Assembly: GCA_964550935.1 (NCBI GenBank)
Contig: CAZKBB010000005.1
Span: 1,705-65,704, forward strand
From: an uncultured Caulobacterales bacterium
Lineage (GTDB): Bacteria > Pseudomonadota > Alphaproteobacteria > Caulobacterales > Maricaulaceae
Direction of reading: 5' to 3'
Length of the DNA: 64,000 bases
Positions within the stretch are counted from its first letter, which is position 1. The number at the start of each line of letters is the position of its first letter. A program made the translations under genes and the position numbers. A model generated the notes under the pieces. The model was given only the letters and a program-made list of their open reading frames with translations. It was not told where the DNA came from and made no database searches. Positions 1 through 64,000 of the stretch are shown in pieces.

Positions 1-56
1 CTTACGCCTGCGGAAGACACGCCGTCGCGGCCTCGACGCGAGCCGGAGCCGAACCG

Positions 57-140
57 CTCTCCCCTCTCCCGTCGGCGCGCGGTGTTCTCCACCCCACCCT
101 GACCCTCCCCACGAAGGAGAGGGAGGACGCTTTGACGATG
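57..140. repeat. Polypyrimidine/polypurine hairpin repeat (REP-like, family 2)
   Basis: ccctctcc (62-69) and cctccc (104-109) can each pair with ggagagggagg (116-126). The string ggagagggaggacgcttt resembles gggggagggagggcgctta at 9426-9444. Confidence 0.4.
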
Positions 141-184
141 TGCTTGCAAAAAGCAAAGTCAGGCGAATTTCGGAGCCGCGCAGA

Positions 185-667
185 TCAAGGGCCGCCGAGG
201 CGCAGCCAGCGGGCGATGGCCCAGGCGGCGGCTTCGTGTCGCATGCGCGTCATCGCCTCCACCGGCGACAGCCAGACCAGGGTGTGGTCGGGCTCGCTCG
301 GCGCGCCCGCGGGCCCGGATCGGGTGAGCGAGAAATACGCCGCGCGGTTCATCAACGTACGCCCGCGCGCCTTAACCCAGAAATGATCCGCACGCGCGAA
401 CACGTCGCCGGCCTGAACGCTGAGCCCGGTTTCCTCCGTGAACTCGCGCACGAGCGCCTCGGCCTCGGTTTCGCCCGGCTCCACCGCGCCGCCGGGCAGG
501 TCGAACCATTCCGATCCGGACTGGCGGATACGCACCGCCGCGAGCCGGCCCGCCTCGTCCTGCAGGAGCCCATAGGCGGCCGGGCGCTCGGCGAAGCGGG
601 CCGGATCGCCGTCGGGCGCGCCGAAGCGGGCGCGGTCTGGATGGGGCGCGTAGGGGCGGTCGGTCAT
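185..667 (-). CDS. NUDIX hydrolase
   Basis: Nudix box GGAVEPGETEAEALVREFTEETG. The ATG at 667 (MTDRPY) is preferred over the longer ORF start at 712. Confidence 0.85.
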   Translation of the reverse strand: MTDRPYAPHPDRARFGAPDGDPARFAERPAAYGLLQDEAGRLAAVRIRQSGSEWFDLPGGAVEPGETEAEALVREFTEETGLSVQAGDVFARADHFWVKARGRTLMNRAAYFSLTRSGPAGAPSEPDHTLVWLSPVEAMTRMRHEAAAWAIARWLRLGGP

Positions 668-745
668 GGACGCGGACAGTGGGCGGACGCGCCTCGCAGG
701 GCAACGCCGCATCGCGGCTTTGGCGGCGCGCGCGGCTTCGCCTAT

Positions 746-1162
746 ATGGGGGCCATGACCGATCCAGCGCGCGCCCCCGCCTCGACGAGCCCAACCGCCT
801 CGCCGGACACCGCCCCTCCGACCGAGCCTGCAGCGGGCGTCGACCTCGACGACCTCGCCGCGCGCACGGCCCCTCGGGCCTGCGTCTCCATGGACGAGGT
901 GCGCGACGGGGTCGACCGGCTGGACCGCGCGCTCGTCGCGCTGATCAAGGAGCGGGCGCGTTACATGGAAGCGGCCGCGCGCATCAAGCCGAACCGCGGG
1001 GTCGTGCGCGACGGCGATCGCATCGAGGACGTGGTCTCCAAGGTGCTTGCAAGCGCGCGTGAGGTCGGGCTCAGCGAGGAGATCGCCGAGCCGGTCTGGC
1101 GCGAGCTGATCGAGCGCTCGATCGCTTACGAATTCAAGGTGTGGGACGAGACCCGGGGCTAG
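746..1162 (+). CDS. Chorismate mutase (AroQ type) with a Pro/Ala-rich N-terminal extension
   Basis: C-terminal part of the 140..1162 ORF: SMDEVRDGVDRLDRALVALIKERARYMEAAARIK...VWRELIERSIAYE. The upstream part of that ORF overlaps the NUDIX gene on the other strand. Confidence 0.75.
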   Translation: MGAMTDPARAPASTSPTASPDTAPPTEPAAGVDLDDLAARTAPRACVSMDEVRDGVDRLDRALVALIKERARYMEAAARIKPNRGVVRDGDRIEDVVSKVLASAREVGLSEEIAEPVWRELIERSIAYEFKVWDETRG

Positions 1163-1488
1163 GCCGCGCGCGCCGCGACCATCGCCTCACGCGTCTTGTC
1201 AGCGGCCGCCTTCAACGGCGCCAGCAGGGCCGGGTCCGGCTCAGCGCCCTCCAGCGCGGCCGCCGCTTCGCCCAGCGCGTTCGCCCCGACCCCGCGCGCG
1301 GCGCCTTTCAGCGTATGCGCCGCCGCGCGCCATTCGCCCGCATCGTCCATCGCGGCTTCAAGGCGCGCGATGCAGGCCTCGATCTGAGCGTCCAGAAGCG
1401 CGAACAACTCCGCCTCCAGCGCGGCGTCGCCGGCGGTGTAGCGGTGAAGATGCTCGCGATCGAGGATAGCCGGCGCGTCTGACATCAA
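1159..1488 (-). CDS. Hpt (histidine phosphotransfer) domain protein
   Basis: 109 aa with the phospho-His motif AAAHTLKGAARGVGA. Confidence 0.75.
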   Translation of the reverse strand: MMSDAPAILDREHLHRYTAGDAALEAELFALLDAQIEACIARLEAAMDDAGEWRAAAHTLKGAARGVGANALGEAAAALEGAEPDPALLAPLKAAADKTREAMVAARAA

Positions 1489-1626
1489 AGCCTCGCGAAT
1501 TTGCGCGTTAAGACCACCACTCTAGCGGTCGCGCGTTAACAGGCTTTGAGCGCGCGAACCGCGCCGCCCCTTGCAGAGCCGCGCGATATGCCTATCTCTG
1601 CGCCCTCACGCGGGACGTCCCGCGGC

Positions 1627-1702
<76 letters not shown>

Positions 1703-1764
1703 TTCTAAGTATTTCATGTAAAACATCTTTTAGCGTTCCGTCACATAGAACAAACGCGAACGTA

Positions 1765-1802
1765 TGACTTCGAAACGGCGAAAACGAAGTCACACGTGTG
1801 AC
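1765..1802. promoter_or_regulatory. Overlapping palindromes in an AT-richer spacer downstream of tRNA-Lys
   Basis: TGACTTCG (1765-1772) pairs with CGAAGTCA (1785-1792). A perfect 14-bp palindrome GTCACACGTGTGAC lies at 1789-1802. Function unknown. Confidence 0.3.
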
Positions 1803-1887
1803 GTCTCGTTCACGGCGCGTTCTTGATTGATCCGGATGCGGACGACAACGCGCGCCGGCGTTCGCTACGAGCGCGCGGTCGTCGTTG

Positions 1888-1914
1888 CGAGCCCTGTCGG
1901 GCTCGGTTTTCTTG
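1888..1914 (+). terminator. Putative rho-independent terminator
   Basis: CGAGCCC-tgtc-GGGCTCG followed by GTTTTCTTG. Confidence 0.4.
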
Positions 1915-2022
1915 TCCCCCCTCGCCTCCGCTGGGGTTTTTCTGCGGGGCGCGTTTAAATGATATACCCTTTGCTCTGACGCGCCTGCGCTCCGGGCGCT
2001 GAAGGGGCATGGGGAGACGATC

Positions 2023-3768
2023 ATGATCCGGATCATCGCGGCGGGCTTCGCCGCTTTCGCGCTTGGCGCCTGTGCGAGCTTTGAGCCTGAGCCCGCCTTC
2101 GACCTGCCTGAAGCCGCCACCGGGCGCGCGGAGATCGCCAAGGGCGGGCGCGGCGCCGATTGGGCCGCAGTGGCGGCGAACCCGCACGCGGTGAAGGCCG
2201 CCGCCGACATCCTCGCGGCGGGCGGATCGGCGACCGACGCCGGCATCGCCGCCCAGCTCGTCCTGAACCTGGTGGAGCCGCAATCCTCAGGGCTTGGCGG
2301 GGGCGCCTTCGCGCTCGTTCATGACCCCGCGCGCGGCGAAACCATCGCCTGGGACGGGCGCGAGACCGCGCCGGCCGGCGCCGAGCCGGACATGTTCCTG
2401 ACCGCCGACGGCGAGCCGGAGAATTCTGTTGCGGCCGCGGTTGGCGGACGCTCGATCGCGACGCCCTCCCTCGCCCGGCTCCTCGGCGACATGCATGCGC
2501 GCCACGGCCGCCTGGACTGGGCGGCGCTGTTTCAGCCCGCCATTGCGCTCGCCGAAGAGGGTTTCGCCGTCTCACCGCGCCTGCACCGCCTGATCGCGTT
2601 CGATCAGGAGCGGCTCGCCAGCCGTGAGGCGGCGGCAGCCTATCTGCTCACCCCCGAGGGCGAGCCGAAGCCGGTGGACGCGGTCATCACGAACCCCGCG
2701 TTCGCCGCGGTGCTGCGCACCCTCGCCGAGGACGGGCCGGATGCGTTCTACGAGGGCGACATCCCCGCCGACATCGTCGCCGCGGCGTCCTCCGATCCCA
2801 AGCCCGGCGCGCTGCGCCTGTCGGACTTCTCCGCTTACGAGACGGTGATGCGCGAGCCTGTCTGCGGGGCCTATCGCGACCGCACGGTGTGCGGCATGGG
2901 TCCGCCGAGCTCGGCGGCGACCACGACCATCGCCGCGCTGAAACTGCTCGAACGCCACGACTTGTCCGCCATGGCGCCGCTGACCCCGGCTTTCGAGCAT
3001 CTCTTCGTGGAGGCGCTGAATGTCGCCTACGCCGACCGCAACGCATACATCGCCGACCCGGCCTTCTACGACCCGCCCGTGGCGGGCCTGATTGAGGAGG
3101 GCTATCTCGACACCCGCGCCGCGCTGATCGACCCGGATGCGGCGGGCGGAGTGTATGAGGCGGGCGCGCCGCCCGGCTCAGAGCGCGCCGGCGAGAACGC
3201 CTCAGGCGAACAGCCGGGCACCACGCATATCTCGGTGGTGGACGCGGACGGTCAGGTCTTCTCCATGACCTCGACCATCATGGCCGCCTTCGGCTCCCGG
3301 GTGATGGCGCGCGGCATGTTCCTCAACAACGAGATGACGAACTTCTCCTTCCTCGCCGAGGACGAGGACGGGCCGGTGGCCAACCGGATCGAGCCGGGCA
3401 AGCGCCCGCTTTCGGCCATGGCGCCCACGATCGTGTTCGGACCGGACGGCGCGCCGGAACTCGTGCTCGGCTCGCCAGGCGGACCGGCCATCATCGCCTA
3501 CGTGACCCGCGCCATCGTGGCCATGGTCGATTTCGGGCTGAGCCCGGACGAGGCCGCCGCCCTGCCCCACGTGCTCGGCGCCAATCTGGGCGCAGCCTTC
3601 CTGGAGGCGGAGACAGAGGCCGCCGCGCTGGAGCCGGCGCTGGCCGAGATGGGCCATCGCGTTATCGTGCGCGACCTCAATAGCGGGCTGCATATCCTGC
3701 GCCTCGGGCCGGACGGGCTGGAAGGCGGCGCCGACCCGAGACGCGAGGGCGCGGTCGTCGCGAACTAG
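2023..3768 (+). CDS. ggt: Gamma-glutamyltransferase (lipoprotein signal LGAC)
   Basis: 581 aa. Contains the autoprocessing and nucleophile region GTTHISVVDADGQVFSMTSTI, plus SGLGGG and GSPGGPAII motifs. Confidence 0.9.
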   Translation: MIRIIAAGFAAFALGACASFEPEPAFDLPEAATGRAEIAKGGRGADWAAVAANPHAVKAAADILAAGGSATDAGIAAQLVLNLVEPQSSGLGGGAFALVHDPARGETIAWDGRETAPAGAEPDMFLTADGEPENSVAAAVGGRSIATPSLARLLGDMHARHGRLDWAALFQPAIALAEEGFAVSPRLHRLIAFDQERLASREAAAAYLLTPEGEPKPVDAVITNPAFAAVLRTLAEDGPDAFYEGDIPADIVAAASSDPKPGALRLSDFSAYETVMREPVCGAYRDRTVCGMGPPSSAATTTIAALKLLERHDLSAMAPLTPAFEHLFVEALNVAYADRNAYIADPAFYDPPVAGLIEEGYLDTRAALIDPDAAGGVYEAGAPPGSERAGENASGEQPGTTHISVVDADGQVFSMTSTIMAAFGSRVMARGMFLNNEMTNFSFLAEDEDGPVANRIEPGKRPLSAMAPTIVFGPDGAPELVLGSPGGPAIIAYVTRAIVAMVDFGLSPDEAAALPHVLGANLGAAFLEAETEAAALEPALAEMGHRVIVRDLNSGLHILRLGPDGLEGGADPRREGAVVAN

Positions 3769-4746
3769 GCCGGATCGCGGGCCACGCGGAAGCCGATATC
3801 GGGATAGCGAAACTCGCCGGGATACCGGTAGCGGATCGTATAGCGCTGATGGTGCGGGAAATAGCCGTAGGGCGAGCCGCGAAGCACGCGCCGCTCGCAC
3901 CCGGCCGTCTCGCGCGCGGACAGATCCAGGCCGTCCGCAATCGCGGAATAGTCCTCCTCGAAGCAGTCCGCGGTCCACTCGCGCACATTGCCGATCGCGT
4001 CGGCGAACCCCCAGGGGTTGGCGCCGAACGCGCCCACGGGCGAGGTCGCCGCGTAGCCGTCATTGCAGGCCAGCACCGCGTCAGAGCTCACCTCACGGCC
4101 ATCGGCGCGCCGCCTCGGCGAGGCTCTGGTCCGGCCCGTTGGCGTGCTCGCACGCCTCAGGCCCGCCCGCCCAGTCCGGCGCAAGCGCGTCCGCGCCGGC
4201 GCGCGCGGCGTATTCCCACTCCGCCTCGCTGACCAGGCGATAGGGCGCGTCGGTGGTCTCGGCGAGCCAGTCGGCGTAAGCCGACGCGTCCGCGAAGGTC
4301 AGGCACACCGCCGGATGATCTGGTCCTTGAGGAAAGCCGGGGCTCGACCAGTCGCGATCTTCGAACGCCGCGAAGCGCCCGGTTTCAGCATCAAAGCCCA
4401 GACAGCCCGCGCCCGACGCGTAGCCGCTCGCCTCGACAAAGGCGGCGTATTGCGCGCGCGTGACCGGCCCGGCCGAGATCGCGAAAGCGCGTTCGGCGAC
4501 GCGTCGATGCTGCGGACGCTCGCGCGCGCCCCAGCGATCATCGGGCTCAGCCTCGCCCGGCGCGCCCATCTGGAACGCGCCCGCCGGGGCGGTCACCATG
4601 GCCGGACAAACCTCGCAATCGGGAATCTGGTCAGGCGTTTCAGCCAAACCGGGGGCGCTGATCGCCCCGGCCGCGAGCGCAGCGACGCCCGCCAGGGCGA
4701 AGGCGCGGTGATGTGTGACGTGTCCCATGCCCGACCACAGTAGCAC
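3765..4746 (-). pseudogene. FGE-sulfatase (SUMF1/EgtB/PvdO) family protein, apparently frameshifted
   Basis: N-terminal half in ORF 4093..4746 (signal peptide, CEVCPAMV, YRLVSEAEWEYAARAG). C-terminal half in ORF 3765..4184 in another frame (ACNDGYAATSPVGAFGANPWGFADAIGNVREW...RVLRGSPY). The frames meet in the GC run ggcggcgcgcc near 4095-4110. Confidence 0.75.
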
Positions 4747-4795
4747 GGCTTCAGCCGCTCTGGCGCGGGCGCGCGTCGCGGGTTAGACGAGGGTC

Positions 4796-4975
4796 ATGTT
4801 CGAAACCGGTTTTCTCTGGTCCGACGCGGTCGGGCTTGCCGGCGTGGCCTGCGTGATCGGGGCCTATGCGCTGTTGCAGCTGGAGGCCGTCACCGGCGAC
4901 AGCCTGCGCTATCTGGGGCTCAATCTCGCCGGGGCTGACCGAGCTATCGGCCGAGGGCGTCTTGGGTCTGTGTGA
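4796..4975 (+). pseudogene. Truncated small membrane protein (CBU_0592-like N-terminus)
   Basis: MFETGFLWSDAVGLAGVACVIGAYALLQLEAVTGDSLRYLGLNLAGA, then an unrelated tail DRAIGRGRLGSV*. The break coincides with the onset of low-GC DNA near 4937. Confidence 0.5.
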
Positions 4976-5468
4976 TCAGCCAGTCGATCGCGGGCGCCCG
5001 TGCCATGATCTCAAGGAACAAGAACCCTGCTACTACGAGAACAGCCCCACCCGAGAGCCATGACATGATCCGGATCAAAAAGAGAAAGCGCCGCTCGTCG
5101 CGGGCTCCGGCATCTTGAAACTGCTCGAAACGATCGGTGAGGCGCACGGTGTCTGAAAGGCCGATTTGCGATTCGAGGACTTTAGCGATCTCGACCCCAC
5201 TCTTGATGAAATTGTCAAACAACTTGACCTTCTCGGAGTAATATTCTATGCACAAAAGCGATGCGGTGGCGAGTATAAGCGCTGACACCAGACCAACAAC
5301 CGGGTCTAGCTGATTGCGGGATGTGTACGCGACCACCGTAAGCGATAGACCGAGAAATGCGCCTGACGTCGTGAGGCTGGCTCCAGCCGCGCGCAATTGA
5401 AGACTGTCCGCGTTCTGAATGGTTGTACGGACGGCCGAATAATATTGAAGTAACTCCGACTTTTCCAT
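4944..5468 (-). CDS. Hypothetical multi-TM protein in a low-GC islet
   Basis: 174 aa with 3-4 hydrophobic helices and an SD-like GGGGAG upstream of the ATG. Hand counts of two 100-nt stretches gave 44 and 59 G+C, against 70 in the flank 5561-5660. I recognise no family. Confidence 0.6.
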   Translation of the reverse strand: MEKSELLQYYSAVRTTIQNADSLQLRAAGASLTTSGAFLGLSLTVVAYTSRNQLDPVVGLVSALILATASLLCIEYYSEKVKLFDNFIKSGVEIAKVLESQIGLSDTVRLTDRFEQFQDAGARDERRFLFLIRIMSWLSGGAVLVVAGFLFLEIMARAPAIDWLITQTQDALGR

Positions 5469-5501
5469 CCGCTCCCCCCGCGCTGGCCTCCGCAGATTAG
5501 A

Positions 5502-5524
5502 GTCTTGAAACGCCTGGTCAAGAC
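5502..5524. promoter_or_regulatory. Inverted repeat upstream of the low-GC ORF
   Basis: GTCTTGA-N9-TCAAGAC, about 35-55 nt upstream of the minus-strand start at 5468. Confidence 0.3.
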
Positions 5525-5593
5525 GCTGATCAAGCGCCGGAACGCCGCCCCGCGCGCTTGACCGCGCCGCCGGCGCGCGGTGACATCGCGGCC

Positions 5594-6055
5594 ATGACCC
5601 TGCTTGATCAATACGCCGCCCGGCTGGGCGAGACCCGCACCTCGGACTGGTTCGAAGTCACCCAGGCGCAGGTGAACGCCTTCGCCGACGCAACCCACGA
5701 CCACCAGTTCATCCATGTCGATCCCGAGCGCGCCAAGGCCGAAACGCCCTTCGGAGGGCCGATCGCGCACGGCTTTTTGACCCTCTCGATGCTGTCCCAC
5801 TTCGCCGAACAGACCCTGCCGGATTTTCCCGACAAGGCGATCGGGATCAATTACGGCTTCGAGAAAGTGCGTTTCTTAAGCCCGGTGCCGGTGGGCGCGC
5901 GCATCCGCGGCGTGTTCACGCTGGCCAAGGCCGAAGAGCGCAAGCCCGGCCAGATCCAGCTGGTCAATCAGTGCCAGGTGGAGATCGAGGGCTCAGACGC
6001 GCCGGCGCTTGCGGCTGAGTGGCTGAGCCTGGTGATCAGCGAAGCGGCCGCTTAA
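5594..6055 (+). CDS. MaoC-family (hotdog) dehydratase
   Basis: FEVTQAQVNAFADATHDHQFIHVDPERAKAETPFGGPIAHGFLTLS. Confidence 0.85.
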   Translation: MTLLDQYAARLGETRTSDWFEVTQAQVNAFADATHDHQFIHVDPERAKAETPFGGPIAHGFLTLSMLSHFAEQTLPDFPDKAIGINYGFEKVRFLSPVPVGARIRGVFTLAKAEERKPGQIQLVNQCQVEIEGSDAPALAAEWLSLVISEAAA

Positions 6056-6059
6056 GCCC

Positions 6060-8030
6060 CTACTCCTCGCCCCGGCTCCAAAGCTCTGAGCGGAAATAAG
6101 GCTGCGGGCGCTGGGCGCGCACCTCGAATACGATCGTGTCCTGATAGGTCCGCCCGTTGCGGTCGGCCGAGGTGATCGTGGCGGTGTGAACGCCTTCGGA
6201 GAGGTCCTCGGGCAGGCGTGCGCGCCAAAGGTGCATATTGCGGTCGGCGAGCGCGCGCTGGGGCTGCGGCGCGCCCGGGCCGAAGCGGGCGCCCTGGAAC
6301 AGCTCGACGCCCTGCGCGCGCGCGTCGCCTGAGGTGCTCTGCAGCGCATAACGCGCCACCGAGAGCTGGCGCTGCGCGGCGAAGGGATCGGCCCACTGCG
6401 CGCCGATCTTGGGCGCTTCGCCCTCGCCGTCCTGGGTGCGCGCCAGATCAAGCCTGGTCCCGTCCGACAGCATGGCCTCGACCGTGGTCTCGGCCGAGCC
6501 CGCCCACACGTTGGCGGTGAGCCAGACCCCACCGGCGAGGTCTTCAGGGGTGAGAATGCCGGTGTCAGGCAGATCGTTGATGGAGGCCGGCGGCAGCGTG
6601 TCGCGGGTTTCGCGATCGCTCATCGCCCAGGCGAGGATCGCGTCATACCAGTCGCGGAAGGCCGGCGTGTTCAGCCCGATCCACTGGCCGCGCGTCGGAT
6701 CGACACGCTGGCCCACATAGCGCTCGGCGTACGCCGTCCCCTCCACCGCGAGATGGATATAGCCGCTCGGCGCGCCCATGCGCTGGAGCGTCATCGGGTT
6801 GCCGTCGATGTTGAAGTCGCCCTGGAACCAGGCGCCCGAGGCTGCACCCGCGATGATGTGACGGAAAGGCAGCGGCTCTGTTCCGGTGTTCGCGCTCCAG
6901 CCCTCGAAGATCTGCCCCGGGGCGTGGTTCTCGATCGTGTGCGTGTGCCCGGACAGCGACAACGCCTCGCGGCCCTGCACAAGCGCGTGGATGCGGTCCA
7001 GATCGTCGGTCTGGTGCTTGTTCGAGCCGGCGTCGACGAAGCTGACGAACGGGATGTGGTGGGCCAGCACGATCAGCCGGTCCTGCGGCGTCTCCTCGAT
7101 CAGGCCCTCCAGCCACTGGAACTGGGTCTCGGTGAGCCGGCCGTTATAGGTCGCGCGCTCGCCCTCGGCGCAGAACTCATGGCCGGTTGCGGCGTCTTCG
7201 GGCCCGCACGGATAGATCACGTTGTCGAGCACGACGACGCGCGCCCGGCCGATGTCGAAAGCGTAGTAGTTCGGCCCGTAGAGGCGCCGCCAGCTGTCGG
7301 CGGAGTCCGCGTCTGAGCGCGCGTCGAAGTCGAAGTCGTGATTGCCGTGGACGAGCCATTGCGGCGCGCCGGCCGCCGCGCCGATCTCAAGCACGCGGTC
7401 GAGCAGGTCCAGATCGTCCCCGACCACGTCGCCCACGTAGAGAAGGCAGTCGATCGCCTCGCGGTCGCGCACCAGGTCGGTCACCACGCCGTCGCGCAGC
7501 CAGCTGATCTCCTGGTTCGAATAGGTCTGGCTGTCGCCCACGATCGCGCAGGCGAACGCCTCGCCCGGCGCGCCCTCGCGCGTCAGCGGGAAGTGGACCT
7601 CGCCCGGCGCCGGGCCGGTGTCCGGCAAGCCGCCATAGCGCATCTCATAGCCGGTGCCGCCGGCCTTGTGGGTGTAGGAGAATTGCGGGACCAGACGCGC
7701 ATCGGTCGGAACGCGCCAGCCGGACGGCTGGAGGATGGTGAGGTCGAAATCCTCGCGCACGGCGATTTCGTAGCGGCCGTTCTCATCGGTGCGCGTCCAG
7801 TCGAGTCCGTTGGAGACCAGTACTCCGGCGACGCCCTGCTCACCGTCGGAGCGCGCCCCGTCGCGGTTTTCGTCGTCGAACACCACGCCGGTGATAGCCT
7901 CGCCCCCGGAGCCGACGCCCGCCACGATCGGCGCGGCGATATACGCCTCAGGCGCAAGATCGGTCTGAGAGAGGGCGGGCGCGGCGGCAAGCACGGCGGC
8001 GGAGGCGGCGAAGAGCAGACGAAGCGACAT
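6060..8030 (-). CDS. Secreted calcineurin-like metallophosphoesterase with an N-terminal SdrD/Cna-B-like domain
   Basis: Signal peptide, then GVVFDDENRDG...NGRYEI. Also GDSQ, GDVVGD, GNHDFD and GHTH phosphoesterase motifs. Confidence 0.8.
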   Translation of the reverse strand: MSLRLLFAASAAVLAAAPALSQTDLAPEAYIAAPIVAGVGSGGEAITGVVFDDENRDGARSDGEQGVAGVLVSNGLDWTRTDENGRYEIAVREDFDLTILQPSGWRVPTDARLVPQFSYTHKAGGTGYEMRYGGLPDTGPAPGEVHFPLTREGAPGEAFACAIVGDSQTYSNQEISWLRDGVVTDLVRDREAIDCLLYVGDVVGDDLDLLDRVLEIGAAAGAPQWLVHGNHDFDFDARSDADSADSWRRLYGPNYYAFDIGRARVVVLDNVIYPCGPEDAATGHEFCAEGERATYNGRLTETQFQWLEGLIEETPQDRLIVLAHHIPFVSFVDAGSNKHQTDDLDRIHALVQGREALSLSGHTHTIENHAPGQIFEGWSANTGTEPLPFRHIIAGAASGAWFQGDFNIDGNPMTLQRMGAPSGYIHLAVEGTAYAERYVGQRVDPTRGQWIGLNTPAFRDWYDAILAWAMSDRETRDTLPPASINDLPDTGILTPEDLAGGVWLTANVWAGSAETTVEAMLSDGTRLDLARTQDGEGEAPKIGAQWADPFAAQRQLSVARYALQSTSGDARAQGVELFQGARFGPGAPQPQRALADRNMHLWRARLPEDLSEGVHTATITSADRNGRTYQDTIVFEVRAQRPQPYFRSELWSRGEE

Positions 8031-8122
8031 GGAAGACCTGTCAGTGAGCGTTAAACCGCTTAAGCGTTAGCAAGGCTCCATGACGGGTCTGTGACGCTCT
8101 GACGCCAAAGGCCGCCGGCGCG

Positions 8123-8836
8123 TCAGGCCTTAACGCGGTCGCCCGCCTCGACCGGCTCGCCGGTTCGGATCGCATCGGCGAAGCGATGGTTCACGTCGCG
8201 GTGTCCGGCCTCGTCCTCGCGCACCTTGATCACGACGTCGCGCAAGGTGGCCGTGACCGGCAGGTCCCAGTATTCCCGAGCGATCTGGGGCGCGGGCACG
8301 TTCTCCATCTCCCCTGCGTCGATCGCCTCGAGGTAGTGCGTGTAGCTGACCACCGCCTCCTCCTCGAGATAGGCGACGAAGCGGTGCGCCACGCGCGGCG
8401 CGAGCAGATAGAGCCCGAAATAGGCGTGATAGAAGATGCCCTGCGCCAAGACGATGAGCCCGCGCTCCAGCGCACTCGGCTGAGCGATCTTGATAAAGGT
8501 CATCAAGTGCATGCGCTCATTGTCCGCTTCGTCGAGCAGCTCGCGGATCCAGCCCTGATCGTCGCGGATGTGGCGCAGCGCCTTGAGGTGCTGCAACAAC
8601 CCGCCGACCATGCCCGGCACGGCCGCGACCGTCTCGAGCACGACCGCGCGGTGGCCGTAGCGCTTCCTGAAGAACAGATCGGCGAACACCCGCATGAACT
8701 TCACCATGCGCAAGGCTAGCCGGTCGCGGAAGCCTTCAGGGTTGCGGCGCGCGGTCAAGGCGTCGGCGGTGAGGGCGTCAGGGTTGCGGGCGGTCACGGG
8801 ACACTCTCCAGTGCATATCATTCGACTGGACCGCAT
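8123..8836 (-). CDS. Alternative oxidase (di-iron ubiquinol oxidase)
   Basis: Di-iron helix motifs LETVAAVPGM, NERMHLMTF, LEEEAVVSYTHYL and RDDEAGHRDVNH. Start uncertain: TTG 8875, ATG 8836, or GTG near 8797 with SD GGAGAG. Confidence 0.85.
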   Translation of the reverse strand: MRSSRMICTGECPVTARNPDALTADALTARRNPEGFRDRLALRMVKFMRVFADLFFRKRYGHRAVVLETVAAVPGMVGGLLQHLKALRHIRDDQGWIRELLDEADNERMHLMTFIKIAQPSALERGLIVLAQGIFYHAYFGLYLLAPRVAHRFVAYLEEEAVVSYTHYLEAIDAGEMENVPAPQIAREYWDLPVTATLRDVVIKVREDEAGHRDVNHRFADAIRTGEPVEAGDRVKA

Positions 8837-8890
8837 GTGGGGGCCGGCCCGGCCGGGACAATAAAACCGGATCAAATGCCGCAGGCGGGC

Positions 8891-9361
8891 CTACTCGAAC
8901 CCGCCCGCGTCGAGACGGCGCTCCAGCTTGTCGAGCAGCGCCATCAGCGTGTCGCGCTCCTCCGCCGAGAAGCCGTCCAGAAGCGCGGTTTCGTACGCCA
9001 GCGCCACAGGCGCGACCTCGGCGTAAATCGCTTCGCCATCGCCCGTCAGCGCAACGTCGGAGGCGCGCCGATCGTGCTCGCGGCGCTTTCGCGTGACAAG
9101 GCCCCGCTCGTCCAGCCCGCGGATGGCCCGGCTCACCGTGACCTTGTCCATGGCGGTGGCCTCGCACACCGCCTGAGCCGTCATGGGCGCACCGGCGCCC
9201 AGCACCGCAATGACGCGCCACTCCCAGATCGACAGCCCGAAGCGGGCTTGATAGGCGCGCGCAATCAATCCGGAGACGCGGTTCGACGTCACCGACAGCC
9301 GGTAGGGCAGATAGGTGGGCAGGCTGAGCGCCCGCGCGCCGGGGTCTTTCACATCCGTCAT
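8891..9361 (-). CDS. MarR-family transcriptional regulator
   Basis: 156 aa winged-helix protein: WRVIAVLG...MTAQAVCEATAMDKVTVSRAIRGLDERGLV. Confidence 0.85.
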   Translation of the reverse strand: MTDVKDPGARALSLPTYLPYRLSVTSNRVSGLIARAYQARFGLSIWEWRVIAVLGAGAPMTAQAVCEATAMDKVTVSRAIRGLDERGLVTRKRREHDRRASDVALTGDGEAIYAEVAPVALAYETALLDGFSAEERDTLMALLDKLERRLDAGGFE

Positions 9362-9410
9362 GGGAACAGACTGGAGCGGGTCCGGTTCCGCTTCAAGCGC
9401 CGCCCCCCGC

Positions 9411-9474
9411 CCCGGCCTCCCCCGAGGGGGAGGGAGGGCGCTTAGTGGCGGGACGACCCACGCGGGGTGAGGCC
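9411..9474. repeat. REP-like hairpin repeat (family 2)
   Basis: CCTCCCCC-ga-GGGGGAGG palindrome at 9416-9433. The tail cggggtgaggcc (9463-9474) is the exact reverse complement of 56248-56259. Confidence 0.45.
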
Positions 9475-9475
9475 C

Positions 9476-10552
9476 TTACTCCGCCGCGTCGGTTTTCGGC
9501 TTGACCACGCCGCGGCGGATCTGGTCCAGCTCGATGGACTCGAACAGGGCTTTAAAATTGCCCTCGCCGAAGCCCTCATTGCCCTTGCGCTGGATGATCT
9601 CGAAGAAGATCGGGCCGATATTGGTCGTGGTGAAGATCTGCAGAAGCAGGCCGTCGCCGCTTTCCGGATCGCCGTCCACGAGGATGTCGTTCGTCTTCAG
9701 GCGTTCCAGATCCTCGCCGTGGCCCGGCACGCGCTCATCGACCAGCTCGTAATAGGTCTCCGGCGTGCTCTGGAAGATCACGCCTTGCGCGCGCAGCTGC
9801 TCGACCGTTTCGTAGATGTTCGAGGTGGTCAGAGCGATGTGCTGGATGCCCTCGCCGTTATACTCGCGCAGATACTCCGCGATCTGGGACTGGTCGTCGG
9901 AGCTTTCGTTCAGCGGAATTTTCAGCTTGCCGCACGGGCCGGTCATGGCGCGCGACAGAAGGCCGGTGTGCTGGCCCTGGATGTCGAAATAGCGGATTTC
10001 ACGGAAGTTGAAGACGTCCTCGTAGAAGCCCGCCCAGGTGTCCATATTGCCGTGGTGAACGTTGTGGGTCAGGTGATCGAGGACTTCCAGCCCCGCGCCG
10101 CCGGTGTCCTCAGCGCCCGGGATCGGCTCGAACACGTCATCGTAGATCGTCTGGTCATGATATTTGTCCACGAGATAGAGCACTGAGCCGCCGATGCCCT
10201 TCAGCGCGGGCGCGGTCTCGCCATCGGTCCAGATCCCCTCGCCATAGCTTTGCGCCCCGCGTCTCAGAGCCTCGGCGTAGGCGGCCTTGGCGTCCTTGAC
10301 GCGAAACGCCATGGCGTTGGCGCTCGGCCCGTGGGCTTTGCGGAACTCGGCGGCCTGGCCGGTCTCCTCACGGTTCACCAGGAAGGTGATGTCGCCCTGC
10401 TTGAAGCGGGTGATGGCCTTGGTCTTGTGCCGGGCGACCGGGGTGAAGCCGAGCAAGGTGAACAGCGCCTCGAGCTTTTCCGGCTCGGGGCTGGTGAACT
10501 CGACGAATTCGAACCCGTCAGTGCCCAGCGGATTCTCAAACAGATCGGCCAT
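9476..10552 (-). CDS. hppD: 4-hydroxyphenylpyruvate dioxygenase
   Basis: 358 aa: MADLFENPLGTDGFEFVEFT...GIQHIAL...FFEIIQRKG. Confidence 0.92.
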   Translation of the reverse strand: MADLFENPLGTDGFEFVEFTSPEPEKLEALFTLLGFTPVARHKTKAITRFKQGDITFLVNREETGQAAEFRKAHGPSANAMAFRVKDAKAAYAEALRRGAQSYGEGIWTDGETAPALKGIGGSVLYLVDKYHDQTIYDDVFEPIPGAEDTGGAGLEVLDHLTHNVHHGNMDTWAGFYEDVFNFREIRYFDIQGQHTGLLSRAMTGPCGKLKIPLNESSDDQSQIAEYLREYNGEGIQHIALTTSNIYETVEQLRAQGVIFQSTPETYYELVDERVPGHGEDLERLKTNDILVDGDPESGDGLLLQIFTTTNIGPIFFEIIQRKGNEGFGEGNFKALFESIELDQIRRGVVKPKTDAAE

Positions 10553-10632
10553 GGTCGCGCTCCTTCATGAAAGTCCGCGGGGCCGCCGGCGCGCTTGATC
10601 GCGCGCGCGGCCTCGCGCATCGTTCACTCGTC

Positions 10633-10661
10633 GAAAATAGTATCATTTGCAACTAAATTCA
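10633..10661. promoter_or_regulatory. AT-rich patch in the hppD/maiA divergent intergenic region (possible operator or promoters)
   Basis: gaaaatagtatcatttgcaactaaattca stands out from GC-rich flanks. Only a weak TAGT-N10-ACTA symmetry is present. Confidence 0.25.
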
Positions 10662-10696
10662 TCCCCCGCCCGCCGCGAGGCTGAAGGACGAGCCCC

Positions 10697-11359
10697 ATGA
10701 CCGACGCGCAACGCCCTCTCCTGCATGGCTATTTCCGCTCGGGCACCACGTACCGCGTGCGCATCGCACTGAACCTGAAGGGCGTCGACTACGACTATGT
10801 CCCGGTCAATCTGGTCGCGGGCGACCAGTCGAAGTCGGCCTTCCTGCAGCGCAATCCGCAAGGCCTCGTGCCCGCGTTGGAGACCGCGCACGGGGTGATG
10901 ACCCAGAGCCCGGCCATCCTGGAATGGATCGAGGAGACCTGGCCGGAACCGGCGCTGTTACCCGGCGACGCCGCGCAGCGCGCGCGCATCCGCGCCTTCG
11001 CCGCGGCGATCGGCTGCGACATCCATCCGATCCAGAACCTGCGCGTGCTCAAGCGGGTACGGTCCGAATACGGCGCGGATCAGGACGGCGCGATCGCCTG
11101 GGCGCGCCACTGGATCGAGACCGGCTTTCAGGCGCTGGAGATGTTGGCCGAGGCCGGCGCCGGGTCGAACGGCTTCTTGTTCGCCGATCATCCCACGATG
11201 GCGGAGGTCTATCTCGTCCCGCAGATGTATAATGCGCGCCGGTTCGGGGCGGACTTGTCCGCCACCCCGCGCCTGGTCGCAGCCGACAAGGCCGCGCGCG
11301 CCCTGCCCGCGTTCGCCGACGCCGACCCGTCGGTCCAGCCCGACGCGCCGACGGATTAG
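10697..11359 (+). CDS. maiA: Maleylacetoacetate isomerase (GST zeta)
   Basis: LHGYFRSGTTYRVRIALNLKGVDYDYVPVNLVAGDQ...NPQGLVPAL. Confidence 0.88.
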   Translation: MTDAQRPLLHGYFRSGTTYRVRIALNLKGVDYDYVPVNLVAGDQSKSAFLQRNPQGLVPALETAHGVMTQSPAILEWIEETWPEPALLPGDAAQRARIRAFAAAIGCDIHPIQNLRVLKRVRSEYGADQDGAIAWARHWIETGFQALEMLAEAGAGSNGFLFADHPTMAEVYLVPQMYNARRFGADLSATPRLVAADKAARALPAFADADPSVQPDAPTD

Positions 11360-11754
11360 CGCGCCAGCCAGTCCCCGCTTTCGATCAGGCGCGCCCCGTC
11401 CAGCCCCTTGCGCCAGAGATAGACCCAGGCGCACGCGCCCTCCGGGGTAAGCAGGTCGATCCGCACGCGCTCATAGCGCGAGCGCTCCGGGTCGCCGGGC
11501 CAGTAATCCTCCCAGGCGTCGAGCGTGGGGGTCACGCTTGCGTCGAGCACCTCGAACAGCTCGCCCGCGACCGCGCCTTCACCTTCGACGAGCCCTGGAT
11601 AGGCGCCCAGATCGTAAAGCCGGCCCGGGAGGGTGCACGGGCCCAGCGCCTTGAACGCGCGCGCCAGGCCGAACTTGGCGAAACCCGTTTCGCCGGCGCG
11701 CAACAGCCCGTAGACCGCGATCGCGTCGCCGGTCTTGACCGGGCGATCAGTCAT
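11356..11754 (-). CDS. Gamma-glutamylcyclotransferase / AIG2-like protein
   Basis: IAVYGLLRAGETGF...GRLYDLGAYPGLV...GELFEV. Start taken at MTDRPV. Confidence 0.7.
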   Translation of the reverse strand: MTDRPVKTGDAIAVYGLLRAGETGFAKFGLARAFKALGPCTLPGRLYDLGAYPGLVEGEGAVAGELFEVLDASVTPTLDAWEDYWPGDPERSRYERVRIDLLTPEGACAWVYLWRKGLDGARLIESGDWLAR

Positions 11755-12970
11755 GGGCGCGCTTGCGGATCGCCATGACCCGTCGGTAGGTGAGCGAGCG
11801 CCAGGCCCACTCAAACGGGCCATAGCGGAAGACGCTGAGCCAGAGCACCGAGATCACAAGCTGGGCGATCCAAACCACGATCACGAGCTGGACCTGCTGG
11901 ACGCGCTCAAGCTCGCCGAACAGCCCCAGCCCGATCCCGCCGACCATCAGCACGGTCATCACCAGGGTCTGGGTGAGGTAGTTCGTAAACGCCATGCGTC
12001 CGGCCGCCGCGAACGGCGCGCGCGCCAGGCGCAACGCACCCGCCTTGCACGCCAGCATCACCGCGCAAGCGTAGCCGAACGCGACAGCCAGGCTGAACAC
12101 GTAGTTCACGCCCGCATGCAGCCAGGTTTCGTCGAGCGGGAAGCCGGCTTCGAGCGCGTGCGATCCGGTCTGCCAGATCGGCGCCAGCCCGACGGCCAGA
12201 CCCAGCACGGCGCCGATCGCGTAGGCGCGCGCGCTCCAGCCAAGGGTCAGGAAGCCCAGCTTGTAGAGCGCCATGCCAAGGAACATCACGCCGACGAGCC
12301 GGCCGGCGAACAGCGTCAGGCTCATAAGCTGGCCGAACAGCGCCATCAGCGCGTTCCGCGGGATCCGGTCCGCGAAGCCGCTCTGGTAGGCCGCGATCCA
12401 CGCCTGCAGGTCCTCCGGCGTCGGCGCCATGCCCATGTCGGCGGGGGTGAAGTCGTCCGGCGCCAGCGCCGTGGAGGCGAACAGCCCTGTCATCAATAGC
12501 CCGCTCAGCACGATCCAGAACACCGCCCAGCCGATCAGCTTGGCCGGGCCCATGTGCCGGAAGCGCACCACGATCAGGCCCATGATCGCGTAGGGCACGA
12601 GCACGTCGCCGAACCAGAACACGTAGGCGTGGATCAGCCCGATCAGCAAAAGCCAGATCATGCGCCGCTCATGCAGCGCCACAGATGGGGTGCGCCCACG
12701 CTCCTGGCCGTTCATCAGAACAATCCCCGCGCCGAACAGCGCGGAGAAGATCGTGATGAACTTCAGCTCGAAGAAGACGTGGGAGACCAGCCAGGCGAGC
12801 CCGTTCGCACCTTCAAGCCCCATGTGAGCGGGCGGATACTGATACGCCAGCGGGTGCATGGCGAAGGCCTGCACATTCATCATCAAGATGCCCAGCACCG
12901 CCACGCCGCGAAGGACGTCGAGGCTTTCATAGCGCTGCTTCGCCGTCACCGGCCCCGCCGTTTCGCTCAT
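11747..12970 (-). CDS. DUF418 (YeiB-like) membrane protein
   Basis: RYESLDVLRGVAVLGILMMNVQAFAM, many TM segments, C-terminal GPFEWAWRSLTY. Confidence 0.8.
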   Translation of the reverse strand: MSETAGPVTAKQRYESLDVLRGVAVLGILMMNVQAFAMHPLAYQYPPAHMGLEGANGLAWLVSHVFFELKFITIFSALFGAGIVLMNGQERGRTPSVALHERRMIWLLLIGLIHAYVFWFGDVLVPYAIMGLIVVRFRHMGPAKLIGWAVFWIVLSGLLMTGLFASTALAPDDFTPADMGMAPTPEDLQAWIAAYQSGFADRIPRNALMALFGQLMSLTLFAGRLVGVMFLGMALYKLGFLTLGWSARAYAIGAVLGLAVGLAPIWQTGSHALEAGFPLDETWLHAGVNYVFSLAVAFGYACAVMLACKAGALRLARAPFAAAGRMAFTNYLTQTLVMTVLMVGGIGLGLFGELERVQQVQLVIVVWIAQLVISVLWLSVFRYGPFEWAWRSLTYRRVMAIRKRAHD

Positions 12971-13143
12971 CGCCGCACCGTCCTTCCTTCGGCGAGCGCA
13001 TCGGTCGCGCTCGGTGAAGACGTCTTTACCGTCCCGCGACCGGCGGCGCCAGATTACCAAGAATTCATCAGCGCGCGCCGCAACCGGTCTTGCCTGACCC
13101 CTATACGCGGGTTCATAAGCGTCGGCGAGCTAGGGAGGCCTCC

Positions 13144-13389
13144 ATGCTGAGCGTGATGCTCGACATCGCCCACATCATCCTGTCCGGCGTGCTTGCGCTG
13201 ATCGGCGTCGATTACGACGCCGAGCCCAAGGAGGCCGAGGAGCCGGTGATGCAAATCTCCGCGCCGAGCCAGGACTACGCCTCGATCAGCCCGGCTTCGT
13301 GGACGCCGGACGGCGAGCTTGTCTGGCGCGTCGAGGATGGCGGCTGCGAGACCACCCCGCCCGCTCCCCCACCCGCGCCGACGCTTTAG
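13144..13389 (+). CDS. Small hypothetical membrane-anchored protein
   Basis: Strong SD AGGGAGG 8 nt before the ATG at 13144. One N-terminal TM helix and a Pro-rich C-terminus. Confidence 0.45.
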   Translation: MLSVMLDIAHIILSGVLALIGVDYDAEPKEAEEPVMQISAPSQDYASISPASWTPDGELVWRVEDGGCETTPPAPPPAPTL

Positions 13390-13493
13390 ACCGCACGCGC
13401 AGGCGGTGATCCGGCGCGTGCGCGCCGGGGAAGCCTCGCGCGCCAAGCTCTGGCATAGTGCCCGGTCTCCAGGCGACGGAGTATCGAGGCGAC

Positions 13494-15656
13494 ATGGCCG
13501 CTGACACGCGATCCGACACCCAAAAGACCGGAACAGACCCCGACGCCGGCGAGGACGCCCGCGCAGGCGAGGACGCTGCGCCGGAGGCGTTCTCTGAAAG
13601 CGCCGACGCCCTGCCCGCCACGACCGGGGGGCGCGCCCCCGCGACCGACGCCGCCTTTACGGCCGGAGCCGAGGCCGGCGTGCGCGGCTTCGATCGCAGT
13701 CCGACGCGCAAGGGCGAAGGCGATTCGATCGGCTGGGCCGGCGCGGCCTTCGCAGTGTTGTGGGCCGGCGGCGCGGGCGCCTATCTCGCGGGCTATCTCC
13801 TGCCCGACATCGCCAATCTGTCCCCGGCCCAGCTCGGCGGCTTCGCGGTGTTCGCCGTCGCGCCGGCGCTTCTGTTTGCGCTGGCGGGCCTTCTTGGCCG
13901 CGAAGTGGTGCGGGCCGGCAAGCGCGCTGAACGGATGGAGCGCGCGCTGTGGCGGCTCTCCAGCCCGTCCGAGCGCGCCGAGGGCGAGGTCAGAACGCTC
14001 GCCGACGCCATCTCCGTGGAGGTCGACCGGGTCAACGCCGCGATGGAGAGCGCGCTCGCGCGCCTGGCCGCGATGGAGGAGGTGATCACCCATCACGCGG
14101 ACAGCCTTGAGGGGGTCTCCGGAACCGCGCGCGAGCGCACCGAGGCCGCCGCCAAGGCGCTGCGCGAGGAGCGCGGCAAGCTGTCGGAGATCTCCGACTC
14201 GCTCGACGACAAGGCCGCGCTCATCGCCGCGGCGATCCAGGACCAGTCCGGCATGGTCGCCGAAGCCGCGCGCCTGGCCGAAGCGAGCGCCCAGGACGGC
14301 GAGGCGAAGATCAAGTCCGGCGCCGAGCGCCTCTCTGCGGCGGGCAAGAGCGCGGAGGAGGCCGGCTCTCGCGTGGCCCTGTCTCTGGATGCGCGCTCCA
14401 CCGAGCTGCGCGACTTCGCCGATACGCTGAAGAGCCGAACAGAAGGCCTGGAGGCGGCGTATCTGAAGCATCGCGACCGGCTGAGCGAGGCCGGCGAGGC
14501 GCTGCGCGGGGAGCAGGAAAAGATCGCCGCGGCGCTCGACTTCCACAAGGCCGAGCTGGAGCGCATGTCCTCCACCGCGCGCGACGGGGCGCTGTCGCTC
14601 AAAGGCGCGGCCGAGGAAAGCGGCCAGACGCTCAAACAGGCCGTCGAGGACGCGATCGAACGCGCCTCAGAGATGAACCGCCAGCTTGCCGCGGAAGCGG
14701 ACGCCACGATGCGCGAGCAGGACGCCGCGGTCGCCAAGCTGAAGGAGGCCGCCGAGGCCGCCAAGGTCTCCGCCGACGAGACCGCGCAGCGCTTCGACGC
14801 CCAGGCCGACGCGGCGCGCTCAGCGCTTGAACGCGTCAGCGAGACCGGCTTCGAGGCCGCGCGCCGCTCAGACGAGGCGTTCCAGCAGCGCCTGAAGGAG
14901 GCCGAGACGCTGACCGAGCGCGCCACCAAGGCCGCCGATGACGCCAGCGAGGCAGCGCGCACGCGCATGGAAGCTGCGGTCGAGGCCGCGCGCACCCAGG
15001 CCGAGGCGGTCGACGCCTCGCTCAACGCCCTGCGCGAGCAGCTGGAAAGCGCGCCGAACGAGGCGCGCGACACCGCCAGGCGTATCGAGACCGCGCTCGC
15101 CGACGGCCTGTCGGCGCTTAACAAGTCCGCCGAAGAAGCTACCGAGAACGCGCGCGAGGTCGACGCCCTGTTCCAGGCGCGCATCCGTCAGAACTACGAG
15201 CTGTTGTCCGACTTCATGCTGCGCCTTGGCGCGGTCGCGGGCGGGCGCAAGCCGATCGATATCGGCGCGGACGAACTGCCTGATCCGTTAAGCGCGCGCG
15301 CCACGGCTGAAGCGCGCGCCCGTCGCGAAGCGGACGCGGAGACGAAGACGCCGCTCGACGGCGCGCCAGAGGAAACCGTGAAGCCGCGCAAGGCGGACTG
15401 GACGCCGGCCAAGCCCGCCGCACCCGGCGCGGACGCCGATGCGCCTGATGACGGGCGCGGCGCGGCGCGCAGCGCTCCAAGCGACCGCGAGGCCCCTGCA
15501 GGCCGCCCGGCCGGCTGGCGCTGGAAGGACCTGCTCGCCAACATGGGCCCTGAGGGCGACGGCGAGCCCGGCGAGACCAGCCCGGACGCGACGCCCGCAC
15601 GCAAGGCCGAGCCTGAGACGCGGCCGGAAACCCGCAAGGATAAAAAGCAGCGCTAG
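13494..15656 (+). CDS. 2-TM, Ala/Glu-rich long coiled-coil protein (TipN-like architecture)
   Basis: Disordered N-terminus, two hydrophobic helices (WAGAAFAVLWAGGAGAYLAGYLL and LGGFAVFAVAPALLFALAGLLG), about 450 aa of heptad-like A/E/R/L sequence, and a disordered basic/acidic tail. Confidence 0.7.
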   Translation: MAADTRSDTQKTGTDPDAGEDARAGEDAAPEAFSESADALPATTGGRAPATDAAFTAGAEAGVRGFDRSPTRKGEGDSIGWAGAAFAVLWAGGAGAYLAGYLLPDIANLSPAQLGGFAVFAVAPALLFALAGLLGREVVRAGKRAERMERALWRLSSPSERAEGEVRTLADAISVEVDRVNAAMESALARLAAMEEVITHHADSLEGVSGTARERTEAAAKALREERGKLSEISDSLDDKAALIAAAIQDQSGMVAEAARLAEASAQDGEAKIKSGAERLSAAGKSAEEAGSRVALSLDARSTELRDFADTLKSRTEGLEAAYLKHRDRLSEAGEALRGEQEKIAAALDFHKAELERMSSTARDGALSLKGAAEESGQTLKQAVEDAIERASEMNRQLAAEADATMREQDAAVAKLKEAAEAAKVSADETAQRFDAQADAARSALERVSETGFEAARRSDEAFQQRLKEAETLTERATKAADDASEAARTRMEAAVEAARTQAEAVDASLNALREQLESAPNEARDTARRIETALADGLSALNKSAEEATENAREVDALFQARIRQNYELLSDFMLRLGAVAGGRKPIDIGADELPDPLSARATAEARARREADAETKTPLDGAPEETVKPRKADWTPAKPAAPGADADAPDDGRGAARSAPSDREAPAGRPAGWRWKDLLANMGPEGDGEPGETSPDATPARKAEPETRPETRKDKKQR

Positions 15657-16297
15657 CCGGACGGTTCCGCGTCCGGCGCGATCTCCTCGTCCGTCCAGCG
15701 CGCGAGCTCGCCTGAGACCTGGCGCGCAGCCTCGCCGAACGCGTCCACGATGGCGCTCTGGCGATTGCTGGGCGCCCGCGCGCTCGCGGTGAAGGTCCGC
15801 GCGCCGGCCAGGCGCCGGTGCTGGCTGTCGATCAGTCGCGCGCGCAGGGTGGCCTCCACGCGCGGGGCGGCGTTCTCGCCCTGGTCGTAGACCGCCTCGA
15901 AGCGGGTCAGCTCGGTGCGCAGGCGCCAGTCGTCGTCCACGCCGTCATCGGCGCGCACCGCGGCGAGCCCTGAGGTTTGCGCTCGGAACACTTCCAGCAT
16001 CAGGTCGTGGACCATGTCCGGCGCGGGCGAGATCCATCCCGCCCCGCCCATGTAGGAGATCCGCCCATCGGCCATGCCGAGCGCGATGCGGTCGCTGGCG
16101 AGCCCGCGCGGGGCGAGCGGGCGCTCGATGACGACGACCGGCGCGGCCTCCGCCGGGGCGGCCTGCGCGCTCGTCGCGGGCGGCTCCAGCCGGTAGATGC
16201 GCCGCGGTTCGCTTTCCGGCAGGATCGAGATGCACGCCGGCAGCATCAGCGCGACGAGCCCGGCCGCGGCGAGGCGCAAAATCGAAGCACGGGTCAT
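15653..16297 (-). CDS. ABC-transport auxiliary lipoprotein (PqiC/DUF330-like)
   Basis: Lipobox LPAC. Last gene of the Mla-like operon, with a 4-nt overlap to the MlaD-like gene. Confidence 0.7.
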   Translation of the reverse strand: MTRASILRLAAAGLVALMLPACISILPESEPRRIYRLEPPATSAQAAPAEAAPVVVIERPLAPRGLASDRIALGMADGRISYMGGAGWISPAPDMVHDLMLEVFRAQTSGLAAVRADDGVDDDWRLRTELTRFEAVYDQGENAAPRVEATLRARLIDSQHRRLAGARTFTASARAPSNRQSAIVDAFGEAARQVSGELARWTDEEIAPDAEPSG

Positions 16298-17250
16298 TGG
16301 GGCACCTCCACGGTTTCTCCGCGCGGCTGGGACACGAAGCCGGCCGGGTCGTCCTCCACCTGCAACGCGATGCGCTCCAGCGCGGCGATCAGGTTTTCAA
16401 GATCGCTCGCCGCGGCGGTGAGCGCGTCGAGCCCGTCCTCGCTGAACGCCTCCACCTGCGGGCGGATCGAGACCAGCGCGTCATAGGTCTCGGTGGAGGC
16501 CTGGTTCACTGCGATCGAGGCGGCGGTGGTCTCCTCCACCATGGGCGCGACCTGCTCGACCAGGAAAGTCTCGGTCGTGGCGCCGAAGGATTCGATGGCG
16601 GCGGCCGCAGTGGAGATGTCGGCGGCGGCCTCGTCGAGCGACCGGATCGCGCCGCGCAGGTCATCGACCAGCGCCTCCTCGCCGGCCAGCGCGCCGGAAA
16701 GCGTCTCCAGATTCTCCATCGTGCCGGAGAACTGCTCCAGGTTGGGATCGCTCAACAGCCGGTTCAGCCGGCTCAGCACCTGGGCGGCCCCTTCCAGCAC
16801 GGTCTCACCGCCGGCGAACAGCTCCTCAAGCTGGGCCTGGCGGGCGTAGATGCGCGGCGGCCGGTCGCCCAGGCGGCTTTCAAGCGGTTGAGCGCCCGGC
16901 GATCCGCCGGAGATCTGGATATAGCTGAGCCCGGTCAGGCCCTGGGGTTCGAGCTGGGCGAAGGAGTCCACCTTCACGGGGGTCGCCGCGTCGATGCGCA
17001 CGCGCGCGATCACCTCGTTGGGGTTTTCCGGATTGAGCCCCAGATCGGTGACCTCGCCCACCTGGATGCCGTTGAAGCGCACCTCCGAGGAGGTGCGAAG
17101 GCCGCGCACCGGCCCCTCGAAGACCACGTCGTATTCCTTGAACTCGCGGTCGAGCGAGATCTGACCGAGCCAAAGCGCGAAAAAGCCCCCGGCCGCGACC
17201 AGGAACACCACGAAAAACCCGACAAGAGCGTGATGGGCTTTGGTCTCCAT
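16294..17250 (-). CDS. MlaD/MCE-family substrate-binding protein
   Basis: N-terminal TM helix, then YDVVFEGPVRGLRTSSEVRFNGIQVGEVTDL. Confidence 0.85.
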   Translation of the reverse strand: METKAHHALVGFFVVFLVAAGGFFALWLGQISLDREFKEYDVVFEGPVRGLRTSSEVRFNGIQVGEVTDLGLNPENPNEVIARVRIDAATPVKVDSFAQLEPQGLTGLSYIQISGGSPGAQPLESRLGDRPPRIYARQAQLEELFAGGETVLEGAAQVLSRLNRLLSDPNLEQFSGTMENLETLSGALAGEEALVDDLRGAIRSLDEAAADISTAAAAIESFGATTETFLVEQVAPMVEETTAASIAVNQASTETYDALVSIRPQVEAFSEDGLDALTAAASDLENLIAALERIALQVEDDPAGFVSQPRGETVEVPQ

Positions 17251-17272
17251 GAAACCAGGCCTCCTTTACGGC

Positions 17273-18037
17273 TCAGCTCCTTAACACGGCCCGCCCGCGC
17301 GGACCGCCGAAATATTCCTGGATCCAGGGATGGTCGTTCGCGGCCACCTCCGCGAGCGGCGCCACGGCCACCACCTTCTTCTCCGCCAGCACTGCGACGC
17401 GGTCGCAGATCGCGTGCAGGCTGTCGAGATCGTGAGTGATCATCACCACCGTCAGCTCCAGCGTGTCGGAGAGCTCCTTGATCAGCGCGTCGAAATTCGC
17501 CGCCCCGATCGGGTCCAGCCCCGAGGTGGGCTCGTCCAGGAACAGGACTTCAGGATCAAGCGCGAGCGCGCGCGCCAGGCCGGCGCGCTTCTTCATGCCC
17601 CCTGAAAGCTCAGCTGGAAACTTCGCCGCGGCATCGGGACCGAGCCCGACCAGGCCGATCTTCATGTCCGCGATCTCCTCCATCAGCTTGACGGGCATCG
17701 AGATGTGCTCGCGCATGGGCGCCATGACGTTCTCCTTCACCGTCAGAGAGGAGAACAGGGCCGAGCCCTGGAACAGGACGCCCCAGCCGCGCTCCAGCTG
17801 GTCGCGCTCTGCGCGCGGCATGCGCGACATGGGCCGGCCTTCATAGAGGATCTCCCCGCCGTCTGAGCGTTTCAGACCGAGGATGGAGTTCATCAGCACC
17901 GACTTGCCGGTGCCCGAGCCGCCGACGATGCCCAGGATCTCCCCGCGGCGCACCGCCAGGTCGAGATCCTGGTGCACGACATGGTCGCCGAAGCGCGTCT
18001 CGAGCCCGCGCACGTCGATGAGCGGGGTCTCGCTCAT
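17273..18037 (-). CDS. ABC transporter ATP-binding protein (MlaF-like)
   Basis: Walker A GGSGTGKS, signature LSGGMKKR, Walker B LFLDEP. ATGA overlap with the upstream permease gene. Confidence 0.9.
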   Translation of the reverse strand: MSETPLIDVRGLETRFGDHVVHQDLDLAVRRGEILGIVGGSGTGKSVLMNSILGLKRSDGGEILYEGRPMSRMPRAERDQLERGWGVLFQGSALFSSLTVKENVMAPMREHISMPVKLMEEIADMKIGLVGLGPDAAAKFPAELSGGMKKRAGLARALALDPEVLFLDEPTSGLDPIGAANFDALIKELSDTLELTVVMITHDLDSLHAICDRVAVLAEKKVVAVAPLAEVAANDHPWIQEYFGGPRGRAVLRS

Positions 18038-19188
18038 ACGCCGAGCTCCAGATACATCATGGCGAACAGCGCATCGATCACGATGACCGCGAAGATGGAC
18101 TGCACGACCGAGGCGGTGGTGCGCCGGCCGAGACTCTCCACGTCGCCGCCCACCTCCATGCCCTGGCGGCAGCCGATGATCGCGATCACCGCGCCGAACA
18201 CGGGCGCCTTGGACAGCCCGACCCAGAAGTGGCTCCAGTCCAGCGTCTGCTGCAGGCGCGCGATGAAGAAGCCCGGCGCGATGTCGAGCGTGGACCAGGC
18301 CACCAGCATGCCGCCGAATATGCCCGCCAGCATGGCCGCGAAGGTCAAGAGCGGCGCCATCACGACGCAGGCGATGACACGGGGAATCACCAGCGCCTCG
18401 TAGGGATCGAGACCGATCACCTTCATGGCGTCGATCTCCTGCTGCATCTTCATCGAGCCGATCGCGGCGGTGAAGGCTGAGTCCGAGCGCCCCGCCAGCA
18501 TGATCGCGGTGATCAGCACCCCGAACTCGCGCAGGATCGAAATGCCCACGAGCTCTACGGTGAAGACCGCCGCGCCGAACGTCTCCAGAAGGTTCGCGCC
18601 CATATAGGCGACGACCGCGCCGATGAAGAAGGCGAGCACGGCGATGATCGGCAGCGCATTCACCCCCGCCGTCTCCATCACATAGACCGTCGAGGTCAAG
18701 CGCAGCCGGCGCGGGTCGCCGAGCGTGCGCCAGGCGGTCGCGCAGGTGCGCCCGAAGAAGGCGATCGTGTCGTAGGCCTCTTCCAGCGCCGCGAGGGTGC
18801 CCTCGCCGACCCGCTCGATCGCGGTCATGAAGCCGGCCTCGTCCTCGTCCTCCACCGGGCAGGGCTCGGTGCGCTCGCGGACCTCGCGGATCAGGCGCTT
18901 GGCCGTGTCGTGCTCGCCGGTGAAGTGGAACTCGGCGTCGGGCTGAGCGCAGTTCGCCAGGGGCCGTCCGAGCAGATAGGCGCCGGCGGTGTCGATGCGC
19001 CCCAGCCGGGCCAGATCGATCACCACGTCGCCGGGCTTGGTGGCGGCCTCGACCTTGGCGATCGCGCCTTCGAACTCGCCGATCGTGTCGATCACCCAGT
19101 CGCCGGACGGCTCCAGCACGCACTTTCCCTCGGTCTCGCGCACGGCGAGGCCGGCCTTGGGGGTCCGGGTGCGGGTCGCTTCGGCCAT
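18034..19188 (-). CDS. MlaE-family ABC permease with an N-terminal STAS-like domain
   Basis: 384 aa. C-terminal 250 aa are a multi-TM MlaE-like domain. The N-terminal ~110 aa are soluble. Confidence 0.8.
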   Translation of the reverse strand: MAEATRTRTPKAGLAVRETEGKCVLEPSGDWVIDTIGEFEGAIAKVEAATKPGDVVIDLARLGRIDTAGAYLLGRPLANCAQPDAEFHFTGEHDTAKRLIREVRERTEPCPVEDEDEAGFMTAIERVGEGTLAALEEAYDTIAFFGRTCATAWRTLGDPRRLRLTSTVYVMETAGVNALPIIAVLAFFIGAVVAYMGANLLETFGAAVFTVELVGISILREFGVLITAIMLAGRSDSAFTAAIGSMKMQQEIDAMKVIGLDPYEALVIPRVIACVVMAPLLTFAAMLAGIFGGMLVAWSTLDIAPGFFIARLQQTLDWSHFWVGLSKAPVFGAVIAIIGCRQGMEVGGDVESLGRRTTASVVQSIFAVIVIDALFAMMYLELGV

Positions 19189-19293
19189 CAGGCCTCCAGA
19201 CGGCGATGCTCGACGGCCGTTATCCCGCGCTTCGCCGCCGCGAAGAAGCGCCCTGGCCGTTTCAAACCCATTATCACCTTGAACGTGGCGTTC

Positions 19294-20499
19294 TCATGCA
19301 ACGCTTTTGCGCAGCATCAAGGCGAACGCGCACGCCGCGCCGAGCCCGGCGGGAAGAGCCATCACCGCGAATCCGGCCGCGCCGAAGGCCGCGTAGGCGA
19401 GCCCGGAACCGAAGCTCGCCAGCGCCAGGAACACCCCGCCCGACAGCGCCGAGTTGATCCCTTGCGCGGTTGCGGTCAGGCGCTCCGGCGCGGCGTCATG
19501 GACGCAGCGCAGAAAGCCCAGATAGGTCGCCGCGAAGGTCAGCGCATGCAGGCCCTGCAACGGGAAAAGCAGCCAGACCGGGGGGCTGAGCGCGTAAACG
19601 CCCCAGCGCAGCACCGAAGCGGCCCCGCCGAGCATCATCAGCCCGGCCGGGCTCCACCCGCGCAAGAGCCGCCCCGCCCCGGCCAGGAACACGATCTCGC
19701 ACGCCACCCCGGTCGACCATAACAGCCCCACCACGCTGGAGGGCACGCCGTCCGCGCGCCAGGCGATCGCTGAGAAGGCGTAGTAGAAGCCGTGCGCGCT
19801 CTGGATCAGGGCCGAGGCCAGGAAGGCGAGCGGCAGTCCGGCCGCGGCGAGCGGGGCCAGGCCGGCGAAGCGGCGAGGCTGGGCGGGCGCCTGCGGTCCG
19901 CGCTCGGGTTCGCGCGCCGCGCGCCGTCCGGGCGGCAGGATGAACGCCGCCCCGGCCGCGCAGGCCGCGCCCGCGAGCACCCAGGCGAGCGCGGCCTCTC
20001 CGCCATAGACCCCGATCAGCGCGCCGGCGGCCAGATTGCCCACGATGAAGGCCGCCGAGCCGAGCGCGCGCGCGGGCCCGAACTCGAAGCCGCGCTTTCG
20101 CGCCTGGCCCATGGCGAAGGCGTCCACCAGCGGCGTGATCGCGTGCATCGACGCCCCGGCCAGGAAGGCGAGCGCGATGATCGCCCAGGGCGCGCTCGCC
20201 GGCGCGTGCAGCGCATAGATCGCCACCGCAGCCAGGGTGAAGGCCTGGATCGCGTCGCGCCGGCGCGCCGCCCGGTCCGACCAGATCGCGCCCAGCGGCG
20301 CAATCACGACGCGTCCGGCCATCGCCGCCGCGCCGGCCAGCCCGATCAGCTCAGGGCTTAACCCCCGCGCTTCGTACCAGACCGGCATGTACGGCAAGTA
20401 TGCGCCGAACCCGACATAGAGCGCGGCGTAGAATAGCGCGAAGCGCACCGCGACCGGGTCTGCGCTGCGCACGCGGTCAAGGAGGCGGGCGGCGGACAT
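19294..20499 (-). CDS. MFS transporter (HcaT / MFS_1_like type)
   Basis: 401 aa with 12 predicted TM segments: FALFYAALYVGFGAYLPYMPVWYEARGLS. Confidence 0.8.
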   Translation of the reverse strand: MSAARLLDRVRSADPVAVRFALFYAALYVGFGAYLPYMPVWYEARGLSPELIGLAGAAAMAGRVVIAPLGAIWSDRAARRRDAIQAFTLAAVAIYALHAPASAPWAIIALAFLAGASMHAITPLVDAFAMGQARKRGFEFGPARALGSAAFIVGNLAAGALIGVYGGEAALAWVLAGAACAAGAAFILPPGRRAAREPERGPQAPAQPRRFAGLAPLAAAGLPLAFLASALIQSAHGFYYAFSAIAWRADGVPSSVVGLLWSTGVACEIVFLAGAGRLLRGWSPAGLMMLGGAASVLRWGVYALSPPVWLLFPLQGLHALTFAATYLGFLRCVHDAAPERLTATAQGINSALSGGVFLALASFGSGLAYAAFGAAGFAVMALPAGLGAACAFALMLRKSVA

Positions 20500-20611
20500 G
20501 GCTGGGGCTATAACGCGCCGCGCCCCCGGGCGCGAGCGGGGCTGACGGGTGCAGCGGGAGAGGCCATTTGCGCTTGGCTCGACCCCGTCCGGTCACTAGC
20601 TTGCGCCGCCG

Positions 20612-21916
20612 ATGGAAGACGCCGTTCAGATCCCCGCCGCCGGCGGCCCCGCCGCAGGCCCGGCCGGCGCGGGCGCCCCGATCCGCGTTCTGGTGACCAG
20701 CTACCGCTCCGCGCCCCATGTGGGCGGTCAGGGCGTGTATGTGCGCGAGCTGGTGCGCGGGCTGTTGAACCAGGGCGCTGAGGTCTCGGTCGCCTCCGGC
20801 CCGCCCTATCCAGAGCTCGGCCCCGCGCTGGAGGCGCGCACCAACCTCATCCGCCTGGCCTCGCTTGATCTGTTCGAGGAGGAGAACGCGCTTCTGGCGC
20901 TGCGCTGGCGTCACTTGCGCGACCGGGCCGACCGAACCGAATGGCTCGCCCACAACACCGGCGCGTTCGCTGAGATGACGAGCTTTGCGCTTCGCCTGGA
21001 GCGCTTCATCGCAGCGAATCCCGGCCGCTTCGACGTGATCCACGACAACCAGACGCTTAGCCTGCCCATGGCGCGGATCGCGCGGCGGCTACCCGTGATC
21101 ACCACGCTGCACCACCCGATCGCGATCGACCGCGACTTCGCCGTGGCCGGCGCCGGCGTTTGGTGGCGCAAGCTTCTGGCGCGCCGCTGGCACGACTTCA
21201 TTGAGACGCAAGGCGCCGCCGCGCGCCGGCTCGACCACTTCCTGGCGGTCTCCGACGCAGCGCGGCGTGGCTACGCAGAGCGGTGCGGCGTCGATCCGGA
21301 CACGGTGCGCGTGGCGTTCAACGGCATCGACCATGACAGCTTCACCGTTGATCCGGATGTTGAGCGCGAGCCCGGCCTGATTGCGGCGGTGGCGAGCGCC
21401 GACGTGCCGGTGAAGGGCCTGGACGTGCTGATCGCCGCGCTGGCGCGCCTGAAGCGGTCCGATCTGCGCCTGGTGGTCGTGGGCAAGCTGCGCGAGGGGC
21501 CGACCAAGCGCGCGCTGGAGGCCTCAGGGCTCGCCGACCAGGTGGCGTTTCGCTCCGGACTGACGCGCGAGGAAATCGCCGACCTGTTCCGCCGGGCGAG
21601 CCTGTTCGTCTCGGCCTCGCGGTTCGAAGGCTTCGGCTTTCCCCCCGCCGAGGCGATGGCGTGCGGCTGCCCCGTGATCGTGTCGGACGGCGGCGCCCTG
21701 CCCGAGGTCGCCGGCGATGCAGGCGTAGTGACGCCGGTCGGCGACAGCGCCGCGCTCGCGGGCGCCCTCGCGGCGGTGATGGACGATCCAGGCCGGCGCG
21801 CGGCGATGTCCGCAGCCGGGGCGGAGCGCGCGCGCACGGCCTTCTCCTGGGACAAGCACGCCGCGGCGGCGGTCTCGCTCTATCGTGAAGCGCTGGAAGA
21901 GCGCGCGCGTCCATGA
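20612..21916 (+). CDS. Glycosyltransferase family 4 (GT-B)
   Basis: HVGGQGVYVRELVRGL near the N-terminus and C-terminal EGFGFPPAEAMACGCPVIVSD. Confidence 0.85.
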   Translation: MEDAVQIPAAGGPAAGPAGAGAPIRVLVTSYRSAPHVGGQGVYVRELVRGLLNQGAEVSVASGPPYPELGPALEARTNLIRLASLDLFEEENALLALRWRHLRDRADRTEWLAHNTGAFAEMTSFALRLERFIAANPGRFDVIHDNQTLSLPMARIARRLPVITTLHHPIAIDRDFAVAGAGVWWRKLLARRWHDFIETQGAAARRLDHFLAVSDAARRGYAERCGVDPDTVRVAFNGIDHDSFTVDPDVEREPGLIAAVASADVPVKGLDVLIAALARLKRSDLRLVVVGKLREGPTKRALEASGLADQVAFRSGLTREEIADLFRRASLFVSASRFEGFGFPPAEAMACGCPVIVSDGGALPEVAGDAGVVTPVGDSAALAGALAAVMDDPGRRAAMSAAGAERARTAFSWDKHAAAAVSLYREALEERARP

Positions 21917-22632
21917 TGACGATCCGGCTCGACGCGCTCGATCTGCCCGACGGGGCGCGGATCCTCGATCTCGGCTGCGGGCGCGGCCGGCATCTGCACG
22001 GGCTCTACTGGCACGAGCGCGCCTATGACGTGGTCGGCCTCGACCTCGACGAGACCGATCTCGGCGCGGCGATCGACGGCTTCTTCGAGCTGCCCCCGCC
22101 CCCGGGCGAACCGCCGCGCAGCGCGGTGTTCAGCGTCGGCGACGCCGAAGCCCTGCCGTTCGACGATCACAGCTTCGATGCAGTGATCTGTTCTGAGGTG
22201 CTCGAGCACCTGCCCGACGTGGACGCGGCGCTGGCCGAGATCACGCGCGTCCTGAAGCCCGGCGGGCGCTTCGCCTGCTCGGTGCCGCGCTACTGGCCCG
22301 AGGCGATCTGCTGGGCGCTCTCGGACGCCTACCCCAACACGCCGGGCGGTCATGTGCGCATCTTCCGCACGCGCGCGCTTCGCCGCCAGGTCAGCGCGCA
22401 CGGCTACACCGCCTACAAGCGCCACTGGGCGCACGGCCTGCACAGCCCCTATTGGTGGCTGCAATGCGCCAAGTGGGACACCAAGGAGACCAGCCGCTCG
22501 GTTGCGGCCTATCGCAAATTCCTGGAGTGGGACCTGCTTCAGCAGCCGCGCCTGACGCGCTGGATGGAGGCCGCCCTGAACCCGGTGATGGGCAAGTCGG
22601 TCGCGCTTTATTTCCGCAAGGAGACCGCATGA
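21913..22632 (+). CDS. Class I SAM-dependent methyltransferase (type 11)
   Basis: Motif I ILDLGCGRGRH, plus FDAVICSEVLEHL and LKPGGRF. ATGA overlap with the glycosyltransferase gene. Confidence 0.85.
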   Translation: MMTIRLDALDLPDGARILDLGCGRGRHLHGLYWHERAYDVVGLDLDETDLGAAIDGFFELPPPPGEPPRSAVFSVGDAEALPFDDHSFDAVICSEVLEHLPDVDAALAEITRVLKPGGRFACSVPRYWPEAICWALSDAYPNTPGGHVRIFRTRALRRQVSAHGYTAYKRHWAHGLHSPYWWLQCAKWDTKETSRSVAAYRKFLEWDLLQQPRLTRWMEAALNPVMGKSVALYFRKETA

Positions 22633-23732
22633 GCGATCCCGTGCGCTCCCGCGTCATCGATGTCCGCGCCTGCGCGGACCGTATCGAAGCGCTGCAGACG
22701 CGCGACGGCTCGATCCCGTGGGTCGAAAGCGGGGTTTGGGACCCTTGGAATCATGGCGAGAGCGCCATGGCGCTCGCCATCGCAGGACGCGCCGACGCCG
22801 CCCAGCGCGCGCTCGACGCGCTCGCCGAGCGCCAGGACGCCGACGGGGGCTGGGTTGCGGACCTGGGCGCGGGCATCGCCATGGACGAGGCCTGTGAGCG
22901 TCTCGCGCCGCCGCCTCAGCCCGACACCGCCCGCGACACCAACTTCACCGGCTATGTCTCCGTCGTGGTGCTGCGCGCGGCGCTGGCGCTCGACGCGCCG
23001 CGCCTGATCGCACGCCACGCGGGCATGGTCTCGCGCGCGCTCGACTGGGTGTGCGAGCGCCAGACGCCCTATGGCGACGTGGTCTGGCGCGATCCCGATC
23101 CGGACCAGCCGCTCGAGGCCGTCGACAGCCTGCGCGCCGGCAACGCCTCGCTCTACAAGAGCCTGGAGTGCGGGCTGCGCATCGCCGACGCGCTGGAGCA
23201 GGACAGGCCGGACTGGGCGGCCGCGCGCGCAGGGCTCGCTCACGCGTTGATCGAGCGCCCGGAACGCTTCGACCGCACCGGCGTCGATCGCTCGCGCTAC
23301 GCCATGGACTGGTACTATCCCGTCCTGACCGGCGTGCTCACCGGCGAGGCGGCGCGGCGGCGCCTTGAGGCGGCGTGGGAGCGCTTCGTGGTGGCCGATC
23401 TCGGCTGCCGCTGCGTCTCAGACGAGCCCTGGATCACCGCCGCCGAGACCGCCGAGCTGGCTCTGGCGTGCCTGGCGGCGGGCTGGACAGGGCGCGCGCG
23501 CACCCTGATCGACGAGCTCGCCCCGCTGATCGCGAAGGACGGCGGCTATTGGATGGGCTGGCAGTACGAGCTTGGCATGGTCTGGCCGAAGGAGCGGCCC
23601 TCATGGACGGCCGGCGCGGTGGTGCTGGCCGCGGACGCGCTGGAGCAGCTCTCGCCGGGCTCAGACCTTCTGATCCGCCATGCGCCGCGCGACGGCTGGC
23701 TCAAATCCGGCGAAGCACTTCCAGCGAATTGA
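22629..23732 (+). CDS. Alpha/alpha-toroid protein (prenyltransferase / squalene-oxidase-repeat-like)
   Basis: 367 aa. Repeated QxxDGSxPW / QDADGGW-type motifs (LQTRDGSIPW, RQDADGGW, KDGGYW). ATGA overlap with the methyltransferase gene. Confidence 0.6.
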   Translation: MSDPVRSRVIDVRACADRIEALQTRDGSIPWVESGVWDPWNHGESAMALAIAGRADAAQRALDALAERQDADGGWVADLGAGIAMDEACERLAPPPQPDTARDTNFTGYVSVVVLRAALALDAPRLIARHAGMVSRALDWVCERQTPYGDVVWRDPDPDQPLEAVDSLRAGNASLYKSLECGLRIADALEQDRPDWAAARAGLAHALIERPERFDRTGVDRSRYAMDWYYPVLTGVLTGEAARRRLEAAWERFVVADLGCRCVSDEPWITAAETAELALACLAAGWTGRARTLIDELAPLIAKDGGYWMGWQYELGMVWPKERPSWTAGAVVLAADALEQLSPGSDLLIRHAPRDGWLKSGEALPAN

Positions 23733-24333
23733 TCCGCTCGACCGGCTCGAACAGATCCGACTCCACCGCACGCCGCCAGATCTCGTAGGGCGGGCGTCCG
23801 CCATCGGCCGGGTCGGGAAACACGTCGTGGATCGCCAGAACGCCGCCGGGCTGAACATGACCGGCCCAGGCGCGCCAGTCGCCGAGCGCGGTGTCCATGG
23901 CGTGCCCGCCGTCGATGAACAGAAAGCTCAAGGGCGTCGCCCAGGCCCGTCCGATGGCGGCCGACGGCCCCACCAGCGCCACGACGCTGTCTTCAAGCCC
24001 GGCCCGCGCGATCGTGCGGCGGAACGCCGGCAGCGTCTCCACACGGTCAAGCTCGGGATCGATCAGCTCGGGGTCGTGATAGCCCTCGCCGGGCTGGTGC
24101 TCTTCAGAGCCGCGATGGTGATCAAGCGCGAACAGGAGCCTGTCGGCGCCCCGCGCGGCGCGGCCCAGATAGATGCTTGAGCGTCCGCACCATGAGCCGA
24201 TCTCCAGAAACGGCCCCGGCGCAGCCCCGGCCGCCACGCCGGCCCAGCGCTGCAACGCCTCGCCCTCTTCGGCGGCCAGGAAGCCTTTGACGGTCTGGGG
24301 GTCGAGCATGGGCTCGCTTCCATCACGCGCCAT
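23701..24333 (-). CDS. Class I SAM-dependent methyltransferase (Methyltransf_24 / TylF-like)
   Basis: FLEIGSWCGRSSIYLG, LFIDGGH, GGVLAIHD. Its 3' end overlaps the convergent gene by 32 nt. Confidence 0.8.
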   Translation of the reverse strand: MARDGSEPMLDPQTVKGFLAAEEGEALQRWAGVAAGAAPGPFLEIGSWCGRSSIYLGRAARGADRLLFALDHHRGSEEHQPGEGYHDPELIDPELDRVETLPAFRRTIARAGLEDSVVALVGPSAAIGRAWATPLSFLFIDGGHAMDTALGDWRAWAGHVQPGGVLAIHDVFPDPADGGRPPYEIWRRAVESDLFEPVERINSLEVLRRI

Positions 24334-24340
24334 GACAGCG

Positions 24341-24991
24341 TCAGCTCACCGACGCGTTGACCATGGACCAGCGTCGGCGCGCCAGCGCGTCGGTCGCCTC
24401 GGTCAGGCGCGCGCGCGCCTCTTCCAGCCGCGTGATCGAAGCGCGAAGCGGCGTCACCGCGTCGGTTGAGAAGCGGGTCTCCAGCGCGCCGGCCGCCTCC
24501 AGAAATAACGCGTCGGCCCGGCGCAACGCAGCGAGCGCGCGTTCGGCCGCGGCGATGTCGTCGGACAGCGCGCCGGCGTCGGCGACCGCATCGGCGGTCG
24601 CCACGGCCTCTGCGTCATGGCTGAGCTCGGCTGCGAATTCGGCCGCGCGGCGCACGTCGAGCGCCACCGCCCCGACGGCGTCCTGCTGCGAAGCCTCGTC
24701 CGGTGCGGCGAGGGCGAGATAACGCGACAGCCCGTCATCGGGCTCGTCCGCGCCGGAGCCGCCGGTGAGCAAACGGTTGAAGACGCGCGCGCCGAGCCCG
24801 GCGCGATCGGTCGCCAGCGTCCAGCCGCGCGCATCAGCCGTGGAGACCAGCTCCGCGCTTGTCTCGCGCAGCTCGCTCTGGGCCGCCGTCAGGGCCGCGC
24901 CGTCGTTTGCGTTCAGGTTGATGGGCGCGCTGGCGCAGGCGGAAAGCACCGCAGCGGCCAGAATCGAAATGAGCGGCGTCAGCGCCTTCAA
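24341..24991 (-). CDS. Hypothetical Ala-rich lipoprotein
   Basis: A TTG start at 24991 with SD GAGGGAG gives the signal (M)KALTPLISILAAAVLSAC (lipobox). The longer ORF extends to 25060. Confidence 0.55.
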   Translation of the reverse strand: MKALTPLISILAAAVLSACASAPINLNANDGAALTAAQSELRETSAELVSTADARGWTLATDRAGLGARVFNRLLTGGSGADEPDDGLSRYLALAAPDEASQQDAVGAVALDVRRAAEFAAELSHDAEAVATADAVADAGALSDDIAAAERALAALRRADALFLEAAGALETRFSTDAVTPLRASITRLEEARARLTEATDALARRRWSMVNASVS

Positions 24992-25132
24992 GCGGGTCGC
25001 TCCCTCTTCAGCCCGAACGGCGCCCCTCAGCGCCGGTTTGCGGCCTGTATAAAACAGCATATTGTCGCGTTTAACAAAGGCTCAATGCGCCTTGTTCCAC
25101 CTCAGCCGCCCCGTGCAACGCCAGGCTCGACC

Positions 25133-26104
25133 ATGGACGCCCACCGCTCTGCAGAGCGCATCGGACTTTACCCGCCGGTCGAGCCGTACCGCACCGGCAT
25201 GCTCGACGTGGGCGACGGTCACTCGATGTATTACGAGGAGTGCGGCCGGCCCGACGGCGTGCCGGTGGTGGCGATCCACGGCGGGCCGGGCGGCGGCGCG
25301 GCCCCGGCCATGCGGCGCTTCTTCGATCCCCAGCGCTACCGGATCATCGTCTACGACCAGCGCGGCTGCGGGCGCTCGCGCCCGTTCGCCTCGGTGGACG
25401 CCAACGACACCGAGCGCCTGCGCGGCGATCTGGAGCGTCTGCGCGAGGCGCTGGGCGTGGAGCGCTGGCTGGTGTTCGGCGGCTCCTGGGGCGCGACGCT
25501 GGCGCTGGAATATGCGCGCAAGCACCGCGATCGGGTCATGGCAATGGTGCTGCGCGGGGTGTTCGCCTGCACCGAGGCCGAGCTTGGCTGGTTCTACGTG
25601 CGCGGCGCGAACATGCTCTTCCCGGACGCCTGGGCGCGCCTGACCGAGCCCCTGTCCGCCAAGGAGCGCGAAGACGTGCTGCGCGCCTACCACGCGCGGG
25701 TCATGATCGACGATCCCGAACGCCGCCGGCGCGACGTCATCGGCTGGGCGCGCTGGGAAAGCTCGCTGATCTCCATGGCCGCGGCCGGCGCGGCGGGCGC
25801 GCCGGATCCGCGCCGCTCCGACGCGCTGGCGCGCATCGAGACGCACTACTTCGTCCACAAGGGCTTTCTGGAGCGCGACGGCGTCCTGCTTGAGGACACC
25901 GCGCACTTGCGCGATCTGCCGGGCGTCATCGTGCAGGGTCGCTACGACATGGTCACGCCCGCGCGCACAGCCTGGGCGCTGTCCAAGCAGTGGCCGAAAG
26001 CTGCGCTGGAGATCGTGCCGGACGCCGGCCACGCCGCCGGCGAACCGGGCGTGATCGACGCGCTGGTGCGCGCCACCGACCGGTTCGCCGCAGAACTGAG
26101 CTGA
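25133..26104 (+). CDS. pip: Prolyl aminopeptidase (proline iminopeptidase)
   Basis: YPPVEPYRTGMLDVGDGHSMYYEECG...HGGPGGG...GGSWGATLAL. Confidence 0.9.
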   Translation: MDAHRSAERIGLYPPVEPYRTGMLDVGDGHSMYYEECGRPDGVPVVAIHGGPGGGAAPAMRRFFDPQRYRIIVYDQRGCGRSRPFASVDANDTERLRGDLERLREALGVERWLVFGGSWGATLALEYARKHRDRVMAMVLRGVFACTEAELGWFYVRGANMLFPDAWARLTEPLSAKEREDVLRAYHARVMIDDPERRRRDVIGWARWESSLISMAAAGAAGAPDPRRSDALARIETHYFVHKGFLERDGVLLEDTAHLRDLPGVIVQGRYDMVTPARTAWALSKQWPKAALEIVPDAGHAAGEPGVIDALVRATDRFAAELS

Positions 26105-26118
26105 TCTCAGCTGAGCGG

Positions 26119-27480
26119 TCAGCCCTGCCGGCCCGGAAGCGGCACGCCGAACGTGTCGGCCAGGCCTGCGATGATGATCGCGCCCACGGCGATCGGCGCG
26201 AGCCAGCGGATCGTGAAGCGCCAGTAGGCGAAGATGCGCGGACCGGCGTGGGGCAGCTCGTTCTGCATCAGCGACTTCGACACCACCCAGCCGGTGAACA
26301 GCGCGATCAAAAGCCCCCCGAGCGGCAACAGGATCTTGCCCGAGATCATGTCGAGCACATTGAAGTAGTCGCCTGAGAAGGCCGCGCCGACGCCGATCAC
26401 GAAGATGATCGCGCCGAAGAAGAGCGCCGAGCCCACGCGGCCGAAATCGGTGTGCTCCTCGCCGAAGGCCACGATGACCTGCAGCAGCGAGATCGAGCTG
26501 GTCAGCGCCGCGATGAAGGCGAGCGCGAAGAAGGCGGTGCCGACCCACTGCCCGCCCGGCATCTGCGCGAACGCCGCCGGCAGGGTCTGGAAGAACAGGC
26601 CCGGCCCGGCCGAGGCGCTGAAGCCGAAGGCGAACACGAACGGGAAGATCGCAAGCCCGGCGATGATCGCCACCATCGTGTCCGCGCCCGCGATGATGGT
26701 CGCGGACTGGGGCAGGTTTTCCCGGCGCGACAGATAGGAGCCGTAAGTGATCATGATCGCCGAGCCGACCCCGATGGAGAAGAAGGCCTGGCCAAGGGCT
26801 TCAAGCACGGTGTTCGGCGTGATCTCGGAGAAATCGACCGCGAACAAGTACGACACCGCCGCGCCCATGTCGGCGGTCATGGCGGCGTAGACCACAAGGC
26901 CGAGCAGCATCAGGAAGAAGATCGGCATCAGGATCGAGACCACCCGCTCAATGCCGGCGGTCACGCCGAGGCTCACCACCCCGACGGTCAGGATCATGAA
27001 CAAGCTGTGCCAGCCGATCACGACATTGGTGTCCGAGGTGAAGGCGGCGAACACCGCCCCGGCGGCCTGGGCGTCGAGCCCGGCGAACTGGCCGGTGAGC
27101 GTCATGTGGACATAGCCCGCCACCCAGCCGGCCACGACCGAGTAGAAGCACAAGATCATCACCCCGCCGGCCATCGCGACCCAGCCCGCGACCGACCACA
27201 GTTCGGACGCGCCGGCGTCGAAGGCCATCTTGCGCGTGGAGCCCACCGCGGAGCGGCGCGCATGCCGGCCGACCGTGAGTTCGGCGATCAGGATCGGAAA
27301 CGCGATCAGCGCCACGCAGACCAGATAGACGAAGACGAAGGCCGCCCCGCCGTTCTCGCCGGCCGTGTAGGGAAAGCGCCAGAAATTGCCGAGGCCCACA
27401 GACGAGCCGATCGCGGCCATCAGGAAGCCGAAGCGCGAGTTCCACGTGGTTTGATGAGCGCGGCTGCGCAGACCCGCCAT
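26119..27480 (-). CDS. Sodium-dependent neurotransmitter:sodium symporter (NSS/SNF) family transporter
   Basis: WNSRFGFLMAAIGSSVGLGNFWRFPY and 11-12 TM segments. Confidence 0.9.
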   Translation of the reverse strand: MAGLRSRAHQTTWNSRFGFLMAAIGSSVGLGNFWRFPYTAGENGGAAFVFVYLVCVALIAFPILIAELTVGRHARRSAVGSTRKMAFDAGASELWSVAGWVAMAGGVMILCFYSVVAGWVAGYVHMTLTGQFAGLDAQAAGAVFAAFTSDTNVVIGWHSLFMILTVGVVSLGVTAGIERVVSILMPIFFLMLLGLVVYAAMTADMGAAVSYLFAVDFSEITPNTVLEALGQAFFSIGVGSAIMITYGSYLSRRENLPQSATIIAGADTMVAIIAGLAIFPFVFAFGFSASAGPGLFFQTLPAAFAQMPGGQWVGTAFFALAFIAALTSSISLLQVIVAFGEEHTDFGRVGSALFFGAIIFVIGVGAAFSGDYFNVLDMISGKILLPLGGLLIALFTGWVVSKSLMQNELPHAGPRIFAYWRFTIRWLAPIAVGAIIIAGLADTFGVPLPGRQG

Positions 27481-27598
27481 GTCCTGTCCTCCCCCGGCGG
27501 CCGCCGCCCCGCGTCGCCCGCCTCCCAAATCGAAAACGCGCCCGCTGCGGCGCATTGGCGCGGAGGGTTCCCCATCGCGCCGGGACGGTCAAGCACGC

Positions 27599-28744
27599 CT
27601 AGCCGAACAGGCCGGTCCCGCGCGGCGGCTCGGCCCCGCGATGCACGTGCGCGCCCAGCACCAGGCCGAGCCCGGCCAGCACGGCCATCATCACCGTGCC
27701 GCCGTAGGAAATCATCGGAAGCGGCACGCCCACCACGGGCACCAGCCCCATGACCATGGCGGTGTTGATGAAGATGTAGAGCGCGAAGGTGGTGGTCACG
27801 CCCATCACGGTCAGGCGCAGGAAGACCGACTTGCACGAGGCCGCGATCACGATGCAGTTGGCCAGGAGGAGCGCGTAGAGCGCAAGCACGAAGATGCCGC
27901 CGACGAAGCCGAACTCCTCGCCCAGCATGGTGAAGATGAAGTCGGTCTGCTTTTCCGGCAGGAAGTCGAGATGGGCCTGGCTGCCCTGCATGTAGCCCTT
28001 GCCGGTCATGCCGCCCGAGCCCAGCGCGATCTTGGACTGCAGGATGTGATAGCCCGAGCCGAGCGGATCGCTCTCCGGGTCCAGGAAGGTCATCACGCGC
28101 TCGCGCTGATAGGGCTTCAGCCCGTAGCGCAGGAAGCCGATCCCGCCGACCACCCCGGCGATCCCGGCGGGCACGATGATCTTCCAGCTCAACCCCGCCA
28201 GGAACACGATCGCAGCGCCGGTCGCGGCCAGAAGCACGGCCGTGCCGAGGTCGGGCTGGTTGACGATCAGCAGCATCGGCGCGCCGATCATCAGCGCGGG
28301 CGGGATCAACCCGCCGAGCCGGGAGACCTTCTCCGGCGCCAGGTCGTGGTAATACCGCGCCAGCGCCAGCACGAGCGCCACCTTCATGAGTTCGGAGGGC
28401 TGCAGCCTGAGCGGACCGATCTCGAGCCAGCGCTGCGCGCCCATGGCGGTCACGCCCACCAGCTCGACCGCCACCAGCAGCCCGAGCGAGCCCAGATAGG
28501 CCGGATAGGCGAGCCCCATCCAGAAGCGCGGCGGGAACATCGCCACCACCAGCATGACGGTGAGCCCGAGCGCGAAGCGGCCGGCGTGGCGCACCGCCCA
28601 GGGACCCCAGTCGCCGCCGGCCACCGAATAGAGCATGCCCACCCCGATCGCGCCGATCAGCGCGACGAGGAGGACGAAGGCCCAGTTGATCTCGAACAGC
28701 TTGTCGCGCAGCGAGCGCGGCACGGTCTGGGTGAAGACAGCCAT
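27599..28744 (-). CDS. rodA: Rod shape-determining protein RodA (SEDS family)
   Basis: 381 aa FtsW/RodA/SpoVE family protein, downstream of mrdA. Confidence 0.9.
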   Translation of the reverse strand: MAVFTQTVPRSLRDKLFEINWAFVLLVALIGAIGVGMLYSVAGGDWGPWAVRHAGRFALGLTVMLVVAMFPPRFWMGLAYPAYLGSLGLLVAVELVGVTAMGAQRWLEIGPLRLQPSELMKVALVLALARYYHDLAPEKVSRLGGLIPPALMIGAPMLLIVNQPDLGTAVLLAATGAAIVFLAGLSWKIIVPAGIAGVVGGIGFLRYGLKPYQRERVMTFLDPESDPLGSGYHILQSKIALGSGGMTGKGYMQGSQAHLDFLPEKQTDFIFTMLGEEFGFVGGIFVLALYALLLANCIVIAASCKSVFLRLTVMGVTTTFALYIFINTAMVMGLVPVVGVPLPMISYGGTVMMAVLAGLGLVLGAHVHRGAEPPRGTGLFG

Positions 28745-28747
28745 GGT

Positions 28748-30628
28748 CTAGCGCCCTCCCCCGCCTTGCACGGCGTCGGCCGCGGCGGTCTCGGCCGGGC
28801 GCGCGATGCGACCGGCCGGATCGCGAGCGATCAGATCGCCGAGGATGTCGCGCGCCGGTCCCGCCGCGCGCGTGCCCCCGCCGCCATGCTCAACCACCAC
28901 CGCGACGGCGTATTTGGGATTGTCCGCCGGACCATAGCCCACGAACAGCCCGTGATTACGCAGCCGCCAGGGCAGATCTTCCTGTTCGCGCACGCCCTGG
29001 GCGCGCTCTTCAGCTGAGATCGAGTACACCTGGGCCGTGCCGGTCTTGCCGCCCATGCGGAAGGCGTCGAACTGCGGCCCGCCGAGCGGCCAGTAGGCCG
29101 TGCCGCCGGCCTCGTGCACCACGCCCACATGGGCCTCGTGGATCAGGCGGCGCGCGGTCTCGTCCAGACCCAGCGCCTCGCCGGGTCCGGCGTCGGGCGT
29201 GCGCAGGAGGGTCGGGCGCAGGGCGCGCCCCGTGGTGAGCCGGCCGATCATGACCAGCAGCTCCAGCGGCGTCATCAGCATGAAGCCCTGGCCGATGCCC
29301 GCGTTATAGGTGTCGCCCAGCGACCATCCTGCCCCGCGGCGTGCGCGCTTCCACTGCGGAGACGGCGCGATGCCGCGCGCGAAGCCGGGCAGGTCGACGC
29401 CGATGTCGTAGGCCTCCATCACGCCCAGACGGCGCATCATCTCGTTCATCCGCTCGATGCCGAGCCGGTGGGCGACCTCGTAGAAATAGACGTCGCAGGA
29501 GGCCTTCACCCCGTCGTGCAGATCGACCGGGCCATGCCCGCGCCGGCGCCAGCAGTGGAAGGTGCGGTCGCCTAGCCGGACCGAGCCGTTGCAGGTGATG
29601 CGCTCTGACGGCTCGATCACGCCGGCCTCCAGCGCGGCGAGCGCCATCATCCCCTTCACCGTCGAGGCTGGCGCGTAGCGGCCCAGAAGCGCCTTGTTGT
29701 AGAGCGGGCGGTAGCGGTCCTCGTTGAGTCCGCGGAAATCCTCCACCGAAATGCCCTGCACGAACAGGTTCGGGTCAAAGCCGGGACTTGAGACCATGGA
29801 GAGCATCTCGCCGCTCTCCAGATCCATGGTCAGCGCCGCGCCGCTGGTTCCCGCAAGCCGCTCCGAGGCGAAGCGCTGCGCGGTCGCGTCGATGGACAGC
29901 GTCACGTCCTCGCCGGAGCGCGCCGGCACGGACTGGTTCGGCAGCTCCCGGATCACGCGGCCATAGGCGTTGACTTCGACCTTGAGCTGGCCCGCCGACC
30001 CGCGCAGGCGGTCCTCCTGGGCGGCCTCAACGCCGGAGCGTCCGATCCGGAAACCGGGGTGGCGCAGCAGCCGATCGTCCCCGGCCACCTCGTCGGGCGC
30101 GGCCTGCACGTAGCCCACCACATGAGCGAAGGACTGCGGCAACGGATACTGGCGCACCTCGCCCACGTCGGGCGTGACCCCGGCGAGCTTGGGCAAGGTG
30201 AGGTTGACCTTGGTGAAGGTCTCCCAGTCCAGATCCTCAGCCACGGTGACCGGACGGAAGCGCGGGTTGCGCGCTACGTCCTGCAGGATGCGCTCGATGC
30301 GCGCCTGGCTCAGATCGATGACGGAGGCGAGCTGGTTCAAGGTCGCGCGCGGATCGTTGGCGTCCTCGGGCACCAGGAGGATGCGGTAATTGTCCCGGTT
30401 GTCCGCCACCGGCGCGCCGAACCGGTCCAGCACGCGCCCGCGCGAGGGCGGCTGGAGGCGGAAGTTGAACTGATTGTCCTCCGCCATCGTCTGATAGTCG
30501 GCGTGCCCGGTGATCTGCAGGGTGTGCAGCCGCGCGCCAAGCCCGGCGAACGCGCCCGCGCCGATCCCGCCGAGCAATAGCGCGCGGCGGGTGAACTGGG
30601 CCTGGCTCTCCTGCTTGTCGCGTCTCAT
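28748..30628 (-). CDS. mrdA: Penicillin-binding protein 2
   Basis: 626 aa with an STVK (SxxK) motif and KTGTA. Confidence 0.9.
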   Translation of the reverse strand: MRRDKQESQAQFTRRALLLGGIGAGAFAGLGARLHTLQITGHADYQTMAEDNQFNFRLQPPSRGRVLDRFGAPVADNRDNYRILLVPEDANDPRATLNQLASVIDLSQARIERILQDVARNPRFRPVTVAEDLDWETFTKVNLTLPKLAGVTPDVGEVRQYPLPQSFAHVVGYVQAAPDEVAGDDRLLRHPGFRIGRSGVEAAQEDRLRGSAGQLKVEVNAYGRVIRELPNQSVPARSGEDVTLSIDATAQRFASERLAGTSGAALTMDLESGEMLSMVSSPGFDPNLFVQGISVEDFRGLNEDRYRPLYNKALLGRYAPASTVKGMMALAALEAGVIEPSERITCNGSVRLGDRTFHCWRRRGHGPVDLHDGVKASCDVYFYEVAHRLGIERMNEMMRRLGVMEAYDIGVDLPGFARGIAPSPQWKRARRGAGWSLGDTYNAGIGQGFMLMTPLELLVMIGRLTTGRALRPTLLRTPDAGPGEALGLDETARRLIHEAHVGVVHEAGGTAYWPLGGPQFDAFRMGGKTGTAQVYSISAEERAQGVREQEDLPWRLRNHGLFVGYGPADNPKYAVAVVVEHGGGGTRAAGPARDILGDLIARDPAGRIARPAETAAADAVQGGGGR

Positions 30629-30668
30629 CTCGCTCCGTCCGGGCGCCCGGTCCGGCCGGGCTCACGCC

Positions 30669-31175
30669 TCAAGAAAACGTAGTGCGTTCCTTGCGCCGCG
30701 CGAACAGCGCCGCGAACACCGGGAACAAAAGCACGCTCAGCACCCCGTCGGCGACCAGCTGGCCGGCGCCCGCCAGATCGCCGAGCGCGACATAGCCCGC
30801 CGCCCATGCGCTCAGCGATGCGATCGCCGCGCCCAGCGCAAAGCGCACCGATAGCGTGAACACGTCGGTTCCCCCCTCCTCCGTCGACGGGCGCGCGATC
30901 AGGAAGGCGGCCAGATAGGACAGCGCCCACACCCCCAGCAGCCCGCCCGACAACAGGTCCTTCAACAGCCCGACGATGAAGATCAGCCATGGCGGAACGA
31001 AGGCCGGCCGGCGCGCGGCCCAGATGTAAAGCACCATCAACGGCAGAAGCGGCATCAGGTTCGGCCCGGCGGGCAGTCGCGTCGGGGCGGCGTGGAATAA
31101 CAGCGCCAAGGTGAGCGTGATCGCCATGGCGATCCCGGTCACCGCGCCGACGGGGCGTTCAAGCGAGCCGCGCAT
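30669..31175 (-). CDS. mreD: Rod shape-determining protein MreD
   Basis: 168 aa polytopic protein between mreC and mrdA. Confidence 0.8.
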   Translation of the reverse strand: MRGSLERPVGAVTGIAMAITLTLALLFHAAPTRLPAGPNLMPLLPLMVLYIWAARRPAFVPPWLIFIVGLLKDLLSGGLLGVWALSYLAAFLIARPSTEEGGTDVFTLSVRFALGAAIASLSAWAAGYVALGDLAGAGQLVADGVLSVLLFPVFAALFARRKERTTFS

Positions 31176-31177
31176 GA

Positions 31178-32167
31178 TCAGCCCTCCTCCGCAGCGGCGG
31201 CCGCAGCGTCCGCGCTCGCCGGCTCGTCCGGCGCCGCCTCTGCGAGCGTCTCATCGGACGCCTCGATCGCTTCGGTCACGTCGGAAACCGGGGTTTCGGC
31301 CGCCGGCGCCAGGGCGACGGGGGCGTCTTCGGGCGCAGGCACCGGCTCATAGGGCCAGATCCAGACCAGATCGACCGGCTGGGCGCGCGAATAAAGCGCC
31401 ACGCGCCACACCCCGTCGCGGCCCTGGATCGCCTCGCCCACAGGCACGCCGCGCGGCATCTCGTTGTCGTCGCCGGAGGTGACGATGCGGTCGCCCACCT
31501 CCAGATTGGGCTCGCGGCCGAGATACTCCAGGCGCGGAAACTCCGAGTTGTCGCCCACCAGAAGCGCGCGTTGATTGGTGCGGTCGGCCATCACCGCGAC
31601 GCGGCTGTTCAGATCGGTCAGGAGCAGAACGCGCGAGGAGCGTGCGCCCACGTCCACCACGCGCCCGATCAGGCCGTAGACGTTCAGCGCGGGATAGTTC
31701 ACCTCCACCCCGTCCTCGGCCCCGATGCCGATCAGGCGGGCGCGCACGAACGGGCCTTCGCGTTCCGCCACGGTCCAGCCGGAGATGCGCTCGCGCGCGG
31801 CCGGAGCGTCGAGATTGAGCGCCTGCTCGTAAAGCTGGGCGCGGTCGCGCAAGGACAGGGCGAGGTCGCGCCAGGCGGCGAGTTCTGCGACCTGGCCCTC
31901 CAGCTCGCGGTTCTCCTCGGCCAGCTCCATCTGGCGCTCCCACCATGGACCCATGTTGCGAAGGCCCCGCACGGGCCGGGCCGCCAGGTCGAGGGCGGGC
32001 GCCATGGCGTCGTTGAAGGCGGTGCGCGCCTGGATGAGGGCCGGATTGCGCTCCCCGGGACGGTCATTGACCACGATAACGGCCGCGAGCGCGATCAACA
32101 GCAGATGAAACGTGCGGGAGAAGCGCACGCCGTCGTCGTCCCGCCGGGCTGATCGCCATTGCGCCAC
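31178..32167 (-). CDS. mreC: Rod shape-determining protein MreC
   Basis: 329 aa with an N-terminal TM helix, a coiled coil, a beta-barrel core and a Pro/Ala-rich tail. Confidence 0.85.
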   Translation of the reverse strand: MAQWRSARRDDDGVRFSRTFHLLLIALAAVIVVNDRPGERNPALIQARTAFNDAMAPALDLAARPVRGLRNMGPWWERQMELAEENRELEGQVAELAAWRDLALSLRDRAQLYEQALNLDAPAARERISGWTVAEREGPFVRARLIGIGAEDGVEVNYPALNVYGLIGRVVDVGARSSRVLLLTDLNSRVAVMADRTNQRALLVGDNSEFPRLEYLGREPNLEVGDRIVTSGDDNEMPRGVPVGEAIQGRDGVWRVALYSRAQPVDLVWIWPYEPVPAPEDAPVALAPAAETPVSDVTEAIEASDETLAEAAPDEPASADAAAAAAEEG

Positions 32168-32189
32168 GAGCGGGCGCCTCCCTCTCGGT

Positions 32190-34051
<1,862 letters not shown>

Positions 34052-34168
34052 CGCGGGGCTCGTCGGATCGGGCGGCGGCGTTATGCGCGCCCATGCAGGT
34101 TTCACGCCTGTTCAAGGCGCGCGACACGAATACCGCGCCCGGCGCGTTTCGCAATCGCCGAGCGCGGC

Positions 34169-35155
34169 TCAACGCTCGCCCAGCAGCCCCCTCAGCTCCG
34201 CGCCGGGCGCTTCGAGCGGGTGCTCGAAGGCTTTCGCGCGGCGCGCCTTCAGGCGCGCGCGTCCGGCCTCGTAGTCGGCGACCCAGCGCTTGGCGAAGTC
34301 GCCCGAGGCGACGTCGGCGGCGATGCGTTCGAAGACGGGCCGCACGGCCTGGCGAATCGCGGGCTCGACCTCATGGGCGCCGAACTCGGCGGTGTCGGAG
34401 ATCGCCTCGAACATGCCCGCCACGCCGCGCTCATGAATGAGGTCAGCGAGGTATTTCAGCTCATGGACCGTGTCGATATAGGCCATGCGCTCGCCGACCC
34501 CGGCGCGCACCAGCGTCTCGAAGCCCTCATGGGCGAGCGCGCACAAGCCGCCCACCAGCACGGCCTGTTCGCCGAGAATGTCGGCGAGCGCCTCCTCGCG
34601 GAACGTCGTCTCGAAGACGCCGGCGCGCCCGCACCCCAGCGCGGCGAGATAGGCCTGGCCGATCGCGGCGGCCTCGCCCGAACCGTCCTGAGCCACGCCC
34701 CAGAAGCCGATCAGCCCCGCGCCCTTCTCATAGGCCTTGCGCACCATCCCGCCCGGGCCCTTGGGCGCGGCGAGGATGAGATCGCAGTCCGCCGGCGCAT
34801 CGATCAGTCCGTACTCCACCGAAAAGCCGTGGCAGAACAACAGCGCCTGGCCGGGCTTGCGGTTGGGCGCGATCGACGTGCGCCAGATCTCGCCGTGCGC
34901 CTCGTCCGCAGCCAGCAACGAGATCGCGTCGGCGCGCCGCGCGGCGTCGTTGAGCGAGACCACCTCGAAGCCGTCCGCCTCGGCCTGGGCGCGGCTCTTC
35001 GAGCCTTCGCGCAAAGCGACCAGCACCCCCTCGATCCCGCTGTCGCGCAGGTTCAGCGCGTGGCTTCGCCCGTGATTGCCGTAGCCGATCAGCGCGAGCG
35101 TGCGCCGCTTCAAGGGCGCAAGATCGATATCGGCCTGGTAAAGCGGCTCGCTCAT
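34169..35155 (-). CDS. ilvC: Ketol-acid reductoisomerase, class I, divergent
   Basis: GYGNHGRSHALNLRDSG Rossmann motif. Also APKGPGGMVR, FREEALADILGEQAVL, HELKYLADL and ISDTAEFG, which keep the metal and substrate motifs. Confidence 0.75.
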   Translation of the reverse strand: MSEPLYQADIDLAPLKRRTLALIGYGNHGRSHALNLRDSGIEGVLVALREGSKSRAQAEADGFEVVSLNDAARRADAISLLAADEAHGEIWRTSIAPNRKPGQALLFCHGFSVEYGLIDAPADCDLILAAPKGPGGMVRKAYEKGAGLIGFWGVAQDGSGEAAAIGQAYLAALGCGRAGVFETTFREEALADILGEQAVLVGGLCALAHEGFETLVRAGVGERMAYIDTVHELKYLADLIHERGVAGMFEAISDTAEFGAHEVEPAIRQAVRPVFERIAADVASGDFAKRWVADYEAGRARLKARRAKAFEHPLEAPGAELRGLLGER

Positions 35156-36087
35156 GGCGGGGGATCCAGGGCAAAGCGGGACAGGGCGGGTTCAAGCTCA
35201 GCGCGCTGGGCGTCCGGGTCAAGCGAGGCGATGCGCGCCCAGTCCGGCGTCTGGTTCCGAAACCAGGTGAACTGACGCTTGGCGTAGCGGCGCGTGTCGC
35301 GCGCGCCGGTCTCCATCGCCTCTTCGAGCGTCGTTTCTCCGGCGAGATGCGCCAGAAGCGGCGGCAGGCCGACCGCCTTCATGGCGGGCAGTTCCGGATC
35401 GAGCCCGCGCGCCGCGATCGCGCGCGCTTCCTCCAGCGCGCCGGCCTCCACCATGGCCGCAAAGCGCTGGTCGATGCGCGCATACAGCGCCTCGCGATCG
35501 GGCTCGATCACCACGCCGGTCCAGCGCTCCGGCGCGATGAGCGGCCGGGTCTCGACGTGCAGCGCGGACAGCCTCGCGCCGGCGTAGCCGAGCTCGACGA
35601 CCCGCAGGAGCCGCTGGCGGTCGTTGGCTTCGATGCGCGCGGCCGCGCGCCCGTCGAGGCGGGCGGCCTCGGCGCGCAAGCCGTCGAGGCCGCCCGCCTC
35701 GAACAGCGCCTGCGCCCGCGCGCGCGCGGCGTCTGGAATGTCAGGGGCCGGAGCGAGGCCTTCGGTGAGCGCCTTGAAGTAGAGCCCGGTCCCGCCGACC
35801 AACACCACGTTGCGCCCGCGCGCGCTAATCTCGGCGATGCGCTGCAGCGCAGCCTCGGCCCAGCGCCCGGTGGTGAAGCGCTCGCCCGGATCGATTTCGC
35901 CGAAGAGGTGATGGGCGAGCCCGCCGCGCTCGGCCGCGTCCGGCTGGGCTGTGATGACGGGCAGGCCCGCGTAGACCTGCATGGAGTCCGAGTTGACGAT
36001 CTCCGCGCCGAGCCGCCGGGCGGCCTCCACCGCCAGAGCGGTCTTGCCCGACGCGGTCGGACCCGCGATCAGGAGAAGGTCGCGCAC
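35152..36087 (-). CDS. miaA: tRNA dimethylallyltransferase
   Basis: P-loop IAGPTASGKTALAV, plus SDSMQVY and KRQFTWFRN. Confidence 0.92.
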   Translation of the reverse strand: MRDLLLIAGPTASGKTALAVEAARRLGAEIVNSDSMQVYAGLPVITAQPDAAERGGLAHHLFGEIDPGERFTTGRWAEAALQRIAEISARGRNVVLVGGTGLYFKALTEGLAPAPDIPDAARARAQALFEAGGLDGLRAEAARLDGRAAARIEANDRQRLLRVVELGYAGARLSALHVETRPLIAPERWTGVVIEPDREALYARIDQRFAAMVEAGALEEARAIAARGLDPELPAMKAVGLPPLLAHLAGETTLEEAMETGARDTRRYAKRQFTWFRNQTPDWARIASLDPDAQRAELEPALSRFALDPPP

Positions 36088-36108
36088 CGCACCACCGCCT
36101 GACGCGCC

Positions 36109-37509
36109 TTACGGGCGCAGGGCCTGCTGCAGGAACTGGCCAGAGCGGTTGAGCGTGACCAGCACGGGCCGGCCCGCCTCGATCGCCTGTTCAGCCGCGA
36201 CGCGGGCCTCGTCCAGCGTCTCCACCGGCGTCCAGGCGACCTGCTCGACCACGTCGCCCACGCGCACCTTGCCGGCCGCGTCAGAGCCCGGGTCGACCGC
36301 GGTCACGACAAGGCCCTGGGCGTCGGGATGCACGCGATGTTCGCGCCGCAGACCGTCGCTCAAGGGGCGCAAGGTAAGGCCCAGAAGCGTGCCTGAGGCC
36401 GAGGCCGCGTCGTTTTCGCCCCCCGCCGAGGCCGGTCGGCGCGGCTCGGTCTCGGGTTCGTCGAGGCGCTCCACCGTGACGGGGAGCGTCATCGCCTCGC
36501 CCTCGCGCAGAATGTCCACGTCCACCGTCGCGCCGACCTCGGTCTCGGCCACGATGAAGGGCAGGCGCCGGTCGTCGGGCACCAGCTCGCCGGCGAAGGT
36601 CAGAATGAGATCGCCCGGCTGCAGCCCGGCTTCGGCGGCGGGACCGTCCGGGTCCACGCGCGTGACCATCGCGCCGCGCGGGACGTCGAGCCCGAGCGCG
36701 CCGGCCATGTCCGCGTCAAGGCCCTGCACGTTCACGCCGAGCCAGCCGCGGCGCGTCTCGCCGTACTCCAGAAGCTGGGCGATGACCGGCGCGGCGACAT
36801 TGGAGGGAATGGAGAAAGAAATGCCGACGCTGGCGCCGGTGGGCGAGAAGATCGCGGTGTTCACCCCGATCACGTCGCCGTCCATGTCGAACATCGGCCC
36901 GCCGGAATTGCCCCGGTTAATCGCGACGTCGGTCTGGAGATAGTCGTCGTACGGCCCACCGATCTCACGGCCCTGGGCGGAGATGACCCCTGCGGTGAGC
37001 GAGCCGCCGAGCCCGAACGGGTTGCCGATCGCGATCACCCAGTCGCCTACGCGCACATCGTCGGAGTTCCCGAACGCCACCGCGGGCAGCGCCTGCTCCG
37101 GCTCCACGCGCAGCACCGCCAGGTCCGTGGCCGGGTCGCGCCCGATGATCTCGGCCGGTAAGGCGCGCCCGTCGAACAGGACGACCTCGACCTCGTCGGC
37201 GTCCTCAATGACGTGGTTGTTGGTCACGACCACGCCTTCGGCGTCGATGATGAAACCTGAGCCGAGCGAGTTCGCGATGCGCGGGCTGTCGCCCAGGAGA
37301 TCGTTGAATCGCTCCAGCGGGGAGCCCGGCGGGAAGGTCGGCATGCCCTCGCCCGCGCCCATGCGCTGCGCCGCGGAGATGTTGACCACCGCCGGGGACA
37401 GGCGCTCGGCGAGATCGGCGAAGCCGTCATCGGGCTGGGCGGGCGCGGCCGCAGCTAACCCGGCGGTCAGTCCCGCAGCCAGGGCGAGCACGGCGATCAG
37501 TCGGCGCAT
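36109..37509 (-). CDS. degP: Do/DegP-family periplasmic serine endoprotease with two PDZ domains
   Basis: Signal peptide, TNNHV (His), GNSGGP (Ser), and two PDZ-like segments. Confidence 0.9.
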   Translation of the reverse strand: MRRLIAVLALAAGLTAGLAAAAPAQPDDGFADLAERLSPAVVNISAAQRMGAGEGMPTFPPGSPLERFNDLLGDSPRIANSLGSGFIIDAEGVVVTNNHVIEDADEVEVVLFDGRALPAEIIGRDPATDLAVLRVEPEQALPAVAFGNSDDVRVGDWVIAIGNPFGLGGSLTAGVISAQGREIGGPYDDYLQTDVAINRGNSGGPMFDMDGDVIGVNTAIFSPTGASVGISFSIPSNVAAPVIAQLLEYGETRRGWLGVNVQGLDADMAGALGLDVPRGAMVTRVDPDGPAAEAGLQPGDLILTFAGELVPDDRRLPFIVAETEVGATVDVDILREGEAMTLPVTVERLDEPETEPRRPASAGGENDAASASGTLLGLTLRPLSDGLRREHRVHPDAQGLVVTAVDPGSDAAGKVRVGDVVEQVAWTPVETLDEARVAAEQAIEAGRPVLVTLNRSGQFLQQALRP

Positions 37510-37590
37510 GACGGAACCTTCAACACTGGGCGCGTCAGATGTAAGCCCCGCAGGGCGTTCGCGGCAAGGCGAGGCGGCGAGCCCGAAGGC

Positions 37591-37788
37591 TCACCCGCCG
37601 AGCGAGCGCGCCAGAGCGACGACCCCGACCCCGGCGGCGACGGCGCCGAGACCGGCCAGGCGAAGCTGTCCGGGCTCGGCCAGGCGGGCGGCGGCGGCGA
37701 CGCGTTTCATCGCGCCCGGCGCGGCGGCGCAGAGCAGGCCTTCAAGAACCAGCGCCACGCCCGCGCCGAGCAGCAGATACACCGCCAT
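37591..37788 (-). CDS. DUF2065 small membrane protein
   Basis: 65 aa with two hydrophobic helices. Its start overlaps the hflC stop (TAATG), the usual position after hflKC. Confidence 0.7.
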   Translation of the reverse strand: MAVYLLLGAGVALVLEGLLCAAAPGAMKRVAAAARLAEPGQLRLAGLGAVAAGVGVVALARSLGG

Positions 37789-38687
37789 TACTGGTCGTCG
37801 AACGTCCCGGTTTCCGAACGGAAGTACCGGAAGAACTCCGAGTCCGGCGGCAGCACCATCGGGGTGCCGTCACGAAGGGTCTGCTCATAGGCGATCATGG
37901 AGCGGTAGAACGCGAAGAACTCCGGATCCACGCCGTAGGCTCCGGCGTAGATCGCATTGCGTCGCGCATCGCCGGCGCCGCGTATCCGCTCGCTTTCGGC
38001 GCGCGCTTCGGCGCGGATGATCGAGGCCTGGCGATCGGCGTCCGCCCGAATTTCCTGGCCGGCCTGTTCGCCTTCGGCCCGGATCCGCGCAGCCTCTTGC
38101 TCACGCTCTGAGCGCATGCGTTCGAACACGCGCTCCTCGATCGCGGTGGGCAGGTCGGCGCGCAGGATACGCACGTCGACGACATCGATACCGAGCGTCT
38201 GGTTGGCCACCTGGCCCTCGACGGAGCTTTGAACACGCTCCATCATCTCGGCGCGACGGCCCGAAATCACGTCCTGGGACGGGATCGAGGCGATCACCCC
38301 ACGCAGGCTGTCATCCATGATCGAGCGCAGGCGCAGCTGGGCCCCGGCCTCGTTGCGCACGGTCTGATAGAGGCGCAGCGGATCGATGATGCGATAGCGC
38401 AGGAAGGCGTCCACGACCAGGCGTTCCTGGTCGGCGGCCTGGATCTCCTCCGGCGCCATGTCGAACTCGATGTTGCGCTTTTCCAGCAAGACGACTTCGT
38501 CCACGAACGGAGCCTTGAAGTGCAACCCCGCGTCCGGATCGCCGGCCTCGTTGACCACGCGCACCGGTTCGCCAAGGCGCAGCACCAGCGCCTGCTCGGT
38601 CTCGCGCACCGTGTAGGTGGCGGTCAGAGCCAGCACCACGAGAACAGCGGCGAGGATCGCCGCCACAATGGCTAGTATACGCATCAC
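37788..38687 (-). CDS. hflC: Protease modulator HflC
   Basis: 299 aa SPFH/band-7 domain protein downstream of hflK, with a 4-nt overlap. Confidence 0.9.
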   Translation of the reverse strand: MMRILAIVAAILAAVLVVLALTATYTVRETEQALVLRLGEPVRVVNEAGDPDAGLHFKAPFVDEVVLLEKRNIEFDMAPEEIQAADQERLVVDAFLRYRIIDPLRLYQTVRNEAGAQLRLRSIMDDSLRGVIASIPSQDVISGRRAEMMERVQSSVEGQVANQTLGIDVVDVRILRADLPTAIEERVFERMRSEREQEAARIRAEGEQAGQEIRADADRQASIIRAEARAESERIRGAGDARRNAIYAGAYGVDPEFFAFYRSMIAYEQTLRDGTPMVLPPDSEFFRYFRSETGTFDDQ

Positions 38688-39859
38688 TGACCTCCCGCGC
38701 TTGTGTTGTCTTGCTGAGCCAACGGAACGCGATTGCGACCCAGCTGATCGAGCGGCAGATACGGAATAGCCCCGGCGCCGTCCTGATCGAGCACGATCAG
38801 GTCCGACCGGCCGAGCACGCGCTCCATCGTCTCAAGGTACATGCGCCGCCGAGTGACGTCGGGCGCCTGGATGTACTCGTCGTAGATCGAGGTGAAGCGA
38901 TCGGCCTGGCCCTGGGCTTCCGCGATCACGCTGTCGCGATAGGCCTGGGCGCTCTCGGTCAACTGCGCCGCCTCGCCTCGCGCCCGAGGGATTACCGAGT
39001 TGGCATAGGCGGTCGCCTGCAGCCGGGCGCGCTCGGCGTCCTGCGCCGCAGCGTCCACGTCGCGGAAAGCTTCGATCACCGCGCCGGGCGCCTGGGCGCG
39101 CTGCAAGTTCACGTTCAGCACCCGAACTCCCGCCTCGTACTCGTCGAGCGTCTCCTGCATCACTTCGAGCGTGCGCTGGGACACCTCGACGCGCCCGCCG
39201 GTGATGATCGACCCCAGATCTGAGGTGCCGGCGACTTCACGGATCGAGCTTTCCGCCACGGCGCGGATCGTGCCGGTCACGTCGCGCACGTTGAACAGGA
39301 AGTCGCGCACCCCGTCAGGATAGGAGGTGTCCACGCGCCACTGCACCGTGAAGCCGAGATCGACGATGTTCTCGTCGCGCGTCAGCATCAGGCTCTCGCG
39401 CTCGGTGCTGCCGAGCGAGATCGAGTTGGTCGTGGTGACTTCCGGCTTCAGCACCGTCTCGATCGGATAGGGCAGCTTCAGCTTGAACCCCGGCGTCGCG
39501 GTGCGCGCATACTCGCCGAAGCGCAGGACCACGCCGGCCTCGCTCGGCCCGACCACGTACCAACCGGTCGCGCCGACCCAGACGACCGCGGCGATCGCGG
39601 CGATCGCGCCGGCGCCGATGCCGCCGCCCTTGCCCGAGCCGCCCTTGCCGCCCCTGCCGCCGCCGAACAGCCTTTTCAGCCGGTTCTGGAAGTTGCGCAC
39701 GATCTCGTCGAGATCGGGCTGGTCGCCGCCTCCTCCCGGACGCCGGCCGTTGCCGCCGCCCGGGCCGCGGCCCCAGGGATTATTGTTGCGGTCGCCGCCG
39801 CCGGATCCGGAGCCCCAAGGGCCTCCGCCGCCGCCAGCGTTGTCGTTCCAGGGCATCAA
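38684..39859 (-). CDS. hflK: Protease modulator HflK
   Basis: Gly-rich N-terminus, one TM helix and an SPFH domain. Confidence 0.9.
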   Translation of the reverse strand: MMPWNDNAGGGGGPWGSGSGGGDRNNNPWGRGPGGGNGRRPGGGGDQPDLDEIVRNFQNRLKRLFGGGRGGKGGSGKGGGIGAGAIAAIAAVVWVGATGWYVVGPSEAGVVLRFGEYARTATPGFKLKLPYPIETVLKPEVTTTNSISLGSTERESLMLTRDENIVDLGFTVQWRVDTSYPDGVRDFLFNVRDVTGTIRAVAESSIREVAGTSDLGSIITGGRVEVSQRTLEVMQETLDEYEAGVRVLNVNLQRAQAPGAVIEAFRDVDAAAQDAERARLQATAYANSVIPRARGEAAQLTESAQAYRDSVIAEAQGQADRFTSIYDEYIQAPDVTRRRMYLETMERVLGRSDLIVLDQDGAGAIPYLPLDQLGRNRVPLAQQDNTSAGGQ

Positions 39860-39966
39860 GGGCTCCTAGTGGTTGGGGTCGACGATGGTCGGTCAAAAAG
39901 AAGTCAGCGTAGATGTGGACGGTGGGCGGGGCCGGCGCAAGTCAAACCGGCGCCGACGCGCCGCGC

Positions 39967-40515
39967 TCAGGCCGATCCCGGCGCGCGCCGCTCAAGCACG
40001 CGCAGGGTAAACCCGGCCTCGTCGCCCGGCGCGGCCTCGACGCGCTCTGCGCTTTTTTCACGCCATTCGCTTTCATTGAGCTCGGGAAAGACGGCGTCTC
40101 CGTCGGGTTCAAGGTCTATTTCAGTTAAATAGATCCGGAAGGCGCGTTCGGCGAGGAGGCGATAGAGCCTGGCGCCGCCGATAACGCAGATTTCGCTCAC
40201 CCCCGCGATCGAGGCGGCCGTGCGCGCGGCCTCCAGCGCGTGCCAGACATCGCTGAACACTTCCGCGCCAGGCGCGTCCTCAGGCGCGAGCGTGGTGGAC
40301 ACCAGGATGTTGGGCCGCTCAGGCAGCGGCTTTCTCGGCAGGCTCTCCCAGGTGCGCCGGCCCATCACGACCGGCTTGCCGCGCGTGATCGCTTTGAAGC
40401 GCTTCAGATCGGACGGAATCCGCCAGGGCAGATCGCCGTCCTTGCCGATCACGCCGTTCTTCGCGCGCGCCACCACCAGGCAGAGGACGGGGTCGGAGGC
40501 GCCGGGCGCATCCAT
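39967..40515 (-). CDS. folA: Dihydrofolate reductase
   Basis: ARAKNGVIGKDGDLPWRIPSDLKRFKAITRGKPVVMGRRTWESL. Confidence 0.92.
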   Translation of the reverse strand: MDAPGASDPVLCLVVARAKNGVIGKDGDLPWRIPSDLKRFKAITRGKPVVMGRRTWESLPRKPLPERPNILVSTTLAPEDAPGAEVFSDVWHALEAARTAASIAGVSEICVIGGARLYRLLAERAFRIYLTEIDLEPDGDAVFPELNESEWREKSAERVEAAPGDEAGFTLRVLERRAPGSA

Positions 40516-40518
40516 CGC

Positions 40519-41364
40519 CTAAACCGCCACGGGGGCGGCGATGCGCGGGTGGGGGTCGTAGCCCTCGATTGTGATGTGCTCGTAGTCGAAGGCGAAGAGA
40601 TCGGTCACGATCGGGTCGAGCCTCAGCGTCGGCAACGCGCGCGGCGCGCGCGAGAGCTGCTCGGCGACCTGCGCGCGGTGGTTCGAGTAGATATGCGCGT
40701 CTCCGAACGTGTGCACGAACTCGCCCGGCTCAAGGCCCGCGGCCTGCGCGACCATCGCCAAAAGCAGCGCATAGCTGGCGATATTGAACGGCACGCCGAG
40801 GAACATGTCGGCGGAGCGCTGATAGAGCTGCAGGTGCAGCCGCCCGCCGAGCACCTTGAACTGAAACAGGGTATGGCAGGGCGGCAGCGCCATTGAGGGC
40901 ACGTCGTAAGGGTTCCAGGCCGACACCACGAGGCGGCGGCTGTCCGGATTGGCTTTGATCTGCTCAATGAGCTGGGCGAGCTGATCGATCTCGCGCCCGT
41001 CAGGGCCGGTCCAGGCCCGCCACTGCTTGCCGTAGACCGGACCGAGCTCGCCGTCTTCGTCCGCCCACTCGTCCCAGATCGTAACCCCGCGCTCTTGCAG
41101 CCAGCCGACATTCGTCAGCCCCTTCACGAACCAGAGCAGCTCCACCGCGACCGACTTGAAGTGCACCGTCTTGGTGGTCAGAAGCGGAAAGCCGTCGGCC
41201 ATGTCATGGCGGATCTGACGGCCGAACACGCCGCGCGTCCCGACGCCTGTGCGGTCGCTCTGGTCCTCGCCGGTCTCCAGGATGTCGCGCAACAGATCGA
41301 GATAGGCGCGCTCGATCGGCGCGCCTTGAGCGGGGCTGGCGACGGGGACGGGGGACGCGGACAT
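40519..41364 (-). CDS. thyA: Thymidylate synthase (ThyA)
   Basis: DRTGVGT, LPPCH and [18 protein letters not shown]. Confidence 0.95.
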
Positions 41365-41528
41365 CAGGCTCTCCGGCGGGATCGATGCGGGCCAAACAGA
41401 CCTTTGCGTGATTCGTGGCCCGGCGTGGCGCGAGCTTCAAGCCCTGCGCGCCGCGCCGCGTCGAAATCCGCTTGGCGCCGGAGCGATGCGGCGCCATAGT
41501 GCCGCAACGTGAACAAAAGGAGAATATA

Positions 41529-41900
41529 ATGATCGGCTATGTGACGCTTGGAACCAACGATTTTGAGCGCGGGGTGAAGTTCTACGACGCCCTCGCTCAG
41601 CTTCTCGATACGCCGCGCATGATGGAGGGGGAGACCTTTGTGGCCTGGGGAACGATGGACGGCCCGGCCGGGATCGGGCTGATGAAGCCCTTCAACGGCG
41701 AGCCGGCCACGGTGGGCAACGGCGTGATGGTCGCGCTGCAGGCGCGCGACGCCGATCACGTCAAGGCGATCTACGACACCGCGCTCGCCAACGGGGGAAC
41801 CGACGAAGGCGCGCCCGGCCCGCGCGAAGGCGGCTTCTACGCCGGCTATTTCCGCGACCCCGACGGCAACAAGCTCAACGCCTTCTGCATGACCGGCTAA
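41529..41900 (+). CDS. VOC (glyoxalase/bleomycin-resistance) family protein
   Basis: SD GGAG before the ATG at 41529. MIGYVTLGTNDFERGVKFYD...GYFRDPDGNKL. Confidence 0.8.
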   Translation: MIGYVTLGTNDFERGVKFYDALAQLLDTPRMMEGETFVAWGTMDGPAGIGLMKPFNGEPATVGNGVMVALQARDADHVKAIYDTALANGGTDEGAPGPREGGFYAGYFRDPDGNKLNAFCMTG

Positions 41901-41904
41901 GGCG

Positions 41905-42561
41905 TCAGCCCTCGCATGATTGCGGCGCGGCGCGCTTCACCGCGCGCAGGAGCGAGCCGGGCAGGAGATGGCCGCCGGTCCAGCCGGTCTCGACCCCGGC
42001 CGCTTCGAGCTGGCGGGCGAGCCAGACATTGCAGGTCTGGAACAGGTGATAGCGCGGCGCGGCGGCCAGAAAGGCCGAGCCGCGCGGGTCGAGCCCCTCG
42101 CCCTGCACGCGCACGCGGCCGGCCGCGCTGAGCGCGAGATCCTGCTCGATCGCGTCGGCGAGCGCGCGGGCCTTGTCCGGCGCCAGCGCCAGGCCCATCT
42201 CGTCGCCGGCGTAGGCCAAGCGCGGATCGCGATCGAACCAGGCCGCATGCAGCACCGAACGCGTCGGCCAGAGCACCGCGCCCGCCCCGTTCAGCGGGCC
42301 GAGCCCGCGATACGCGCGCGCATCGCCCCAGCCGATGGCGAACCAGTCCGCGTCCGGGCGCCAGCGCCTCAGGGGACCCTCGGCGTTGAACGCCTCGGCG
42401 GGGAGGTAGAGATTGGCGTGCCAGCCCGTCGCGCCGAGCCCGGCCTGCACGCACGGCCCCTCGCGCAGGCCCGGCGCCGGCGCGCCCGCACAAGCGGCGA
42501 GCAACGCGAAGACAAGCCCGGCGCAGCAAGCGCGCGCCGCCTCGATCCGTCCTCGCCGCAT
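41905..42561 (-). CDS. DUF2459 / TIGR02117-family lipoprotein
   Basis: Lipobox LLAAC, plus GWHANLYLP and HLFQTCNVWLARQLEAAG. Start taken at MRRGRIE. Confidence 0.65.
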   Translation of the reverse strand: MRRGRIEAARACCAGLVFALLAACAGAPAPGLREGPCVQAGLGATGWHANLYLPAEAFNAEGPLRRWRPDADWFAIGWGDARAYRGLGPLNGAGAVLWPTRSVLHAAWFDRDPRLAYAGDEMGLALAPDKARALADAIEQDLALSAAGRVRVQGEGLDPRGSAFLAAAPRYHLFQTCNVWLARQLEAAGVETGWTGGHLLPGSLLRAVKRAAPQSCEG

Positions 42562-42602
42562 GCGCACACCTTTCATCAACCCGCTTGACCCGTTATATTG
42601 AA

Positions 42603-43088
42603 GGTGTCCGTTTAGCGGCGGACTATGGCGATAAACGCGCGTGTAATAACCAGACCGGACCCGGGTGCGATTCCCGGCGGCTCCACCAACTCTCTTCTCC
42701 GTTCGTTGGACGGACAAGCGCTCGGGGCCGATCAGGATCGACGGATGGCTAAAGACGTTGCTTTCGCCCGACTGGGCTCCGTCAAAAGCCCGTTCAAAGT
42801 AGTTGCCAACGACAACTATGCTGAAGAGGTCGCTCTCGCCGCGTAAGCGGTGCGAGCATCTCGCTCTTAAGTCCTGACCTCTAGCATGGTCAGGCGGGGT
42901 TCGGGGGCGCCTGGCAACAGAAGCCCCCACTTATTCCCCCCTTTGGCCCTGTTTTACGTGACGGGACGCAAAGGCGACCGCGTAATTCGATGTGACCGGC
43001 GGCCCGACCGGGTTCGCCCGCCCCGCCTTCTCCGGCTAAGGCGATGTCTGCGTGATCAACGAGAGCGGCGCCCCCCCCAAACGGTACC
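42603..43088 (+). ncRNA. ssrA: Two-piece (circularly permuted) tmRNA
   Basis: The acceptor piece ends CCCGG-GTGCGAT-TCCCGG-CGGCTCC-ACCA at 42688. The coding piece starts GGGGCCG at 42724, pairing with CGGCUCC and including G3:U70. The tag frame at 42805-42846 encodes ANDNYAEEVALAA*. Outer boundaries are approximate. Confidence 0.88.
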
Positions 43089-43234
43089 CGGCTCCGTAAG
43101 CGCTTCACTCTGATCGAATTTTCGTGTCAGCGAAGGAACACGGCTCTCCGGCGGGTCGTTGTGGTGCAGGCGCCGCGGCGGGGTTCAGCTCGTCGACGGC
43201 GCCCAAGCAGCCCCAACGACGGAGCGACGTCGCC

Positions 43235-44101
43235 ATGATCAACTATGAGAACTTCTTCGCCTTCGACTACTGGCAGTACGAGGTCATACGCCACGTCTTC
43301 GGCCTGACGGTGGCGGTGTTCGCCGCCTCGCTGGTCTATTTCGCGATGACCGCGAAAAGCGTGCTGCCGCGCTTCCGCGCCACCTCCGCGATCTCCGCGG
43401 TGGTCATGGTCTCGGCCGCGATCGAGATCTTCACCCTCTGGCTTTTGTGGAACCAGGCCTACGCCTATGACGCGGCGTCGAACACGTTCGCGACCGTACA
43501 GGGCGAGGTGTTCTCCAACGGCTATCGCTACGCCAACTGGCTGATCGACGTGCCGATGCTGCTCACCCAGTTCCTGGTGGTGCTCGGCTTCACCGGCGCG
43601 GCCTTCTTCAAGCGCTGGTGGAAGCTGACCCTCGCCGGCGCTCTGATGATCGTCACCGGCTATGTCGGCCAGTACTACGAGCCGCAGGTCGCCGGGTTCG
43701 CGGACGGTTCGGGCTCAGGCTTCTGGATCTGGGGGATCCTCTCCTGGCTGATCTTCTTCTACCTGCTGTTCGCTGCGAACAGCGCGTTTAAGGACGGCGT
43801 CGGGAATCTGGACGCCTCGGTCCAGCCGAAGATGAAGCTCGCCTGGAGGATCCTGTTCTATTCCTGGTGGCTTTACGGCTTCGCCTATCTCGTCCCCGGC
43901 ATCCCGGTGATCAACGAGGACCCGAACTTCGTGGTCGTGCGTCAGATCATCTACACCGTGGCCGACATCGTCTCGAAGACGGTCTTCGGCGTGGTGCTGA
44001 CGATGGTCGCCGCCAAGCAGAGCGCGGTGGAGGATCCGCGTTACGCCGACGGCGAGCCGGAAGGCGCGATGGATCAGAGCAAAGGCGCGCCCACCGCCTG
44101 A
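43235..44101 (+). CDS. Microbial rhodopsin with an NDQ motif (candidate light-driven Na+ pump)
   Basis: 7 TM helices. Helix C is RYANWLIDVPMLLTQ (N/D/Q at 0/+4/+11). Helix G is YTVADIVSK (Asp and Schiff-base Lys). SAVVMVSA and MIVTGYVGQYYE are also present. SD GGAG lies 10 nt upstream of the ATG. Confidence 0.9.
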   Translation: MINYENFFAFDYWQYEVIRHVFGLTVAVFAASLVYFAMTAKSVLPRFRATSAISAVVMVSAAIEIFTLWLLWNQAYAYDAASNTFATVQGEVFSNGYRYANWLIDVPMLLTQFLVVLGFTGAAFFKRWWKLTLAGALMIVTGYVGQYYEPQVAGFADGSGSGFWIWGILSWLIFFYLLFAANSAFKDGVGNLDASVQPKMKLAWRILFYSWWLYGFAYLVPGIPVINEDPNFVVVRQIIYTVADIVSKTVFGVVLTMVAAKQSAVEDPRYADGEPEGAMDQSKGAPTA

Positions 44102-44158
44102 TCCGGGTCGCCTGATCCAGACTGCGTAAAGGCCGCTGAACCGCCCTACACCGAAGAG

Positions 44159-44191
44159 CGCCGCCGGAGCCCCCGCTCCGGCGGCGTTTTT
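44159..44191 (+). terminator. Rho-independent terminator of the rhodopsin gene
   Basis: Perfect 12-bp stem CGCCGCCGGAGC-cccc-GCTCCGGCGGCG followed by TTTTT. Confidence 0.8.
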
Positions 44192-45576
44192 CATGGCGCG
44201 TGCTCGATCCGCAGCGGCAGGCCGCCGCGCGGGCGGACCGTGACCTGCATCAGCGGCTCGACCTCGTGACCGTCGACGGGGCTGAGCGACACCGCGTCGA
44301 GCGCGCGCGCGAGCATCAAGCTCGCCTCGGTGAGCGCGAAGTGCGCGCCGATGCAGGTGCGCGGCCCGCCCCCGAACGGTGCATGCATGAAGGGGTCGCG
44401 CGGGCGGCGCTCAGGCGAGAAGCGATCAGGATCGAACCGCCCGGGCGCGTCCCACAGCGTTTCGTGGCGATGCAGGCAGTAGAACACCAGGAGCGCGCGC
44501 TCGCCGCGCCGGACCTTGCGGCCCGCGATCTCGGTGTCGCGCACCGCGCGCCGGCCGAGCGCCGGGGCGGGCGGATAGAGCCGCATCGCCTCCTCCAGCA
44601 CCTGGCGGATGAAGCCGAGCGCGCCGGGCTGAAGCGCGCCCTCGCCCGCCTCGGCGATCGCCGCGCGGGCCTCGGCGCGCGCGCGCCTCTGGGCCGTCGC
44701 ATCATTGGCCAGGAGATAGAGCGCCCAGGTCAGCGCGATCGCGGTCGTCTCATGGCCCGCCGCGATCAGGGTGATCAGCGTGTCGCGCACGTCTTCGTCC
44801 GACAAGGCCGCCTCGCCCTCGCTCTTCAACAACAGCCCCATGAGGTCGGAGCCGGGATCGGCGCGCTCGCGCCGGCGGCGGATCTGAGCCTGCGCGCAGC
44901 GCCGGAACACCGCACGCGCCCGGCGCGCCGCGCGGCTCATGGGCCGCGGGACCCATTCAGGAAACGGCGCCAGATCGACCAGGCGCACCACCCCGATCTC
45001 GCCGAGCAGGGTCTCCAGCGCCTGGCGCATCTGCGCGCGCTCCACCTCGCGGGCCTCGGAGAACAGGGCGTGCTCGATCACCTGAAAGGCCGCGTCGTTG
45101 AGCGCGCCCTCCACGTCGACCACCCCGGGCGCGCTTGCGGCGAGCCGCCCGGCGAGGTCCCGCGCGCAGGCGTCCATCATCGGCGCGAACGCCTCGATGC
45201 GCTTGCGCATGAAGGCCGGCTGCAGGCGCAGGCGCTGGGAGCGCCAGCGCGCGCCGTGCGCGGTGAACACCGCATCGCCCAGAACGGGGCGCAGCGTGCG
45301 CAGGATCAGCGGCGACTTGCGCCAGGCCTCGGGATCGTCGCGCAGCACCGCGGCGATTTCATCGGGACCGGAGAGGCGATGGACCACCGCGCCCATCGAT
45401 TCGCTTTTCTGATAGGTCTCGGTCAACAAGGACCGCGGCAGCGCGGAGAGCGGGTTCTCCTTCAGCCGCCGCGCGGTTTCGGTCAGGCCCGGCGCGCGCT
45501 CGGCGAGGCGGACTTCAGCGGGGCGGAAGGTCGCGCGCATGCGCTCACTCGCCGCTCGGGGCGCAGTTTCCCCCAT
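44191..45576 (-). CDS. Cytochrome P450
   Basis: I-helix AAGHETT, ExxR EEAMRLYPP, and heme-Cys loop FGGGPRTCIGAHFA. Start at 45576 (MGETAP) or 45540. Confidence 0.9.
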   Translation of the reverse strand: MGETAPRAASERMRATFRPAEVRLAERAPGLTETARRLKENPLSALPRSLLTETYQKSESMGAVVHRLSGPDEIAAVLRDDPEAWRKSPLILRTLRPVLGDAVFTAHGARWRSQRLRLQPAFMRKRIEAFAPMMDACARDLAGRLAASAPGVVDVEGALNDAAFQVIEHALFSEAREVERAQMRQALETLLGEIGVVRLVDLAPFPEWVPRPMSRAARRARAVFRRCAQAQIRRRRERADPGSDLMGLLLKSEGEAALSDEDVRDTLITLIAAGHETTAIALTWALYLLANDATAQRRARAEARAAIAEAGEGALQPGALGFIRQVLEEAMRLYPPAPALGRRAVRDTEIAGRKVRRGERALLVFYCLHRHETLWDAPGRFDPDRFSPERRPRDPFMHAPFGGGPRTCIGAHFALTEASLMLARALDAVSLSPVDGHEVEPLMQVTVRPRGGLPLRIEHAP

Positions 45577-45736
45577 GCATTCAACCCCTTCGCCCCTGTC
45601 TGGCGATATCAGCCCGCATTCATCCCACCCGCAACTTAACCGCGACCGCATGCAGACGAAACAGCATGGTGAATTGACGCGCCTTACGGCTCGACTACGC
45701 TCGCCCCTTGGACTTTCCGTGGGGAGGCGCGACGGC

Positions 45737-46249
45737 GTGGCCAAGGATCTGATGCGCTATGACAAGCTCGCGCAGAGCGCGCTGCGCACGGTCGTGCGCC
45801 AGGCGATCGAGCGCGCGGCCGGCGCGCAGGGGCTTCCCGGCGCGCATCATTTCTACATCACGTTCAAGACCCGCGACCCCGGCTGCGACGTGGATGACGG
45901 GCTCGTGGCGGCCTATCCCGACGAGATGACCATCGTCCTGGAGCATCAATTCTGGGACCTCGCCGCGGAGGCGGACTTCTTCGAGGTGACGCTGAAATTC
46001 GGCGGCGTCCCGAAGTATCTCAAGGTCCCCTACTCCGCCGTGACGCGCTTCCACGATCCGTCCGTCGGCTTTCATCTCCAATTCGACTACGAGACCCCGC
46101 CGGGCGGGCGCAAGCCTGCGCCCAAGCCCGCGCCCGACGCGCCCGTTGGCGAGAGCGCGGGCGATCCCGAAGCCGCCGGCGAGACCGGCGGCGAGGGCGA
46201 AGAAGGCACGGTGGTGAGCCTGGACGCCTTCCGCAAGAAGGACGGATGA
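45737..46249 (+). CDS. sspB: ClpXP adaptor SspB (alphaproteobacterial type)
   Basis: A GTG start at 45737 follows SD GGGGAGG. YDKLAQSALRTVVRQAIERAA...HHFYITFKT, an acidic/Pro linker, and a C-terminal ClpX-binding-like VVSLDAFRKK. Confidence 0.75.
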   Translation: MAKDLMRYDKLAQSALRTVVRQAIERAAGAQGLPGAHHFYITFKTRDPGCDVDDGLVAAYPDEMTIVLEHQFWDLAAEADFFEVTLKFGGVPKYLKVPYSAVTRFHDPSVGFHLQFDYETPPGGRKPAPKPAPDAPVGESAGDPEAAGETGGEGEEGTVVSLDAFRKKDG

Positions 46250-46689
46250 GCCAGGGCTTCAGCGACGCGGAGATCACGGCGCTTCTCACCGAGGACGCGC
46301 ACATGCCCGCGTGCACGCGCCATCTGGGCTTTCAGATCGACGCGCTGGACTTCGAGGCGAACGCGCTGACCGCCCGCGCGAGCGTGCGGGAGGCCTTCCG
46401 CAACCCGAACGGTTCGGTCCAGGGCGGCATCGTCTCGGCCTTTCTGGACGAGGCGATGAGCGCGGCGCTGCTGCTGGCGGTGCGCTTCACAGCGGCGGTG
46501 CCCACGCTTGAGATGAAGACCAGCTTCCTGCGGCCGCTCATAAGCCAAGAGGTGCGTCTGGAGGCGAAGGTGGAGCGGATCGGGCGAACGTTCGGGTTTT
46601 CGGAGGGGCGCGCCTTCGACGCGGACGGGCGGCTGTGCGCCATCGCCACGGCCACCGCCGCGCTGAAGCACGGCGATCCGAACGCCTGA
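46246..46689 (+). CDS. PaaI-family hotdog thioesterase
   Basis: NPNGSVQGGIVSAFLDEAMSAA. ATGA overlap with sspB. Confidence 0.8.
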   Translation: MSQGFSDAEITALLTEDAHMPACTRHLGFQIDALDFEANALTARASVREAFRNPNGSVQGGIVSAFLDEAMSAALLLAVRFTAAVPTLEMKTSFLRPLISQEVRLEAKVERIGRTFGFSEGRAFDADGRLCAIATATAALKHGDPNA

Positions 46690-46700
46690 GGCCGGCACGC

Positions 46701-47093
46701 TCAAGCCGCCTGAGCGAGCGGGCGCGCGCGCACCTTCACCCGGGCCCGGTCTCCGTCGACCTTTTCCACGAACAAACGCTCGACCTGGCTGTCATCGTGG
46801 AACACGATGCCGGTCAGCGCGTCGAGCACGGCCTTGGCGACGTTGTCCACGTCGTGGCGCGGCGAGTCCGGCGTCTTCTCGATCGTGATCACGACCTCGA
46901 ACGGGCCCCATTTGGGCCGCGTGCGCTTGAACTCGGTGCGGAAGAACTCCCCGATCAACCCCTTGAAGCGCCGGGTCTGGGAGGTCACCGCATCGACGCG
47001 GAGATGGAGCGAACCGTTCATCGTGGCGGCCTGCACGCGGCCTCTCCCTGTCCAAGCGCTTCGGGCGATCTCGTCGTCGGCTTGATCAACCAT
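46701..47093 (-). CDS. rusA: RusA-family Holliday junction resolvase-like protein
   Basis: [26 protein letters not shown] matches E. coli RusA [27 protein letters not shown] (recalled from memory). The N-terminal half is atypical. Start is uncertain (47093 or 47021). Confidence 0.6.
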
Positions 47094-47188
47094 GGCCGAG
47101 TGATAAACACCCCGATTCGAACCCGTCCATCATCGAACCGCGCGCGCGAACCCGCAAGCGCGGCGCGCCCTTGCGTCAGGAGCCAGCC

Positions 47189-48580
47189 ATGTCCGCCATC
47201 CGCACCGAGACCGATTCCCTGGGCCCGATGGAGGTCCCCGCCGACAAGCTGTGGGGCGCCCAGACCGCGCGGTCGCTGGAGAACTTCAAGATCGGCGGAC
47301 AGACCCAGCCGAAGCCGCTGATCCGCGCGCTGGGCATCGTCAAGCACTGCGCGGCGAGGGCCAATCTCGCGCTGGACAATATCGAGCCGGAGCTCGGTGA
47401 TGCGATCGCGGCGGCCGCGCTCGAGGTCGCCGAGGGCGCGCTCGACGATCACTTCCCTCTGGTGGTCTGGCAGACCGGGTCGGGCACTCAGTCGAACATG
47501 AACGCCAACGAGGTGATCGCGAACCGCGCGATCCAGATGCTCGGCGGGGAGGTCGGCTCGAAGGATCCGGTCCACCCCAACGACCACGTGAACCGGTCGC
47601 AATCCTCCAACGACACCTTCCCCACCGCGATGCACATCGCCGCGGCCGAGGAGGCGACCCATCGCCTCCTTCCGGCGCTGAAGAGGCTGCGCGACGCGCT
47701 GATGGAGAAGGTCGAGGCGTTCGACGGCGTCATCAAGATCGGGCGCACCCACATGATGGACGCCACCCCGCTCACCCTCGGTCAGGAGTTCTCCGCCTAC
47801 GCGGCCATGGTCGACAACGCGATCCGGCGCGTGGAGACCGCCCTGCCCCAGCTTCTCGAGCTCGCCCAAGGCGGCACGGCCGTGGGCACCGGGCTCAACG
47901 CCAAGCCGGGCTTCGCTGAGGGCTTCGCCGAGGCCGTCGCCAAATTTACCGGGCTCGACTTCGTCACGGCGCCGAACAAGTTCGAGGCGCTCTCCACCAA
48001 GGACGCCATGGTGGAGATGCACGGCGCACTGAACTCTGCGGCCGTCTCCCTGTTCAAGATCGCCAACGATATCCGCCTTCTGGGCTCGGGCCCGCGCTGC
48101 GGGATCGGCGAGCTCGCCCTGCCGGCCAACGAGCCCGGCTCCTCGATCATGCCGGGCAAGGTGAACCCGACCCAGGCCGAGGCCATGACCATGGTTTGCG
48201 CCCAGGTCATGGGCAATAACGCCGGGGTCAGCTTCGCGGGCAGCCAGGGCCACTTTCAGCTGAACGTGTTCAAGCCGATGATCGCCTGGAACGTGCTCAC
48301 CTCCACGGGCCTGCTCGCCGACGCCTGCGTCAGCTTCACCGAGAAGTGCGTGGTCGGGATCGAGGCGAACGAGGCGCGCATTGCGGAGCTTCTTGAGAAG
48401 TCGCTGATGCTTGTGACCGCCCTGGCGCCGGAGATCGGTTACGACAACGCCGCAAAAGTCGCCAAGACCGCGCACGAGAACGGCACGACGCTGCGCGAGG
48501 AGGCGGTGCGGCTCGGCTTCGTGGATGAGGCGCGCTTCGACCAGGTGGTGCGGCCCGAGCAGATGATCGGTCCGCGCTGA
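47189..48580 (+). CDS. fumC: Class II fumarate hydratase
   Basis: [16 protein letters not shown]... and the [16 protein letters not shown] signature. SD AGGAG upstream. Confidence 0.95.
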
Positions 48581-48688
48581 TCGGAACGCTGCAAAATTGT
48601 CGCAGTTCGCGCCTGCAGCACTTGAAGCGGGCCGCGCGCGATCCAGTTCAGGTCACCACGCACCACACGCAAGACCTGATGGATCGTC

Positions 48689-48925
48689 ATGCTTGAGAAA
48701 CGCTCGGTCACGCTTTCCGGCCACCGCACCAGCGTCGCGCTGGAGCCCGAGTTTTGGGCCGTCATCGAGATGTCGGCGCGCGACAAGGGCCAGTCCATCG
48801 CAGCCCTGATCAAGGAGATCGACGAGGGCCGCGCCGCATCGGGACTGGAGCGGCCGCTCGCCAGTTCGCTGCGCGTGTGGGCGCTGAAGCGCACCCAGAA
48901 CGGGGCGAAAAACGGGGCCGGTTAG
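48689..48925 (+). CDS. Ribbon-helix-helix (RHH_4-like) domain protein
   Basis: RSVTLSGHRTSVALEPEFWAVIEMSARDKGQSIAALIKEID...LASSLRVWAL. Confidence 0.65.
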   Translation: MLEKRSVTLSGHRTSVALEPEFWAVIEMSARDKGQSIAALIKEIDEGRAASGLERPLASSLRVWALKRTQNGAKNGAG

Positions 48926-48936
48926 GCTGAACGCGC

Positions 48937-49548
48937 TCAGCGGTAGGACGCCGCCTCCCGCGCGCCGATGCGCATGACCTCATCGTCACCGCAGGCGAAC
49001 GATTTCGACTCCCGGTCGGCGACCGCGCGGGCGATCGCGTTGGCGTCCTCGACTTGCGTCACGTCGACATAGGCGGCGTGACACGCGCTGACCTCGCCGT
49101 CGGTCCGCAGCGCGGAGACGACCAGAAACTCTTCGTCACGCACCCACTCGTCCTCGAAGCTTCCCACCGATCCGTCCGCGGCGCGCGGGGTCAGGCTGCG
49201 CCAGCGCAGGATCGTGGCGTAGGGCGCGAACCAGTTTCCGTCGCGCACGCCGCGCCACTCCACGGTGCGCTGAACGTTCGCCGCGAGGCCCTGAGTGAGC
49301 GGGCCTTCGGACAGCTGCGCCTCGATCCCGCGCGATCCGAACGCGGCGCGCGAGCTGTGGTCGCTCGCCCCGATCGTGACGGTCCATTCGCCCACCGCCT
49401 CGCAGCGCACCATGATGGGCGCCAGGCCCTGCGTTTCGATATCCGGACAGGCCTCGATCTGGGAATAGACGCTGTCGCGGCTCTGCGCGGCGGCGCCGGG
49501 TGTCAGGACGGTCCCGGCGACAAGAATGGCGGCGACGGTGCGAAGCAT
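48937..49548 (-). CDS. Hypothetical secreted protein
   Basis: Signal peptide MLRTVAAILVAGTVLTPGAAAQ and four Cys residues. I recognise no family. Confidence 0.5.
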   Translation of the reverse strand: MLRTVAAILVAGTVLTPGAAAQSRDSVYSQIEACPDIETQGLAPIMVRCEAVGEWTVTIGASDHSSRAAFGSRGIEAQLSEGPLTQGLAANVQRTVEWRGVRDGNWFAPYATILRWRSLTPRAADGSVGSFEDEWVRDEEFLVVSALRTDGEVSACHAAYVDVTQVEDANAIARAVADRESKSFACGDDEVMRIGAREAASYR

Positions 49549-49661
49549 GGCGGATCCCCCTGTTGAACGCGCCTTGAACGCTACCCCGGCGGAGCGGGCC
49601 TGAACACTGCGAACGCGACGCCCGGCTTGACCCCGGGCGCGACAGGGGCTTTCAACCGCCC

Positions 49662-51314
49662 ATGCCCGACAGCGTCCCCAAGCCCCACCGCCTGTCCCCG
49701 ATCGCGACGCTCCGCTGGACGCGCCGGGCCTTCACCGAAGGCCGCTCGCCGGCGCTGTGGCTGTTGGCGATCGTCGTCGGTGTGGCGGCCGGCTATGCCG
49801 CGGTCGGTCTGCGCCTGGCGATCCAGGGCGTGCAGTGGATCGCTTTCGGCGAGGCGAGCGAGCGCCTGGCGAGCGCGGCCGGGGCGCTCTCCCCGCTTCA
49901 CGTGATCATGGCGCCGGTGCTGGGCGGCTGCGTGGTCGCCGCGCTGCTTTACGCCGGCCAGCGCTTCAAATGGCTGCCCGAGGCGCGCGCCCAGGGCATC
50001 TCCGACGTGATCGAGACCCGCGCGGTGCGCGCCGGGCGCATGGACGCCGCGCCGGGGCTGCTCTCCGCGGCGATCTCGGCGGTGTCGCTGGGCTCAGGCG
50101 GCTCGGCCGGGCGCGAAGGCCCGGCGGTGCATCTGGGCGCGACGCTCGCGGCGCTGTTCACCCGCGCGCTGGGCCTGCCGCCGAGGGCCGCGCGCATCAT
50201 GCTCGCCTGCGGCGCGGCGGCGGCGGTCTCGGCGAGCTTCAACGCGCCGATCGCCGGGGCGCTGTTCGCATTCGAGGTGGTGCTCGGCCATTACGCGCTG
50301 CGCGCCGTCGCGCCGGTGGCCGCGGCGAGCGTGACCGGAGCGGTGATCGCAAGGCTGCACTTCGGCGCCACGCCCGCCTTCGCCCTGCCCGCGATTGAGC
50401 CGGCCTCGGTCGCCGACTTCGCGGCCATGGCGCCGCTCGGCCTCGCCGCGGCGGCGGTTGCGATCGCCTTCATCTCCACCGCCTACGCCGCCCCGCGCGT
50501 CGTGGCGCGCGCGGCCGAGCGCGCGCACTGGCCGCTCTGGGCGCTGCCGCCCGCCGGCGGGCTCGCGGTGGGCGTGATCGGGGCGATGTTCCCTGAGGTG
50601 CTCGGCGTCGGCTACGAGGCGACCGCCGAGGCGCTCGCGGGTGGGTATGCGCCGCTGCTTCTGGCCGGGCTGATCCTGGCCAAGCTCGCCGCGACCGTGA
50701 TCACGCTCGGCTTTCGCTTCGGCGGCGGGGTGTTCTCGCCCTCGCTCTATCTCGGGGCCATGCTGGGCGCGCTGTTCGGCGCCGGCGCCACGGCGCTGTT
50801 CGGCGAGCAGAGCGCCGGCCTCGCCCTGTTCGCGGTGGTGGGCATGGGCGCGGTCTCAGGCGCGGTGCTCGGCGCGCCGCTCTCCACCACCCTCATCGTG
50901 TTCGAGCTGACACAGAGCTATCAGGCCTCGATCGCGCTTCTGGTCGCGGTCTCGCTCGCCACCGTGGTCACCAACGCGGTCACCAAGGGCTCCTACTTCC
51001 AGAAGCAGGTGGAGCGGCGCGGCTATGACCTCACCGCCGGCAATGCGCGCGTCATCCTGCAGACGATCCGCGCGCGCGATCTGATGAGCGAGGTGGACAA
51101 GGCCGAGGCGCGCTTCGCCCGCGACGAGCCCCATGTGTACGAGGACGACTATCTCGGCCGCGTGCTCGGCTTCTTCTCGGCCGAACAGCTCGAAGGCGCG
51201 CCGGTGCGCGCGCGCGCCGGAGACCAGCCCGTGGTCGGCTATGTCTCGCGCGCCGACGCCCACGCCGCCTACGCCCGCGCCCTGCAAAGCGCGCATGAGG
51301 AGGAGCATCGCTAG
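49662..51314 (+). CDS. ClC-family chloride channel/antiporter with a C-terminal CBS-like region
   Basis: GSGGSAGREGP selectivity motif, GVFSPSLYLG, and more than 10 TM segments. Confidence 0.88.
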   Translation: MPDSVPKPHRLSPIATLRWTRRAFTEGRSPALWLLAIVVGVAAGYAAVGLRLAIQGVQWIAFGEASERLASAAGALSPLHVIMAPVLGGCVVAALLYAGQRFKWLPEARAQGISDVIETRAVRAGRMDAAPGLLSAAISAVSLGSGGSAGREGPAVHLGATLAALFTRALGLPPRAARIMLACGAAAAVSASFNAPIAGALFAFEVVLGHYALRAVAPVAAASVTGAVIARLHFGATPAFALPAIEPASVADFAAMAPLGLAAAAVAIAFISTAYAAPRVVARAAERAHWPLWALPPAGGLAVGVIGAMFPEVLGVGYEATAEALAGGYAPLLLAGLILAKLAATVITLGFRFGGGVFSPSLYLGAMLGALFGAGATALFGEQSAGLALFAVVGMGAVSGAVLGAPLSTTLIVFELTQSYQASIALLVAVSLATVVTNAVTKGSYFQKQVERRGYDLTAGNARVILQTIRARDLMSEVDKAEARFARDEPHVYEDDYLGRVLGFFSAEQLEGAPVRARAGDQPVVGYVSRADAHAAYARALQSAHEEEHR

Positions 51315-51658
51315 GGGCGGATGCGCAGCAGGGTCGAAAGCAGCACCGCGACCGCATCCAGCGTCTCTGGCGGCGCTGCGCCCAGCCGGCGCAAGCGACG
51401 TGACGCCGGATCGAGCGCGCGCACCTGATCGACGAGAACGCCGCTGCTCACCGCCAGCCCGTCAGGCAGGATCACCTTGAACGCATACGCGGCGGTGTTG
51501 GAGGTGATGGGACATCCGATCACGGTGCTGGCGCGGGCGTTGTAGATCGCCGGGGTCAGGATGAGAAAGGGTCGCCGGCCCGCCTGCTCACGCCCGGCCT
51601 GCTCCTTCATGACGACCGAGACGAGATCGCCGCGGTCCAGCTCGCCCGCTTCAGTCAC
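51311..51658 (-). CDS. mazF: Type II toxin, PemK/MazF family
   Basis: GTG start. LDRGDLVSVV...RPFLILTPAIYN...VIGCPITS. Confidence 0.8.
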   Translation of the reverse strand: MTEAGELDRGDLVSVVMKEQAGREQAGRRPFLILTPAIYNARASTVIGCPITSNTAAYAFKVILPDGLAVSSGVLVDQVRALDPASRRLRRLGAAPPETLDAVAVLLSTLLRIRP

Positions 51659-51893
51659 GGATCACTTCCGCGCCCAGATCGGGACCGGCGTCGATGATGT
51701 CGGGGCGCTCCTGATCGTCCATCTGGGCGACAAGGTCTTCGAGCGTCGCCCGCTTGCTGGCGCCCATGACCAGCGTGCCGCGTTCGAGCGTCAGCTCCAC
51801 CTCGTCGCCGGGCGAAAGGCCGAGGGCCTCCAGATAGGCGCGCGGCAGCCGAACCGCCGCCGAGCGTCCCCATTTTCCGATAAGCGCCTTCAT
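51651..51893 (-). CDS. mazE: Type II antitoxin, AbrB/MazE/SpoVT family
   Basis: MKALIGKWGRSAAVRLPRAYLEALGLSPGDEVEL. 8-nt overlap with mazF. Confidence 0.8.
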   Translation of the reverse strand: MKALIGKWGRSAAVRLPRAYLEALGLSPGDEVELTLERGTLVMGASKRATLEDLVAQMDDQERPDIIDAGPDLGAEVIRD

Positions 51894-52031
51894 GGCGGCC
51901 TTCGCCTGGATAGGCGTTGAAATATTACACCCCGGCGCATCCGTCACTCAGTCGCCTCCTCCTGCTCCTGCCCCCGCCCCCTGCTACGGGCGCCTCGGCG
52001 TGCTAGCTTCGGTCTCACCGACGCTCGGAGC

Positions 52032-52091
52032 GAATCGCCGCTCGCCCTATCGCCGCCAGCCGTATCGCCGCCAGCCGTATCGCCGCTTGAA
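52032..52091. repeat. Tandem repeat of 15 bp, about 4 copies, upstream of uvrD
   Basis: gaatcgccgctcgcc / ctatcgccgccagcc / gtatcgccgccagcc / gtatcgccgcttgaa. The two central copies differ only at the first base. Confidence 0.8.
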
Positions 52092-52102
52092 GGGCTTCGC
52101 CC

Positions 52103-54436
52103 ATGACCGCCGACGCCAGCCCGTCCCAGACCGGCCGCTCCATATCCGACCTCGCCCGGCCCCGGCCGCCCGCGGGCGGCGACGCCGACTATCTAGACGG
52201 GCTGAACCCGGAGCAGCGCGCCGCGGTGGAGGCGGTTGAAGGCCCGGTTCTGGTGCTCGCCGGGGCGGGCACGGGCAAGACGCGGGTGCTGACGACGCGG
52301 CTGGCGCATATCCTGGCCACCGGCCGGGCGCGGCCCTGGGAGATTCTGGCGGTCACCTTCACCAACAAGGCCGCGCGCGAGATGAAGGCGCGCGTTGGCG
52401 CCATCATCGGCGAGGCGGTCGAGGGCGTGCCCTGGCTCGGCACCTTCCACTCCATCGCCGCGCAGATCCTGCGCCGCCACGCCGAGCTGGTCGATCTCAA
52501 GCCCAGCTTCACGATCCTGGACACCGACGATCAGCTGCGCCTGATCAAGCAGATCCTTGAGGCTGAAGGCGTCGACGCCAAGCGCTGGACGCCGCGCTAT
52601 TTCGCGAGCCTGCTCGACGGGTGGAAGAACCGCGGCTTCACCCCCGACCGCATCCCGGAGGAGGACAAGTGGGCCTTCGCCGAGGGCAAGGCGGGCGATC
52701 TCTACGCGCTCTATCAGGAGCGCCTTCGCGTTCTGAACGCGTGCGACTTCGGCGATCTGCTCCTGCACACGCTGGAGATCTTCAAGGCGAATGCGGACGT
52801 GCTCGCGGCCTATCACCGCAAGTTCCGCTACCTCCTGGTGGACGAGTATCAGGACACCAACACCGCCCAGTATCTCTGGCTGCGGCTATTGGCGCAGGGC
52901 TCGAACAATATCTGCTGCGTGGGCGACGACGATCAGTCGATCTACGGCTGGCGCGGGGCCGAAGTGGACAACATCCTGCGCTTCGAGACCGATTTTCCCG
53001 GCGCCGCCGTGATCCGTCTGGAGCGCAATTACCGCTCCACTGAGCACATCCTCGGCGCGGCCTCGGGCCTCATCGCGGCGAACAAGGCCCGGCTCGGCAA
53101 GACGCTGTGGACCGACGACGAGGGCGGGGAGAAGGTCCAGGTGCGCGGCCTGTGGGACGGCGACGCCGAGGCGCGCTTCGTCGCCGACGAGATCGAGGCC
53201 CATGTGCGCCGCGGCGGCGCGCACGCCAACATCGCGGTGCTGGTGCGCGCCTCCTGGCAGATGCGCGCCTTCGAGGACCGCTTCATCATGCTGGGCCTGC
53301 CCTACAAGGTGGTCGGCGGCCCGCGCTTTTTCGAGCGCGCCGAGGTGCGCGACGCCCACGCCTATATGCGCCTGGTGCGCAGCCCGGAGGACGATCTCGC
53401 CTTCGAGCGCGTGGTCAACACGCCCAAGCGCGGGATCGGCGACACCACCGTGCAGAAGATCGCCGGCGCGGCGCGCGCCGCGCGCACCTCCATGAGCGAG
53501 GCCGCGCGGCTGATGACCCAGACCGACGAGATCAAGGGCAAGGCGCGCTCAGGGCTCCACGCCTTCCTTCGCGACATGGATCGTTGGCGCGACCAGGCGC
53601 GCGAGATGCGCCATGACGCGCTCGCCGAGATCATCCTCGATGAAAGCGGCTACACCGGCATGTGGCGCGAGGACAAAAGCCCCCAGGCCGCCGGCCGGTT
53701 GGACAACCTGAAAGAGCTCGTGCGCTCCATGGGCGAGTTCGACACGCTGGAGAGCTATCTCGAACACGTCTCCCTGGTGACCGATCTCGACCGCGCCGGG
53801 GACGGCGACGAGGTCTCTTTGATGACTCTGCATGCGGCGAAGGGGCTGGAGTTTCCGCTGGTCTTCCTGCCCGGCTGGGAGGAGACGGTGTTTCCCTCCC
53901 AGCGCTCGCTCGACGAGGGCGGGACCGCCTCGCTGGAGGAGGAGCGGCGCCTGGCCTATGTGGGCGTGACCCGGGCGCGCGAGCGCGCGGTCATCTCCTT
54001 CACCGCCAACCGGATGATCTTCGGGCGCTGGCAGAGCGTGATCCCGTCGCGCTTCGTCGACGAACTGCCCGAGCCCCATGTCGAGGCCAAAGCCGAGACC
54101 GGCTATTACGACGCCGGGCCGGGCTTCGAGGGCGTGTCAGAGCCCGCCGACGCCTTCCGCTCCAGTTATGAGAGCCCTGGCTGGAAGCGCTATCAGGCCG
54201 CGCAGGCCTCCGGCCGGCGGCGCGATCCCGGAGTCATCGAGGGCAAGGCGACCTTGATCGAAAGCGGCGCGTCCTCGGTGGGCGGGGAGGCGAAATGGCG
54301 CCCCGGCGACCGGGTGTTCCACCAGAAATTCGGCTACGGCACGGTCAAGGCCGCCGACGGCGCGAAGCTCTCGGTCGCCTTCGACAAGGCGGGCCTGAAG
54401 AAGGTCGTCGACAGCTTCGTCTCGGAGGCGCCGTAA
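52103..54436 (+). CDS. uvrD: ATP-dependent DNA helicase UvrD/PcrA family
   Basis: AGAGTGKT, DEYQDTN, TLHAAKGLEF and YVGVTRA motifs. Confidence 0.93.
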   Translation: MTADASPSQTGRSISDLARPRPPAGGDADYLDGLNPEQRAAVEAVEGPVLVLAGAGTGKTRVLTTRLAHILATGRARPWEILAVTFTNKAAREMKARVGAIIGEAVEGVPWLGTFHSIAAQILRRHAELVDLKPSFTILDTDDQLRLIKQILEAEGVDAKRWTPRYFASLLDGWKNRGFTPDRIPEEDKWAFAEGKAGDLYALYQERLRVLNACDFGDLLLHTLEIFKANADVLAAYHRKFRYLLVDEYQDTNTAQYLWLRLLAQGSNNICCVGDDDQSIYGWRGAEVDNILRFETDFPGAAVIRLERNYRSTEHILGAASGLIAANKARLGKTLWTDDEGGEKVQVRGLWDGDAEARFVADEIEAHVRRGGAHANIAVLVRASWQMRAFEDRFIMLGLPYKVVGGPRFFERAEVRDAHAYMRLVRSPEDDLAFERVVNTPKRGIGDTTVQKIAGAARAARTSMSEAARLMTQTDEIKGKARSGLHAFLRDMDRWRDQAREMRHDALAEIILDESGYTGMWREDKSPQAAGRLDNLKELVRSMGEFDTLESYLEHVSLVTDLDRAGDGDEVSLMTLHAAKGLEFPLVFLPGWEETVFPSQRSLDEGGTASLEEERRLAYVGVTRARERAVISFTANRMIFGRWQSVIPSRFVDELPEPHVEAKAETGYYDAGPGFEGVSEPADAFRSSYESPGWKRYQAAQASGRRRDPGVIEGKATLIESGASSVGGEAKWRPGDRVFHQKFGYGTVKAADGAKLSVAFDKAGLKKVVDSFVSEAP

Positions 54437-54499
54437 GGGCGCTTAACAAGCAGTCTCGACGAGCCTAAGGACCGTCGCGGCAGACGGAGCGAACCGCGC

Positions 54500-55378
54500 A
54501 TGCAAACCACGATCTGGCGGCTGACCGCCTTCGGCCCGGCCGGCGTCATCAAGGCCGCCGGGGAGCGGTTGAACGCGGCCGACCAGGCGCCGGCGCTCGG
54601 CTGGTCGATGTTCGAGGAGCCGGACCCGCAGACCGCCCGGCTCGACATCCTGTTCGCCGAGCAGCCCGACGCGGGCGCGTTCGCGCAAAGCTGGGGGCTG
54701 GAGCGCGAGGACGTCGAGGTGCTGTTCGGCCCGCTGCCCGAGGAGGACTGGGTGGCGATGTCGCTGCAGGGCCTGCCGCCGGTGGAGGCCGGCCGCTTCG
54801 TGCTGCACGGCGGCCATACGCCGGCCGGCGACATCGCCGCGGGCAAGACCGCGATCCTGATCGAGGCCGGCCCCGCCTTCGGCACCGGCCATCACGGCAC
54901 CACCAAGGGCTGCCTCATCGCGCTCGACCGCCTGGCCGAGGCCGGCCCGGCGCCCAAGCGCGTGCTCGACCTCGGCGCGGGCACCGGCGCGCTCGCCATC
55001 GCCGCGGCGAAGGTCTGGGCCGAGGCCGAGATCATCGCTTCGGATATCGATGCGGACTCCGTCACCGAAACGATCGACAACGCTCAGAAGAACGCCGTCG
55101 CCGACCGCATCGAGGCGACCGAGGCGGACGGCTTCGCCCATGCGCGGCTCGACGGGCCGTTCGATCTGATCCTCGCCAACATTCTCGCCGGGCCGCTGCA
55201 GGATCTCGCCCGCGACCTCGCCGCGCGCACCTCGCCGGGAGGGACGGTCGTTCTGTCGGGCCTTCTGGAGCATCAGGAAGACGCGGTGAAGGCGGCCTAT
55301 GACGGCGCGGGGCTGAGCTTTCGCGCGCGCGACGTCATCGACGGCTGGGTGATCCTGACCTTCGACGCGCCCGGCTGA
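54500..55378 (+). CDS. prmA: Ribosomal protein L11 methyltransferase
   Basis: AFGTGHHGTTKGCL...VLDLGAGTGALAIAAAK. Confidence 0.88.
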   Translation: MQTTIWRLTAFGPAGVIKAAGERLNAADQAPALGWSMFEEPDPQTARLDILFAEQPDAGAFAQSWGLEREDVEVLFGPLPEEDWVAMSLQGLPPVEAGRFVLHGGHTPAGDIAAGKTAILIEAGPAFGTGHHGTTKGCLIALDRLAEAGPAPKRVLDLGAGTGALAIAAAKVWAEAEIIASDIDADSVTETIDNAQKNAVADRIEATEADGFAHARLDGPFDLILANILAGPLQDLARDLAARTSPGGTVVLSGLLEHQEDAVKAAYDGAGLSFRARDVIDGWVILTFDAPG

Positions 55379-55443
55379 GCCGCCCGCCGTCGCGACACCG
55401 CTGCGCGCAAGACCCGACGGGCTTGCGGAGGCGCGCTTGACTC

Positions 55444-55485
55444 TCATCAAAATATCATGTTTTCTTGATTTATGGATAAATCAAA
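55444..55485. promoter_or_regulatory. AT-rich inverted-repeat region at the arsR start (possible ArsR/SmtB operator)
   Basis: ATCAA (55446-50) N14 TTGAT (55465-69), plus a third aaatcaa at 55478-84. Confidence 0.35.
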
Positions 55486-55816
55486 CGCCCTCGACGCGCT
55501 CGACGCGCTTTCCCACGACACCCGGCTCGACCTGTTCCGGCTTCTGGTCCGGGCCGGCCGGTCCGGCCTCGCGGCCGGCGACGCGGCCGAGCGGCTGGCG
55601 CTGCGCCAGAACACCGCCTCGACCAATCTCGCGATCCTGGCGCGCGCCGGGCTCGTCCAATCGCGGCGCGAGGGGCGCAACATCATCTACGCGGCGAATT
55701 TCGACACGATGCGCGGGCTCGTCGGCTTCCTGATGAAGGATTGCTGCGCGGGCGCGCCGGCGAAAGTCGATCCGCTGCTCGATCAGATCACGGCGAACCA
55801 AGGAGAGACGCCATGA
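55472..55816 (+). CDS. arsR: ArsR/SmtB-family metalloregulator
   Basis: LDALSHDTRLDLFRLL...RQNTASTNLAILARAGLV...GRNIIY. Confidence 0.85.
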   Translation: MDKSNALDALDALSHDTRLDLFRLLVRAGRSGLAAGDAAERLALRQNTASTNLAILARAGLVQSRREGRNIIYAANFDTMRGLVGFLMKDCCAGAPAKVDPLLDQITANQGETP

Positions 55817-56241
55817 CACGCTTTCATCTCGCCCTCACGGTGTCCGACCTGGACCGGTCGGCGGCCTTCTACACCCGCCTGTTCGGCGCCGCGCCGGTCG
55901 TGCGCGAAGCCGATTACGCCAAGTGGATCGTTGAGGATCCGGCGCTGAACCTGTCGCTGTCCACCCGCGGCTCGACGCACGGCGTGGACCATGTGGGCCT
56001 GGAGACCGACAGCGACGAGGGTCTCGCGGAGCTGCGCGCCGCGCTCGTGGCCGCCGAAGGCCCGCTCCTGGACCAGCCCGACGTGACGTGCTGCTACGCC
56101 CGCTCGGCGAAGACCTGGACCCATGATCCAGACGGCGTCGCGTGGGAGACGTTCCGCAGCTACGGTCGAACCGCCGAATACGGCGACGGCTCGCGCGACC
56201 GCGCAAGGCTCGCGGGAGCGAGCGAACAGCCTTGCTGTTGA
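55813..56241 (+). CDS. ArsI/CadI-family VOC metalloenzyme
   Basis: ATGA overlap with arsR. FHLALTVSDLDRSAAFY...HVGLE, a vicinal Cys pair in VTCCYA, and a C-terminal CC. Confidence 0.75.
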   Translation: MTRFHLALTVSDLDRSAAFYTRLFGAAPVVREADYAKWIVEDPALNLSLSTRGSTHGVDHVGLETDSDEGLAELRAALVAAEGPLLDQPDVTCCYARSAKTWTHDPDGVAWETFRSYGRTAEYGDGSRDRARLAGASEQPCC

Positions 56242-56247
56242 AACGAA

Positions 56248-56324
56248 GGCCTCACCCCGGCCGGCGCCCGTCGGGGGGCGTTGGCGCGAGAGGGGAGCGC
56301 GCTGGCGGGCGCGACCGGGGTGAG
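56248..56324. repeat. REP-like element (family 2) with 10-bp inverted arms
   Basis: CTCACCCCGG (56251-60) pairs with CCGGGGTGAG (56315-24). The interior gagaggggagcgcgctggcgggcgcgaccggggtgag resembles 9424-9470. Confidence 0.45.
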
Positions 56325-56336
56325 TTCGCGCGCCGC

Positions 56337-56480
56337 TTAGCGGCGGCGGATGACGCCGGGCAAGCCGGCGCGTTCGAACACGGCGTTCCAGTCGGTCGTG
56401 CGCGGACGGGCGCGGGAGCGCTCAAGGCCGGCGAGCGCGTCGCAACCGGTCAGGCGAAGATGATCGTCATGCCCGCTCAT
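56337..56480 (-). CDS. Small hypothetical protein (47 aa)
   Basis: ATG preceded by SD GAGGAG at 8 nt. MSGHDDHLRLTGCDALAGLERSRARPRTTDWNAVFERAGLPGVIRRR. It is below the ORF-track size cutoff and I recognise no family. Confidence 0.3.
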   Translation of the reverse strand: MSGHDDHLRLTGCDALAGLERSRARPRTTDWNAVFERAGLPGVIRRR

Positions 56481-56870
56481 GGCGCGGTCTCCTCAAATCC
56501 TTCGGCCTCAGAATCGAGCCTCTTGAAGGTTTTGTGAAGCCCCGCGCACGCATCGCCGCCATGCGTTCGTGTCAAGGCTCGCGAAACCCGGCTGTGCGGC
56601 AACCCGGCGCGGCGCCTCCCGCCTTGTCGATGTCGAAGACACGCACACGAACCTGACACTGAGAACGCCGCCCCGAAGACCGCCACGCGCGCCATGCTCG
56701 CCACGCTGACGGGTCATGTCGAGCCGCCCGCGGCGAAAAAGGCGCGCGACATGCTCGACGATGACGCCAAGCCGTTCTGGCCGATTGCGGCGTGATCGCG
56801 CGCCCTCACGCTCAGGCTTTCGGCAGGGTTGCGATTGATCGCGGGCCGGGCGCGCACTAGCGTCTGACCC

Positions 56871-58706
56871 ATGAGCGAACATATCCAGCAATTCGAGCCC
56901 TGGGGCGGCCCCGCCTTCGGGCGCGAGAACCTGCCGAAGCTGCGCGAGGCGCTCGCCGCGGCCGGCCTCGACGGCGTGCTCATCCCCCATGAGGACGAGT
57001 ACGACAACGAATACCTGCCCGCCTACACGCAGCGCTTGGCCTGGGCGACCGGCTTCACCGGCTCGGCCGGCGCGGCGATCGTGATGCGCGACCGCGCCGC
57101 GGTGTTCGTCGACGGGCGCTACACCATACAAGTGCGCGCCCAGGTCGACCCCGAGCTGTTCGCCTTCGAGGACATCGCCGAAACCGGCCTTGGCGGCTGG
57201 ATCCGGCGCGAAGGCCGCAAGGGCGAGCGCATCGGCTATGACCCGCGCCTGCACGCGCCCGATCGTCTGGCCGCCATCGAGCAAGCTGCGGCGAAAGCCG
57301 GCGTCGAACTCGTCGCGGTGGAGCCCCACCCGATCGATGAGGCCTGGACCGACCGGCCGGCCCCGCCGAGCGCCCCGGTCACGCCGCACCCGATCGCGTT
57401 CGCCGGCGAAAGCCACGCCGACAAGCGCGCGCGCGTCGGCGCGGCGATCGAGGACTCCGGCGCTCACGCCGCGGCGATCACCGCGCCGGCCTCCATCGCC
57501 TGGCTGTTCAACATCCGCGGCGGCGACGTGCAGTGCTCGCCCTTGCCGCTGTCCAGCGCGATCCTCAACGCGGACGGCGCCGCCACCTTGTTCATCGAGG
57601 AGTCCAAGCTCGACCCGGAGACCCGCGAGCATCTTGGAAACGCGGTCGAGATCCGCCCCGAGGCCGAGTTCGGCCCGGCGCTGGAGGCGCTCTCGGACAA
57701 AACCGTCATCGCCGATCCCGCCAGCGCCTCGGTCTGGGTGTTCCAGCGCCTGGAGGCCGCCGGCGCACGCGTGAAGCGTCAGGCCGACCCGGTCGCCCTG
57801 CCCAAGGCGTGTAAGAACGCCGCCGAGGTGGAGGGCGCGCGCCAGGCCCATATCCGCGACGGCGCGGCGATCGTGCGCTTCCTGCACTGGTTGGACACCG
57901 AAGCCCAGTCCGGCGAAGTCGACGAGATCCAGGCCGCGGTGCGGCTGGAGGATCTGCGCCGGACAAACCACGAGTTCCGCGATCTCTCCTTCGAGACGAT
58001 CTCCGGCGCAGGCCCCAACGGCGCCCTGCCCCACTACCGGGTCAACACCGATACGGTGCGCAAGCTGGAGCGCGGCTCGCTCTATCTGGTGGACTCAGGC
58101 GGGCAGTATCCCGACGGCACGACCGACATCACACGCACCGTCCCGATCGGCGAGCCGACGGCCGAGATGCGCCGGCACTTCACCCTGGTCCTGAAGGGCC
58201 ATATCGCGCTCTCGCGCATCCGCTTTCCCAAGAGCGTCTCCGGCGCCCAGCTCGACGCGCTGGCGCGCCAGCCGCTGTGGATGGCCGGGCTCGACTACGA
58301 CCACGGCACCGGCCACGGCGTGGGCAGCTATCTCGGCGTGCACGAAGGCCCCCAGCGCATCGGCAAGATGGCCGGTGGGGTGGCGCTGGAGCCGGGCATG
58401 ATCGTCTCCAACGAGCCGGGCTACTACAAGGACGGCGCCTACGGCATCCGCATCGAGAACCTGCAGGTGGTCACCGCGCCTGAACCCATCGACGGGGGCG
58501 AGCGCGAGATGCTGGGCTTTGAGACCCTGACCCTGGCGCCAATCCATCGCGGCCTGATCGACACCGGGCGCTTGGACGCCGGCGAGCTGGCCTGGCTCGA
58601 CGCCTATCACGCCGATGTGCGCAGCCGCATCCTGCCGCTGGTGGACGGCGAAACGGCCAATTGGCTGATCAAGGCCTGCGAACCGCTTTACGGCGCGACG
58701 CCTTAG
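56871..58706 (+). CDS. Aminopeptidase P-family (M24B) Xaa-Pro peptidase
   Basis: 611 aa with DSGGQY, HGTGHGVG, SNEPGYY and IRIEN metal-ligand motifs. Confidence 0.9.
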   Translation: MSEHIQQFEPWGGPAFGRENLPKLREALAAAGLDGVLIPHEDEYDNEYLPAYTQRLAWATGFTGSAGAAIVMRDRAAVFVDGRYTIQVRAQVDPELFAFEDIAETGLGGWIRREGRKGERIGYDPRLHAPDRLAAIEQAAAKAGVELVAVEPHPIDEAWTDRPAPPSAPVTPHPIAFAGESHADKRARVGAAIEDSGAHAAAITAPASIAWLFNIRGGDVQCSPLPLSSAILNADGAATLFIEESKLDPETREHLGNAVEIRPEAEFGPALEALSDKTVIADPASASVWVFQRLEAAGARVKRQADPVALPKACKNAAEVEGARQAHIRDGAAIVRFLHWLDTEAQSGEVDEIQAAVRLEDLRRTNHEFRDLSFETISGAGPNGALPHYRVNTDTVRKLERGSLYLVDSGGQYPDGTTDITRTVPIGEPTAEMRRHFTLVLKGHIALSRIRFPKSVSGAQLDALARQPLWMAGLDYDHGTGHGVGSYLGVHEGPQRIGKMAGGVALEPGMIVSNEPGYYKDGAYGIRIENLQVVTAPEPIDGGEREMLGFETLTLAPIHRGLIDTGRLDAGELAWLDAYHADVRSRILPLVDGETANWLIKACEPLYGATP

Positions 58707-58721
58707 GCGCCCTTACGCCCA

Positions 58722-58811
58722 GAGGTCCCGGATCGCGGCTTCGCCGCGTCCGGGAGTTCAGGCTTTTCAGAATGAATTCCCGGGCGAAGCGAAGCGAAGA
58801 CCTGGGACCTC
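58722..58811. repeat. Nested palindromic intergenic element of about 90 bp (family 1, copy A)
   Basis: gaggtcccgg...ccgggagttca...tgaattcccggg...cctgggacctc. It lies between convergent genes, and a second copy is at 61491-61574. Confidence 0.8.
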
Positions 58812-58818
58812 AATGCGA

Positions 58819-59757
58819 TTAAGCGCCCAACACCTGGCGCGCTTTCGCGCTGTCTTTGGCGATCTGGGCTTTGAGCGCATCCAGGCCGTCGAACTTCGTC
58901 TCCGGGCGGATAAAGGCCTCCAGCGCCACCTCGACCGTTTCGCCGTAGAGATCGGCGGCGAAGTCGAACAGGTGCGCTTCAAGGCGCGCGTCGAGGCCGG
59001 CCACGGTCGGGCGCCGTCCAATATTCGCCACCCCTGGAACCGTGCGCCCGTCGGCCAGGCGCGCGCGCACCGCGTAGACGCCGAATTTCGGGCGCACATA
59101 GTCGCCGAGCGCGACGTTCGCGGTGGGAAAGCCGATCGTGCGCCCGCGCTGGTCGCCCTTGGCGACGACGCCCTCGATCGCGAAGGGCCGGCCGAGGAGA
59201 TCGCGCGCCCGCTCCGGCGCGCCGGCCTGGATCGCTTCGCGGATCTGAGTGGAGGAGATCTTGCCGCCCTCGCCGGCGACCTCCTCGGCCGCGCGCGCCT
59301 CGAACCCGAACGCGCCGCCGAGGCGGGCGAGATCGTCCGCGCCGCCCGCGCGATCCTTGCCGAAGCGGAAATCGCCCCCCGTCACCACGCCGTCGAGCTT
59401 CAAACCCTGCGCCAGCACGTCGCGCGTGAAGGCCTCAGGGCTCATCGCGGCGGTCTCGGGGCCGAACGGGATCAGGTGAACGCGCGCCGCGCCGGCTTGG
59501 GCTAGCGCACGCGCGCGCTGCGCATCGCTGTGCAGTCGGAAGGGCGGAGAGTCAGGGGCGAAATAGCGTCTGGGGTGAGGTTTGAAACAAGCCGCCACCA
59601 GGGGGGCGCCGATCTTCGCGGCGAGCGCAGCGGCGGTGTTCAGAACGGCCAGATGGCCGCGATGCACGCCGTCGAAATTGCCCAGCGCCGCGACCCCGCC
59701 CGTGGCGGTCTCGGCCAGCGCGGCGTACCCTTCTATGACCTCGACGGTGCGTGCCAT
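58819..59757 (-). CDS. ribF: Bifunctional riboflavin kinase / FAD synthetase
   Basis: ALGNFDGVHRGH...GFPTAN...RPE.KF. Confidence 0.92.
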   Translation of the reverse strand: MARTVEVIEGYAALAETATGGVAALGNFDGVHRGHLAVLNTAAALAAKIGAPLVAACFKPHPRRYFAPDSPPFRLHSDAQRARALAQAGAARVHLIPFGPETAAMSPEAFTRDVLAQGLKLDGVVTGGDFRFGKDRAGGADDLARLGGAFGFEARAAEEVAGEGGKISSTQIREAIQAGAPERARDLLGRPFAIEGVVAKGDQRGRTIGFPTANVALGDYVRPKFGVYAVRARLADGRTVPGVANIGRRPTVAGLDARLEAHLFDFAADLYGETVEVALEAFIRPETKFDGLDALKAQIAKDSAKARQVLGA

Positions 59758-59771
59758 TCAGCGCGGCCGGA

Positions 59772-60215
59772 TCACGCGGCGCGCGAGCGGCGCTTGCGAA
59801 CCATGACCTCGGCGTCGGCCTCCATCACCGTCTCGCCCTCCACCGAGCAGGTGCACACGAGCTTGACGCGGCGCGCCTTGACGTCGACCTCGGCCACCTC
59901 GGCGCGCGCGATCACCGTGTCGCCGATGCGCACCGGGCGCTCAAAGCGCATGGTCATCGCCTGGAACACCGCGCCGGGGCCCGGCAGGTGGTTCCCGAGC
60001 ACGCAGGAGATGAAGGAGGCCACCAGGGCGCCGTGCGCGATGCGCCCGCGAAACGCGGTCTTGGCGGCGTACGCCTCGTCCATGTGCAGCGGATTGAAGT
60101 CGCCGGAGACCTCGGCGAATTTGCGCACCGCGGCGTCGTCGACGAGGCGCGTGATCTGCGCGCTCTGGCCCACACTCAACTCGTCCAGACCGAAGCCCTG
60201 GGTCTCCGCGCTCAT
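59772..60215 (-). CDS. MaoC-like (R)-specific enoyl-CoA hydratase
   Basis: FAEVSGDFNPLHMDEAYAAKTAFRGRIAHGALVASFIS. Confidence 0.85.
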   Translation of the reverse strand: MSAETQGFGLDELSVGQSAQITRLVDDAAVRKFAEVSGDFNPLHMDEAYAAKTAFRGRIAHGALVASFISCVLGNHLPGPGAVFQAMTMRFERPVRIGDTVIARAEVAEVDVKARRVKLVCTCSVEGETVMEADAEVMVRKRRSRAA

Positions 60216-60351
60216 CGTCCCGCAGCCTTCCGCATCACAGTATGCCCTGTGTTTAACCGAATTTTGACCGCGCGTGTCTAGCTTTGCTCAGGATGGAGGG
60301 ACGCGGCGCCGGCCGGGCCCTCATCGATTAGAAGAATGGATGGAGGCGGGG

Positions 60352-60738
60352 ATGGCTGTCGACACGTCGATGCCGGTTCTGATCGTAGACGACTACAAGA
60401 CGATGCTGCGGATCATCCGCAATCTGTTGAAGCAGATCGGCTTCGAGAACGTAGACGAGGCGTCGGACGGAGCCGAGGCCTTTGAGAAGATGAAGAAGCA
60501 AAAATACGGCTTGGTCATCTCCGACTGGAACATGGAGCCGATGACCGGCTACGAGCTTCTCAAGAAGGTGCGCGCCGACGAGCAGATCAAGGCCACGCCC
60601 TTCATCATGGTCACCGCGGAATCCAAGACCGAAAACGTCGTCGCGGCGAAGAAGGCGGGCGTGAACAACTACATCGTCAAGCCGTTCAACGCCGGCACGC
60701 TGAAGGCCAAGATGACCGCCGTCCTCGGCGACTTCTAA
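60352..60738 (+). CDS. cheY: Single-domain CheY-like response regulator
   Basis: SD GGAGG. PVLIVDDYKTMLRIIRNLL...ISDWNMEPMTG...MVTAE...YIVKPF. Confidence 0.88.
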   Translation: MAVDTSMPVLIVDDYKTMLRIIRNLLKQIGFENVDEASDGAEAFEKMKKQKYGLVISDWNMEPMTGYELLKKVRADEQIKATPFIMVTAESKTENVVAAKKAGVNNYIVKPFNAGTLKAKMTAVLGDF

Positions 60739-60796
60739 ACACGCTCGACGCCGCCGGCGCGCGCGGACGCGCCGCGATTCCAAGGGAGGGCCGGTC

Positions 60797-61474
60797 ATGG
60801 CCGCCGCTCAAGACATCGCAAAACGCTTCCGCGAGTCGCTCGCGGAGCTTAAGGCCTGCGACCTTCAAAAAGCCCAGGTGATGGACGTGCTGAACATGTC
60901 TCAGCAGCTGGCCGAGACGATGCAGATCTTCTTCTCCTCGCTCGACAAGTCGATCTACGGCGAGTTCAGCTACATCGCCAACTACATCGCGCGCACGCGC
61001 GACGAGATCTCCAAGCTGCGACCCAACGACATCAAGGAGCAGCGCATCCCGTCCGCGGGCAAGGAGCTTGAGGCGGTCGTCACCGACACCGAGAAGGCCA
61101 CCGAATCCATCATGGCCGAGGCCGAGGCGATCATGGCCGCCGACGCCTCAAACCTTGAGGGCTACAAGGCCGCGGTCGATGAGGCGATGATGCGGATCAT
61201 CGAATCCTGCTCCTTCCAGGACCTCGCCGGTCAGCGGCTGCAGAAGGTGGTCGCCTCGCTCTCCCACGTGGAGAAGCGCGTCACCCGATTCGCCCAGGCC
61301 ATGGGCGTGCACGACGCCGAGGCCGATGAAGACGAGGTCTGCGAGGAAGAGCGCCGCAAGGCCCTGCACCTGAACGGCCCCGCCCTCGGCGGACCGGAGC
61401 GCAAGCAGGACGAAGTCGACGAAATCCTCGAAAGCGATCTCGACCAGAACGCCATCGACGCCCTGTTCGACTAG
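60797..61474 (+). CDS. cheZ: CheZ-family protein phosphatase
   Basis: SD GGGAGGG. The active-site string SFQDLAGQ corresponds to E. coli FQDLTGQ (D143/Q147). The acidic C-terminal peptide is DQNAIDALFD. Confidence 0.78.
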   Translation: MAAAQDIAKRFRESLAELKACDLQKAQVMDVLNMSQQLAETMQIFFSSLDKSIYGEFSYIANYIARTRDEISKLRPNDIKEQRIPSAGKELEAVVTDTEKATESIMAEAEAIMAADASNLEGYKAAVDEAMMRIIESCSFQDLAGQRLQKVVASLSHVEKRVTRFAQAMGVHDAEADEDEVCEEERRKALHLNGPALGGPERKQDEVDEILESDLDQNAIDALFD

Positions 61475-61490
61475 GCGCCCTTTCGAGCCT

Positions 61491-61574
61491 GAGGTCCCGG
61501 CTCTCGCCTGCGGCTCGGCCGGGAATTCAGTTTGAAGAGCATGAATTCCCGGGCGCGCAGCGAACCGGGACCTC
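61491..61574. repeat. Nested palindromic intergenic element (family 1, copy B)
   Basis: gaggtcccgg...ccgggaattca...tgaattcccggg...ccgggacctc. It lies between convergent cheZ and the HAD hydrolase gene. Confidence 0.8.
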
Positions 61575-61595
61575 TTAACGCTTCGGCGAATCCGG

Positions 61596-62465
61596 TCACC
61601 ACTTAAGCACGCTCGCGGCATAGCGCGCATGCACGCTCCGGTCGGCGAGTTTGGTCTCCACCGCGCCCGCGTCGAGCCCGTTTTCGAAGTCCGCGCCCAG
61701 AATCCCGCCAGTGATGAAGAGCGCGTCGATGCCTTGCGCGTTCGCCCCGCCCACATCGGTCTCCGGCCCGTCGCCGACGGCGAGCAGGCGCTCGCGCACC
61801 CAGGCGACGCCGAGCGCTTCGAGCCTGGCTTTGGCGCTGTCATAGATGGCGTCGTGCGGCTTGCCGGCGTAGATCACGCTGCCGCCCAGCTCTTCATAGG
61901 CTTCAGCGAGCGCGCCGGCGCAGTAGAGCAGTCGGTCGCCGAACTGGACCACGCGGTCCGGGTTCGCGCACACCATCTCAAGCCCGCGCTCCACGGCCGT
62001 CGACAGCAGCGTCTCGTAATCCTCCGGCGTCTCGGTCTCCCAGTCGAAAAGACCGGTGTTGGAGATGAAGCGAGACTCCTCCAGCGGCGCGAAGTCCAGC
62101 CCCGCGCCCTCATAAATGCTGTCGTCCCAGTCCGGGCCGAGCTTGAAAGCCGGGCCAGGCGCGCGGGCCTTGAGCACCTCGTGCGTGGCCCCGCCCGAGG
62201 TGACCGCGTCGTCCCAGGCGTCGTCCGGCGCGCCCATCTCTGCGAGCTGATCCAGCAGCCCCGAGGGACGGCGCGGGGAGTTGGAGACCAGCACGACGCG
62301 GCCGCCGCGCGCGCGAAAGCGCTGCAGCGCCTCGATCGCATCAGGCAGCAGCGCGCGCCCGTCGCGGATCACCCCCCACACGTCGCACAGGATCGCGTCA
62401 TAGCGATCGGCGATGTCCTTGAGGCGGGCGGGGGTTTCGGGGCGGGTGTTCGGCTTGGTCATCAC
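61596..62465 (-). CDS. HAD-superfamily subfamily IIA hydrolase (TIGR01459-like)
   Basis: YDAILCDVWGV...LVSNSPR...VGDGPETD. Confidence 0.8.
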   Translation of the reverse strand: MMTKPNTRPETPARLKDIADRYDAILCDVWGVIRDGRALLPDAIEALQRFRARGGRVVLVSNSPRRPSGLLDQLAEMGAPDDAWDDAVTSGGATHEVLKARAPGPAFKLGPDWDDSIYEGAGLDFAPLEESRFISNTGLFDWETETPEDYETLLSTAVERGLEMVCANPDRVVQFGDRLLYCAGALAEAYEELGGSVIYAGKPHDAIYDSAKARLEALGVAWVRERLLAVGDGPETDVGGANAQGIDALFITGGILGADFENGLDAGAVETKLADRSVHARYAASVLKW

Positions 62466-62500
62466 CGGCTTGAACCAGCCGGCCCGCGGCCGGTCAAGCT

Positions 62501-63859
62501 CTACCCGGCCTGGCGCTGCGCGCCGTCGGCCTCGGCGATGACGTCCTCGCGCACCGGCCGCGGCGCGCCGAACAGATGGCCCTGGGCGTAGGCGATGTCG
62601 AGGTCGAGCACCTCGACCACCGTGGCCTCCGCCTCGATCTTCTCCGCAACGAGATCGACGCCGTAGCGCGCGAACACGCCCGCGACGTCTTCGGGCGCCA
62701 CCGCGCCGGGCTCGCGCCCTGCGATGGAGATCTCCCCGCGCGCCGCGGAGAGCAGAACCGCGCCCTCCACCTTGGCGAAGCGCACGCCCGCGCGCTGCAG
62801 CTCGGCCAGGTCGATGTCGAGATCGCGCACCTGGTCGATAGAGAAGCGGAAGCCGTAATCGGCGAGCCGCGCCATGTTTCGCGCGGCCACCGCCGAGCGT
62901 CCCTCGAAGGCGGCGTGGGGCAGCTCGAAGATCAGCGACCCGGCGAGGTCGGAATTGCGCCGCAGGAAATCGAGGAACTCGGGAAAGAAGGTCTCGTCCG
63001 CGAGCGATCGCATGGAGATGTTGCAGAAAATCCCGATGCGCCGGTCGGTCCGGGTCAGCCGGCGCACGATCTGGACGCAGCGGAACAGGAGAAGATTGTC
63101 CACGTCCGCGATGAGGCCGGCCGCTTCGGCCGCGGCGAGAAAGTCCGCCGGCGCGATGACCGCGCCGGACCGGTCACGCAGCCGCGTGAAGCCCTCGTAG
63201 AAATAGGTCCGCCGCTGGGGCAGTCCGACGACGGGCTGCAGGTAGAGGTCGACCCGGTTTTCATCGAGCGCTTCGCGAATGTCCGCGGCGGCCTTGGCGC
63301 CGGGCTCGATTTCGGGCTCTGGTTTGGGCTGGGGCGCGCCGGTCGCCTCGCCCGGCGGGGCGTCGGACGCCGCAGCCTTGGCGGCCTGTCGCGCGGCGCC
63401 CGCCGGCAAGCCGCCTGACGCCTCCAGCCGGGCGATCAGCGCTGCGATCAGGCGATCCTCCTCGCTGTCGGCAGCCTGGACGGCCTTCGTCGCCGGAGCG
63501 GGCGCTTCGGACGATGCGGCGGGCGAGTCGCCGGTGGGGGCGCCCTCGCCGCGGCCTGGAATATCGATGGCGCGCGCGCCGTCCGGATCGATCGCGTCGA
63601 GCCGGGCCTCGGCGTGCTCCAGGGCGCGCTTGAGCGAGCGGTTGGCTGCTTTCAGGCTCTTGATGTCGCGTGCGGTTTCGGCGCGCTCCTCGATGCGCGC
63701 AGCCGCGGCGTGGACCTGGCCGGCGATGAGGAACACCACCGCGCCCATGATCCAGGCGAGCTCCGAAGACATCAGGCCGAAGCGGTCGAACGCGATCGCC
63801 GCCGCGCCGGCCACGATCGCGTAGGCGAGGACCACCAGAATGTCCGTCGCGCGCGGCAT
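62501..63859 (-). CDS. Membrane-anchored coiled-coil protein with a C-terminal EAL domain (several catalytic positions substituted)
   Basis: Two N-terminal TM helices, a coiled coil, an Ala/Pro linker, then LYLQPVV...YEGFTRLR...FCNIS...IFELPH...SIDQVRD...AKVEG...VAEKIE...AQGHLFG. Confidence 0.8.
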   Translation of the reverse strand: MPRATDILVVLAYAIVAGAAAIAFDRFGLMSSELAWIMGAVVFLIAGQVHAAAARIEERAETARDIKSLKAANRSLKRALEHAEARLDAIDPDGARAIDIPGRGEGAPTGDSPAASSEAPAPATKAVQAADSEEDRLIAALIARLEASGGLPAGAARQAAKAAASDAPPGEATGAPQPKPEPEIEPGAKAAADIREALDENRVDLYLQPVVGLPQRRTYFYEGFTRLRDRSGAVIAPADFLAAAEAAGLIADVDNLLLFRCVQIVRRLTRTDRRIGIFCNISMRSLADETFFPEFLDFLRRNSDLAGSLIFELPHAAFEGRSAVAARNMARLADYGFRFSIDQVRDLDIDLAELQRAGVRFAKVEGAVLLSAARGEISIAGREPGAVAPEDVAGVFARYGVDLVAEKIEAEATVVEVLDLDIAYAQGHLFGAPRPVREDVIAEADGAQRQAG

Positions 63860-63961
63860 GCTCGCCTCGCCCCCCGGCTTAGAACGCCAAGCGCGCGCGG
63901 ACGCGAATCGTCCGAGCGCCTCGCACAGCTTAGGCTGCGTTAACCGATCTTGTCAGAGCGT

Positions 63962-64000
63962 AAACGAAAACGCCCGGCCCGCAGCACGCGGACCGGGCGT
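63962..64000 (-). terminator. Putative rho-independent terminator of a minus-strand gene lying beyond the right window edge
   Basis: ACGCCCGG...CCGGGCGT stem (63970-64000), followed on the minus strand by TTTTCGTTTA. Confidence 0.45.

Follow-up and report, generated by a model that had tools for sequence, protein, structure and literature searches.

A putative light-driven sodium pump of NDQ Subgroup 2 with a candidate sigma-EcfG-type promoter beside ssrA in an uncultured Caulobacterales bacterium

The stretch of DNA analysed here (the window, 64 kb) contains an open reading frame on the forward strand at 43235–44101, running from ATG to TGA and encoding a protein of 288 aa. A preliminary description, made from the DNA letters, had called this a seven-helix opsin. 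The call was borne out by the ORF predictions, by a match to Pfam family PF01036 (Bac_rhodopsin; E = 3.2e-31, 109 bits against a cutoff of 24.6 bits) and by an AlphaFold2 model (mean pLDDT 95.5), in which seven long helices are accompanied by a capping helix at the N-terminus and by a BC beta-hairpin. The Pfam match, taken together with phmmer hits to the PDB chains of ErNaR (E = 2.7e-83) and KR2 (E = 1.6e-43), places the rhodopsin assignment far above chance. No NCBIfam model matched the protein at a threshold of 1e-5. The best Foldseek matches of the model were the ErNaR structures 9tbd, 8qle and 9tbf (TM 0.95, rmsd 1.4–1.5 Å). The closest relative is the rhodopsin of an Oceanicaulis MAG, with approximately 88.5% amino acid identity, and nucleotide similarity to that gene begins at 43233, two bases 5' of the ATG. 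The nearest homologues start with MINYENFF or MPNYENFF at this same position, while an in-frame GTG extension from 43124 is unconserved and overlaps a promoter-like motif. These comparisons identify the ATG at 43235 as the true start.

Upstream of the rhodopsin gene lies ssrA (42567–42937, forward strand; Rfam RF01849, 252 bits), a two-piece (permuted) tmRNA of the alphaproteobacterial type with the tag ANDNYAEEVALAA, the 3' end of which is 298 nt from the rhodopsin ATG. Downstream, an intrinsic terminator was found at 44153–44191 on the forward strand, with a 12-bp G+C stem (44159–44186) followed by a T5 run and with an A-rich flank (folding dG −40.4 kcal/mol, z −6.55); it is common to the rhodopsin gene and a convergent P450 gene (44191–45576). 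The neighbouring housekeeping genes (mreBCD, pbp2, rodA, ilvC, miaA, hflKC, folA, thyA, fumC, uvrD and ribF) support a chromosomal location, and the alpha-type tmRNA and synteny with the Oceanicaulis MAG support an alphaproteobacterial origin, in agreement with the preliminary description. Its statement that codon usage is host-like also held, with a GC3 of 0.88 for the rhodopsin gene, within the range of 0.80–0.95 of the neighbouring genes.

Genomic-island scars were considered and rejected: the 3' end of ssrA has no direct repeat within 10 kb, no integrase was detected, and the dip in GC across the rhodopsin gene (0.62–0.64) is explained by its hydrophobic codon positions 1 and 2, with GC3 staying high. 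A functional link between the rhodopsin and the convergent P450, which is CYP102/CYP97-like and under every NCBIfam cutoff, was likewise rejected. The two genes share synteny with the Oceanicaulis MAG alone, and there they are separated by a hybrid histidine kinase and ssrA; the P450 does not adjoin the rhodopsin gene in the P0002 and Algimonas contigs.

Between ssrA and the rhodopsin gene, a motif scan detected GGAAC-N17-CGTT at 43135–43160 on the forward strand, ending 74 nt before the ATG. This −35/−10 motif of the ECF sigma-EcfG type is a candidate general-stress-response promoter (consensus from PMC6599016; 10.1101/641647). It matches the consensus of such promoters (GGAAC-N16-17-CGTT) exactly, with a spacer of 17 nt, lies less than 100 nt 5' of the coding sequence as in typical direct EcfG targets, and is the single match in 64 kb. 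The promoter assignment is made on a consensus of nine bases, the strict form of which precedes the rhodopsin by no more than 200 nt, on the sense strand, at only 8 of 37 alphaproteobacterial loci, compared with none of the 44 non-alphaproteobacterial loci. Parvularcula dongshanensis DSM 102850 and Loktanella sp. SALINAS62 are among the carriers of the strict motif. The motif occurred once in the antisense orientation, and shuffled controls gave a mean of 0.074 matches with a maximum of 2 in 2000 shuffles. Similar GGAAC/CGT elements also serve as recognition sites for other ECF sigma factors. No EcfG, NepR or PhyR genes were seen among the scanned ORFs of the window. A simple sigma-70 promoter scan gave no match, the same tool having also missed the obvious terminator, and a search of the rhodopsin 5' region against Rfam detected no riboswitch and no other RNA.

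The preliminary description had placed the protein in the NDQ class and not with the DTE/DTD proton pumps or NTQ chloride pumps. The motifs that it quoted (RYANWLIDVPMLLTQ, YTVADIVSK, SAVVMVSA and GEVFSNGY) are all present, and the KR2 strings that it gave match the KR2 chain. Using HMMER and MAFFT alignment to KR2, residues N101 (43535-37), D105 (43547-49) and Q112 (43568-70) of the helix C motif (43535–43570, forward strand) were found at the positions of KR2 N112, D116 and Q123, which are those of BR 85/89/96. In helix G (43964–43978, forward strand), D244 takes the place of the second counterion (KR2 D251), S247 that of KR2 S254 in the A/TS switch and K248 that of the Schiff-base lysine (KR2 K255). 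R98 and the extracellular cluster E5/E149/R236 are also present. The full map of functional residues, N101/D105/Q112/D244/K248/R98/E64/E5/E149/R236/W102/W211/Y214/L109/S247 for KR2 112/116/123/251/255/109/74/11/160/243/113/215/218/120/254, was invariant across 52 members of the subgroup, including K248, Glu64 and the NDQ residues. The position of KR2 116 is occupied by Asp105 and not by the Thr of NTQ pumps, Asn101 and Gln112 at BR-85 and BR-96 do not fit the DTE/DTD pumps, and chains of the XR and PR types gave weaker phmmer matches against the PDB (E = 1e-30 to 1e-8). As N101/D105/Q112, D244 and K248 align with their KR2 counterparts, the call of an NDQ sodium pump stands.

Within this class, KR2 had been taken as the reference in the preliminary description, yet the protein is nearer to ErNaR (52% identity) and JsNaR (51.5%) than to KR2 (37%), and in the phmmer search ErNaR outscored every Subgroup 1 chain by 100 bits. 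NDQ Subgroup 2 is defined by its Glu at the position of KR2 L74 and by a missing D102 site (Podoliak et al., 2024; PMC11006869). The Glu64 codon (43424–43426, forward strand) in helix B lies at this KR2 Leu74 position, which is that of ErNaR E64, the extra Schiff-base counterion that defines the subgroup. On its sequence and its place in a neighbour-joining tree, the protein belongs to NDQ Subgroup 2 (ErNaR/SrNaR/JsNaR type), grouping with ErNaR and SrNaR rather than with KR2. The earlier suggestion that alphaproteobacterial members are few did not hold, as, of the 124 sequences in the alignment (the query, ErNaR, KR2 and IaNaR plus the best 120 protein clusters), 118 carry both Glu-74 and NDQ, the named ones being mostly from Alphaproteobacteria. 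The two substitutions singled out earlier as local differences are present, although their reading has to be revised. Glu91 (43505–43507, forward strand) does replace KR2 D102, but this is a trait of the subgroup. The position is variable in the clade (E/Q/A/K and others). The likely partner of Glu91 is Arg19 (43289–43291), and a role as Na+ ligand would not be expected by analogy with ErNaR, where E91 pairs with R19. Similarly, Thr (T111) stands in place of Phe before the Gln, and it is conserved in at least 90% of the subgroup. Glu64, Gly215, the upstream ssrA tmRNA and the GGAAC-N17-CGTT motif had been absent from the preliminary description.

Of the named rhodopsins, ErNaR of the alphaproteobacterium Erythrobacter sp. 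HL-111 (PDB 8QLE/8QLF/8QQZ/8QR0, 9TBD-F; Podoliak et al., 2024; PMC11006869) is the best match in both sequence and fold. It shares N101/D105/Q112 with the same numbering, Glu64, E91 with R19, E5/E149/R236 and S247-K248, and shows no indels over residues 3–157 of the query, with the model superposing at 1.4 Å. It differs in having Pro and not Gly215 at the KR2-219 position, in helix G (DVSSK for DIVSK), in the FG loop, which is three residues shorter, in the C-terminal tail and in being placed among the Pro-bearing members of Subgroup 2. JsNaR of Jannaschia seosinensis (WP_055664831; Inoue et al., 2019; PMC6491443) has the Glu74, NDQ, Gly219 and Ser254 positions in common with the query and falls in the same fully supported Gly clade, although on a different branch; its host is a member of the Rhodobacterales from a solar saltern, Phe occupies its D102 position, and the strict EcfG motif was not found upstream of its gene. 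The alphaproteobacterial SrNaR (Salinarimonas rosea DSM 21201, L023) is also of Subgroup 2 (Glu74, NDQ; approximately 51–54% identity) and is preceded by a relaxed GAAC-N17-CGTT motif. It differs in having Pro at position 219, Met at position 102 and a blh gene approximately 2.3 kb downstream. KR2 of the flavobacterium Krokinobacter eikastus, the prototype of Subgroup 1, shares the NDQ residues, D251/K255, R109, the E11-E160-R243 cluster, the N-terminal helix and the BC hairpin (fold match TM 0.88–0.91). However, KR2 has Leu74 in place of Glu, Pro219 and the entrance residues N61/G263, its Asp102 forms an interprotomer Na+ site, and its colour and function are sensitive to pH. A carotenoid antenna is not claimed for the query, which has W166-G167; a Gly of the TM5 'fenestration' (XR G156) has been reported as conserved in NaRs. 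At the protein level the gain is small, this being a further Subgroup 2 NaR with approximately 52% identity to two characterised members and approximately 88% to a MAG sequence.

The Gly215 codon (43877–43879, forward strand) in helix F aligns with KR2 Pro219 and JsNaR Gly216, the site of the G/P colour switch. The Gly at this position gives JsNaR its absorption at 550 nm, and the G216P mutant absorbs at 523 nm (Inoue et al., 2019; PMC6491443). With Gly215 replacing the helix F proline, a red-shifted absorption is predicted for the query, the known values being approximately 550 nm for JsNaR against approximately 535 nm for ErNaR and 525 nm for KR2. A neighbour-joining tree of 140 sequences placed all 78 Gly-bearing sequences, including the query and JsNaR, within one clade supported in 100% of 200 bootstraps. 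This clade spans Maricaulales and Rhodobacterales as well as MAGs of Gammaproteobacteria, Burkholderiales and Gemmatimonadota, the latter three groups having acquired the gene by transfer. The colour switch, known in 2019 from JsNaR alone, thus marks a large monophyletic clade (78/140 tree sequences), which offers many natural candidates for red-shifted absorption, while Glu64 of Subgroup 2 marks candidates for pH-robust Na+ pumps; both may be of optogenetic use.

By analogy with ErNaR and KR2, K248 would carry all-trans retinal as a protonated Schiff base, with D105 as the primary and D244 as the second counterion. Through a very short hydrogen bond, protonated E64 would keep the pKa of D105 low, so that pH should have almost no effect on colour or Na+ pumping. 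This short E64-D105 bond and the effects of E64L/Q mutants have been described for ErNaR (PMC11006869), whose outward Na+ pumping spans pH 5–9 and is accompanied by negligible H+ current. Following photoisomerisation, the Schiff-base proton would be transferred to D105, and Na+ from the cytoplasm would pass Q112 and then the neutral Schiff base, be held transiently around N101/D244 and leave via R98 and the E5-E149-R236 cluster. In ErNaR, E91 forms a salt bridge with R19 and binds no Na+, and with the same pairing likely here an interprotomer Na+ site is not expected. Retinal would be supplied by genes beyond the 64-kb window or from the environment.

Taken with its characterised relatives, the protein is very probably a pentamer-forming, retinal-binding and light-driven outward Na+ pump of the Gly clade of Subgroup 2, expressed from a probable sigma-EcfG-type promoter. 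It is unlikely to be a retinal pump with another physiological substrate, whether mainly H+ moved outward or K+/Li+ passing a divergent entrance. The entrance positions N61 and G263 of KR2 influence cation selectivity. These are replaced by S51 and T256 in the query and are highly variable in the clade (F/S/A at KR2 61 and A/S/T/G at 263), and JsNaR, the characterised member of the Gly clade, transports Na+ when given NaCl and H+ in CsCl, where Na+ is lacking (PMC6491443). Nevertheless, every characterised NDQ protein, ErNaR and JsNaR included, pumps Na+ when it is present, SrNaR is also named as a sodium pump by Podoliak et al. (PMC11006869), the N/D/Q/D/R/E-E-R set is invariant, and the H+ current of ErNaR is negligible even at pH 5. 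An anion pump or sensory rhodopsin is the least credible reading. The chloride pump NM-R3 is a nearly equal fold match (TM 0.94–0.95) with the same sequence score as KR2, and an NTQ-motif protein (P0064) is nested within the Gly clade; against this, the query retains Glu64 and has Asp, not Thr, at KR2-116, and neither a transducer nor a signalling gene adjoins it.

It is also rather improbable, and slightly more so than a change of substrate, that the gene is intact but idle, the remnant of a transferred cassette giving a chromophore-free apoprotein in a genome without blh or carotenoid genes. The observation in the preliminary description that no blh or crt genes occur in the 64 kb was confirmed by a Pfam scan of approximately 66 ORFs, which gave no PF15461, PF01593, PF00494, PF05834 or PF00348, and by tblastn with the Algimonas blh, which had no match within the window and did match, no more than a few kb from the rhodopsin, at approximately 20 relatives' loci. 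Formation of the holoprotein in the source organism is for this reason only presumed. The gene also adjoins ssrA, a classic insertion site for islands, whereas in the Oceanicaulis MAG, the only one of 34 relatives' loci with tRNA or tmRNA adjacency, the rhodopsin is found on the other flank of ssrA, and its identity there (88.5%) is above that of ThyA (82%), the P450 (54%) and DUF2459 (48%). Against an idle gene, the ORF is full-length with every functional residue intact, its GC3 is that of the host, and it has a promoter-like motif of its own and a strong terminator. Many rhodopsin-bearing bacteria encode blh/crt elsewhere or take up retinal, and the window covers only 64 kb of the genome. 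The absence of a nearby blh and the ssrA-adjacent position both bear on how the rhodopsin gene spreads.

The recurrence of the motif upstream of alphaproteobacterial rhodopsins and of none of the others suggests control by the general stress response, with the rhodopsin transcribed via the candidate promoter. Transcription would start from 43135–43160 and end at the hairpin at 44159–44191, and such transcription would place the pump within the alphaproteobacterial general stress response. In the literature searched, no paper mentioned both 'EcfG' and 'rhodopsin', and no rhodopsin was tied to a general-stress-response regulon. The apparent association with a sigma-EcfG-type promoter is the sole possibly new point, the protein itself belonging to the described ErNaR/JsNaR-type subgroup. 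It is tentatively proposed, at somewhat less than even confidence, that the alphaproteobacterial Subgroup 2 NaRs are direct EcfG targets and that gene and promoter move together in a small cassette, which would have inserted on opposite flanks of ssrA in two related genomes of Maricaulales. In that case, the PhyR-NepR-EcfG response to salt, osmotic or starvation stress would include light-driven export of Na+. The recurrent motif provides a testable hypothesis on the timing of NaR expression. The PhyR-NepR-EcfG pathway is modulated by light and dark in Erythrobacter litoralis.

The 288-aa rhodopsin is encoded at 43235..44101 (+), from an ATG to a TGA, exactly as in the preliminary description, and all of the peptide strings quoted there were found in this ORF. 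The start codon is correctly placed at 43235, since the closest homologues begin at this residue too, with MINYENFF or MPNYENFF, and the nucleotide similarity to the nearest relative, an Oceanicaulis MAG, begins at 43233, two bases ahead. An in-frame GTG extension from 43124 showed no conservation. The protein matched Pfam PF01036 (Bac_rhodopsin, E=3.2e-31) and, in a PDB sequence search, solved rhodopsins (best E=2.7e-83). Its AlphaFold2 model, for which the alignment input was 52 relatives, has a mean pLDDT of 95.5 and is composed of seven long helices, a short one at the N-terminus and a BC beta-hairpin.

The alignment to KR2 made previously is valid, with N101/D105/Q112 corresponding to KR2 N112/D116/Q123 and D244/K248 to D251/K255; as a reference, however, KR2 is just 37% identical, and ErNaR of Erythrobacter sp. 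HL-111 is nearer. ErNaR chains (8QLE/8QLF/8QQZ/8QR0 and 9TBD-F) were the best PDB matches, ~100 bits higher, and ErNaR was also the top Foldseek match of the model (TM 0.95, rmsd 1.4 A). There are no indels between the two proteins across residues 3-157, and the numbering of helices A-D is therefore identical. The motif of ErNaR is itself N101/D105/Q112 (PMC11006869), and the N/D/Q placement thus withstands the structure-guided comparison proposed earlier as its possible refutation. The alignment further equates R98 with KR2 R109 and E5/E149/R236 with E11/E160/R243, and the retinal-pocket residues W102, W211, Y214, L109 and S247 are also kept. At the cytoplasmic entrance, N61 and G263 of KR2 are replaced by S51 and T256, and fine cation selectivity may differ. 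All sequence-testable features of a microbial rhodopsin, an NDQ NaR, Subgroup 2 and the Gly-switch type were found, and those of the NTQ and DTE/DTD types were not, which bears out the original assignment to the NDQ class.

The NDQ clade has been split into two subgroups (Podoliak et al., 2024; PMC11006869). They differ at KR2 L74, which is Leu or Ile in Subgroup 1, to which KR2 belongs, and Glu in Subgroup 2 (ErNaR E64); in the latter, the interprotomer Na+ site at KR2 D102 is absent or substituted (PMC11006869). The rhodopsin carries E64 (codon 43424-43426 (+)), the subgroup-defining residue overlooked in the preliminary description, together with R19 and, where KR2 has D102, E91, and is therefore a member of Subgroup 2. 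Glu-74 plus NDQ was present in 118 of 124 aligned sequences, namely the best 120 protein clusters of a search of 5.8 billion proteins with the query, ErNaR, KR2 and IaNaR. Glu91 and the Thr before the Gln had been noted as local differences from KR2, both possibly affecting ion binding or selectivity. Both are subgroup signatures rather than gene-specific traits: ErNaR has the same Glu and no Na+ there, and Thr111 is at least 90% conserved over Subgroup 2, with ErNaR reading MLATQ. In ErNaR, E91 lies 2.5 A farther from the would-be Na+ site and forms a salt bridge with R19, with no interprotomer Na+ (PMC11006869). As E91 and R19 are both present here, and as position 102 varies freely in the clade, where it may be E, Q, A, K, M or F, among others, Glu91 is unlikely to be an ion ligand.

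Non-proteobacterial rhodopsins were noted at eight relatives' loci: L045, L047, L051 (Modestobacter), L057 (Blastococcus), L078, L050, L061 (Acidimicrobiia) and L046 (Phycisphaerae). Six of these (L045, L057, L078, L050, L061 and L046) were translated and aligned, and were found to be 40-46% identical to the query, with NDQ, a Glu at L74 and a Pro at position 219. The extra counterion is therefore not confined to Proteobacteria. In a neighbour-joining tree (140 sequences, 268 columns, 200 bootstraps) the six branch between KR2 and the alphaproteobacterial group.

A further feature overlooked previously is Gly215, which replaces an almost universally conserved helix-F proline (KR2 P219, BR P186); this site has been described as the 'G/P colour switch' (PMC6491443). 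JsNaR of Jannaschia seosinensis, in which the residue is Gly216, absorbs at 550 nm and its G216P mutant at 523 nm, and P219G shifts KR2 from 525 to 535 nm; JsNaR transports Na+ in NaCl and H+ in CsCl (PMC6491443). In 2019 JsNaR was presented as a single Gly-bearing NaR among Pro-bearing ones (PMC6491443). In the present tree all 78 Gly-bearing sequences form a single clade (200/200 bootstraps) containing both the query and JsNaR, with ErNaR and SrNaR (Salinarimonas rosea) placed among the other, Pro-bearing members of Subgroup 2. The Gly clade has thus become large, extending over Rhodobacterales, Maricaulales-like MAGs, Idiomarina, Halomonas, and Burkholderiales and Gemmatimonadales MAGs, and the sister of the query is the Oceanicaulis MAG protein (88.5% identity, 98.5% bootstrap). 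Two Gly-clade proteins, P0034 and P0067, have Gln in place of E64 and are thus natural counterparts of the ErNaR E64Q mutant. Nested in the same clade, the metagenomic protein P0064 (ENA) has an NTQ motif, with E64 replaced by Ala and E160 by Asp, and may represent an independent NDQ-to-NTQ (chloride-pump-like) conversion. A W166-G167 pair in helix E (43730-43735) is also conserved (KR2 W170-G171). In xanthorhodopsin a TM5 Gly forms the carotenoid 'fenestration', and this Gly is reported to be conserved in NaRs; NM-R2 and NM-R3 are carotenoid binders. Gly215 lies on the same side of the beta-ionone ring as the fenestration Gly.

By homology, retinal would be bound to K248 as a protonated Schiff base, with D105 as its counterion. 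In ErNaR, protonated E64 forms a low-barrier hydrogen bond of 2.1-2.2 A to D105 by which the pKa of D105 is held low, so that the protein retains its colour and pumps Na+ between pH about 4.3-5 and 9; proton pumping is negligible (PMC11006869). In the resting state N101 would point towards the pentamer interface, from which it would flip inward and, with D244, coordinate a transient Na+. Cytoplasmic uptake would follow a path lined by Q112, and release would proceed via R98 and the E5-E149-R236 cluster. From Gly215, an absorption maximum near 550 nm is predicted. As the characterised relatives ErNaR, JsNaR and SrNaR are all from Alphaproteobacteria, occurrence in this class is unsurprising, and the protein is a further member of the known Subgroup 2/Gly-switch NaRs, with transport and colour predicted from sequence. 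What is added, slight as it is, is that the Gly clade is large and monophyletic and that there is a candidate EcfG promoter.

This candidate, GGAAC-N17-CGTT at 43135..43160 (+), matches the consensus of EcfG, the alphaproteobacterial general-stress ECF sigma factor; no other match occurs in the 64 kb, both strands included. The published consensus, GGAAC-N17-20-GTT, is enriched within 100 bp of coding sequences, with transcription starting 13-14 bp past the motif (PMC6599016, 10.1101/641647). A strict form (GGAAC-N16/17-CGTT, coding strand, up to 200 nt upstream of the rhodopsin) was found at 8 of 37 alphaproteobacterial loci and at none of 44 from other phyla or classes, with one antisense occurrence; 2000 dinucleotide-preserving shuffles gave a mean of 0.074 loci and a maximum of 2. 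The eight loci are those of the window, the Oceanicaulis MAG, two Pseudomonadota MAGs, Roseicyclus, Loktanella, an Erythrobacter MAG and Parvularcula dongshanensis. Their hexamers are conserved and their spacers unrelated, and in six the motif lies 62-78 nt from the ATG. Relative to the rhodopsin start, the motif begins at -98 (L006), -91 (L007), -103 (L017), -93 (L018), -62 (L022), -88 (L030) and -144 (L042) in relatives' loci. One-mismatch forms add three Salinarimonas genomes (the host genus of SrNaR), Sphingomonas lenta, P. oceani and three Rhodobacterales. The motif is kept in the Oceanicaulis MAG despite a different upstream neighbour and therefore travels with the gene. These motif matches suggest that the alphaproteobacterial Na+-pump rhodopsins may be under general-stress-response control; a literature search returned no paper naming both 'EcfG' and 'rhodopsin'.

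The rhodopsin ATG lies 298 nt past the end of a two-piece alphaproteobacterial tmRNA gene, ssrA (42567..42937 (+); RF01849, 252 bits; ARAGORN tag ANDNYAEEVALAA), which confirms the class-level taxonomy. Because of the overlap with this gene, the mechanical ORF 41905..42930 (-) is spurious over its N-terminal third, and the true start of the DUF2459/TIGR02117 lipoprotein gene is probably near 42555-42570. The tmRNA of the Oceanicaulis MAG (L001, 3210-3546) has 89% nucleotide identity and an identical tag but is located downstream of the rhodopsin, so that the rhodopsin is on one side of ssrA in the window and on the other side in this related genome. The two rhodopsins (88.5% aa identity) are more conserved than the flanking ThyA (82%), P450 (54%) and DUF2459 (48%). 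No att-like repeat, searched within 10 kb, or integrase was found. Scattered downstream are genes for a RusA-family resolvase (46701-47129 (-)), an RHH_4 protein (48680-48925 (+)) and a MazF/PemK-like toxin (51311-51661 (-)), and such genes may be what is left of mobile DNA close to the tmRNA gene. An adaptor for proteins with the ssrA tag, SspB, is encoded 2.6 kb from ssrA (45539-46249 (+)).

The window has a G+C content of 69.4%, and the GC3 of the rhodopsin (0.88) is similar to that of its neighbours, in agreement with the host-like codon usage noted at the outset. The neighbourhood is made up of chromosomal housekeeping genes (mreBCD, PBP2, rodA, ilvC, miaA, degP, hflKC, folA, thyA, fumC, uvrD, prmA and ribF). 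The reported absence of blh/crt genes from the 64 kb was confirmed, with none among about 66 ORFs in a Pfam scan and no tblastn match to Algimonas blh, a query which in ~20 relatives' loci has a match no more than a few kb from the rhodopsin. A cytochrome P450 gene (44191-45576 (-)) is convergent with the rhodopsin and shares with it a terminator hairpin at 44159-44191 (dG -40 kcal/mol, z -6.6); among the relatives examined this linkage occurs only in the Oceanicaulis MAG. The best PDB match of the P450 was 7wzl, with CYP102 and the plant carotenoid hydroxylases CYP97A/C at ~1e-34 to 1e-38, and no subfamily could be diagnosed. An SNF-family Na+-dependent transporter (26119-27555 (-)) and a ClC chloride channel/exchanger (49662-51314 (+)) are also encoded; neither adjoins the rhodopsin, and the relatives showed no conserved linkage. 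A 732-aa ORF (13458-15656 (+)) without a Pfam or NCBIfam match has a coding-like GC3 of 0.87, and an alternative oxidase gene (AOX; PF01786, E=9e-83) at 8123-8875 (-) adjoins a MarR regulator.
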